Assembly: GCA_002269645.1 (NCBI GenBank)
Contig: NIVC01004081.1
Coordinates: 1 to 61,435, forward strand
Length of the DNA stretch: 61,435 nt
Source: Macrostomum lignano
Taxonomy: Eukaryota
Direction of reading: 5' to 3'
The notes beneath the pieces are model-generated. The model did not search any database. It was not told the origin of the DNA and saw only the letters and a list, made by a program, of their open reading frames with translations. A program made the position numbers and the translations under genes. Positions 1-61,435 of this stretch are shown piece by piece; position 1 is the first letter of the stretch, and every line of letters begins with the position of its first letter.

Positions 1-89
1 TAAGTGGCTGTAAGCGGCTGTAAGTGGCTGTAAGCGGCTGTAAGTGGCTGTAAGTGGCTGTAAGTGGCTATAAGCGGCTGTAAGTGGCT
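1..89. repeat. 10-bp minisatellite (TAAG[T/C]GGCTG)n, truncated by window edge, in GPCR intron
   Basis: About 9 near-perfect units visible directly. Confidence 0.95.
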
Positions 90-187
90 TAGTGCATCTC
101 CGCTAGTATTTCTTGCTCAGCAAACAGTCAATGGGAAGTGATTTATTCACCTGGCCATCCAGCGGAGCGAGCTTGTTCACGAAGTAC

Positions 188-256
188 CTGCCAGCTCGAA
201 GGCTGAACGCGGCGAACAGGTTCACGTGAATGGCATTTCGCTGGCAATGCAGCCGT
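188..256 (-). CDS. Class B1 GPCR exon: ICL1/TM2 (RRLHCQRNAIHVNLFAAFSLRAG)
   Basis: Matches secretin-family motif RRLHCxRNxIHxxLFxSFxLRA; acceptor ttgcag|A (phase 2) fits the preceding exon; donor AG|GTAC. Confidence 0.9.
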
Positions 257-437
257 CTGCAAGGCAAAAGTATTGCTGCGATGAGGATTAGCAGTTGATT
301 ATCTATCGTAACTGCACACACGCTGCCACCTGAACAAATCAATCGGAAAGCAGAACTCGAAAGCAATTTCTTCTGCTGCCTTCTCTGCTCCGGGAGAGCT
401 TAAGAAGACACAACAACAGCTTGCAGTCTGATCGCAC

Positions 438-532
438 CTGAAAGCGGCCAAAATGCAGATGGCCGTCAGCAGCGAAGCCAACGACAGGCCGAAGCCGGCG
501 AACCCGATGCCGTCCAGAATGGTGATGTGCAT
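438..532 (-). CDS. Class B1 GPCR exon: TM1 (MHITILDGIGFAGFGLSLASLLTAICILAAFR)
   Basis: Class B TM1 signature (GxxLSLxSLxxAxxILxxFR); acceptor ccgcag|ATG phase 0; donor AG|GTGCG phase 2. Confidence 0.88.
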
Positions 533-574
533 CTGCGGCGTTTCATGGAGCATTAAACTGTTTTACAGAGTGAC

Positions 575-735
575 ACTGTTTACATGTGTCACTGTGTCTA
601 TGTGTCAATCACATCTGCTCTATGTGTCACTCACATCTGCCCTATGTGTCATTCACATCTGCTCTATGTGTCACTCACATCTGCTCTATGTGTCACTCAC
701 ATCTGCTCTATGTGTCACTCGCACCTGCATCATGT
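575..735. repeat. About 22-bp minisatellite (TCACATCTGCTCTATGTGTCAC)n in GPCR intron
   Basis: Several imperfect units visible. Confidence 0.85.
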
Positions 736-791
736 GACTAACAGAGCACCTCTTCAGCCTCATCTGCTCTCAGCGCTCCGCCGCAGCTCAC

Positions 792-1210
792 CTTAATCCA
801 CTCAGAGCCGGCCGGCATCTTCACCGGTGCCGGCTCGATGAGGCATTCGCTAAAGTTGGTCCAGCCGCCGCCGCCGGCACCGCCGCTGTCGTCAACGTCA
901 TCGCCGTCAAACTCGGTTGGCCTTCGCTGCCAGACGCCTCGGTCGGTGCACAGCCGGCTGGCGCGCCGGTGGCGTAGGACGTCGTTCAAATAGTCGGGGC
1001 AAGGCGCCGAGACCCTGGCGCCGGCCTCCGCGCTCGGCCAGCAGACGGCCACATCGAACTCGGGCGGGCAGCGCGGCCAGGAGGCCGAGACGGATTCGTT
1101 CTGCTCGGATCGGCCTCCAATCGAGAACTCGGCCACTCGACGACGGCAGATCAGCCTCTCCAGCAGCAATCGCTGGCGCTGCGTGCTGTTGGAGATGCTG
1201 TCCGGCGCAT
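792..1210 (-). CDS. Class B1 GPCR hormone-binding extracellular domain exon, proximal copy (ECD-B), intact
   Basis: DAPDSISNSTQRQRLLLERLIC...RCPPEFDVAVCWP...SAPCPDYLND...ASRLCTDRGVW...GWTNFSEC...EWIK; six conserved Cys plus Asp/Trp/Pro; acceptor ctgcag|AT phase 1; donor AAG|GTGAGC phase 0; 419 nt with open frame. Confidence 0.9.
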
Positions 1211-1224
1211 CTGCAGTTGTTGGG

Positions 1225-1475
1225 TTTGGAGTTTAAGAGGGCGGATTTGGAGTTTTAGAGAGCGGATTTGGAGTTTTAGAGAGCGGATTTGGAGTTTTAG
1301 AGGGCGGATTTGGAGTTTAAGAGGCGGATTTGGAGTTTTAGAAGGCGGATTTGGAGTTTTAGAAGGCGGATTTGGAGTTTTAGAAGGCGGATTTGGAGTT
1401 TTAGAAGGCGGATTTGGAGTTTTAGAAAGTGGATTTGGAGTTTTAGATGGCGGATTTGGAAGTTTAACAGGGCGG
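1225..1475. repeat. 21-bp minisatellite (GGCGGATTTGGAGTTTTAGAA)n abutting ECD-B acceptor
   Basis: About 12 units visible. Confidence 0.95.
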
Positions 1476-1961
1476 ATTGTAGAGTAAATTTTGAGAGCGA
1501 ATTGCGAATTTCGAAGCGAATTTGAATTTTTCCTTTTTGTGATGCCATTAGAGTAGCTCTAAGAATTCTGAGAAAGAGAACTTTTAGAAAGCAAAGCAGT
1601 CACAGGTCTTCCACTAAATCAACCGCTTTGTATAACTGCAAAGGTACTACGCTCGTAATTAGTAGTTGCCAGGTATACTCGTAGGAGAATTGTGACGATC
1701 TGTCATTTTATTACTAGCATTTATTAGATTCCTTTCAAAGTTCCGAATGCTGACATGCATTCAGTGAACTATTTCCTTCGACTATGTCAATGCTACTGCC
1801 ATTCTAGTATTGAGACATTTAATCTGTGCCCAGGTTATTAATCTGGGTGTGGGTTTTGTCAGGCGAGCACAAGGTGAGCAGGTGGGCAGGGCACACGTGA
1901 TCCTGGATTGCGTGCTCAGGACAGATCGCGGCTCCTCTGCACATAGTACGAGCTAGAAAAG

Positions 1962-2278
1962 ATGAGGTGGGGCAGGGAGTGAGGGGGGCAGGGAGTGAGG
2001 TGGGGCAGGGAGTGAGGTGGGGCAGGGAGTGAGGTGGGGCAGGGAGTGAAGTGGGGCAGGGAGTGAGGTGGGGCAGGGAGTGAAGTGGGGCAGGGAGTGA
2101 GGTGGGGCAGGGAGTGAGGAGGGGCAGGGAGTGAGGTGGGGCAGGGAGTGAGGTGGGGCAGGGAGTGAAGTGGGGCAGGGAGTGAGGCAGGGAGTGAAGT
2201 GGGCAGGGAGTGAGGTGGGGCAGGGAGTGAGGAGGGGCAGTGAGGTGGGGCAGGGAGTGAGGTGGGGAGGGAGTGAGG
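1962..2278. repeat. 17-18-bp G-rich minisatellite (GGGAGTGAGGTGGGGCA)n
   Basis: Units visible; related to the array at 4592-5270. Confidence 0.95.
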
Positions 2279-2351
2279 AAGAAGAGAGGGCGAATGAAGT
2301 AAGTTAGCGGGTGTAGCAGGGAGTGGGGAGCTCTTTTCAGCAGCTTCTCAC

Positions 2352-2715
2352 CTCCTCAACAATTTGAGCAAAGACTTTCTTATCCTTCGGTTTGCATTCG
2401 GTCAAGTCGGTAACCGCTTCGACGACGGCCGCCTTGCTGTCGCTGCCGTTGACAGTCGCGGGGGGAGGCCCGGGTGGGCATCGGCGCCAGGCCGACGCGG
2501 TGCCGTTGCCGCTGAAGAGGCTGGGCGGGCAGGCCGCTGCCATTTCGGCGCCGCTTCGGAGCGGCGGCCAGCAGAGGAGGCCGTCGAAGCTGCCGGGGCA
2601 GTCGGGAGGTTGTCGGAGCGCCAGTCGTCGAGGCGTCGCTCCAGCAGCGACATCTGGCAGGCGGCTTCGACGTCGCGCAGTTCGTCGACGATTTGAAGGA
2701 CTGCGTCAGCTGCAT
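2352..2715 (-). CDS. Second class B1 GPCR hormone-binding domain exon (ECD-A), with a 1-nt frameshift near 2604-2610 (error or pseudoexon)
   Basis: One frame gives DAADAVLQIVDELRDVEAACQMSLLERR; the adjacent frame gives PDCPGSFDGLLCWPPLRSGAEMAAACPPSLF...WRRCPPG...TDLTECKPKDKKVFAQIVEE; six Cys; acceptor tag|ATGCAGCTGAC resembles cag|ATGCGCCGGAC of ECD-B; donor GAG|GTGAGA phase 0; 364 nt, one short of in-frame. An alternative acceptor exists at 2731. Confidence 0.75.
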
Positions 2716-2834
2716 CTATGTCGGCTGCGGCCTGAATGTGAATAGAGATGGCTGAGTATTCAGAATGGGATCAGATGCAAACGATAACTTTGATAATGAT
2801 GCTGTTGTGTTTTTGTTTAAGATTCAATTATGAC

Positions 2835-3745
2835 GGGTGAGATTTGGTTCGTGTATAGAGTTAGATTCGATTGGCGAGGGTGGGATTCGATTGGGGAGGT
2901 TGAGATTCGATTGGAGAGGGTGAGATTCGATTGGCGAGGGTGGGATTCGATTGGGGAGGTTGAGATTCGATTGGAGAGGGTGAGATTCGATTGGGGAGGT
3001 TGAGATTCGATTGATGAGGGTGAGATTCGATTAGAAAGGGTGAGATTCGATTGATGAGGGTGAGATTCGATTGAAGAGGTTGAGATTCGATTGATGAGGG
3101 TGAGATTCAATTAGAAAGGGTGAGATTCGATTGATGAGGGTGAGATTCGATTGGAGAGGGTGAGATTCGATTGATGAGGGTGAGATTCGATTAGAAAGGG
3201 TGAGATTCGATTGATTAGGGTGAGATTCGATTGATGAGGGTGAGATTCGATTAGAAAGGGTGAGATTCGATTGATGAGGGTGAGATTCGATTAGAAAGGG
3301 TGAGATTCGATTGATGAGGGTGAGATTCGATTAGAAAGGGTGAGATTCGATTGATGAGGGTGAGATTCGATTGATGAGGGTGAGATTCGATTAGAAAGGG
3401 TGAGATTTGATTGATGAGGGTAAGATTCGATTGGTGAAGGTGAAATCCGATTGGTGAAGGTGAGATTCGATTGACGAGAGTGAAATTCGATTGGGGAGGG
3501 TAAGATTTGATTGATGAGGGTGAGATTCGATTTCGGAAAGTGAGATTCGCTCTGGGAGGGTGAGATTCGATTTCGAAAAGTGAGATTCGATTGGGGAGGG
3601 TGAGATTCGATTTCGGAAAGTGAGATTCGCTCTGGGAGGGTAAGATTCAATTGAGGAGGGTAAGATTCAATTGAGGAGGGTAAGATTCAATTGAGGAGGG
3701 TAAGATTCGATTGCAGAGAGTGAGCTTTGATTGGGGAGGAGAAAA
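2835..3745. repeat. 20-bp minisatellite (GGGTGAGATTCGATTGATGA and variants)n
   Basis: About 45 units visible. Confidence 0.95.
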
Positions 3746-4591
3746 TTCAATTGAGCATTGAAGCTTGAAGAAGTCTGTTAGTGAAATCTTGGAAGCGGCA
3801 CAAAGGACGAGAGCAGGAGTTGTTTCAGATCGGCCCAGCCTTTGTTCCTCTTGTTCCTCTCTTCAAAAGACAAATGGATCCTACTTCGTTCTCAAAGCCG
3901 CTTCGAAAATGTTTTTTTTGAGTCAAGGAAAAGCGAGGCGGGGGAAAAGTGGACGGAAATTTCCAAATTTGTCCCGCACGCCTCTGCCCGCCTCTACCCC
4001 GCTTTTCTGTCCGTCTATCGGCGCACCTTTTTCTGGCCTGCTTTGCAATATTTCAGCACGGGCTGTTTGCTTTTTGAGCAGATTGCAGCTTCACATTTTT
4101 GTCGGAAAATGCCCTGCCCAAACTTTGTCTTTTTTTTCCCTTGGCCCAGCCTAATTGCCGAGAGCTTGCAGAAGGCGGGCATCCCCCTGCTGGATAGAGA
4201 AATTGAGGGAGCGGCAAAGCAACACTTTTATATAGGAATTCGCGTGCAGAGATAGACAAGGGGATAAAGGAGAGAGACGGAGGAGGAAGTAATACTAAAA
4301 TATAAAAAATTCTGCCGACCCCTGTCATTGTGTTGTCAAGTAAGCAGGCTGCATGCTCACCAGCATCATGCCTAGTTACCAGAAGTACGTATTGCAATGT
4401 ACATTCGCTCGGGCCACGGTGCCTACTACTACAAAATATTTAGGCGAAAAAGATGGAGAGACGGCTGTTCAATTTTTGGGCGGCGCTGCGGAATCTGGCC
4501 GACTCCTGGTGGAGAAGAAGCTCACGCTGGAAGCGGCAAAGAATATTGCCCTCGCGGCGAAGATCGCAAGGTTGGAAACAGTGCTAGGGCT

Positions 4592-5270
4592 AGGGAGTGA
4601 GGAGGGGCAAGGGAGTGAGGAGGGGCAAGGGAGTGAGGAGGGGCAAGGGAATGGGGAGGGGCAAGAGAGTGAGGAGGGGCAAGGGAATGGGAGAGGGCAA
4701 GAGAGTGAGGAAAGGAGGAAAGGAGGAAAGCAGAAAAAAGGCCTCCTTTCTCCTCCTTTCCTCCTAAAAGGCAAGGGAGTGAGGAGGGGCAAGGGAGTGA
4801 GGAGGGGCAAGGGAGTGAGGAGGGGCAAGGGAGTGAGGAGGGCAAGGGAGTGAGGAGGGGCAAGGGAGTGAGGAGGGGCAAGGGAGTGAGGAGGGGCAAG
4901 GGAGTGAGGAGGGGCAAGGGAGTGAGGAGGGGCAAGGGAGTGAGGAGGGCAAGGGAGTGAGGAGGGGCAAGGGAGTGAGGAGGGCAAGGGAGTGAGGAGG
5001 GGCAAGGAGTGAGGGGGCAAGGGAGTGAGGAGGGGCAAGGGAGTGAGGAGGGCAAGGAGTGAGGAGGGGCAAGGGAGTGAGGAGGGGCAAGGGAGTGAGG
5101 AGGGGCAAGGGAGTGAAGAGGGGCAAGGGAGTGAGGAGGGGCAAGGGAGTGAGGAGGGGCAAGGGAGTGAGGAGGGGCAAGGAGTGAGGAGGGGCAAGGG
5201 AGTGAGGAGGGGCAAGGGAGTGAGGAGGGGCAAGGGAGTGAGGAGGGGCAAGGGAGTGAGGAGGGGCAGG
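4592..5270. repeat. 18-bp G-rich minisatellite (GGGAGTGAGGAGGGGCAA)n
   Basis: Units visible; explains the spurious ORFs at 4353-5339. Confidence 0.95.
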
Positions 5271-5309
5271 GCTAAGGACTACCGGCGTAATGAGACTCGA
5301 TTGCAACCC

Positions 5310-5460
5310 CTGAATAAGCACGCAACACGCTCACACTGAGTGTACTTACGGCTCTGATTTCTCATCGTGTGGTGTTTGTGTGACTCGAATCGACACCCAA
5401 ACTAATGTCGGGCCTTTTGCGAAATCGAACTCAGGTTGTTTAGCTCATGTTAGAGTTTGG
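5310..5460 (-). mobile_element. Degenerate copy of tRNA-derived SINE-like element
   Basis: Shares ACGCTCACAC..G.GTGTAC with the copies at 20 kb and 33 kb; B-box-like GAGTTCGATT on the minus strand. Confidence 0.4.
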
Positions 5461-5840
5461 GTTAGGGCGATAAAACTATGGGCGACAGAGAGGAGAGGTG
5501 GCCAAAACAACGGAAAAAGCCGGTTAGCATTGAGGCAAAGTAGGGTGCTTAATAAATTCCTATAATTTTGGCACTCAAAATTCTAAATCTGAAAGAGCCG
5601 CGTCACTTACACTGACAGCACCGGATACCGCAACCAGATAGATGACGCAGTGGATGGCTGCTCGAAAATTCATGTCGAACAAATTTCCCCAGACTTGGCT
5701 GGAAGTTCTCTTGCCGGCAGTGGGCGGAAGGAGAAAAAGATACGTTAAATACACTTGTTGAAGTGCTCGGGTCCGAGGACCAATAGAAACCGACTCGAAT
5801 TGGGATTGGCCGACTGCCAGAGCTGGGGATGCCAGCTGTT

Positions 5841-9030
<3,190 letters not shown>

Positions 9031-9064
9031 AACTAACTGATTTTCGAATTTCGGGCATCTCTCC

Positions 9065-9190
9065 TTGCCTTGGGGGTTGGCCCTCATGGACGCGAATCGC
9101 GGAGGTCCGAATTTCGGCGCACGAACCCTAACCGTGAGCGCAGAATCGAACCCGGGGCGACTCTGGCGCTCCGACACCCAGCCCCGCCAA
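9065..9190 (-). mobile_element. SINE-like copy, 3'-truncated just before the (TTAG)n array
   Basis: Minus strand: tRNA-like head with GGTTCGATTC B box, followed by CCATGAGGGCCAACCCCCAAGGCA, which is shared with other copies. Confidence 0.55.
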
Positions 9191-9608
9191 TGGTCTTCAC
9201 AATTTGCAGAATGCCACTGATCTCGAATGTCTTTCCCTGCAGTGGCTTGTAGTTGCCGCGTACACAAGTACAAAAACACAAAGGGATTAACTCTGTCCTG
9301 CTAATTAATGAGAAATACTTCCCGGCAGCGGCTGTTCAAGCATTAATAAGGGAGATTCGTTGACAAAAGGCACGAAGGAGTGCAGGCGATCAGCTCACTG
9401 AGCAGTGCCCGACACAGCTCTTTCTGCCTTCCCTACCTCGCCGCTGACTTTCATAGCTTGCAAGAGTCCTAAATCATTAGTGCAGCTCATCGGTGAGCCG
9501 CCTGCCTGCTGGAGATAAGCGGCTTTGAGTCCCCGCCGTTCTGCCGCTCTGAGCACTTCATCAACTGCTCTGGCGGGACCGAGTCTGCCGGAACCTGACT
9601 CTGACGCC

Positions 9609-10092
9609 ACTCTACTCTACTCTACTCCACTTAGTCAACTCTATTCCATCTAGTCTACTCTACTCCACCTAGTCTACTCTACTCCACTTAGTCTACTCTA
9701 CTCCACCTAGTCTACTCTACTCCACATAGTCTACTCTACTCCACCTAGTCTACTCTACTCCACTTAGTCTACTCTACTCCACTTAGTCTACTCTACTCCA
9801 CCTAGTCTACTCTACTCCACCTAGTCTACTCTACTCCACCTAGTCTACTTTACTCCACCTAGTCTACTCTACTCCACCTAGTCTACTCTACTCTACCCAG
9901 TCTGCTCTACTCCACCTAGTCTACTCTACTCCACTTAGTCTACTCTACTCCACCTAGTCTACTCTACTCCACCTAGTCTACTCTACTCCACCTAGTCTAC
10001 TCTACTCCACCTAGTCTACTTTACTCCACCTAGTCTACTCTACTCCACCTAGTCTACTCTACTCTACCCAGTCTGCTCTACTCTACCCAGTC
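9609..10092. repeat. 20-bp minisatellite (TAGTCTACTCTACTCCACC[T])n
   Basis: About 24 units visible. Confidence 0.95.
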
Positions 10093-10593
10093 TACTCTAC
10101 TCTACCCAGTGTACTCATCAGCAAAAAGTCCAAACCATCATCAAGTTTGTTGTTATGGTTGCGTGATTTCGAAAGAACCAACTATAATTAGCCATCAGAG
10201 CAGCTGCGTCTCAGTCTTTTGAGAAAATGCTCATATCAGGCAAGCAAGATGCTCCCGTCTCAAGGGCATTCGCGGGCTCCCGTTTAGATTAAATTGAATT
10301 TTCTGTTTATCTCGTCTTTTGCTCTCGCTACAGATGCAGGTAGTGATGAGGCGGGCTTAATTAAAAGAAAATTCATCTAAGTCTTCAATTTCGGCAGGAA
10401 ATTTCTCATAACAAAAAACCTTTAATCTCAGGGTGTTGGATTCTTTGAAAATTATATTCAAGACAGTCTACTTTAAGTAGTTGATTGAAGTTATTGTTTT
10501 CTTGAGGAGAGAAAAAATCTTCTAGTTGCTTGAAAATGTAGATTTAATACATTAGGGATCTCTGAGTGATTTGGGATCTCTAAACAATTTGAG

Positions 10594-11600
10594 ATCTGAG
10601 GGATCTGGGACCTGTCAGCGAGGATCTGGGACCTGAGGGATCTGGGACCTGTCAGCGAGGATCTGGGACCTGAGGGATCTGGGACCTGTCAGCGAGGATC
10701 TGGGACCTGAGGGATCTGGGACCTGTCAGCGAGGATCTGGGACCTGTCAGCGAGGATCTGGGACCTGAGGGATCTGGGACCTGTCAGCGAGGATCTGGGA
10801 CCTGAGGGATCTGGGACCTGTCAGCGAGGATCTGGGACCTGTCAGCGAGGATCTGGGACCTGAGGGATCTGGGACCTGTCAGCGAGGATCTGGGACCTGA
10901 GGGATCTGGGACCTGTCAGCGAGGATCTGGGACCTGTCAGCGAGGATCTGGGACCTGAGGGATCTGGGACCTGTCAGCGAGGATCTGGGACCTGAGGGAT
11001 CTGGGACCTGTCAGCGAGGATCTGGGACCTGAGGGATCTGGGACCTGTCAGCGAGGATCTGGTACCTGAGGGACCTGGGACCTTTCAGCGAGGATCTGGG
11101 ACCTAAGGGATCTGGGACCTGTCAGCGAGAATCTGGGACCTAAGGGATCTGGGACCTGTCAACGAGGATCTGGGACCTGAGAGATCTGGGAGGATTTGGG
11201 ACCTGTCAGTGAGGATCTGGGACCTGAGGGATCTGGGACCTGAGGGATCTGGGACCTGAGGGATCTGGGACCTGAGGGATCTGGGACCTGAGGGATCTGG
11301 GACCTGAGGGATCTGGGACCTGAGGGATCTGGGACCTGAGGGATCTGGGACCTGAGGGATCTGGGACCTGAGGGATCTGGGACCTGAGGGATCTGGGACC
11401 TGAGGGATCTGGGACCTGAGGGATCTGGGACCTGAGGGATCTGGGACCTGAGGGATCTGGGACCTGAGGGATCTGGGACCTGAGGGATCTGGGACCTGAG
11501 GGATCTGGGACCTGAGGGATCTGGGACCTGAGGGATCTGGGACCTGAGGGATCTGGGACCTGAGGGATCTGGGACCTGTCATTGCGGATCTGGGATCTGA
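10594..11600. repeat. Composite minisatellite of 16-bp (GAGGGATCTGGGACCT) and 21-bp (GTCAGCGAGGATCTGGGACCT) units
   Basis: Alternating units to about 11200, then a pure 16-mer run. Confidence 0.95.
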
Positions 11601-11959
11601 AGATGTGTTCTACAATAGTAAGGGATTTAGGATGCCATTTTTGTAACATTTTATTACTCCAAACTTTGATTCCTTTCCCATCGAATTGCGAAGTTATAGT
11701 TTCTGTTATTCTCTCAATTTCCAGCAAAAGAATACCTAAGCCAAAGCTTTTCAATTATAAAAATCCTTCTAGCAGCATTCGAAAGACACACCGGATGGCT
11801 CGAACCCGGCCAAAATGCTACAGTCTCCCTGCGGCCTGGCGGTGATTCATGTTTGCTAGCAAAGCGTTTCGATTGAACTGGCTTAGCGGAAGCCCTTCTT
11901 CAAACTCTGAAAAATATGAATGTTAACTTTAGAAATCAAGTTAAAATTTGAGAAAGACA

Positions 11960-12370
11960 GGTGATCTGGGATCTAACACTGAGGATCTGGGATCTGACTT
12001 TGAGGATCTGGGGTCTGACATAGACTTTTTTGGGACCTAACAGTGAGGATCTGGGATCTGACATTGAGGATCTGTGATCTGACATTGAGGATCTAAGATC
12101 TGGGGTCTGACATAGACTTTTTTGGGACCTAACACTGAGGATCTGTGATCTGAAATTGAGGATCTGTGATCTGAAATTGAGGATCTAGGATCTGACATTG
12201 AGGATCTGGAATCTGACATTGAGGATCGGGAATCTGACATTGAGGATCTAGGATCTGACATTGAGGATCTGGAATCTGACATTGAGGATCTGGGATCTGA
12301 CATTGAGGATCTGGAATCTGACATTGAGGATCTGGGATCTGACATTGAGGATCTGGGATCTGACATTGAG
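11960..12370. repeat. 21-bp minisatellite (GAGGATCTGGGATCTGACATT)n
   Basis: Units visible; shares the GAGGATCTGGGA core with the previous array. Confidence 0.9.
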
Positions 12371-12974
12371 GAGATACGAGAGCCTGCTGTCGGACAAACT
12401 GGAATTGCCTGTTTCAGAACGAAGGAGGCTCAAGGCAGAACAGTGCACAGCCGGTAGTAGTGCAGGCCTGACAGCCCATGACATCCGTAGAGACGGAAAT
12501 AAGCGATTTCGATGGCGATTAGCAAGGGTTACTTTTTCTGCATGATGGGTTTGGGATAATGGCTGCAAAATATCCCTTCAGCCTTTGTCGGGCTCCGCAA
12601 TGCGGCTAGGGGATCAGGACCCCAGCCCCCTCTCCGTCCCTCTCTATATAAACACGCGCAGACAGTTGCTGATACAGACATTGGCATCGGGGAGATCGAG
12701 AAATCCCATTAGCGGGGAGTCTTGAATTCCCCAACCTGGGAGGCCTGCACCTGTCCAGCTCCGATCCCAAAATCGTCTAATTTCTCATTTTTTATTCGAA
12801 ATCTTCCACTAAAAGATGAAATGCAAAAATAAACTCTGGATTAAAAGTTTGAGGCAAGATGGGGCCGGTGGATGGGATGCGGTCGGCTGTATTCCCAACA
12901 GAGTACAATAAATGGGTTGTCTGGGGCGATTTTCCTCGAACAGGTGGGCCGAAGAGGCTTAAAAGCAGGAAAAG

Positions 12975-13421
12975 TCAGGAACTCAATTGGTCAGGACTAA
13001 AGTGGGTCAGGAATAAAATGGGTCAGGAACTCAATGGGTCAGGAATATAATGGGTCAGGAATATAATGGGTCAGGAATAAATGGGTCAGGAATAAATGGG
13101 TCAGGAATAAATGGGGCAGGAATATAATGGGTCAGGAATATAATAGGTCAGGAATAAAATAGGTCAGGAATAAAATAGGTCAGGAATATAATGGGTCAGG
13201 AACAGTGTGGGTCAGGAACAGTGTGGGTCAGGAACAGTGTGGGTCAGGAACAGTGTGGGTCAGGAACAGTGTGGGTCAGGAACAGTGTGGGTCAGGAACA
13301 GTGTGGGTCAGGAACAGTATGGGTCAGGAACAGTGTGGGTCAGGAACAGCGTGGGTCAGGAACAGTGTGGGTCAGGAACAGTGTGGGCCAGGAACAGTGT
13401 GGGTCAGGAACAGTGTGGGTC
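12975..13421. repeat. 15-16-bp minisatellite (GGGTCAGGAACAGTGT / GGGTCAGGAATAAAT)n
   Basis: Two variant zones visible. Confidence 0.93.
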
Positions 13422-14264
13422 ATAGTCACGGGGATTTGCAGAGGTTCTCCTTCTCAAGAAGTGGCAAAGACAAAGTCGAGCATGCAGTTAAACTAGAAGC
13501 AACTGCCAGGCACTTGCAAGCAGAAATTAATTAATTTTCGTTACTGAGTTGCACAAAGTCATTCTCTGCCGAAGCCGGAAATTTTTCTAAGAAACAAGCT
13601 TTGATCCGTTGCAGGCATTGCTCAAACGGGGGGGTGGGCGCGAGTTGGTGGAGGTTGAAGAAGATCAGAAGCGGATTAAAAACTCGCGTGAGGCTTCGCG
13701 TCCTCGCGGCCTGTGGCATCTCGAAGAAGGCAAGGCAGAGAGTTGAGCGCGAAATTTTGTCACCACGCGATGCTGCCGCAGGGGGGGGGAGGGCAGGCGC
13801 TTATCGCAAAGTCTGCCAGCCCGTTATTTAGGCTCCGTATTAAACAGCCGAGCGGGCAAAGGGGCAAGCCATGCGTGCAGATTAATGTGCGCCCTCCCTA
13901 TCCATTCCTCCATACACTTTTCCTCGCTTAGGAAGTCTACCGGCAGCCGCCCTCCCCAGAGACGGTGGAAGCCATTTAGCTAGTGAGCAGCTGCAGCGAT
14001 TTCTTTCATGAGTAGCTTCGTTGTCAGGGCATTGAGAAGCCCCTAACGAAGTTGCTTGTCTCGAATGGTTGGGCAACTATCCTCCTTGTAGGTTAACTAA
14101 CATTTTGTGCCTCGTAAACACTTTTACATTTTCTACTTAGCCTTAACCGAAGAGAAAATTGAACAGTTGCCAACCTGCTTTACAACCGAATTCGGGTCAC
14201 TCACTGTTCTGCCTCTGTTCGGACTGGCAATCCTAAGTAATAAAGTCACTTTCCAGTCTGTCAC

Positions 14265-14852
14265 ACTGTTGTCTGTCACTCTTTGGTCTGTCCTTTTCTA
14301 GTAAGCCACTCTCCTCGTCTGTCACTATCGTCTGTCATTCTCTACTCTATCACTCTCTAGTCTGTCACTTTGGTCTATCACTCTCTATCCTGTCACTTTC
14401 TCGTCCGTCACTCTCTAGCCTGTCACTCTCGAGTCTGTCACTCTCTAGTCTGTCACTCTCTATCCTGTCACTTTCTCGTCCGTCACTCTCTAGCCTGTCA
14501 CTCTCGAGTCTGTCACTCTCGAGTCTGTCACTCTCTAGTCTGTCACTCTCGAGTCTGTCACTCTCTAGTCTGTCACTCTCTAGTCTGTCACTCTCTATCC
14601 CGTCACTTTCTCGTCCGTCACTCTCTAGCCTGTCACTCTCTAGTCTGTCACTCTCTATCCTGTCACTCTCTAGTCTGTCACTCTCTATCACGTCACTTTC
14701 TCGTCCGTCACTCTCTAGCCTGTCACTCTCGAGTCTGTCACTCTCTAGTCTGTCACTCTCTACTCTGGCATTCTCTCATCTTTCATTCTCTAGTCTGTCA
14801 CTCTCTACTCTGTCACTCTCTACCCACTCTCTAGTCTGTCACTTTCTAGCCT
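14265..14852. repeat. 15-bp minisatellite (CTGTCACTCTCTAGT)n with variants
   Basis: Units visible. Confidence 0.92.
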
Positions 14853-15212
14853 GTCACACCTAATAGGAAACGCGCAAGACAAGATTCCAACATCTCAAGG
14901 TGCCAGGTGCTCCAGTCTGATCTAGAGCACCCAGAGCTTTCAGAAAATCAATATTTTTTTCATTTCAATGCAAAACACAAAGCGTTTATTTACAGGAAAG
15001 ACAAGTCAAGTTATTGACGGAACAGTCAGGACCGAAAATATGCGAACGGAAACACTGACATAAAAAAGCAATTAGACAAGCAATTAGTGCGAAAAATCGA
15101 TTGAGTTTTTAGAAGTGGTGAGCAGCCTTAACTCTGTAAGTCTCGGTAGGAGGCCTAAGCTCGATAAGCATAGATAACAATAAGCTCTGCTCTAGCGGCA
15201 ATCATTTCAGGG

Positions 15213-15785
15213 GTGCCATTTCATTTGGGGAGAGGCGCCATTTCATTTGGGGAGAGGCGCCATTTCAATTGAGGAGAGGCGCCATTTCATTTGGGGAGAG
15301 GCGCCATTTCATTTTGAGGAGAGGCGCCATTTCATTTTGAGGAGAGGCGCTATTTTGTTAAGGAGAGGCGCCATTTCATTTGGGGAGAGGCGCCATTTTA
15401 TTTTGAGGAGAGGCGCCATTTCATTTTGAGGAGAGGCGCCATTTCATTTTGAGGAGAGGCGCCATTTCATTTGAGGAGAGGCGCCATTTCATTTTGAGGA
15501 GAGGCGCCATTTCATTTTGAGGAGAGGCGCCATTTCATTTTGAGGAGAGGCGCCATTTCATTTTGAGGAGAGGCACAATTTCATTTTGAGGAGAGGCGCC
15601 ATTTCATTTGGGGAGAGGTGCCATTTCATTTGGGGAGAGGCGCCATTTCATTCGAGGAGAGGCGCCATTTCATTTTGAGGAGAGGCGCCATTTCATTTGG
15701 GGAGAGGCGCCATTTCTTTTGAGAAGAGGCACCATTTCATTTGAGGAAAGGCGCCATTTCTTTTGAGAAGTGGCGCCCTATTAAG
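15213..15785. repeat. 22-23-bp minisatellite (GAGGAGAGGCGCCATTTCATTTT)n
   Basis: About 25 units visible. Confidence 0.95.
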
Positions 15786-16319
15786 TGAAGAGGCGCGCCT
15801 TGAAAGACGCGCGTCCTCCAATAAAAATCGCCCCCCACCTGATCATTCTAACTCATAATTTACTGCATACACAATGGACAAGTTAGTGCAAACGCTTAAG
15901 TGGCGCAAAGTATTAAAACACGAAATTACAAAACTGCTCATAATCACAACCTAAATGTCTAGAATTATTTTTTTAACAGAACAAAATCGCTGCAACAAAA
16001 GTTAGTACAGCCAAAAAACTCTATTTGCTCCAATTGTTCTAAAAAAGACAAGTTCAGGGACGAAAGCAGAGCACAATGGTTGCAAACAATGAACAATGGC
16101 TCGACTATTTTAGTCAGAAAAAAGTTTTTGTCCAGACAGACTCAAATACTCTGAACCAAATGCTCGGCCTCAAACGGGAGACCAGCGAGAGACTGGGGGT
16201 GAGCGCGAAGTTGAGACAGGAAACAGCTGACAGCCAGTCAGTCTCCAGTGTGTTCGGGATGATGGCGCTTGGGGATATGAACAGGACTGCTCCACGAGCA
16301 AGCTATTCAGACACTGCAC

Positions 16320-16715
16320 TTCTGAAGATGTACATTGTCGGTGTACACTTAAAGATGTACATTGTTGGATGTACACTTGAAGAGTTACATTGTTGGGTGT
16401 ACACTTGAAGAGGTACATTGCCGGTATACACTTGAAGATGTACACATGAAGATGTACACTTGAAGATGTACACTTGAAGATGTACACTTGAAGATGTACA
16501 CTTGAAGATGTATACTTGAAGATGTATACTTGAAGATGTACACTTGAAGATGTACACTTGAAGATGTACACTTGAAGATGTACACTTGAAGATGTACACT
16601 TGAAGATGTACAATCAAAGATGTACATAGCCGGTGTACACTTGAAGACGTACGAGTACATGGCCTTCGAACTAATGAAGATAAACATTATCGATGTACAC
16701 TTGAAGACGTACATT
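16320..16715. repeat. 14-bp minisatellite (GAAGATGTACACTT)n
   Basis: Pure core with degenerate flanks. Confidence 0.92.
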
Positions 16716-17039
16716 CCTGAAGCTGTGCATAGCCAGTATAAAAATCGATGGGTGCGCAGAAATCAGACACTGACTGACTAATCGGCCACAACACTTGCCA
16801 GGTACGCCAGGTACAGTTAAGATCAAGCAAAAGCGACATCTCCATGGACACCTACTGGACGGAATTCGACGCTAGAAGCAGAACCACGGTGGCAGCGACG
16901 GCGGCGGCTGCTGCGACCAGTCGGAGGCTCGGGACGGCTCCGAGCGGCGAGCCTGTGATGAGGCGCAGCTTCTTTGAGTCCTGCTTGGCCAAGTCTGTGG
17001 ATGGAGCGGGGAGTTTGGAGTAGATGGATGGAATGGGAT

Positions 17040-18600
17040 GGAGAATGACCAAGATAGAATTGGAGGAGAATGACCAAGATAGAACCGGAGGAGAATGACC
17101 AAGATAGAACCGGAGGAGAATGACCAAGATAGAATTGGAGGAGAATGACCAAGATAGAATCGGAGGAGAATGACCAAGATAGAACCGGAGGAGAATGACC
17201 AAGATATAGTCTGAGAGGAGAATGACCAAGATAGAACCGGAGGAGAATGACCAAGATAGAACCGGAGGAGAATGACCAAGATAGAACCGGAGGAGAATGA
17301 CCAAGATAGAATCGGAGGAGAATGACCAAGATAGAACCGGAGGAGAATGACCAAGATAGAACCGGAGGAGAATGACCAAGATAGAACCGGAGGAGAATGA
17401 CCAAGATAGAACCGGAGGAGAATGACCAAGATAGAACCGGAGGAGAATGACCAAGATATAGTCTGAGAGGAGAATGACCAAGGTAGAACCGGAGGAGAAT
17501 GACTAAGATAGAACCGGAGGAGAATGACCAAGATAGAACCGGAGGAGAATGACCAAGATAGAATCGGAGGAGAATGACCAAGATAGAACCGGAGGAGAAT
17601 GACCAAGATAGAATTGGAGGAGAATGACCAAGATAGAATTGGAGGAGAACGACCAAGATAGAATTGGAGGAGAATGACCAAGATAGAATTGGAGGAGAAT
17701 GACCAAGATAGAACCGGAGGAGAATGACCAAGATAGAATTGGAGGAGAATGACCAAGATAGAACCGGAGGAGAATGACCAAGATAGAATCGGAGGAGAAT
17801 GACCAAGATATAGTCTGAGAGGAGAATGACCAAGATAGAATTGGAGGAGAATGACCAAGATAGAATTGGAGGAGAATGACCAAGATAGAATCGGAGGAGA
17901 ATGACCAAGATAGAACCGGAGGAGAATGACCAAGATAGAACCGGAGGAGAATGACCAAGATAGAACCGGAGGAGAATGACCAAGATAGAATTGGAGGAGA
18001 ATGACCAAGATAGAACCGGAGGAGAATGACCAAGATATAGTCTGAGAGGAGAATGACCAAGATAGAATTGGAGGAGAATGACCAAGATATAGTCTGAGAG
18101 GAGAATGACCAAGATAGAATCGGAGGAGAATGACCAAGATAGAACCGGAGGAGAATGACCAAGATATAGTCTGAGAGGAGAATGACCAAGATAGAATCGG
18201 AGGAGAATGACCAAGATAGAATCGGAGGAGAATGACCAAGATAGAATCGGAGGAGAATGACCAAGATAGAATCGGGAGGAGAATGACCAAGATAGAATCG
18301 GAGGAGAATGACCAAGATAGAATCGGAGGAGAATGACCAAGATAGAATTGGAGGAGAATGACCAAGATAGAATTGAAGGAGAATGACCAAGATAGAATCG
18401 GAGGAGAATGACCAAGATAGAATTGAAGGAGAATGACCAAGATAGAACCGGAGGAGAATGACCAAGATAGAACCGGAGGAGAATGACCAAGATAGAACCG
18501 GAGGAGAATGACCAAGATAGAATTGAAGGAGAATGACCAAGATAGAACCGGAGGAGAATGACCAAGATAGAACCGGAGGAGAATGACCAAGACAGAACCG
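17040..18600. repeat. 25-bp minisatellite (GGAGGAGAATGACCAAGATAGAA[C/T][C/T])n
   Basis: About 60 units; explains the 200-620 aa repetitive ORFs. Confidence 0.97.
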
Positions 18601-19261
18601 GGGAGAGCTCTCCAAGACTGCAGTGGAAGAGGTGTGACCTGAGACGCCCCGGACCCAATCCAATTACAAAATACGCATTTCTCAGGTGCAACCTAGCTCG
18701 GTAAGGATCCCATTAGATCAGTGATTACGCAATACGCCCCACAGCATACAAACAGGCCTGACTATGCATTCTGATATGAACGGAAATGAATTGGCCCGGC
18801 ATAAATCAATTATAGCAGAAGAATTTATTAGAAAGCTACATATTTAATGCTGTCATACGGCCGCAGCGGCTTCATAATATTAATAATTAATCATTCTAAC
18901 TTCCCCGAGACAATCATCAACAATAGTTTATAAATTGAAGGGAAAATGCCGGGATGAGGGCGGGTCACCAGTGCCCTTCAAGTGCCCCCGAAACTTTTCC
19001 TATTGTCAATTTCTGCAGTAGAAATGCCGGGAGGCTGCAGCCCCACACCCACATGGCCCACATTTCCCTGCCGCTGAAATTTTTGTGATAGACGCGGTTT
19101 GGAAGGGGCTATTGAATTCCCATGGTCAGCCGCTAGAGTTAGACCATCCTCCTGCCCCCAATGAAATTTTCAAACAGGCAGTCAGCTGTCTAATCTTCCT
19201 AATCAGCCGGGATGAAGGCGCTTGTTATTAAGGGCGCTTGACAGGATTGAAATTCTCGATT

Positions 19262-19590
19262 TTTCGAAAGTTTCGATTCTGTGAAGTTTCAATTCTGTGA
19301 AGTTTCGTATTTGTGAAGTTTCGATTCTGTGAAGTTTCGAATTTGTGAAGTTTCAATTCTGTGAAGTTTCAATTCTGTGAAGTTTCGTATTTGTGAAGTT
19401 TCGATTCTGTGAAGTTTCGAATTTGTGAAGTTTCAATTCTGTGAAGTTTCAATTCTGTGAAGTTTCGTATTTGTGAAGTTTCGATTCTGTGAAGTTTCGA
19501 ATTTGTGAAGTTTCAATTCTGTGAAGTTTCAATTCTGTGAAGTTTCAATTCTGTGAAGTTTCGAAATTGTGAAGTTTCATATTTGTGAAG
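19262..19590. repeat. 16-bp minisatellite (GTGAAGTTTCAATTCT)n
   Basis: About 20 units with a recurring variant order. Confidence 0.93.
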
Positions 19591-20017
19591 TTCGAGCTTT
19601 AAAAAGCGAACCGCTGCATTGCCGTTGAAAAAATCATTTTGACACCTCCTTGATTCCACCCGACTTTCACCGCCTGCCCTCAGTTACAAACATCTCCCTC
19701 TTTATGAGCGCCGCCTTCTCCTGTTCCCCATCTGCATCATCTCCCTTTGTCCAGCCTCAACCACAGAGAGAGGACATCAGCTGAGGTAGGGAGGGAGGTT
19801 TTGAAGCGGCCCGTGAAGAAGAGCTTTCGCGAAAGCACGCAACTCAAATTTCGCGCTGAGCCCGGGTGCACCGCGCCTTCTAATTATGGTTGTGCCGTGG
19901 CCTGCTGCTCCGCTCCCTCCTGGCCAGGGGGACCACTGTAACACCTGGACTGGAGCAACGAGGGCTAGATTCGATTAAAGATTTCCTCTTCTAAAGCGAG
20001 CATGCCAACGCGCAACC

Positions 20018-20275
20018 AACGCCTTCGGCGACATCGTGCCACAAGCAGCCCTGACGGCAATTCTGCCCATTACGCTGACGCAGGCGCGCACTCATGCAAA
20101 CGCTCACACAGGGTGTACAGCACCCCTGGCTTTCTAATCCGTCAGGGTTGGCCCTCATGGGTTGTGAATCGCGCTACCCCCCCCCCTGACCAATTTTTCG
20201 GGCACACAAGCCCCAAATGAATGTGTTTGAGCACGGAACTGAACCAGGGGGTCGTAGTGGCACTGAGTTGAGTTA
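20018..20275 (-). mobile_element. SINE-like copy
   Basis: Shares AACGCCTTC.GCGACA, GCGCGCACTC, ACGCTCACACAGGGTGTACAGC and CCCTCATGG with 32898-33125; degenerate B box. Confidence 0.6.
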
Positions 20276-21295
20276 GGGGGTGTCAGTTTCATACTCCTTG
20301 GTTCCTAGCGACTACTAATGAGGAGTCCTTGGCTTGAATCGCCAGGCCAGAGCGTTGTTGGGGGCGGGTGGATGCGGGCCACTTCAAGCCGCCGCCGCCG
20401 CCGCCCCATCCAATTTCCGCCTTGTTTCAAATTTTTCTCTTTATCAATGCCCAGACAAAGGGCTCTCTTTGTTATTCGCTTTTTCTGTCCATCGTCTTGT
20501 CGGCAAACAGGGGAGAGAGGCATTAAAAAAATAATCTAAAAAGTAACTGGCAATTATTGAGGCTCTTGCCTATTTATAATTACAAGCTAATCTGATTTTG
20601 CCGATATTTCTAACCGAGAGTGAGAGGCGACTCGTAGAGACAGAGGAAAATTCCAGCATGGCAACTAAAATGAGTAGCCTTGTTAATTAGACTCAAATAT
20701 TGTAAAACAATAGCTGATATCAATTTGTTATCGATGATTGCAGCCACTTTAGTATGCATGTAAGTTTGACAGCTTTGGGATGATGATGATGAGGAGTACA
20801 GGATTCTGGGGACGAATTCCGCAACTCAATGCAGATTGGTCACGCAACTGACTGCCGGATATCAAAGGGATCTCCCACCTCGCAGCTTCCTTCCTTCATC
20901 GCGTGATCAGAAGCATTGGTTTGTTAATTAAGGCGCCAAGCCCCAGCGCCATCAGTTCTCTCCACAGCACATTAATTCCAGCGCTCAGTCAGCTCCTGAT
21001 TGATAGCGGGGGGGGGGGCAGCGAGAGATTGGAGAACAAAACACAACAAAAACAGCCGGCGAAAACCCGACGCTTGCACGCGAGACGAGATGGAGAATCG
21101 ATTTTCTAAGAAATGGCGGAGAAGCTGGATGGGAAGATCTGATTAACCGGGAGTTCTATCTCATTGAATCGCTTGCAAGATCTGGTTCCATTCGATTCAA
21201 GCTGCCTCTCTAAATGTTAAAGTGAATGGCAGATATGCCTTTAGACTTGCTTTGAAGGTAGAACTTAAGTTGTTTGCAAAAATATTTCCAGAGGA

Positions 21296-24200
21296 ACATG
21301 GAGTATCGGGATCATGGAGTATCGGGATCATGGAGTATCGGGATCATAGAGTATCGGGATCATGGAGTATCGGGATCATAGAGTATCGGGATCATGGAGT
21401 ATCGGGATCATGGAGTATCGGGATCATGGAGTATCGGGATCATGGAGTATCGGGATCATAGAGTATCGGGATCATAGAGTATCGGGATCATGGAGTATCG
21501 GGATCATGGAGTATCGGGATCATGGAGTATCGGGATCATAGAGTATCGGGATCATGGAGTATCGGGATCATGGAGTATCGGGATCATGGAGTATCGGGAT
21601 CATGGAGTATCGGGATCATGGAGTATCGGGATCATGGAGTATCGGGATCATGGAGTATCGGGATCATAGAGTATCGGGATCATAGAGTATCGGGATCATG
21701 GAGTATCGGGATCAAAGAGTATCGGGATCATAGAGTATCGGGATCATGGAGTATCGGGATCATAGAGTATCGGGATCATAGAGTATCGGGATCATAGAGT
21801 ATCGGGATCGTAGAGTATCGGGATCGTAGAGTATCGGGATCATAGAGTATCGGGATCATAGAGTATGGGGTCGGGATCATGGAGTATGGGGATCATGGAG
21901 TATCGGGATCATGGAGTATCGGGATCATAGGGTATCGGGATCATGGAGTATCGGGATCATAGAGTATCGGGATCATGGAGTATCGGGATCATGGAGTATC
22001 GGGATCATGGAGTATGGGGTCGGGATCATAGAGTATCGGGATCATAGAGTATCGGGATCATGGAGTATGGGGTCGGGATCATGGAGTATGGGGATCATGG
22101 AGTATCGGGATCATAGAGTATCGGGATCATGGAGTATCGGGATAATGGAGTATCGGGATCATAGAGTATCGGGATCATAGAGTATCGGGATCATAGAGTA
22201 TCGGGATCATAGAGTATCGGGATCATGGAGTATCGGGATCATAGAGTATCGGGATCATGGAGTATCGGGATTATGGAGTATCGGGATCATAGAGTATCGG
22301 GATCATGGAGTATCGGGATCATGGAGTATCGGGATCATGGAGTATCGGGATCATAGAGTATCGGGATCATGGAGTATCGGGATCATGGAGTATCGGGATC
22401 ATGGAGTATCGGGATCATGGAGTATCGGGATCATAGAGTATCGGGATCATAGAGTATCGGGATCATGGAGTATCGGGATCATGGAGTATCGGGATCATGG
22501 AGTATCGGGATCATAGAGTATCGGGATCATGGAGTATCGGGATCATGGAGTATCGGGATCATGGAGTATCGGGATCATGGAGTATCGGGATCATGGAGTA
22601 TCGGGATCATGGAGTATCGGGATCATAGAGTATCGGGATCATAGAGTATCGGGATCATGGAGTATCGGGATCAAAGAGTATCGGGATCATAGAGTATCGG
22701 GATCATGGAGTATCGGGATCATAGAGTATCGGGATCATAGAGTATCGGGATCATAGAGTATCGGGATCGTAGAGTATCGGGATCGTAGAGTATCGGGATC
22801 ATAGAGTATCGGGATCATAGAGTATGGGGTCGGGATCATGGAGTATGGGGATCATGGAGTATCGGATCATGGAGTATCGGGATCATAGGGTATCGGGATC
22901 ATGGAGTATCGGGATCATAGAGTATCGGGATCATGGAGTATCGGGATCATGGAGTATCGGGATCATGGAGTATCGGGATCATGGAGTATGGGGTCGGGAT
23001 CATAGAGTATCGGGATCATAGAGTATCGGGATCATGGAGTATGGGGTCGGGATCATGGAGTATGGGATCATGGAGTATCGGGATCATAGAGTATCGGGAT
23101 CATGGAGTATCGGGATAATGGAGTATCGGGATCATAGAGTATCGGGATCATAGAGTATCGGGATCATAGAGTATCGGGATCATAGAGTATCGGGATCATG
23201 GAGTATCGGGATCATAGAGTATCGGGATCATGGAGTATCGGGATTATGGAGTATCGGGATCATGGAGTATCGGGATCATGGAGTATCGGGATCATGGAGT
23301 ATCGGGATCATAGAGTATCGGGATCATAGAGTATCGGGATCATAGAGTATCGGGATCATAGAGTATCGGGATCATAGAGTATCGGGATCATAGAGTATCG
23401 GGATCATAGAGTATCGGGATCATAGAGTATCGGATCATAGAGTATCGGGATCATAGAGTATCGGGATCATAGAGTATCGGGATCATGGAGTATCGGGATC
23501 ATGGAGTATCGGGATCATAGAGTATCGGGATCATAGAGTATCGGGATCGTAGAGTATCGGGATCGTAGAGTATCGGGATCATAGAGTATCGGGATCAAAG
23601 AGTATCGGGATCATAGAGTATCGGGATCATAGAGTATCGGGATCATAGAGTATCGGGATCATAGAGTATCGGGATCGTAGAGTATCGGGATCGTAGAGTA
23701 TCGGGATCATGGAGTATCGGGATCATAGAGTATCGGGATCAAAGAGTATCGGGATCATAGAGTATCGGGATCATAGAGTATCGGGATCATAGAGTATCGG
23801 GATCATAGAGTATCGGGATCGTAGAGTATCGGGATCATAGAGTATCGGGATCATGGAGTATCGGGATCATAGAGTATCGGGATCATAGAGTATCGGGATC
23901 ATGGAGTATCGGGATCAAAGAGTATCGGGATCATAGAGTATCGGGATCATGGAGTATCGGGATCATAGAGTATCGGGATCATAGAGTATCGGGATCATAG
24001 AGTATCGGGATCGTAGAGTATCGGGATCGTAGAGTATCGGGATCATAGAGTATCGGGATCATAGAGTATGGGGTCGGGATCATGGAGTATGGGGATCATG
24101 GAGTATCGGGATCATGGAGTATCGGGATCATAGGGTATCGGGATCATGGAGTATCGGGATCATAGAGTATCGGGATCATGGAGTATCGGGATCATGGAGT

Positions 24201-27200
24201 ATCGGGATCATGGAGTATCGGGATCATGGAGTATGGGGTCGGGATCATAGAGTATCGGGATCATAGAGTATCGGGATCATGGAGTATGGGGTCGGGATCA
24301 TGGAGTATGGGGATCATGGAGTATCGGGATCATAGAGTATCGGGATCATGGAGTATCGGGATAATGGAGTATCGGGATCATAGAGTATCGGGATCATAGA
24401 GTATCGGGATCATAGAGTATCGGGATCATAGAGTATCGGGATCATGGAGTATCGGGATCATAGAGTATCGGGATCATGGAGTATCGGGATTATGGAGTAT
24501 CGGGATCATGGAGTATCGGGATCATGGAGTATCGGGATCATGGAGTATCGGGATCATAGAGTATCGGGATCATAGAGTATCGGGATCATAGAGTATCGGG
24601 ATCATAGAGTATCGGGATCATAGAGTATCGGGATCATAGAGTATCGGGATCATAGAGTATCGGGATCATAGAGTATCGGGATCATAGAGTATCGGGATCA
24701 TAGAGTATCGGGATCATAGAGTATCGGGATCATGGAGTATCGGGATCATGGAGTATCGGGATCATAGAGTATCGGGATCATAGAGTATCGGGATCGTAGA
24801 GTATCGGGATCGTAGAGTATCGGGATCATAGAGTATCGGATCAAAGAGTATCGGGATCATAGAGTATCGGGATCATAGAGTATCGGGATCATAGAGTATC
24901 GGGATCATAGAGTATCGGGATCGTAGAGTATCGGGATCGTAGAGTATCGGGATCATGGAGTATCGGGATCATAGAGTATCGGGATCAAAGAGTATCGGGA
25001 TCATAGAGTATCGGGATCATAGAGTATCGGGATCATAGAGTATCGGGATCATAGAGTATCGGGATCGTAGAGTATCGGGATCATAGAGTATCGGGATCAT
25101 GGAGTATGGGGTCGGGATCATGGAGTATGGGGATCATGGAGTATCGGGATCATAGAGTATCGGGATCATGGAGTATCGGGATCATAGAGTATCGGGATCA
25201 TGGAGTATGGGGTCGGGATCATGGAGTATGGGGATCATGGAGTATCGGGATCATAGAGTATCGGGATCATGGAGTATCGGGATCATGGAGTATCGGGATC
25301 ATAGAGTATCGGGATCATAGAGTATCGGGATCATAGAGTATCGGGATCATAGAGTATCGGGATCATAGAGTATCGGGATCATGGAGTATCGGGATCATGG
25401 AGTATCGGGATCATAGAGTATCGGGATTATGGAGTATCGGGATCATGGAGTATCGGGATCATAGAGTATCGGGATCATGGAGTATCGGGATCATAGAGTA
25501 TCGGGATCATAGAGTATCGGGATCATAGAGTATCGGGATCATAGAGTATCGGGATCATAGAGTATCGGGATCATAGAGTATCGGGATCATAGAGTATCGG
25601 GATCATAGAGTATCGGGATCATAGAGTATCGGGATCATAGAGTATCGGGATCATAGAGTATCGGGATCATGGAGTATCGGGATCATAGAGTATCGGGATC
25701 ATAGAGTATCGGGATCATGGAGTATCGGGATCATGGAGTATCGGGATCATAGAGTATCGGGATCAAAGAGTATCGGGATCATAGAGTATCGGGATCATAG
25801 AGTATCGGGATCATAGAGTATCGGGATCATAGAGTATCGGGATCGTAGAGTATCGGGATCGTAGAGTATCGGGATCATGGAGTATCGGGATCATGGAGTA
25901 TGGGGTCGGGATCATGGAGTATGGGGATCATGGAGTATCGGGATCATGGAGTATCGGGATCATAGGGTATCGGGATCATGGAGTATCGGGATCATAGAGT
26001 ATCGGGATCATCGAGTATCGGGATCATGGAGTATCGGGATCATAGAGTATCGGGATCATAGAGTATCGGGATCATAGAGTATCGGGATCATAGAGTATCG
26101 GGATCGTAGAGTATCGGGATCATGGAGTATCGGGATCATAGAGTATCGGGATCAAAGAGTATCGGGATCATAGAGTATCGGGATCGTAGAGTATCGGGAT
26201 CATAGAGTATCGGGATCATGGAGTATGGGGTCGGGATCATGGAGTATGGGGATCATGGAGTATCGGGATCATAGAGTATCGGGATCATGGAGTATCGGGA
26301 TCATAGAGTATCGGGATCATGGAGTATGGGGTCGGGATCATGGAGTATGGGGATCATGGAGTATCGGGATCATAGAGTATCGGGATCATGGAGTATCGGG
26401 ATCATGGAGTATCGGGATCATAGAGTATCGGGATCATAGAGTATCGGGATCATAGAGTATCGGGATCATAGAGTATCGGGATCATAGAGTATCGGGATCA
26501 TGGAGTATCGGGATCATGGAGTATCGGGATCATAGAGTATCGGGATTATGGAGTATCGGGATCATGGAGTATCGGGATCATAGAGTATCGGGATCATGGA
26601 GTATCGGGATCATAGAGTATCGGGATCATAGAGTATCGGGATCATAGAGTATCGGGATCATAGAGTATCGGGATCATAGAGTATCGGGATCATAGAGTAT
26701 CGGGATCATAGAGTATCGGGATCATAGAGTATCGGGATCATAGAGTATCGGATCATAGAGTATCGGGATCATAGAGTATCGGGATCATGGAGTATCGGGA
26801 TCATAGAGTATCGGGATCATAGAGTATCGGGATCATGGAGTATCGGGATCATGGAGTATCGGGATCATAGAGTATCGGGATCAAAGAGTATCGGGATCAT
26901 AGAGTATCGGGATCATAGAGTATCGGGATCATAGAGTATCGGGATCATAGAGTATCGGGATCGTAGAGTATCGGGATCGTAGAGTATCGGGATCATGGAG
27001 TATCGGGATCATAGAGTATCGGGATCAAAGAGTATCGGGATCATAGAGTATCGGGATCATAGAGTATCGGGATCATAGAGTATCGGGATCATAGAGTATC
27101 GGGATCGTAGAGTATCGGGATCGTAGAGTATCGGGATCATAGAGTATCGGGATCATAGAGTATCGGGATCATAGAGTATCGGGATCATGGAGTATGGGGT

Positions 27201-27543
27201 CGGGATCATGGAGTATGGGGATCATGGAGTATCGGGATCATGGAGTATCGGGATCATAGGGTATCGGGATCATGGAGTATCGGGATCATAGAGTATCGGG
27301 ATCATCGAGTATCGGGATCATGGAGTATCGGGATCATGGAGTATCGGGATCATAGAGTATCGGGATCATAGAGTATCGGGATCAAAGAGTATCGGGATCA
27401 TAGAGTATCGGGATCATAGAGTATCGGGATCATAGAGTATCGGGATCATAGAGTATCGGGATCATAGAGTATCGGGATCATAGAGTATCGGGATCATAGA
27501 GTATCGGGATCATAGAGTATCGGGATCATAGAGTATCGGGATC
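21296..27543. repeat. About 6.25-kb 16-bp satellite (GAGTATCGGGATCAT[G/A])n with higher-order block duplications
   Basis: About 390 units; identical variant strings recur at about 0.96 and 1.12 kb offsets. Confidence 0.98.
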
Positions 27544-30454
27544 ATATAGCATCGCAATCAAAAAGTTTAGCCTCATGATCAGAAGGCTTGTACGATGAGA
27601 GAGGGTCGTACCACTACCCGTGTCAGTTCTTTAATCTTTTTCAGTTGTGGTTTGAGGTTTTTTTTCTCTGTTGTAAAAAAGACGAAACAAATTTTCAAAC
27701 ACGCAGGCCCAACTTCCGGGCTGCTTCAGCAGAAAATTACAAGAAGCCGGACTGAAAAAACTTGGAAAATGATGAAAGAAGGAAGCGAAAAAAGGGTGGC
27801 CCAACTGTGTGAATCATGCGCTGGGAGTTGCGCTAAGGGAAGTGGGAACTCCCGTAGTGACGGGGGGACCTGAGATTTTGCTAGAGCGAAGGAGGCGCGC
27901 CGTAATTGAGGCCTTTTTCTTGCAAGGAAGCGCTTCATCTTCTGCTTTTTCTTCAATACTCTTTTACCCGTTAACTTCTCATCTTAGTTTGCCCTATCGC
28001 CGCATGGCTTTTTTCAAATTGATTAATTATGCTTCCTAGATTACTTGGGAATTTATTAAACTTTCGCTTTGAAGTTTCTGTTAGATCGAACTGATCGGGG
28101 TCATTAAGCAGAACTGCCTCAGACGGTCATGCATTAGAGACGCCACGCCACGCCCCTTCGGGGGGGGGGGGCAGATGGCTAGTTCGCCAATACTAATCTT
28201 AACTAGAAATTTTACAACGTAGAGGCATTTGAAATTTCACCAACTAAAAAGTATCGAATAAAACGTTTTAAAAAAGTTTTTGACAAGGATTTTTCTGTTG
28301 ATCCGTTTCTATCCGAAAAAAACTGGCTACAGTGCGGCGTAAAGTGTCAGACACATGGAGACAGAGGAAGCCGTATGCAGCTCACATAAAATCCAGCTAT
28401 ACACCTCACACTGCACTGCCTTCTCCATTGCATATCTAATTCATTAGACGGCGGGTGGTAACTGAGCCCGAGAATTTCTTAATCGATTCCCCTAGGCAGA
28501 CAGGGGAGACAAGATCATAGAAACGTCGGTAAGCTGCCGATGTCTCACTGACAATGAGATTATTTACAATGCTGAGATTGAATCCTAGACGCTAGATCCC
28601 AGAGGTAGGTTTAAAAAAATACCAGATGTACATGCAGCTAATTGAAAAGAAGTGTCAAGTCAAGTAAGTATAGGCGCGTGCACTGATCCTACTGAGAGTT
28701 GATCCGCTGACTCACCGCACGCGCACAGGAAAGTGAGCGGCCGGTTTATAATAATAGAGAAATGAGAACATTAATGTAAAGTGATCGAGTGGGTGCTCAA
28801 TAATAATGAGGCTCATTGTCAGCCCCGGAGACACGACAGGCAAGTGTTTTCCTGGGCAACCCGCCACCTCCCAGACTAAGAAGGATGAGCTCACGGCTCT
28901 GACAGCCCCGCGATTGACAATTGAAAATTGCAGCATGCAGTGCAGCTGACAGGCGCGCACCCCTTGCGTCTGTCTGCAGCAGCGCAAGTCTGACATGTTT
29001 TTTCTGCTCTCCGGCCAACCCTCCTCTCTGCTGCCAGTTGGCACAGAGTGCAGCCGTGGCGGCAGCAGCGGCGGCGGCGGCGGCTGCGGCAGCCTCAATG
29101 CGACTGGCTGGCGCCACAGCTTCGGCTCAGGCGGACAGGGGGTTGGGGTTGGGAGGCGAGAGGAGGCGGTGGGGCGGCGGCTCACGACAACTCATAGCAG
29201 TGTATGAGCGGCCACACCAGCAAGCGGGGGGAGAAACCAAGAGACACTAGAGGGAGAGGGTGGTTGGCAGAATAGGTGACACAGCGGAAGGTGCCGATCG
29301 TGGCGGCGGCGGCGGTGAAGGCCGCGTGTAATGAAGGCGGGGCAGAGTTTAGCGCCGCGAGACAGACGGACCTACCGGTAGACGCGCGCTCACAATTGGA
29401 TATAAAGGAGCCGTTTCTCCTCGCGTCGAAGTCTCTTAGAGTCTCTGACACGCAAGGCGTCTCATATATGCTTACTCTAAAACGCTTACACTTTTTGTAG
29501 GACAGGGGGGGGGGCAGGTACCATGCCGCAACAATGAGTTCCGCTGCTGTCTCCGACTGAGGAGCTGCGTGCAGAGGAGGTGAGGGCGCTGCAGTTGTCT
29601 CCTGTTCTTCTGTCTCTGACACACTCCGGTAGCAGTCAAATTGTATCTGACTGCCCCTCCCTCCACCTGAGTGCGTGACAAGAGTCCCAGGAAATTTGTT
29701 TCTGCCAATACTAGAATAGCCGCAGATCTTGGCGTTAGCGTAGATAGGTAAAGTGAGCGAACCGAGGTAGCAGACTGACTGATTGACATGTGGCTGGCTG
29801 ACAAATGCTTTGCAGATAAATGCACTCTCCAAGGAGAGAAAGTATAGACAGAAATTAGCTTAGTTATTGGATTGGATTGACTCAGTTTCTTCGAAACGAA
29901 TTGCACCGATCGATTCATAGCGAGACATGCAGTTCTAATCTCCACTGCTTGATAAATTAGGAAAGTAGAACGATCCTCTCTAATAGAAAACGTGCCAGCA
30001 TGCAAGTCTGTGCTTGGAATTGTAAATTTTTCGAATTCAATAAGTTTTTGCGCCAACTGCCCGATGCCAAGACAGAAACCGGCACTGCTGTTTGTCCAAG
30101 CCTCGAGATTTTACTCTGCGAGACATTTGTGTTTAAAATGAAAACTGTTCGTGTTCGCTGAAGATTAGCTGGCTTCGGGCTAATTTTCTTTGTTTGCAGT
30201 TCCTTCTCGCCCGCGGCTCTGTCACTCCGCGGCCCCAAAGCACTGGCTATTCGCTACAATCTTAAGACCCTTGGTCTGTTTGCATTGCGACATTTCGAGT
30301 TCGGACCGCACGGCTCGCACACTAAAGTTGGCCTGGTCACTAAAGACTGCTCGAAACTTGCTGTCATGGTTAAATAAAGTCGTGGGGCTGAGCAGCTGAG
30401 CAGCTGAGCGGTAACGCGTCCGACTCGTGACAGAAATCTCTGGGTCTGATTTTG

Positions 30455-31186
<732 letters not shown>

Positions 31187-32897
31187 TGATAAAGCAGTCA
31201 CTCCAGTGCAACAAAACTTGACAGCTGACTGACACACGGACTGTCCACTGCGAATGCCATTACAGGTGGAAATTCGGCAGCAACTAATCTGCAGGTGAAT
31301 CTGCTTTGACGCACGGGGATTAAGCTTCTCCGCCTACAGCAGTGGATACGGGGGGAGAAGATTAAGTCGGCAAAGTGGATAGCTGCGGGGAAGCCGCACA
31401 GTCGGTTGATGAGGCGAGTGACGCAACAGCATGGAGTGAGTCACTGAGGAATCAGCAGAGGCAGGAAAATGAGCTGCCTCAAAATTGATATATTTTAAGA
31501 CTTCTAAATCAGTCGCTTTTAAATTTTTTTCTACAAGGCCCTCATCTCGCAGGCTCTGTGCTTTCCGCAGTTCTTGCCCCTATCGTTCGGGCAGCTGAAA
31601 TTTGAAACACAGCATCCGACATCATCCCTGCGATTCCTCCGCAAAGGTAAAGACATTTTTCAAGATGCTGGCGACTTTGTAATTCCATTCTACACAAAGA
31701 GAGACGATGTAAATCTATAAAAAAATTCCTTCAGTTAAAAGCATTCTCAGTTAACCAATGCTCGGACGCTAATCAAAGACGTCTATATAAATAGTATCTG
31801 GACCGAATTAGAGGTCCTCGGATCGGACTGTTCGAAGTCCACTCAGTGGAATAGAAACGCAGAATGAATTCAGTCTAGTCTACCCATTCGCAGACCTATT
31901 GTTAGTATCCGCAGGATCCACATCGCACAGAGAGCTAGAATAATCACGGATCTCTGCTATCAATCAGCAGATTTTGGTGAACAGGACAGAAAATGAAATA
32001 CACTTTAGATCGCAGGGCACTCGCCAGCCTGTTCTATCAGGCTAGGAGCGCAAGAGGCCTTGTGCTGCAACAGAAACCAAGATTGACTTACTGATTTCCC
32101 AATGGCTTCTGAATTTTCTCACTTCCTGTTGCCCTGTTGCTGTTGTACCTTCGGGCAATTCATCAGCGGGGTTGGGGGTTGTGTCAGACCCTCAGTCTTG
32201 GCGCGAAGCCCCTCGTAAATCGAGGCAATTTTATCGTTTGCTTTTCGGCCCCGTGCAGAAAGCGAGGAATTGTACAGGAATCTCCCCATTTGCTTCGGTT
32301 GTCAAGGAAGTCGTGTAGTTGCTAATTGAATGTCTCCCAAAAGATAAGGTTCCGCGGGATCAATTTCAGGCTCTCTGGCGAATCCTGGGAATTCTGTTGG
32401 GCCTCTCCCAAGTTTCTAGAGTAAGCGCGTGGCAAATATCCCACGGTAAGGACACGTCATGGCCTGCTAAAACAAAGGCCCTTAGGGTCAGTGGATAAAA
32501 GCCCATTATAAAAGTGTACAACAGCAGCGCCAGCAGCAGAGGTTAATTGTTCTCTCCAATTTCTGGTTCCCGCCAAAAGGAGCCTCACAAAGAGTAGAAC
32601 AAAAATTGTGGCGAAGTCTCAGTCAGAGACACAAGAAAAGAAGCAGCCAAGAACTGGGTCTGCAGACACGGCACCAATATCAGATTGTAATTGCTGCTAT
32701 GATACCGGCAGACTCCATCATCTTCTGTGGCGAGAATTTGTGACTTTTCTCTCTCTCTGGCGCATCATATTGAAAAAAACCCGGTAAAACTGTTGTGCCA
32801 GGTCCGGACCTGGGCGGCAATTGGGCCGCGAAAATCTCAACACTGCTTTGGGAGTGGGACTGCTTTGGAAAGAAATTTTCACTCTTCCCATAAAGTA

Positions 32898-33125
32898 TAG
32901 CAACGCCTTCAGCGACACCGTCCCATACGCGGGCGCGCACTCGTACACACGCTCACACAGGGTGTACAGCAGCCCTGACTTTCTAACCATCAGACATGTA
33001 CACTATCTGTGCCTTGGGGGTTGTTCCTCATGGCTGCGAATGCTACGATCAACCCCCCCCCTCATGAATGTGGCGAATCGAACCAGGGACCTTGTTGTGT
33101 AAACTGAACAAAATGCTATAGCCTG
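32898..33125 (-). mobile_element. SINE-like copy with the best-preserved tRNA-like head
   Basis: Minus strand: GGCTATAGCA...CCCTGGTTCGATTCGCC head, then body shared with other copies. Confidence 0.6.
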
Positions 33126-33867
33126 CAGTGTCTGAAAATAAGGGCCGTAGTCAGCCTTCCGGATTCTGGCCCAAGGCCGTCCGTCCGTGCCCCGAGCATC
33201 GAAAACTGACTGCTTTTTACTCTAGATGAAGAGCTGCGCAATATGCTTGATAATACTGTTTTATAATTGTCGATAGGAAATATTGGTGAATGAAAATGTT
33301 GATTTCCCTTTTATACGCAGCCTGTGTTTATGTTATGCTTCGCTTAACTCATAATAAAGTCGAGTGCCGATCCCGCTGACTTGTTAAACGCAGCAGTTTA
33401 GACCCGGCAACAGCTTTTAGTCCCGCGAATTGTTTTGGCAATGAAAACAATGGGCCGGGCCTGTGTCATCGCATCTGCGGTGCCTACGAGCCTGAATATC
33501 CCCCAGCCCGTGCAAATCCCAGGGGCGCAATTGACGAAAGCCATGCGAGAGTCTGGCCTGAAACTTCTGTTCCCAGCGGGCCCCGCCCTGGCAACCCACC
33601 GGATAGATGAAGGATCTTTCAGCCTCTCGTAAGGGAATAAGAATATAAAAACTCCGTCAAAATATTTGTTTTAAACATCAGACGGAAGCCAGAAACGATG
33701 CATCATTATAATATTATTCTAAAAAATAGAAATTCTTACCTTGGTAACCGACTTGTCCCGGCGGCGTCTGCCGAGCGCTGGGCAGAGGCTGGTGGGCCGA
33801 AAGCAAAGGGGAATCGTCTACTGACTGCGGCGGTGGCTGTGGCGGCTGGGAGTCTGCGGGTGCGTTC

Positions 33868-34352
33868 AGATGAGGATGAGGCTGGGGATGAGAATGAAGA
33901 TGAGGCTGTGAATAGGAATGAAGATGAGGCTGTGGATCAGAATGAAGATGAGGCTGTGAATCAGAATGAAGATGAGGCTGTGGATCAGAATGAAGATGAG
34001 GCTGTGGATCAGAATGAAGATGAGGCTGTGGATCAGAATGAAGATGAGGCTGTGAATCAGAATGAAGATGAGGCTGTGAATCAGAATGAAGATGAGGCTG
34101 TGGATCAGAATGAAGATGAGGCTGTGGATCAGAATGAAGATGAGGCTGTGGATCAGAATGAAGATGAGGCTGTGAATCAGAATGAAGATGAGGCTGTGAA
34201 TCAGAATGAAGATGAGGCTGTGGATCAGAATGAAGATGAGGCTGTGGATCAGAATGAAGATGAGGCTGGTGATGAGGATGAAGATGAGGCTGTTGATGAG
34301 GATGAAGATGAGGCTGTGGGTGAGGATGAAGATGAGGCTGTGGATGAGGATG
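33868..34352. repeat. 24-bp minisatellite (GATGAGGCTGTG[G/A]ATCAGAATGAA)n
   Basis: About 20 units visible. Confidence 0.95.
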
Positions 34353-36356
34353 CTGAAAAGAATGCACACAAAAGAATGAATTTAAACATTGTTTAGATGT
34401 GATTAAATTCAGTACGAGGATGGGAACAAGTTGAAAGCAGTACCCAAAAAAACAATTAAAAAAGATATTTTCGCTTTTTTCAGTGTCCATTTATCAAATG
34501 AAAGATACAATCTTATATTGATCTCCATTCTCGCTTCTCCCCCCGAGAGTTCGAGCTGGCAAATCCTGGGCCGACCAGAGACTAGCGCAGCAAAAAAAGG
34601 AAGTGGTCAGCTATGATAAAAGAGTAAAAAAAATTCAACCAGACAAAGCCAACTGGAGACTGGATGATGAAGCCTCTCGGAAGTCCAGGCGCCAGTTAGC
34701 GGCCCCGGTAATTAATCACCACGAATTGACATTCGCTGGAGATGCGGGAGGGAAAGCAGCGGCGACCTTCGATTGCGTCATCACTGACTGGCCAGGGGGT
34801 TTGTTGGGTTTGGCAGTTTTGGGAGAAAGCGACGCGGCTCAGGAATCGGGACAATAGGACTGAGACTGGCACATGAAGATAATGGCTATGCCAAGCTTAT
34901 TCAGGCGTAGTTAAATATTAAAATATCGTAAATATGACACAGTGCGGAGGAAAACTTTAACGCCAACCGCTTCATCTGCTCAGCGGGGCAGTTTTTAGTC
35001 GAGGAAAAAAAACTTTTTTATCCCATCTGCTAAGCACGCAGCCATTTGCGTTATCCATTATTCACAAAGAAATGTCAATCCTCAATCTAGGCCTGAGTGC
35101 CCGAGTCAGCAGCGCACAATGGGATTATCAACCTCAAGATGGGCAGGAAGATAAGCTCGCTGTGGGAAAAAATTTTTTCGATTGATGGAGCAAAAGAAAA
35201 TCGAAAAAAAGAGACGTAAAAAGCCAGAAGGAATTCGTGTGCGCGTTTTTTTGGATTGGCCAAAAAGCTCATGCATCAAATCCACCCAGCGGCTCTGGCA
35301 TTGTCAAGCGTCAACAATATCGTCTGGCCATTTGGACCGAGCGGCACAGGCAGGGGAGGCAAGTCCTGGTGCGGCTGGGCGGATACGAGTCTGATGAGGA
35401 ATAATGTTACTGCTCAGCGCTGATCAAAGGGCTTTCAATATTCGGCCTAGCAGGCATGGGTGCTACAGGCAGTCCGCTGTCTGTTTGACCGGCTTTTCTC
35501 AATGCCCATCTGCTCATCCACCGCCCCTCTCAGCCTCCTGTTTGCAATTAATAAGCTGCTCCTCTACCCTCGAGTGTAAGAATGCAAAGCTCTCGTTTGT
35601 CTGCGCAATTAGAAATACAAAACACACACACAGACGCATGAACCGAGGGGTTCGGGTGAGCTAATGGGGATCTGGGAGGAGGGGGGATAAATCTGACATG
35701 CTGCAGTCCGGTAGGGAAGAGGAGGGGAGAGAGATTATCCTCAGCGTGTTATCCTAAACATCTGTGCAGTACAGAATGCTACCTGTTTGGCTAGCATGCC
35801 TCAGAATGTAAGGACAAGCGAATCAAAACTCGGTAGTTGCACCGATCAAGCGACAGACTGACAGAAAAAATTCAATTTCTGATAAATTTATCAAGCTCCA
35901 GATGATGAACTGGGAAGCTGGACAAGGAAAATGTGGCGGTGCTGGCAAAGCGATGGAAATTGAAGGCCACTTTGAGCAGGGGCGAAGACGAGCGGTGAGC
36001 CTCAGGTGCAGCGGCTCACCAATCCAGGTGAAGTCGCCATTATTATTGTAAGAATTTTTTTTCAATTGAGCAACGCCAGGGCTGATTAGAGCCCGGCCAG
36101 CAGGGCTGAGGGCGAGGCGGCGCATCTGTGACGCGATTTTATTTCCCTAAACGCCGCGATTTTCATCTGGGCCAAGCAAGCACAGCTGGTGCCAACCTGA
36201 ACAGTGATTTGACGATAGGCTCGACTCAAAATATCGGTTGCTGAAGCCTCAGTATGAAGAGATCCGGGCTGTTTACTTTAGCAGGCAGATTCCCCTGGGG
36301 CAGCTGCGGCTGAACATGCGGGGTGGGGACGGATTTCTGCGCAAGAGAAAAAATCA

Positions 36357-36359
<3 letters not shown>

Positions 36360-36396
<37 letters not shown>
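36360..36396. repeat. (AG)n microsatellite
   Basis: Directly visible. Confidence 0.95.
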
Positions 36397-36397
<1 letters not shown>

Positions 36398-39300
36398 AGG
36401 GTGCGAAATTCAATCGGCGGATGATGCGTCACAAATTTTTAGATAAATTTTCAATTTTTCATTTTTTAAAGAGCCAGAGGCGAGAAGACGAGCCCGTGGA
36501 GACAGGCGCCCAAGGGGGGTATGAATCACATGCTGCAACAGCAGCTATTTATAAATATAGATAAATCTTCCCCAAAACTACTTCGAGCGGAAACTATTCC
36601 AGCCTGACTTTCTTAAGAAGAATCACAGGGGGGATGCAGAAAATCAGTAAGACTACGAAATGCTTTCAAGGAGTCAGCTTTAGGGAGTCTGAAGTGTCTA
36701 TGAAAAACATGAAATAGTATAGTTTCTTTTTGCGATTCAACTTTCTCGACTGAAGCATGTTTCGCACGACTACTTAGCGGCTCCCTCCGCGACAAAAGAA
36801 CCCATCTCAGCTCACCGGGATCGCCAATCGCCACCATGAGTCGCATGTGCTTCTGCTGACAGGCGCCGCCGCTCAACTGCTCCAGGCCGGACCGATCGCC
36901 TGTTGACGGGCCTGCGAGAGGCGAAGGAGCACTTGAGATATGACTTGTTGAGTGTGACACACTGTGAAACTAACCAATGCCCAGGAAACTAACAAATTTA
37001 AACTATAGCTGTAGGAAATGAAAGGCACTTCAATAAGCTAATAGCAATTTGTGTCCTCACTTACTGAACAAAAACACGGGCCTGTCAAAAGTTGGCGCAT
37101 CCGGAATCGGCGAAAAGTCCGTCACTAGATAGGCCCCTGTGCTGCCGGCGTGCCGGCACTCCAGCAGGAAGAAAACCTGAGGAGCCTCCACGAGACACTT
37201 CGCGGCAGCTGCGGAGCTGTGGGTCTGCGAGCGGGAGTTGGGAGGCTGGTTTTACTCGTAGCCAAATCAGTCATTTTTGTCTCAACTAAAATTCCAACGG
37301 AAAACGGCCATCTCGCATACTTTAAAATACATGTACTTTGGCTAGACGCACAAGTAAACACAGTACCGAGTCTAAGATTGTCTCAAACGAAGACAAAGAC
37401 CACTGACTCACCCAGTAGATCTTGTAGAACTCTGTCCCACTAGTCGGGCAGACGATGACAAGGCGATCATTTTTTGGTACGAAGAAGCCTCCGCGGGCAG
37501 CCGACTGCACGAAGCTGCAAGTAAACGATCAAGAGTGACCATTTTGAAGCATCGTTGAATTCTTTTAGTTCGAGTGAAAAGCAAAGCTAGAAAAAAGACA
37601 AAGCGATTCTGTACGCTTGGTCGCGCGTTAATGCTTGTTTCTAGGCCTGAAATACTCGCAGGTGTTACCATAGACACGGACAGCTAGTGTTTAGTTCGAG
37701 TTCGACCCACCGTAACCCGCAACCGTGCCGCTCTTTAGTCCAATGCCAATCATGCAAACACATTGGGCTACAGCAGGCTGCTTGTCAAGCCCGGCATGCG
37801 GGGCCCGGCGGGTCCGCAACGAGTTGCCGGTCACGCAAACTCCAGCTGTAGGCAGACCGGCTATTTGGGAGCTAAGAGAGTGGAGAATCGGAGCGCCGCC
37901 TGCAGAGAGGAAGAGTTACTGGACCGAAGGGGGAACCGTCAGGACGCGCGGCGGGGGGCCACAAGGTGCCCGACAGTGGGCCAACTATAGTGTGGGCTTG
38001 AGAACACACAGCACTCCTTCATCATTCACCGACCGTCGACTGGCTGAGCAGCCCACAAGAACGGGAGGGGCGATGGGGCTGAGCAAAATCGCTTTTCCCG
38101 GGGCGCAAGGTTTTTCTTTCTCTACCCACTGTTAGCGATTTCACGCCTGACCACTCGCCGCCGCCTATGCCTGCCGACCATAGGCGTGGGAGGCGAGCGA
38201 CTTCAAGACACGGAAGATAGCTGAGACTGCCCCGAGGGCCCCCCACTCTGTCTCCTCCTCCCTGCCGCCTTGCTTCTCTATAAAACTTAAGCGACTTCGC
38301 GGTTTTCCAACATTCTCTTTGTGCCTCCCTCCTCCAAATGCCTCTCAAATTCACCGATGCTGCACGCGAGGTTTCTAGATAGATCATCGCTCTTTCTAGC
38401 TAGCCAAGCACTTATGTTATAGCTCTGTTTGTTGTGTGTTTGCTTGTACGAGTAGAAGCAATCGGACACAATCCCCTGTAGAGGGTTTCAGTGCACTGAT
38501 TACTCTCGAATGGTGCAGCTTTCTGCTGCATTCAATTAATAGGAAATATCAATTTTTGCAGCACCAAGTTCCTAATTTCTCAAATCCTGAGCTGACCTTT
38601 CGAATAGCAAATGAAGCTTTTGTTTGTTTGTGTGGATATTTACAAATAAAAAGCTAATGGCTAAGGATGAGGAACGGACCAGTCTGTCGGAAACTTTACT
38701 TCGATTATAGTAGGCTCTTCTACCATCAGCTTCACAACTCAGTCAAGTAGCTATTTAACTTGTTGTTCGGGCACTGATGAAATTCACACCATTATTCCCA
38801 AGCCATATTTAATAAATCAGGTAGAAGAGCTTATTGACTTGTCAAGAAAGAGATGGGCTGGCAGGTCCCAACTCCCAACGGAGGTAAGAAAGTTGAGAAA
38901 GAGAATCGGAGATAGATAGCAATCATTGAGCCGTTCCGCTGCTCAATGGCTCATCACAGCCTAGTGCCAAGCATTAGTGCACCCTGAGACCAGCCTAGGC
39001 AATTGCCGCCTCTTCAGCAGGTAATTTATTTCTCCCAGATTGGCGCCATCAAGTTTCCCGGCGTCCAGACACGCGGGTGGTCCACCCCCTCCCCTGGCCC
39101 ATCCGTCAGCGCAGTCGTCAAAGGGAAAGATTTCCTTCCCTCTTTACTCCAGGTAATCTTCCCCCATCACACAGGTCGTCTCCCGCCACTCTCCCAGATT
39201 ACAATCTCCTCACTGCTTTGAGTCATCATGCCAGGCAACAGGTACTCAAGAATCCACACAGCATGGCGAAGTAACCCGAGCGAGACTGTTTCTCCATTTT

Positions 39301-42300
39301 TTTAAGTCAAACAAAAGAAGCCACTGAAACATTGTAACATTGAATTTAGAGATTTAGAAAAAGAAAATGCAGGATCCGAAATATAAACAGGATTTTCGAG
39401 ATTGGAAATGCTAAATGGCTAGAATCAGAATGTCAGAACATGGGCACTGTAATTTTAAACTTATGTGTCAGTCTATGATGGCAACCCAGTCACACTGTCC
39501 ACAGCCTCTACAGAAGTTATTTTCTGTTATTTTCAACTTAGAGAAAAATTTACATGCTGTTGTATGTATGCATTTATCATTGTATCAAAGAAATCAGTAC
39601 CTTATCCCGGACCATGTTCATATACTATGTATTAGTAGGTAGGGACAACATGCATTCCTGTCCATTTTTGCGCCGAGTCCTTTGGTAGGAATGGAATGTG
39701 GAATCTAAGCTTGGCAAGTTTGCTAGCTCGTATTGGTCTTCACTCTCTGTCTGCCTCTCAGGACTGATAAACTATTATCCCCAACCCCTATTAGACTCAG
39801 GATTTGCATATCATGAGTGCCGAAGTTCGTCCTATATAGCTTGTTTGCAATTCTCGCATCCCTGCCCGAGCTTGCTTCCCAATGGGAATTCGTTCCCAAA
39901 CAGCGGATGCCCCCCCAGCATTACAAAACGAGAGAACCAGATGCAAATCCCAAAATCTGATCCCAAAAAGAAACTCGGCAGCGCATCTCAGCAAAACTAT
40001 TCTCGTTTTTTTTGAATAGGCTAGCTTTATGGGATGCAGGCAGCGCCAGCGCGAGTTCATAGCGTCGTCGTACACAAGTAGCTTTTTGTGTTTCCACGAT
40101 TCAATCCGGAAGTTTTTGGATAATCCCGCTTGATCACGGCTCGTAGAAAAAACCTAATTTAAAGATTTTCAACAGGAATTTAAAGGGTGAATGTGTGCTG
40201 AAATTTTCTTTGCTTCCCAGAAGTACTAAACTTTTTGAGTTTTCTCTAGTATTTCTTACTTTGATGTTAGGAGCGTAGTTTCGCAACATTGTTTCCATTT
40301 TACAATGACATATCACAGAACATTACTTTGCTGCACCAACAAGTACAGGTGTGACTTAACGTTTCAAGTCCATAACGATGTTTGCAACAAAAATATTTCT
40401 GTGAAATAATTTCAACTGCAAACCAGACTAAATCAGATTTTAGTACTCTCGAGAAGCGAAAAACATTTAGCACATTTCATTTCTAGAAGCTTAAAAATCA
40501 TTTTTTAACCACAGGATGTTTAACTTCAAGTCAATGTGAAGTTTAGGGAATTGTGAAATCCTCTTTCTAAAAGGTTCTAGAATCGATAGTAACTAAAGTA
40601 CTAAACTTGCAAAAATGGGGGTTGGACATGTCAGTGACTCAGTGTCGCTTCGCTTCTTTGGGTGTGGATCGAAGCGGACAGTCTTTTCTGTACGGGCTTA
40701 TCACATTTGGAACGAAAAAAAATAAGCCAATGTACATACATATGTACATTACAAACTGACGAAACTGGCCTACCCCTAGAATTTCTCGTCCCAGCCATAC
40801 CCCCACCCCCGCCGCCTAATATCGATTATCGGAGTCAGACAAACAACCCCAAGGGTGGAGGAATGCAACCACCACCCCAAGAGCCGCTGTGCAATAAACG
40901 TATAACCCTCTATAGTAAAATGTAGCACAGCATAAAAGCGATAAACACATGTTTTATACATGCAAGCCCCTTTATTCTGATTAGTGATGAGGACGCCATC
41001 GGCAGGGACATAGCCAGTGGCCACGAGGCCACAAGTGTGGCAATGGCAAGGCCCCCCCCCGACACCCCCGCTGGCAAGATCCTGGCGACGCTGAAAATAA
41101 AAGTAGAGCCTGTACTTACACAGAACTAGTCGCATTCCAGTAGACAATTCGATCCTTTCTACTGTTAGAAGGTGCTGTTGAAACGCAGGAACTCCAGCAG
41201 ACCAGCAGAAGCACCAGGCAATCAAGCCGGCAGATGCAGCCGAGCTTCTCCAGTCGCATGACAACTTTACAGTTGTTTTTGGCGTAGTTTTAGGTGGATT
41301 ATAAATTATTGTGTCTCTTATGATTGGGGCTTTATTATCAAGTAGGCAGACCTTGCATACTTGACTAGAAAAGGCAAGCAGTTCAGCTTTGTTGGCTATC
41401 AAAATATTAATATTCGATCAAGTGCTATATAGCTTGTATGCGGCGAGGAACAATTAGCGTATCGGAGGTAAGAGGTTGCATTCCACGGCTCTTATATTAA
41501 TACCTGAGAGCCCAGCCTGCTACCTTACAGCTAGCTCCGACCATTCCTATTGGCTGGCAAGTTGGGACCCAACTGAAACAGGCGCATGCAGTATAACCAT
41601 GCATTTTCTACATTCTACGAGCGTACTAACAGTAGTGCAAAGTGATTGTGAAATGCTCCAATGAAAAAATGTGAAACGCCAGCTCTACAGGTGCGTGCGA
41701 CTGCTATTAGAAGCTGGCTGCATCGAGCTGCTTCTCAGAATAGTGCATCGTAGTATTTCAAAAACAAACTCGCCGCCTCAATCATTAAGCCGTCGCTTCC
41801 CAGGGTAACGGGGCAACCACGTCAGGTGGAGCTCAAAAGCCACGCTGGTTTCCTCAAACTGCTGACCTGCTGGCTAAGGCCGGGCCCTGTCTCGGTGAGA
41901 CCTCGAGCAGACACTCTGGACAGACTTTAAGCATCTCCATGACACTCGGAATTGCAAGCGATCCCGTGCTACCACCCCTTCCCTGCCCTCCCCCCTTCTG
42001 CGTAGAGCCCTCCTTTGGCTCAACCGCAGGGATCTTAGAGCAGTCAGCATGGCCTCTCAGGCCGTGGCTGCTTTTTCTCCCCATCGTTTCCTCCAGGGCA
42101 AGTTACCTAAGGAGCGATGCACCCTTTTAGCCGTTTAGGCAGTGAAAACGCTGAGCACTTCATCGGTTTTCACCAGGGCAAGTCTGATCACTGACATGGG
42201 GCCAAACCCAGTTCTCTCCGGCGAATGCAGGCCCGAGAGCATGCCGTTGCTTTCTCGCGTTACATGTACCTCACGGACACGAAACCAGCTGATTTCTTCC

Positions 42301-42524
42301 CCACTGCTGTTGGGGACCGCGCGGAAGGCGAGACCGATGGGTTCCCCCTGAACATTACTTCGTTGGATGTTGCATGTTGGTCGCCAGGGCAGCTAGAGGA
42401 ATGGGCGGTCTCCGCCTCCACGCTTCATAATCCCTTGCAGCTCCTTGCAACAAAGTCAAGTCAATAAGTCATAGATCATCCAATAGGCTTTCCGCTATTT
42501 CCGTCTTTTTTCTGTAGTCCTCTT

Positions 42525-42970
42525 TAACAGGCCGCTCACAGTTTCTTATTGTTTCTGTGGTCCTCTAGCGGGCCGCTCAGTTTTTCATTGTTTCTGTGGT
42601 CCTCTAGCGGGCCGCTCACAGTTTCTCATTGTTTCTGTGGTCCTCTAGCGGGCCGCTCACAGATTCTCATTGTTTCTGTGGTCCTCTCAGTTTCTCATTG
42701 TTTCTGTGGTCCTCTAGCGGGCCGCTCACAGATTCTCATTGTTTCTGTGGTCCTCTCAGTTTCTCATTGTTTCTGTGGTCCTCTCAGTTTCTCATTGTTT
42801 CTGTGGTCCTCTCAGTTTCTCATTGTTTCTGTGGTCCTCTAGCGGGCCGCTCACAGATTCTCATTGTTTCTGTGGTCCTCTAGCGGGCCGCTCAGTTTCT
42901 CTTTGTTTCTGTGGTCCTCTCACAGTTTCTCATTGTTTCTGTGGTCCTCTAACGGGACGCTCACAGTTTC
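42525..42970. repeat. Composite minisatellite (CAGTTTCTCATTGTTTCTGTGGTCCTCT with or without AGCGGGCCGCTCA)n
   Basis: Long and short unit variants visible. Confidence 0.9.
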
Positions 42971-43433
42971 TGCTTGTTGGCCAAGATTGGTGCAAGCAAA
43001 TTAACAAAGTCAAACGTCATTCGAAATTGTATAAGTTTTTTTAAAATGATTGATAGACAGCAGGGTGAAACACGCCACTGCTCACACTAATTTCTATTCA
43101 AACGATATCTGTGCATTTTATTTATTTCTATCATAGGACCGGCATGGCATAACTACTGTTAGTAATAAAACAAGTACTTCATGCCTATAGCGTGTGGTTT
43201 ATGCTAAATTTAAAGAAAAATTAATAATATAACTCCTACTAGCGTTACCAGTCTGTACTTTAAAGGAGAGGGAGTCGCAGGTGTCAATCCAAGACGATTT
43301 ATTTTATTTATTTTACACTACGATGAGTACTACAGCCTTCATGCACAATATGAACAGAAAAACTATATCGCCTTCTCTAAACGTGGGTCCAAATAGGCGA
43401 TCAAACAAGCAGTCTCTACGCTCCAAAAAAACT

Positions 43434-43583
43434 TCACAGGTACTTCTCCAGGTAGTGCTCTTCCTGCTTGCGATAGGGATTTATTGTGTCGTAGTGGCGC
43501 GGACCCAAGGTGCGGTCCAATGGGACCATTCCGTAGGATGTTACCGGGTGGCCTTGCAGTGGCTTGTCGTAGATAACGGCGAT
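43434..43583 (-). CDS. NDUFA11-like gene, exon 3 (IAVIYDKPLQG...EEHYLEKYL*)
   Basis: Acceptor atcgcag|ATC phase 0; 150 nt ending in TGA at 43436-43434; phase matches the exon 2 donor. Confidence 0.65.
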   Translation of the reverse strand: MAVIYDKPLQGHPVTSYGMVPLDRTLGPRHYDTINPYRKQEEHYLEKYL

Positions 43584-43614
43584 CTGCGATTTAACAGTGA
43601 TGGAATAGTATTTT

Positions 43615-44768
43615 TGCTATTCACCGCTTCAGCCTCGCTATTCACCAGTTCAGCCTCGCTATTCACCTGTTCAGCCTCGCTATTCACCGGTTCAGCCTCA
43701 TTATTCACCAGTTCAGCCTCATTATTCACCGGTTCAGCCTCACTATTCACCGGTTCAGCCTCATTATTCACCGGTTCAGCCTCACTATTCACCGGTTCAG
43801 CCTCACTATTCACCAGTTCAGCCTCGCTATTCACCGCTTCAGCCTCGCTATTCACCAGTTCAGCCTCGCTATTCACCTGTTCAGCCTCGCTATTCACCGG
43901 TTCAGCCTGGCTATTCACCGCTTCAGCCTCGCTATTCACCGGTTCAGCCTCATTATTCACCGGTTAAGCCTAGCTATTCACAGGTTCAGCCTCGCTTTTC
44001 ACCGGTTCAGCCTGGCTATTCACCGGTTCAGCTTGGCTATTCACCGGTTCAGCCTGGCTATTCACCGGTTCAGCTTGGCTATTCACCGGTTCAGCCTCAT
44101 TATTCACCGGTTAAGCCTTGCTATTCACAGGTTCAGCCTCACTATTCACCGGTTCAGCCTCACTATTCACCAGTTCAGCCTGGCTATTCACCAGTTCAGC
44201 CTCACTATTCACCAGTTCAGCCTCGCTATTCACCAGTTCAGCCTCGCTATTCACCTGTTCAGCCTCGCTATTCACCGGTTCAGCCTCATTATTCACCAGT
44301 TCAGCCTCATTATTCACCGGTTCAGCCTCACTATTCACCAGTTCAGCCTCATTATTCACCGGTTCAGCCTCACTATTCACCGGTTCAGCCTCACTATTCA
44401 CCAGTTCAGCCTCGCTATTCACCGCTTCAGCTTGGCTATTCACCGGTTCAGCCTCATTATTCACCGGTTCAGCCTTGCTATTCACAGGTTCAGCCTCACT
44501 ATTCACCGGTTCAGCCTCACTATTCACCAGTTCAGCCTGGCTATTCACCGGTTCAGCTTGGCTATTCAACGGTTCAGCCTGGCTATTCACCGGTTCAGCC
44601 TCACTATTCACCAGTTCAGCCTGGCTATTCACCAGTTCAGCCTGGCTATTCACCAGTTCAGCCTGGCTATTCACCAGTTCAGCCTGGCTATTCACCAGTT
44701 CAGCCTGGCTATTCACCAGTTCAGCCTGGCTATTCACCAGTTCAGCCTGGCTATTCACCAGTTCAGCC
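43615..44768. repeat. 21-bp minisatellite (TTCAGCCTCGCTATTCACCGG)n filling intron 2 of the NDUFA11-like gene
   Basis: About 55 units visible. Confidence 0.96.
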
Positions 44769-44840
44769 GCACTTAAAAACAAAACAGCCAATTAGACGAT
44801 ATATAGAAAACCAGCCGAAGCGAAAAGCAATCAGACCAAC

Positions 44841-45061
44841 CTTAATAGCGGCGCAGATGGCAGCCAGGGTCAGCGGTACGCGGGCCAGGTAAGACTGCCG
44901 AGCGGGCGTCATGCGCACAATAGAATAGATGAACGCGCCGGAGACAGCACCACCCAGGGCCCAGTTTCGCACCAGATCGCGGCCGCCCTGCAGCTGCGAG
45001 CTGATTGACACGGTGCCAGCGTGTAGCAGAGAGGCCATGATGCCGCCAGCCCACGAGTACG
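44841..45061 (-). CDS. NDUFA11: NDUFA11-like (Tim17/22/23 family) gene, exon 2
   Basis: AYSWAGGIMASLLHAGTVSISSQLQGGRDLVRNWALGGAVSGAFIY...AAICAAIK resembles the B14.7 motif [25 protein letters not shown]; acceptor ttactag|CG phase 1; donor AAG|GTTGGT phase 0. Confidence 0.72.
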
Positions 45062-45159
45062 CTAGTAACGGGATGGGTTGGCTAAGCCAGTGTGAGATTT
45101 CCTTACACTACCATTGTTTCATTATTAATTAGTTCATTTTTAAAGGAAGCATGAAGATT

Positions 45160-45590
45160 ACATGAAGTCTTTAGTTAAGGATGAAGATTACCTGAAGTCT
45201 TTAGGGAAGGATGAGGATTGCCTGAAGTCTTTAGGGAAGGATGCAGATTACCTGAAGTCTTTAGGGAAGGATGAAGATTGCCTGAAGTCTTTAGGGAAGG
45301 ATGCAGATTACCTGAAGTCTTTAGGGAAGGATGGGGATTGCCTGAAGTCTTTAGGGAAGGATGAGGATTGCCTGAAGTCTTTAGGGAAGGATGAGGATTG
45401 CCTGAAGTCTTTAGGGAAGGATGAGGATTGCCTGAAGTCTTTAGGGAAGGACACAGATTACCTGAAGTCTTTTGGGAAGGATGAAGATTGCCTGAAGTCT
45501 TTAGGGAAGGATGAAGATTGCCTGAAGTCTTTAGGGAAGGATGAAGATTGCCTGAAGTCTTTAGGGAAGAATGTAGATTGCCTGAAGTCA
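45160..45590. repeat. 30-bp minisatellite (GAAGTCTTTAGGGAAGGATGAGGATTGCCT)n filling intron 1 of the NDUFA11-like gene
   Basis: About 14 units visible. Confidence 0.96.
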
Positions 45591-45673
45591 TTGAATCTAA
45601 ACAAATCCCTTTTAAAACTGTTTAAAAGCACTCTTAACTACCAAATGCAATCAAGATGCAGGAAAATTCTCAC

Positions 45674-45935
45674 CAATCTTATAAATTGGTTCCCATCTGC
45701 TAGGAAACTTCGGATTGCGACCAAAAGTAGCCAAGTGAAAAATGCCAACCGTAACGCCGAGCGAGCCGCCAACCCGAACGGCGAGATCTGCCCGCTTCAT
45801 GAAGTCTTTGTCGCCGTCTTTCAAGTACACGTACTTGTACATGCTGGGGCTCGGTCTGGACCCAACATTGCGAACAAATTTTCCATTGACCATGACAGGG
45901 TCATCAATGATCTTTTCGTTGCCATTGTAGGCCAT
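45674..45935 (-). CDS. NDUFA11: NDUFA11-like gene, exon 1 (MAYNGNEK...YVYLKDGDKDFMKRADLAVRVGGSLGVTVGIFHL...EPIYKI)
   Basis: ATG at 45935; YxYLKDGDKDFMKRA resembles YWDIPDGTDCHRKA; donor TTG|GTGAGA phase 1; the three exons join to 210 aa. Confidence 0.7.
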
Positions 45936-46454
45936 TGTTTAGGCCGCTGAATAATATGAAAACGTTATTATTACATTATTACTGCACTTAAATGCATATG
46001 ACCTGTTAATAGTTATACTCATTTTAATGTTTTATTTAAGCTATTATTTAATTGAAAGGGCCATGCAATGGATTTAATATCTACCAAATTCAAAACAAAT
46101 TGAGAATAAAAACTGTTTTATTTTTTAATAGCTGTTGAATATTACAAGATGGCGAAAATATTGTATATTGTGATATCAAACATTTGACACAAATAACCAA
46201 AAATAGTCTTACTTAACATATCTATTTTTTGCATAAAAAACTGCTATCTTTGCTAAAATTTACCACCCTTAATTCACCATTTTGACCTTCTGTTCTTTTG
46301 TTTAGACCTCCATATTGTGGACTTTATATTGTGGATCATATTTGTTATGTACTAGAAAAACAGTTTTAAAGATTTATTACAAATACAAATCTGGTTTAAA
46401 CTAGTTGAAAATGCCTAGAGCAGCTTTGCCTAGCCTTTGACAATAGTACAACTT

Positions 46455-46657
46455 AGAAAACAAGCATTGTACACTGGTTTGCCAAGTTTTGTCAATGCCA
46501 AGCATTCTTTAAAGACATAAAGTCAAGCTGGACAACCACTAAGCTCAACAACTGATGATCCATGAACAATGGTTCAATAGTTAGCCACTGCTATTGGCAT
46601 TTCATCAGGAAGTATATCAACCATTCTGCATAAAAAGCTTGGGCTAAGCAGTGTCTA
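46455..46657 (+). mobile_element. Decayed mariner-like transposase fragment (HTH region)
   Basis: IVHWFAKF... and MVQ*LATAIGISSGSISTILHKKLGLSSV resemble the mariner motif ELAxxLGISxGSVxxILHxxLG. Confidence 0.55.
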
Positions 46658-47550
46658 TAGATAGATAGAAGTTGAAATACTATACTATAATTTTGATTTT
46701 TTTGCATTATGAACATGAATTATATGGATACATATCAAAACAGTCACATATGGGATGGCCACCAAACAACAAAATGGCCCCATATAACAATTTTTGGTTG
46801 TTATGCTGATGCACAAATTATCTGCAATGGCATAGCTCATTAGTAGGCATTTAATGTATGTTTTTGTTATTATTATAACCATTTAACTTTACAAGTTGGA
46901 CATAATTTGTGTATACAATACATTTTGATATAGCTCAGTATGATATTTTTGCAGAAGTAGCAGAATTAAATGTTTCTATTCTGTGTAACACTATATATAT
47001 ATAGTGTTACACAATTCATTCAACTTGACATTCTAACATTCCAATAAAATTATCAAAGTTCTAAATTGCAATTGTAAAAAAAAAATTGAACAAAATAAAA
47101 ATAAAAATAAAACAGAGATAAAATGAAACAAAAGAAAACAAATAAAAATAAAAGTTTATAACAATACAACTTTTTAATTAAAAGCATATTTTAATTTCTT
47201 TCCAAAACTGCACAGTAAAAAATATACTTTCTTATAAATTTGTTATATTTGGCCATTTTGTTGTGTGGCCATTGTGGCCCTGTGGCTATTTTATCATATG
47301 GCTATTTCACATGTGGTCATTTTTATTATAGTATCCTAAATTATATATATATATATACAATTACAATAAGAGTTATATTCTATGAATGAAGCTAAGCTGA
47401 AAATTTACATGTAATAAATGAAACTAGACTAACAAGTCAACAGTTAACCCTTACCTTAAAAAATTCTAGCTATCATAATTTATTAACCTAATAAGGCCTA
47501 ATTATTTAATTTTGGATTTGTGAAGTCAGAAATAAAACTAATGCTATGAC

Positions 47551-47702
47551 TAGGGACGTAGCCAAAGGGGGGACACTAGGGACATGTTCTCCCTGAAAGG
47601 TGGAAAATTTATTTATTGCCTTTGTATTTTGCTTCCATTGCTAACATTGGAGATGGATTTATGTCTCTGTCCCCCCTGACATAAATCCTAGCTATGTGCC
47701 TA
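47551..47702. mobile_element. 152-bp MITE, hAT-like
   Basis: Imperfect TIRs TAGGGACGTAGC / TAGGCACATAGC; flanking 8-bp GCTATGAC / GCCATGAC (7 of 8 match). Confidence 0.55.
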
Positions 47703-48861
47703 GCCATGACCATGGGTTAAAAATTAGGGGAAAATCTGATAAAAAATATTTGTTTAATGATAAAAAGTTAAACATTTGAACAATTGCATGAGACCCTATC
47801 TTCAAATTATCTATGTATTAATAGTGAGCCTTAAAATAAAAAGGTTATAATCATAGAATACACCAGAATGCTCAATCAGCTTCCAAATTGAAAGCCAAAA
47901 TATAAAACCATAGACACTACTCCTGAGGTGAAGAAGAGATAAGTAGAACTGAAATTTGAAAAGTAGTCACCTTTTTGTATGTCCATTCGAGGGGCAACAT
48001 TTTTATGGACAGAAGGTCCCAGTTGTATATTATCAGCTGTAGCGACATGAAAATGTAGATATTAATTGTGAGCATTCAACGCAAACTAGAACAGTTTAAA
48101 AACAGCAGTATGAGCAGTAGTTTAAGCAATTGGAATACGTGATATAGCTGTACATGAAAATTTAGCATGAAAATTGCAAACTAGAACAGTTTAAAAACTG
48201 CAGTATAAGCAGCAGTTTAAGCCTCAAAGAACAGGCAACCTATACTTTAGTAGATAACAGGCATCGCAGCTTTCGTTGTTCTGCTGAAGCTGTACTTGTA
48301 CTGTGAGCTCCGCGCTTCCTGGCAGCTTGAAGTAATACCTGTTGAGCTTTGCACCAGTGATGTAAATGCAAGCATGTATACAAAGATGAGAGAGATGAAT
48401 AAAGAAATTTATTTGGAATGGCCAAAAAGGGTATAAATCTAAGGAACGCAGGCAACTAAGCTGAGTTATTATACACTAGGTATCAAATTGATAGGATAGA
48501 TGAACTGAAAGACAAGCAAAAAACAGTCTATGGCAAAATTGATATCAATACACTTGGGTTGATGAAAAAAGCCAGCACTACTCACAAATCACTTCACTTT
48601 AGAAAAAGTGTAGCTAGCAAATAGTTTTTGCCTCAAAAATTTTTTGCAGGGAGCTTGATTGAGCATTCTGTGGTTATAATGAACTATTCCTAGAAAGACT
48701 TTTAAATGATTATAAAATTGAAGAACTATTAAAAGACTGTCACAATAAAATTCTTATTAAGTTTTTGTTGCAGCCATTTTTGTTTGAATATAAGTCAATA
48801 TTACCCTTTCTTTCATTGCTTAAGAACTGTAAAATGCCCAAGGGCAAGGCAAAGGATATTA

Positions 48862-50090
48862 CGAGGGGTGTCCAAAAAGTAGTGATACTTTTAACCATAG
48901 CTCTTGTTCTATAGCTTCATGTGATTTAAAATTTTATGAATTGATAGCGGCAAATCTCTTCTATAGACTGCTTTTTTACAAGGGGTGTCCAAAAAGTAGT
49001 GATACTTTTAACCGTAGCTCTTGTTCTATAGCTTCCTGTGATTTAAAATTTTATGAATTGATAGCGGCAAATCTCTTCTATAGACTGCTTTTTTACGAGG
49101 GGTGTCCAAAAAGTAGTGATACTTTTAACCGTAGCTCTTGTTCTATAGCTTCCTGTGATTTAAAATTTTATGAACTGATAGTGGCAAATCTTTTCTACAG
49201 ACGGTTTTTTGAATTTTTTAAATTGATACCAGAGAACAAAAGTTATACCCACAAAAGTAACAGTACCTGTACCATAGAGTTACACAAACTATATTGAAAT
49301 TTATAAGTCGACTTCTGCACTCATTCATTAAGAAGGCATCAATAAATGTCTTGTTTAAGCAATACCAAAGCCCAATTGCAAAATGATGCTCACTGCGACT
49401 GACTAAAATTTGTCTATGGATGGAATCATGCGCAGAAAAATAAAGCATTTAATTCATTACTTTACTTCCAAACAGAGGAGCTTGCATTTTGCAATTCATT
49501 CATGAGTTCATTGCCCATACTCAACAATACACATGGATGTGCACTCAGTTGTTGCTCAGCAAAGTACCATCTTCACTCTTTGGGGTGCTGGCCATAGTGT
49601 CTCAGAAATTCACACAAAACTTTGCTCTGTGCACAGATTCTCTGCGGTCAGCAAAATGACAGTTTATTGATGGATGAAGCAGTTTAGCGAAGGAAGGACT
49701 GACTTGGCAGATCAGCATTGGACAGGGCAGCCATACGTTCATTGACCTAATGTACTAGGGGACTACATTCTGAATCTTCTTGACGAGGACTCCCAAATGA
49801 CCATTTAGGAGAGATTGCTGACAGGTTGGACAAGCCAAAATCAACAATTCATCAAAGCTTACTTGGCATGGATCTTGTGAAGAAGCTCAGCCTATAATTT
49901 GTGTAACTCTATGGTACAGGTACTGTTACTTTTATGGGTATAACTTTTGTTCTCTGGTAACAATTTTAAAAATTCAAAAAGCAGTTTGTAAGAGAGATTT
50001 GCTGCTATCAGTTCATAAAATTTTAAATTACAGGAAGCTATAGAATGAGAGCTATGGTTAAAAGTATCACTACTTTTTGGACACCCTTTG
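48862..50090 (+). mobile_element. Internally deleted Tc1/mariner element with about 198-bp TIRs (49096-49293, 49893-50090), extra 117-bp TIR copies at 48862 and 48979, and a pseudo-transposase N-terminus from 49533
   Basis: TA|CGAGGGGTGTCCAAAAAGT start and ACTTTTTGGACACCCTTTG|TA end; MDVHSVVAQQSTIFTLWGAGHSVSEIHTKL...TVY*WMKQFSEGRTDLAD..GQP is a mariner HTH pattern with stops; no catalytic domain seen. Confidence 0.85.
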
Positions 50091-51678
50091 TACATTATAA
50101 TTTAACTGAAATTTTTTATATGACCATAAAAATAGACAATTTGCTTCCTACCTATAGGCCCTAGTGACCATAAAATAACAGTTTTGCTATTTATACAGTT
50201 ATATTAAGTATAGACCATAGGCCCAGATAGTGTCTTATACGTTAACTGTAAAAATAACTGTTTTGTTATTTATATGGTCATCATAATAATAACAACTGCC
50301 ATTTTTCAAAAGTGAAAAAGACAAACCCATTTTGCATTTATTAATTTAAGTCAATTAAGGTATTGAAATGCAACCAAGATTAGAATAAGCTCAGCTGTTT
50401 AAAAGTCATAATATTTTTTGGAATCAGATTACCTAAACCTAAATTATGTGTAGGCCTAGGTTATGTGTGCATCTAGAGAAACTTGGAGCTTTTAAAATAG
50501 GACTTCATTGTATTTGTATGAACAGAACATGCCAAGCATTTTTGCTATAGGCCTAGTTTAGAATAGCTATTGTACATTCCCATTGATTAGGCCTAGACTA
50601 GAGTATTATTGGTATTAGGGCTCTTTTATACGTTATAGTTTTGCATATTAAATTTTTTTGTTAAAAATAATAACTTTTGAGTAACTTTAAGCAAAGTAAG
50701 TGGTAGAATAGTCAATAATAGAAAACAAACATAACATGTCATTGAGTGCCTACCTACTTTGTTTAACTGTGATGTTCTTTACATTCATGTAAAGCTACCC
50801 AACCATGCCATTATAATTCATCTTTTGAACCTAGTAGACCTGATTGTTCACACTAATAACATACTATTGAAGACACATGGCTCTTCATTGGTAAGACACG
50901 TGAAGACCAGAGCGTGGTCTATCTTAATTTTGACAGTAAAGTGCAGAAAAATCATAATTTTGTAAATATTGAAAATATAAGCCTGAAAATTTACATAAAA
51001 GCATAGTTTAATGCCCGCATGTTTTGACAAAAAAATTTAAAATCTAGCAAAATAATTTTTTCGACTAATTTTTTGGGCAATGGCAATGCAAAGCTTGGTC
51101 AGCAAAGAAATAGGTAAAAACTTATATTTAAATAGCATCGGTTTCTTAAAAAAATTGATCAAACAAAATTTTATATAAAAATTATAACTTAAGCGATTAA
51201 CTTGGCTGCTTTTATTCGTGGCACGTAAAACTAACTTTTTGGCTTGTAAATGTTTAGTAAAATGTTTTGTTTAGAAAATCCACGAGATAGTGGAAATTCA
51301 AGTGCGGAAAAATACAATTTATTCCTAGACATCGTACCTGCGTCTGGCGCATTTTTGCAGCAAAAATTTCTCTAGAAAGGTCAACAATTAAAATCTATAA
51401 ATGAAACTAATTGGCATATTTTGATGTTGAATGAAAGGTCATTTTTTTAAGATTTATCATAGCAAATACTCGTAATAATATCATGTATAAAACCCCCAAA
51501 AATAGCGAATTTTCTGCACTTCTCTGAAATAGTGCCCCAAATTTTTCTAGATGCATCATGCATGGCGTCCTATTATTATCCATTGTAATGTGTTTCATTT
51601 GCAGACTAACAAAACTAGATACTTGTTTCCATGTTAATTTTATTTCTTTTAACCTCCTAATACTTTAAACTCTAAAAG

Positions 51679-52533
51679 TAGTTCCGCCGTAATTACGGCT
51701 ACGGCTATGGCAAATTACGGCTACGACACTTTTGAAGCCGTATTTTCATTACGGATTACGGTTACGGACATATTTTGAGCTTACGGTTACGGTTACGGAT
51801 TACGGAGATTTTTCTAGATTTGCCGTAATTGGTAGCCGTAACAAAAATTATTTATTTTTCACTGTTTAGTGTTATAAAAGAAAATTTTTTTATTATAACT
51901 TCAACCAGTTTTCATTTTGTTTTACTAGTTATTATTATTTTTTACATTTGTTAAGTTTCTAAATATCTACGAAACTTTTTGAAAACGAAAAATGAATTTT
52001 TTCACAAATTTTCTTATTAGGCATACGGCATAGCATAGCATAGCGATAGCATGATAGCAGCGAGACAGAGAGAGCCAGTCAAAGCCTGCAAGAGACTAAG
52101 AATCTGGCATTCTTATTTCTTAGCCATATGTAGCATTAATTAGCTCCTTAGCATATTATAGCGAAACAAAACAGAATCACAACACAGAAAACTGAAAAAG
52201 GCACCAAGCACACAATTGCATACAACAATGCAATAGAATACTTAGATAAAGATATTATATTTACGAAAAAATAAATTAATATTAATGCATGAACGAACAA
52301 CAGGTACGTTTTATTGCTATCCTTTTATCCTTTTTATCTGTCCTTTTCTGTCTGCCCCACTTTTCATGCAAAAATATCAATTTTTGTTATACATTACAGC
52401 TACGGTTACGGCAAATTACGGTTACGGACTTTTTTAGCCCGTAATGACGGCAAAATTCGGCTACGGAAGTTGCTTCTTTCTTACGGCTACGGTTACAGTT
52501 ACGGAGGTCAAAACTCGCGGCGGCGGAACACTA
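51679..52533. mobile_element. 855-bp non-autonomous hAT-type element
   Basis: Perfect 8-bp TSD TCTAAAAG at 51671-51678 and 52534-52541; TIR TAGT(GT)TCCGCCG; many subterminal TTACGG/CTACGG motifs at both ends. Confidence 0.85.
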
Positions 52534-53884
52534 TCTAAAAGTTACTTAGTCTTAAAATTTATCCATTTTTGAAAAAATGAAAATGTAAAACTTAGCCAGG
52601 AAAGCCCAGGATTGCCACTATTAGTTTTGATATATTATTTGCAATTTGCAATGTACAAAAAGCTATACCTAAAGAAGCTACTTCTGTATACTATGGTATT
52701 GAATCACAAATCAAGGGGCTATATTTATCTTACCATATTAAAGGGCCTCTTGTTTTGGTGTGTGGTCATTTCGTCTATTGCCTTTTTGTCTGCCAGCAGA
52801 CAAAACAACTTTTAAAAAGAAAATTTAAGGTATAGCTACATAGCTAGCAAAGTTTATTATATTATTTTTAACAATTAAATATTGCAAGTCACACAAATAA
52901 AGTTAAAGTGGGATGTCAGCTTTTCCAAATATAATTTTGTTTATGCTATATGCAATCTTTTTATTGTTATTTTATTGTTTACGCTATATCTAATATGATG
53001 CTTCTTGTATATTTTATACAACTCTTTTATTTTTTGATACAATATTTTTTCCTTGATATTGATATCAAAATTGATATCCTTGATATCAAATTCCTGGTAC
53101 TTATAAAAGCCTTCATTCTTATAATAACTAATGTATATTATATAATTTGTTATGATTAACATCATTGTCATTGCTATATTATAACCATTTCTAAATATTT
53201 AATATTTAAAGCAAAAACTGGCTAAACCTATTTTAGTAAAACTATGTCATTTTGTTGAAGGTTTTCTATAAGTGAGTTAATTCAATAAAGGGTTTCTCTT
53301 GTAACACAATGGAGAAAAAATAAGAGCTAATATATTTAGAAAGTTAGAAGATTCTTAATGCTTGTTTCAGGCACTTTTTAATTAGGCAACTTGAAAAAAA
53401 TATATATAAAGAAGACAAATACATATATATAAATACAGAAATCATGAATTTCTAGCTACAAATGTAGACTTTTAACAACAAGTTTTTTATCCAGAAGTGA
53501 TAAATAAGCATATTTTATATTCTTTAAAGATGAAAAATGGATCTCTGAGTCTCTGACAATAAGCCTTTAAAAATATAGTTAAATTCATGCTTAAAATTAA
53601 TTGGACATAGAATCTATTATTAGAATAGTCTAAACTATTATAAGTTATTTAAAAGCCCAGCAAACATAAAAAATATTGTTATTTAACCTGTTGTTTTGAT
53701 TATCTGAAACCATTAGTAATGCTAATTTAAGAATTTTTTGGCCAATGACATTTAACTATTTGTGTTGGTAGCTTTTCTAGCTCTTAGCCTAGATCATGTG
53801 ACTCGATCATAAAGTTGAGGATTATAAATAAACACAAAAAAAACACAAAAGTGTTCAATTTGATGCTACAGTGCCAAATTGCCA

Positions 53885-54184
53885 ATGTCATCAAACGATT
53901 TGAAGAGCCGCCTCAGCCGGCTGGCCCAGTCAACTGCAGCCAAGCGACCATTGCTCACCCCAGCGCAGGCACTTGAAGAGGAGGCGCGCCTGTTTAAGGA
54001 GCGCTATCAGGCCCTGGCTGGGGAGAGCGCCACTGCACCCAACGCCGCTAATCTGGCCATACCGACTTTCTACCAGCCGCAGCCTAAAGAGGACAGCCTA
54101 TTGCAGAAGAAGCTGCGCGAGGAGGCGCGCGCTCTATTTTTGCAGCGCAAGACTAAACAGTTGTTGGATAATAATGAGCTGCAG
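53885..54184 (+). CDS. PPP2R3C: PP2A regulatory subunit B'' gamma, exon 1
   Basis: IPTFY...LLQKKLREEARALFLQRKTKQLLDNNELQ matches PPP2R3C IPRFY...KLREESRAVFLQRKSRELLDNEELQ; 300 nt; donor CAG|GT phase 0. Confidence 0.93.
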
Positions 54185-54399
54185 GTTAATTCAATGCTAC
54201 ATCTTACTACTATCACCCCGCTGACAATTGCTCTTTATAAATAGTTTAGGGCCTAATCTGTGTTTAGTAGTTGTTCTTTTGTATCTACCTTTGGTTGCAT
54301 CCTTAACTATCTATACAATAGCCTTTTCTGCCCTATAAATATCGCCCCTTAAAAATGGCTCTCCTGCCGTTTAGAATTGCCATCCAGACTCTGAGGACC

Positions 54400-55130
54400 T
54401 CCCTCCACTCTCCCTCCACTCTCCCTCCACTCTCCCTCCACTCTCCCTCCACTCTCTTTAAGAATCTCCATCCGCTCCCTTTTAGAATCTCCCTTCATCC
54501 CATTTAAGAATCTCCCTCAATCCCTTTAAGAATCTCCCTCCACCCCTTTAAGAATCTTCCTTCATCCTTTTAAGAATCTCCCTCCGCTCCTTTTGGAATC
54601 TCCCTTCACTCTCTTTAAGAATCTCCCTCCAGCCCTTTAAGAATCTCCCTCCGCTCCCTTTAAGAATCTCCCTCCGCTCCCTTTAAGAATCTCCCTCCGC
54701 TTCCTTTAAAAATCTCCCTCCGCTCCCTTTAAGAATCTCCCTCCGCTCCCTTTAAGAATTTCCCTCCGCTCCCTTTAAGAATCTCCATCTGCTCCCTTTA
54801 AGAATCTCCATCCGCTCCCTTTAGGAATCTCCCTCCGCTCCTTTAAGAATCTCCCTCCGCTCCCTTTAAGAATCTCCCTCCGCTCCCTTTAAGAATCTCC
54901 CTCCGCTCCCTTTAAGAATCTCCCTCCGCTCCCTTTAAGAATCTCCCTCCGCTCCCTTTAAGAATCTCCATCCGCTCCCTTTAAGAATCTCCATCCGCTC
55001 CCTTTAGGAATCTCCCTCCGCTCGCCTTTAAGAATCTCCCTCCCGCTCCCTTTAAGAATCTCCCTCCGCTCCCTTTAAGAATCTCCCTCCGCTCCCTTTT
55101 CACTCCCTTTAAGAATTGCCCTTTAAGAAC
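54400..55130. repeat. About 24-bp minisatellite (TTTAAGAATCTCCCTCCGCTCCC)n in the PPP2R3C intron
   Basis: About 28 units visible. Confidence 0.93.
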
Positions 55131-55463
55131 AGGGGTCGGCAAAAAATTTACAGAGGGAATAGTCAGAGGGAATAGCGAAGGTAGAAGAAAGGAGAGGCTA
55201 GGGAATAAATGAGAACAGAAGAGAGACAAAAAGGAGAGGAAAGAGAGGAGACGAAAGAAGGGACTTGAGAGAAAGGATAAGAGATTATTAGAGAAGAGAG
55301 CTGAGAAAAGACAAGACTTCAGAAGCCTTGCTATTGTGAACTTCCAAAGGACCCGAGGGCGGGATAGTGAGGTCCAAAGCCTCCTCCACTCCCTTTGAGA
55401 ATCTCCCTCCACTCGTTGAGACTTGCCCTCTATCACTCCAAGAACCGCCCCCGTCCCGTGCAG

Positions 55464-56525
55464 GGCCTGTGGTACCTGCTCGGCGCGCACCGGACACCAC
55501 CGGACGGGCCAGAAGCCGAGCAATTGATTAACTACACGGATTTTCTCAAGGTGCGCCAGGCTGCCGGGCCAAAATGCGCGCCCTTCTTCCGACCGAGAGT
55601 GTTCGCCAAGCTGCTGCAGGACGACCCGTACGGCCGCATTAACATAATGAGCCTGTTTAACTACATAATGAAAAAAGTGTGGCTGCACCAGACTCGAATC
55701 GGCCTATCCCTGTACGACTTCTCTGGCCAGGGTTACCTGAGAGAGACTGACCTTGAGAACTACATTACCGAGTTAATTCCCACCTTGCCGCAGTTAAGCA
55801 AATTGGAAAAATTATTTCACAGTTTCTACGTTTGCACGGCTGTTAGAAAGTTTTTCTTCTTCTTAGACCCGCTGCGAACTGGCCGGATTAAAATCTCGGA
55901 CATTCTGGCCAGTTCTTTTCTTGACGACCTGCTAGAGCTGCGAGACGAGGAACTGTCCGAGGCTGCCCAGAGCAGCAACTGGTTCAGCGCTTTGAATGCC
56001 CTGCGCGTGTACGGGACGTTTCTTAATCTGGACAAGGACGAGAACGGCATGCTGAGCAAGTCTGAGCTGGCCAAGTACGGCACTGGCACCCTCACTGAGG
56101 TGTTTCTCGATCGCCTGTTCCAGGAGTGCCTGACGTACGAGGGCGAGCTGGACTATAAGTCCTATCTGGACTTTGTGCTTGGCATGGAGAACAAGGCCGA
56201 GCCGCAGTCTCTGCAGTATTTCTTCCGCATACTAGACATTGACGGCTCCGGCTCGCTCACTGTCTGGACGCTGAATTTCTTCTTTCGTGGTATTCAACAG
56301 AAATTGCGCGAGCACGGCATGGAGCCGCCGAAATTGAGCGACTTGCAGAATGAAATCTTCGACATGGTCAGGCCGGCTGATCCCTACAAGATCACTCTTG
56401 ACGATCTGGTTCGCTGCGGCCAGGGCGACACTGTTGTTAATATTCTCATCGATTTGAACGGCTTCTGGAGCTACGAGAGTCGAGAAATGATTGTGGCCGA
56501 TGTGCCGGAAGAGGCCGAGCTTTGA
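55464..56525 (+). CDS. PPP2R3C: PP2A regulatory subunit B'' gamma, exon 2 (EF-hand region to stop)
   Basis: KVWLHQTRIGLSLYD, FYVCTAVRKFFFFLDPLRTG, LDDLLELRDEEL and ILIDLNGFWSYE are PPP2R3C motifs; acceptor gtgcag|GGC phase 0. Confidence 0.96.
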   Translation, partial: GLWYLLGAHRTPPDGPEAEQLINYTDFLKVRQAAGPKCAPFFRPRVFAKLLQDDPYGRINIMSLFNYIMKKVWLHQTRIGLSLYDFSGQGYLRETDLENYITELIPTLPQLSKLEKLFHSFYVCTAVRKFFFFLDPLRTGRIKISDILASSFLDDLLELRDEELSEAAQSSNWFSALNALRVYGTFLNLDKDENGMLSKSELAKYGTGTLTEVFLDRLFQECLTYEGELDYKSYLDFVLGMENKAEPQSLQYFFRILDIDGSGSLTVWTLNFFFRGIQQKLREHGMEPPKLSDLQNEIFDMVRPADPYKITLDDLVRCGQGDTVVNILIDLNGFWSYESREMIVADVPEEAEL

Positions 56526-56659
56526 TTCTCAGCTGCAGATTCACTTTTATTGTCCACGCAATTGGGGTGGAATGAGTTGACAATATTCTTTCGGCCCATC
56601 TCAGTAGAATCACAGGGACACCTGTTTCATGTAATGTAGTTATATGGTGTATGCATGCT

Positions 56660-57320
56660 ATTCCATGAATTAGGAGTGGTGTGTTACCATAGTATTGCAT
56701 GAATTAGGAGTGGTTTGTTACCATAGTATTGCATGAATTAGGAGTGGTGTGTTACCATACTATTGCATGAATTAGGAGTGGTGTGTTACCATACTATTGC
56801 ATGAATTAGGAGTGGTGTGTTACCATGCTATTGCATGAATTAGGAGTGGTGTGTTACCATACTATTGCATGAATTAGGAGTGGTGTGTTACCATAGTATT
56901 CCATGAATTAGGAGTGGTGTGTTACCATACTATTCCATGAATTAGGAGTGGTGTGTTACCATACTATTGCATGAATTAGGGGTGGTGTGTTACCATAGTA
57001 TTGCATGAATTAGGAGTGGTGTGTTACCATACTATTGCATGAATTAGGAGTGGTGTGTTACCATACTATTGCATGAATTAGGAGTGGTGTGTTACTATAC
57101 TATTGCATGAATTAGGAGTGGTGTGTTACTATACTATTGCATGAATTAGGAGTGGTGTGTTACCATACTATTTTATGAATTAGGAGTGGTGTGTTACCAT
57201 ACTATTGCATGAATTAGGAGTGGTGTGTTACCATACTATTTTATGAATTAGGAGTGGTGTGTTACCATACTATTGCATGAATTAGGAGTGGTGTGTTACC
57301 ATACTATTGCATTAATTAGG
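56660..57320. repeat. 34-bp minisatellite (CATGAATTAGGAGTGGTGTGTTACCATACTATTG)n just downstream of the PPP2R3C stop
   Basis: About 19 units visible. Confidence 0.96.
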
Positions 57321-60016
57321 TATGACCATTCGACTGTAATATGCCAATTTTAGTCTTATCAGTCTTACACTACTGTAAAATAATTAGTATACAATTTTTT
57401 TGCCGTCCCAACTCCATTGAGTTTTTATTTACCGATCATTCTTACACTGCATGCTGTCTGTATATGTAATATTTTAATTCAAAGGCTGGCCTTTGTGCTA
57501 AACTTAGATCTGCTACTTTTTTAACCTCGCGGTGATCGTTTGGGTCTTTTTATTTTTCTTGCAATCTGCATGTGCTCTTAACTGCAACTTTTATTTAGAC
57601 AATTCGCTTTGTCGCGGCTATTTTACTTTATTAATTCGATTTTGCTTTTAACTATTAAATAAATCGCTGAATGCTTAAACGGAGTATATCTCTGCTGGCA
57701 TCAATTGAGATGGCTGGCTTTGTTTGACTGTGGTAAGTACATTGTTTACTGCGTTGTTTTAAATCTCAATTCAGTTTAGCGTTCAATGAAGTTTATTAAT
57801 TTAAGAATCGCTAATAAACCTCTCAAATTCTAGATATAAAAGCATTCAAAATATTAATGCATTCAACTAAGCTTAGTTTAGATAGTGCAGTACATGTGTA
57901 GTGTATTTTAGTCAGTATGCCCTCATGCATGTATTTTCAAAACCACACCGAGGTCAACTTATTTTGTTATAGCATTGCCCTTTTGTTATAGCACCAACTG
58001 TCCTGCTCTGTAGTTTTGTTCCAGTTCAGTACGTTGAAGATCATTCCATTGACAACCGTGCAATTACGGAACACATACCTGCACATGTACATGAGGGTTG
58101 TTGATTAGGTCTTGCTGAGCTGTATTATAGCGGTTTGAATATGCGCACGTGAGTTCACAGGTTTTATACGTATACTGTTTTAAAAAGCAAATTGAACCAT
58201 TTCCATACATGTAATTGTAAGCATAACATAATTTACTAAAGGATCAAAGCCACTACGTGCGTGTCGCTACATGAACGGTTAAATGCGCGCCCTTATGTTC
58301 CAACAATAATTAACCAAGGACCACTAGAATTAAGTTACCGTTATATCAACGGTAAACTTCTAGCTTCTAAGTCCTTGTAATTAACATACTTGCCCTGATC
58401 GACAACAATCAACAAAAATGCAGTATACATCATCTAAACACTAACGACTGAACCTATTATTATGCTATTAGTATTTACGCTTAGTAACGATTTACAAATT
58501 TGCATGTCTACGATGCCAATAGCCAAACTGCTTAAGTAGTCTAGCTCGTATAATAGATATATTAACTTCCAGACTCAATAAAATTAGTTTTTGAGTCCAC
58601 AAATAGTAAATAATGTTAATTATAAAAGCAGTTTAATTTTTCCGAAATATTTTCTTTGTTTTGTCGCGTAGGAATCTAGGCACGCTTAATCTATATTTCA
58701 GTTTATCAAACCGAAATGAATTTCGAATTCGTGTTAATGCAACAGGAAGGAATTAGTAAAAATTGTCTAGTGACGGACGTAGAGGGCTTGAACTCATATT
58801 GGAATTTCATATATTTGATTTTAAGCATCTAATAACTATCGTTTCACATGTTTTATGATTTTTGTGAGCAACGTAAAACGTATGACTATTAAACTAAGCC
58901 ATGTAGCTTTAGAGTCTAGGTCTAGGATAGGATCCAGCATTTTATGATTTAACTTGATGGATGGAAGGTTGTTGTTTAATATAAAAATTTAACAAAAATA
59001 AATTAGCCTTCAATCATAACGTTATTTATTAGTGAGCATATCCATTGCAGTAATGGCTGGCACTGGAGCAATGAACCCCACTTTTTTCATGAAATAAGGC
59101 CATGCCAGGCATGCCTTATTGTTGTTTACTGTATATTGTATACTATATACTGGAAACTTTAATTTTTATTTTTAGTCTTTTTTATCAAGCCTACTGGCCT
59201 CATCACTTGTTGAAACGTTCCTATATCTGAAATTTAAAATGCACTTCATTTAGTTTGTTATTTATGCATATATGCAAGCAGGATATTGTATGGTTGAGCT
59301 GAAATTATTTTTGAAGAAGTCATAATAAACCACTGAAACTAGCAAAAAATTCTACCTAAATTTAGCACTTTAGAAGAAAAAAATTGGCCTATATATCATT
59401 TACTGCACTAAAATATTTCATGGATAAATTTAGAAGAATTACAGAATTTTGCAGAGTTCCCTAAATCGTAGAGTTGACTTCTTGAGTCCTTTCTATAGTT
59501 TGAAATAAAAATTTTAATGTCAACTATACATTTACACAATAGTTGCTATTTAAATCCTCAAAATCATAATTTTGAACTAAAAAACTTTTTTAAAGAAAGT
59601 TGTCTCTTCAAGGATTTGCATTGCTAAAATCTCAGTAAAAATGAGTCCTTCAGTTGGGCTAAAACTTCTTGGTATTGATAAAAAGTAGGTAGACACGGGA
59701 GATATTATATTTAAAGGATGTTCGGCGACGACTGCTATTTTTGCTATTTTGCTATATGCAATTTTAATGCTTGTATGTTTGCAAAACATTTGCGAATTTT
59801 TTTTCATTAGTTTCTGCACAGTAATGAATTTATAAATCATAATATACCTTGCCGGTACTTATTAATAAACTTTGCCAATACTAACTTCATACACGTTGTA
59901 TACATGGTGTACTTTTATGCATACAATTATAAGCACATGAGGACCCACTGCATCTTCAATAACAAAACTGCGACCTTCGTATCTCCGCAGTCCTGCAGAC
60001 CAACCGCCCAGCCAGA

Positions 60017-60697
60017 ATGCCTGTCGCTGACCTCAACAGCTGGCTGGCAGAGTACCAGCGCCTCATCAACTCTGACAGTCCGCTGGACGCAATCCGCGAG
60101 TTCGCCTCCCGCAGCCGAGCTGACTTGGCCCTGTTCGACGCTCTGGAGCAGCGCCTGGATGCCTGCCAGGACCACCGCCTGGCTGAGCCCGTCTGCTCCC
60201 GCCTGTTTGAGTTCTTCAAGCACCCCGAGCCGCAGCTGCACCGCCTGACAGTGGAGCTGCTGCCCTGCCTCATCGTTGCCTACCTCCGAGCTGTCCACCG
60301 CCGCCAGTGGCTGGCCCTGTCCGGCGACTCCGACGACGAGGCGGCAGCGGCCGACTGGGTGCGCTGGTACGACCTGATGGAGACCCTCGTGCTCGGCCTG
60401 TACAACCTGAGTGTCGCCGAGCCGGCCTCCGCCAGCTCCGCCGACCAGCTGGCGTCGGTGCCCGGCCTCGGCCGGTCTTCGATCTACCATTCGGCCGCGG
60501 CTCGGCCCGGCCAGAGGAACTGGGCTCGCCTGCGCCAGTGGCCGCGCCGTCCGGCCAGCCGGATTCACCACGAGAATCGGCAGGCCGTGCTGGCCAGCTG
60601 ATGGGGGTGTACACAGACCGGCTGCTTGGACTGTCCGAGCGGAGCCTGCGCTCCTGTCTGGCCGCAGTTGGCCAGCTGTGCGACCTGGGCGGCCAAG
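60017..60697 (+). CDS. FAM126: Hyccin/FAM126-like protein (PI4KA complex subunit), first coding exon with an apparent frameshift near 60594; 3' exons unresolved
   Basis: WLAEY, EPVCSRLFEFFKHPEPQLHRLTVELLPCLIVAYL, METLVLGLYNL, PGLGRSSIYH and ENRQAVL match hyccin (WLSEF, EPVCHQLFEFYRS, EALLLGVYNL, PSLSKPSVYH, QNRFEVL); similarity continues in a shifted frame (LMGVYTDRLLGLSERSLRSCL); end at a possible donor AAG|GTCGG is uncertain. Confidence 0.82.
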
Positions 60698-61435
60698 GTC
60701 GGACGCGTCTGTAGTTTGGTTTGTCGGATTGTGCCGGTTGTACTGGGCTTTGAGTTCGTCTTCTGATGGTGCAACAATATTTCGAAGCAGCAACTTCTTA
60801 GAGCTGGGCCATTGTCACATGGGCTGGAAGCTCCACAGAATGGTCAGCTCGTAGATTCTATTTGTAGCAGAGGATTGTTACTTACTATTGGCGGGGGCGC
60901 AGGTGCCAATACCCAAAGGTAAAAGAAACTATGGTTTAATCTTGTTAGAAGAGGCATCGGCGACCATCATCCGGCCGGTATCTCAGACAAAGGCACGAAG
61001 ATCACGGATGTTGTCCGGGATGGTCAGCTCGTCCATCCGCTGGTGGTGGCGAGGTGCTTGCGCGCGCCGCATTGAAGTTAGTACAGAGATTTTTGTTGAC
61101 GCAGACTAGGATATAACGGTTGTGAATTTTCGCGTTTGTGAAACCACCCCTGCAATCCACCCTCTTTACTACGGGTTTGACTTTCGTTTTAAGCTACTTT
61201 CTTCCGATTTTCAAAGCTGGCCTTGGGTTTTTTGTGCTGTTCACGTTCACGGCTGCATACGCAGGGGACAGTGAACTGGGCATACCTGCTTAGCCCAGAA
61301 GCCTCCCTGCGGCTAGCCAGCTAATAGCTGAAATCCTTCCGCCCGACAGACTCTGCTGTTGCAGTGGTCCGTCACGCTGCCTACGCTGTGATGCACAGCC
61401 GGCAGGGCGTCCCGGCCCCGGCACGGACGGCGGCA

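What the first reader, a model, noticed from the sequence alone, without database searches (positions are those of the whole stretch)
438..2715. Class B1 GPCR with two tandem, splice-compatible hormone-binding domain exons (candidate swappable ligand-binding module)
Seen: two separate minus-strand exons each encode a whole six-cysteine class B ECD. Their starts are homologous (ag|AT GCG CCG GAC vs ag|AT GCA GCT GAC, i.e. DAPD vs DAAD). Both are phase 1 in and phase 0 out, and both end in a stalk (GSEWIK, VFAQIVEE) that joins the phase-0 TM1 exon MHITILDG in frame. Joining A to B through these sites would shift the frame, which is the geometry of mutually exclusive exons. Known: in secretin/PTH/calcitonin/CRF-type receptors the ECD captures the peptide C-terminus and sets much of the ligand specificity. 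Known N-terminal isoforms (e.g. CRHR2) change only part of the N-terminus. Inference: one 7TM core could be paired with either of two divergent ECDs.
Basis: partly seen in the sequence, partly recalled or inferred. Interest (0 to 1): 0.88.

Follow-up and report, generated by a model that had tools for sequence, protein, structure and literature searches.

The report
Flatworm hormone receptor with two ectodomains
A parathyroid-hormone-receptor-like gene of the flatworm Macrostomum lignano really does carry two complete hormone-binding-domain exons in a row, but once two single-base assembly errors are corrected the exons join in frame, so a receptor with two ectodomains in series is more likely than a swappable one.

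Summary
The two minus-strand exons exist, and each encodes a six-cysteine class B hormone-receptor (HRM) domain.

- **Assembly errors.** The window contig lacks one C in each ECD exon, at about 2604-2606 and at 1200/1201. The other copies of the locus in the same assembly (C1814, C493, C4709) carry the extra base.
- **Corrected exon model.** Signal-peptide exon 5673..5611, ECD-A 2731..2352 (381 nt), ECD-B 1210..792 (420 nt), TM1 532..438. Every boundary up to the TM1 acceptor is phase 0.
- **Consequence.** SP-A-B-7TM reads as one open 612-aa protein with two HRM domains and a complete 7tm_2 core. A-only and B-only are also in frame, so exclusivity is not enforced by frame.
- **Conservation.** The same SP/ECD1/ECD2/7TM layout, all phase 0-0, recurs in three other paralogous genes. 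ECD1s and ECD2s form separate clades with matching internal branching, so the exon duplication predates the family and both exons have been kept.
- **Closest named relatives.** PTH1R/PTH2R, at 30-34% identity.
- **Missing evidence.** No transcript evidence could be reached.

Best reading: a double-ectodomain receptor (about 0.55). Alternative use of the two ectodomains remains possible (about 0.3).

The parts
5611..5673 (-). Candidate exon 1: signal peptide MNFRAAIHCVIYLVAVSGAVS with phase-0 donor AGT|gtaagt
   Evidence: It is the only signal-peptide-like ATG mini-exon with a good donor in the 13 kb upstream of ECD-A. It is conserved at 61/63 nt in copy C493. Analogous phase-0 signal-peptide mini-exons lie upstream of ECD1 in paralogs C330 and C754/C894. 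Its use is inferred, not shown by transcripts.
2352..2731 (-). ECD-A (ECD1-type) exon: a complete but divergent HRM domain. It is 380 nt in the window and 381 nt in C1814/C493. Acceptor ttcacattcag|GCC, donor GAG|gtgaga, phase 0/0.
   Evidence: Pfam HRM scores 29 bits. The AlphaFold2 model has pLDDT 80, and its best PDB matches are all class B1 ectodomains, with PTH1R first at E 5.7e-5. All six cysteines plus FDG, CWP and RxC are kept, but DGxW and YxNYSxC are lost.
2604..2606 (-). C-run that is one base short in the window (CCC here, CCCC in C1814 and C493). This creates an apparent frameshift inside ECD-A.
   Evidence: Alignment; difference list.
792..1210 (-). ECD-B (ECD2-type) exon: a canonical HRM domain. 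It is 419 nt in the window and 420 nt in the three other copies. Acceptor ctgcag|ATG, donor AAG|gtgagc, phase 0/0.
   Evidence: Pfam HRM scores 56.5-58.5 bits. Between copies it shows Sd 4 / Nd 2.
1200..1201 (-). Site of the second missing C (GGA-CAGC here, GGACCAGC in C1814, C493 and C4709).
438..532 (-). TM1 exon (MHITILDGIGFAGFGLSLASLLTAICILAAF), phase 0 in, phase 2 out.
   Evidence: It is identical in C493.
151..256 (-). TM1/ICL1/TM2 exon (RRLHCQRNAIHVNLFAAFSLRAGRYFVNKLAPLDGQ). The gene then runs off the left end of the contig.
   Evidence: The remaining five 7TM exons were read on C1814. Pfam 7tm_2 scores 176.9 bits over profile positions 7-250 of 250.
1225..2278 (.). Intron between ECD-A and ECD-B (2351..1211). 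It holds two minisatellites (1225-1478, period 21; 1963-2278, period 17) and about 480 bp of unique sequence. It has no second signal-peptide exon and no TM exon.

Best explanation
The locus is a PTH-receptor-like class B1 GPCR gene of Macrostomum lignano (assembly Mlig_3_7).

- **Origin (inferred).** An ancestral gene had its whole ectodomain on one symmetric (phase 0-0) exon between a signal-peptide exon and the TM1 exon. That exon was duplicated in tandem before the gene family expanded.
- **Product (inferred).** Both copies are symmetric, have ordinary AG/GT sites, and sit 1.1 kb apart with no special geometry. The default product is therefore SP-ECD-A-ECD-B-7TM, a 612-aa receptor with two HRM domains in series.
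- **Role of ECD-B (inferred).** The membrane-proximal ECD-B is canonical and under purifying selection. It most likely does the usual job of capturing the C-terminal part of a peptide hormone and presenting its N-terminus to the 7TM core.
- **Role of ECD-A (inferred).** The distal ECD-A keeps the HRM fold and disulfide scaffold but evolves fast. It is probably an accessory module: a second binding surface, an auto-regulatory cap or a co-factor site.

Shown here: the exon anatomy, phases and open frame, the domain identities, conservation in paralogs, and the assembly errors. Inferred: the splicing pattern and the roles of the two domains.
For: - **Corrected sequence.** Three other copies restore one C in each ECD exon. 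The window's single-base differences are C/G homopolymer under-calls. Mlig_3_7 is a PacBio/Canu assembly with 180 Mb of redundant blocks (PMC5730564).
- **Open frame.** SP+A+B+7TM exons total 1839 nt and give one ORF of 612 aa, both in C1814 and in C493. Pfam finds two HRM stretches and a full 7tm_2.
- **Single leader.** There is one signal-peptide-like exon, with a phase-0 donor, upstream of A and none between A and B.
- **Paralogs.** The same layout with all boundaries in phase 0 occurs in paralog groups C330, C61/C391 and C754/C875/C894.
- **Phylogeny.** The ECD1 clade has support 99/98 and the ECD2 clade 82/51, with matching internal topology. Both exons have therefore been retained since before the family radiated.
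- **Fold.** ECD-A is predicted to fold as a class B1 ectodomain.
- **Junction sequence.** ECD2 exons are conserved from their first codons ((+)-x-T-x-[VI]-S). ECD1 tails share a 12-14-residue amphipathic helix, while ECD2 tails are variable stalks of 6-22 residues. This fits one continuous polypeptide with only ECD2 facing TM1.
- **Exon lengths.** They are divisible by three and differ by 24-93 nt within genes, unlike typical mutually exclusive pairs (the comparison with known pairs is from my own knowledge).
Against: - **No transcript evidence.** The only database protein with both domains (UniProt A0A1I8IK20 = P0001, locus C330) appears from its accession series to be an automatic gene model (inference from memory, not checked); it skips a real TM1 exon. 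It does not prove the A-B junction.
- **Other products also in frame.** A-only, B-only and neither are equally in frame.
- **No known precedent.** No characterised class B1 receptor with two HRM domains is known to me, and a literature search found none. The prior for this architecture is low.
- **Relaxed constraint on ECD-A.** In this gene it shows Nd 5 / Sd 1 between copies, against Nd 3 / Sd 17 for ECD-B plus the 7TM exons (Fisher p=0.0045). It has lost the DGxW core motif. This would also fit an exon that is often skipped.
Confidence: 0.55

Rival explanations
1. Alternative ectodomains. The two symmetric exons are used alternatively, either mutually exclusive or as independent cassettes. 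One 7TM core is then paired with ECD-A or ECD-B, giving isoforms with different ligand capture. This is the reader's idea, but with exclusivity enforced by regulation rather than by reading frame.
For: - Both donors are phase 0 and join the phase-0 TM1 acceptor. Both acceptors accept the phase-0 SP donor.
- The tails after the sixth cysteine are of similar length in A (14 aa) and B (17 aa), so each could serve as a stalk.
- The pair is conserved in four paralogs.
- ECD-A shows low synonymous but high non-synonymous divergence, and the roughly 60 nt upstream of its acceptor are identical between copies. This is weakly reminiscent of regulated exons.
- Tandemly duplicated homologous exons are often mutually exclusive (general knowledge).
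Against: - The frame argument is void.
- There is no steric constraint, since the intron is 1.1 kb.
- Both donors are ordinary U2-type GTGAG.
- ECD1 and ECD2 are only 23-34% identical, and their lengths differ.
- ECD2 heads are conserved from the first codon, unlike a free post-signal-peptide N-terminus.
- No isoform evidence exists in any reachable database.
Confidence: 0.3
2. ECD-A of this particular gene is a decaying relic. The ancestral double arrangement is functional in the paralogs, but here exon A is no longer needed. It is either skipped or carried along as an inert in-frame spacer.
For: - ECD-A has pN/pS of about 1.6, against 0.16 for ECD-B and 0.03 for the 7TM exons.
- Among the four ECD1 exons it alone has lost the DGxW and YxNYSxC motifs.
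- It has the longest branch in the tree.
- The AlphaFold2 model has pLDDT below 50 at the degenerate stretch.
- All three forward frames are open over this GC-rich exon, so openness by itself is weak evidence.
Against: - All six cysteines and the FDG/CWP/CP/RxC residues are retained despite about 25-30% identity to the other ECD1s.
- A confident HRM fold is predicted.
- Splice sites are intact in both independent copies.
- The substitution counts are tiny, and A against B alone is not significant (5:1 against 2:4).
Confidence: 0.12
3. The window copy (contig C4081) is a true pseudogene allele, with real frameshifts in both ECD exons.
For: Taken literally, the window carries a 1-nt deletion in each ECD exon.
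Against: From 3100 down to 1, all but one of the single-base differences to the near-identical C1814 are missing C/G bases in homopolymers, in introns as well. There are only two substitutions. Three other copies are intact. The assembly is known to be error-prone and redundant.
Confidence: 0.03

Closest known systems
Vertebrate PTH1R / PTH2R (class B1, secretin-family GPCRs)
   Same: They are the best named matches, at 30-34% identity over ECD-B plus the 7TM core. The layout is signal peptide, N-terminal helix, six-cysteine HRM fold, stalk, 7tm_2. The ECD-A model matches PTH1R ectodomain structures best.
   Different: Known PTH receptors have one HRM domain, encoded by several exons. Here the whole domain sits on one symmetric exon and is present twice in tandem.
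UniProt A0A1I8IK20 (M. lignano 'G_PROTEIN_RECEP_F2_4 domain-containing protein', P0001)
   Same: It is the paralog at locus C330, about 40% identical. The predicted protein contains ECD1 and ECD2 joined at exactly the phase-0 sites homologous to those of the window gene, with two HRM stretches.
   Different: It appears to be an uncurated automatic model, judging from its accession series (my inference from memory). It skips the TM1 exon and reads into a minisatellite. It has not been described or analysed anywhere I could find.
N-terminal splice variants of class B1 receptors (CRHR2 alpha/beta/gamma, PAC1 short forms)
   Same: In these receptors alternative 5' exons change ectodomain sequence and ligand selectivity (from my own knowledge).
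   Different: Those variants replace or delete only part of the N-terminus. None swaps or doubles a complete six-cysteine domain.
FGFR2 IIIb/IIIc-type mutually exclusive exons
   Same: They are tandemly duplicated homologous exons encoding ligand-binding sequence (from my own knowledge).
   Different: FGFR2 exons encode half a domain and have lengths not divisible by three, so double inclusion is destructive. Here each exon is a whole domain with length divisible by three, so double inclusion is benign.
Schistosoma mansoni Smp_170560 (flatworm PTH-receptor-like secretin GPCR)
   Same: It is a flatworm receptor with an HRM domain and PTH-receptor homology (PMC3261222).
   Different: It is reported with an HRM domain (the paper does not give a count). 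Parasitic and planarian flatworms were reported to have only 1-2 secretin-type receptors, whereas M. lignano has at least four double-HRM genes.

Membership tests
Class B1 (secretin-family) GPCR | Seven-transmembrane core matching Pfam 7tm_2 (PF00002) | tested here: met
   The score is 176.9 bits over profile positions 7-250 of 250 for the spliced protein. Only the first two TM exons lie in the window; the rest were read on C1814.
Class B1 (secretin-family) GPCR | N-terminal HRM ectodomain (PF02793) with six conserved cysteines and the D/W/P/R core residues | tested here: met
   ECD-B scores 56.5 bits with all motifs present. ECD-A scores 29 bits (cut-off 26.2), with six cysteines and FDG/CWP/RxC present but DGxW absent. 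The predicted ECD-A fold matches PTH1R, PAC1R and GHRHR ectodomains.
Class B1 (secretin-family) GPCR | No GAIN/GPS autoproteolysis domain (separates B1 from adhesion B2) | tested here: met
   Pfam finds only HRM and 7tm_2 in the 612-aa protein. ECD-B is followed directly by TM1.
PTH-receptor subfamily | Orthology to PTH1R/PTH2R rather than to other B1 receptors | tested here: inconclusive
   PTH1R/PTH2R dominate the top hits and the fold matches. No full B1 phylogeny was built, and the ligand is unknown.
Peptide-hormone-activated receptor | Binds a peptide and signals through G proteins | not testable with these tools
   This needs expression and cAMP or binding assays.
Mutually exclusive exon pair | Adjacent homologous exons with the same phases | tested here: met
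   Both exons are HRM domains, both are phase 0/0, and they lie 1.1 kb apart.
Mutually exclusive exon pair | Joint inclusion or joint skipping is incompatible (frame shift/NMD, steric or U2/U12 clash) | tested here: not met
   A+B gives an open 612-aa frame. The intron is 1141 nt, and both donors are GTGAG.
Mutually exclusive exon pair | Transcripts contain exactly one of the two exons | not testable with these tools
   No transcript-derived sequences of this gene family are in the reachable collections.

The most novel reading that the evidence does not exclude
A whole family of flatworm PTH-receptor-like GPCRs (four paralogous genes) uses regulated alternative splicing to place either of two complete, anciently diverged hormone-binding ectodomains on one 7TM core, or to stack both. 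This would be a modular way of switching ligand specificity that is not known for any class B receptor.
Probability: 0.3. Interest if true: 0.8.

Novelty: new variant of a known kind. Interest (0 to 1): 0.55.

Why it matters
In class B1 GPCRs a single ectodomain captures the hormone, and no characterised member has two. A conserved family with two complete HRM domains per gene, whether in series or used alternatively, would be a natural experiment on several questions:
- how ectodomain number and identity shape ligand capture;
- how they affect receptor auto-inhibition;
- how they set specificity.

It would also show how symmetric domain-exon duplication creates new receptor architectures. In practice, the finding shows that this assembly's homopolymer errors can create false splice-phase arguments. 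It also shows that the existing UniProt model of the paralog is wrong at TM1.

Tried and rejected
Phase 1 in for both exons was rejected. It is arithmetically inconsistent for A (364 nt with an internal stop). For B it depends on a 1-nt deletion.
- **An internal phase-1 acceptor in A** (ctgccag|AT GTC) would give an in-frame exon lacking C1. I considered it, then dropped it once the other copies restored the frame.
- **A second signal-peptide or promoter exon between A and B** (a CRHR2-like alternative 5' module). None was found.
- **ECD-A as a fragment of another gene.** Rejected. There are no TM exons between A and B, the strand is the same, and the layout is conserved in four paralogs.
- **Transcript or isoform evidence.** Three word-indexed searches of the 5.8-billion-protein collection were run: ECD-B+7TM; SP+A+B+TM1-2; ECD-B+TM1-2. 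One exhaustive HMMER search with ECD-A was run against 1.84 billion representatives. Only the paralog model P0001 came back. The second search was probably swamped by low-complexity words.
- **dN/dS between genomic copies.** It is informative for the 7TM exons and suggestive for ECD-A. The counts are too small to separate A from B, or ECD1 from ECD2 in the paralogs.
- **Exon versus intron divergence between copies.** There was no useful contrast: 1.4-1.6% against about 2-3%.
- **Literature.** I found no report of tandem HRM domains or of mutually exclusive ectodomain exons in class B GPCRs.
Full report
**What is in the window.**
On the minus strand, the region 2770-150 holds four coding blocks:
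- an HRM-like block ending ..VFAQIVEE|gtgaga at 2352;
- a second HRM block ending ..GSEWIK|gtgagc at 792;
- a TM1 exon at 532..438;
- a TM1/TM2 exon at 256..151.

The contig ends after that. Pfam assigns both ectodomain blocks to HRM (PF02793). ECD-B scores 56.5 bits and ECD-A 29 bits, against a cut-off of 26.2. The core of the observation, two complete six-cysteine class B ectodomain exons in tandem before one TM1 exon, is therefore real.

**What is wrong with the stated geometry.**
The frame that begins DAAD.. carries the N-terminal helix and the first cysteine, then runs into a stop. Cysteines 2-6 lie in another frame.

The window is the whole of contig C4081 in a 764-Mb, 5269-contig assembly. 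The same locus is present on C1814 (near-identical) and, at about 95-98% identity, on C493 and C4709.

Alignments of these copies show two missing bases in the window:
- One C is missing from a CCCC run inside ECD-A, at window 2604-2606.
- One C is missing at the start of ECD-B, where the window reads GGA-CAGC and all three other copies read GGACCAGC.

From 3100 down to 1, every single-base gap against C1814 but one (eight in all) is a base missing from the window in a C or G run. Several of them lie in introns. Only two differences are substitutions. That is the signature of long-read homopolymer error, not of mutation.

The assembly statistics match Macrostomum lignano Mlig_3_7, a PacBio/Canu assembly. 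The published figures are 5270 scaffolds, 764.4 Mb, 180 Mb of redundant blocks at 95% identity or more, and about 64% error-free bases by REAPR (PMC5730564). The best database hit is also an M. lignano protein.

**Corrected gene model.**
With the two bases restored, the exons are as follows:

| Exon | Window coordinates | Length | Acceptor / donor | Phase in / out |
|---|---|---|---|---|
| Signal peptide (MNFRAAIHCVIYLVAVSGAVS) | 5673..5611 | 63 nt | start ATG / AGT\|gtaagt | - / 0 |
| ECD-A | 2731..2352 | 381 nt | ttcacattcag\|GCC / GAG\|gtgaga | 0 / 0 |
| ECD-B | 1210..792 | 420 nt | ctgcag\|ATG CGC CGG ACC / AAG\|gtgagc | 0 / 0 |
| TM1 | 532..438 | 95 nt | cag\|ATG / CAG\|gtgcga | 0 / 2 |

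- Six further exons complete the 7TM core. One of them (256..151) is in the window, and the other five lie beyond its left end on C1814.
- Concatenating all exons gives 1839 nt and one open frame of 612 aa, both in C1814 and in C493.
- Pfam finds two HRM stretches and a complete 7tm_2 domain, at 176.9 bits, in that protein.
- Joining A to B is therefore in frame. A-only, B-only and neither are in frame too.
- The intron between A and B contains two minisatellites and about 480 bp of unique sequence. It has no second signal-peptide exon and no TM exon.

**The arrangement is a family trait.**
Genome-wide scans with HRM and 7tm_2 found the same order, HRM then HRM then 7TM, at three further gene lineages. 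Each lineage is present in two or three redundant copies:
- C330, C1406 and C587
- C61, C1134 and C391
- C754, C894 and C875

In all of them both ectodomain exons are bounded by AG/GT sites in phase 0. Signal-peptide-like mini-exons with phase-0 donors lie upstream of ECD1 in C330 and in C754/C894.

A maximum-likelihood tree of the eight ectodomains plus outgroup receptors gave these results:
- The four upstream domains form one clade, with support 99/98.
- The four downstream domains form another clade, with support 82/51.
- The window gene pairs with C61 in both clades, with support 88/80 and 96/92.

The exon duplication therefore predates the radiation of the family, and both exons have been kept in every lineage since.

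| Comparison | Identity |
|---|---|
| ECD2 exons among paralogs | 37-44% |
| ECD1 exons among paralogs | 24-38% |
| ECD1 against ECD2 | 23-34% |

Other class B genes in the genome show single HRM hits.

**Is ECD-A a real domain?**
- An alignment of eight ECD1 exons keeps all six cysteines and the FDG, CWP, CP and RxC residues invariant.
- The window gene's ECD-A alone has lost the DGxW and YxNYSxC motifs.
- AlphaFold2 on that alignment gives mean pLDDT 80.3. The model has a long N-terminal helix, beta-hairpins and a short C-terminal helix. Confidence is low only at residues 95-100, the degenerate stretch.
- All significant PDB matches are class B1 ectodomains, with PTH1R first at E 5.7e-5.
- Substitution counts between copies C1814 and C493:

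| Region | Synonymous | Non-synonymous | pN/pS |
|---|---|---|---|
| 7TM exons | 13 | 1 | 0.03 |
| ECD-B | 4 | 2 | 0.16 |
| ECD-A | 1 | 5 | about 1.6 |

- ECD-A differs from the rest of the gene (Fisher p=0.0045), but not significantly from ECD-B alone.
- In the paralogs the counts are too small to rank ECD1 against ECD2.

ECD-A is thus a folded, disulfide-scaffolded but fast-evolving HRM domain.

**Which splicing pattern?**
No direct evidence could be obtained.
- Three searches of the 5.8-billion-protein collection, and an exhaustive HMMER search with ECD-A against 1.84 billion representatives, returned only one relative that carries an ECD1-type domain. It is UniProt A0A1I8IK20 (P0001).
- P0001 maps to locus C330. 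It joins ECD1 to ECD2 at exactly the phase-0 sites.
- It appears, from its accession series (my inference from memory), to be an automatic model. It skips a perfectly good TM1 exon and reads into a minisatellite, so it is not proof of the junction.

Indirect arguments favour constitutive tandem inclusion:
- The splice sites are ordinary, and the intron is long.
- Exon lengths are divisible by three and are unequal within genes.
- There is a single upstream signal-peptide exon.
- ECD2 exons are conserved from their very first codons, in the pattern (+)-x-T-x-[VI]-S.
- ECD1 exons end in a conserved 12-14-residue amphipathic helix, whereas ECD2 tails are variable stalks of 6-22 residues.

This is what one expects if ECD1 is followed by ECD2 in one chain and only ECD2 faces TM1. 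None of it excludes regulated skipping of either exon.

**Verdict.**
The finding is real as anatomy but wrong in its decisive inference.
- Most likely (about 0.55): the gene encodes a PTH-receptor-like class B1 GPCR with two HRM ectodomains in series. It was produced by an ancient tandem duplication of a symmetric whole-domain exon and is conserved in four paralogs.
- Possible (about 0.3): the two ectodomains are used alternatively.
- Less likely (about 0.12): ECD-A is a decaying or inert relic in this particular gene.
- Unlikely (about 0.03): the window copy is a true pseudogene.

Either of the first two readings is an architecture not described for class B1 receptors in the literature I could search. 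The decisive experiment is junction counting in existing M. lignano RNA-seq or long-read cDNA.

Noticed in passing
window 392, 549, 1201, 1325, 1854, 2204, 2607: Relative to the near-identical contig C1814, the window systematically lacks single bases in C/G homopolymers. Two of these fall in coding exons and mimic frameshifts. Any frame-based inference from this contig needs checking against the other copies.
   Followed up: yes
L012 / C4709:36346-36727 (copy of ECD-B): The C4709 copy of ECD-B carries three further small indels (-1, -1, +2) relative to the other three copies. The contig ends before ECD-A. It is probably an even lower-quality redundant contig.
   Followed up: partly
L015 (C330:301000-310999), about 6700-6800: The UniProt model A0A1I8IK20 for the paralog skips a clear TM1 exon (LRVIHSIGHIGYGISLVFLLLAISILACF). 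Instead it uses a cryptic donor inside a minisatellite, so the database protein is mis-modelled.
   Followed up: yes
window 597-736, 1225-1478, 1963-2278, 2863-3739, 4587-5268: All four introns of the receptor gene that lie wholly in the window from the signal-peptide exon to TM1, and the one running off its left end, hold a 10-22-bp minisatellite, each of a different unit. The paralogs' introns do too, and some give spurious open frames of 300-1100 codons adjoining the exons.
   Followed up: partly
window 2352-2731 (residues about 86-110 of ECD-A): ECD-A of this gene alone among the four ECD1 exons has lost the DGxW and YxNYSxC motifs. The AlphaFold2 model is least confident exactly there.
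   Followed up: partly
window 55371-56525 (+): A long open exon with an EF-hand pair and EF-hand_13 domains. It is probably a PP2A B''/PR72-like regulatory subunit gene.
   Followed up: partly
window 59963-60601 (+): An open exon matching the Hyccin family (PF09790, 73 bits).
   Followed up: partly
window 1210-1208 and 532-530: Both the ECD-B exon and the TM1 exon begin with ATG immediately after their acceptors. The paralogs' ECD2 exons do not, so this is probably chance and not an internal start or a trans-splice-dependent start.
   Followed up: partly
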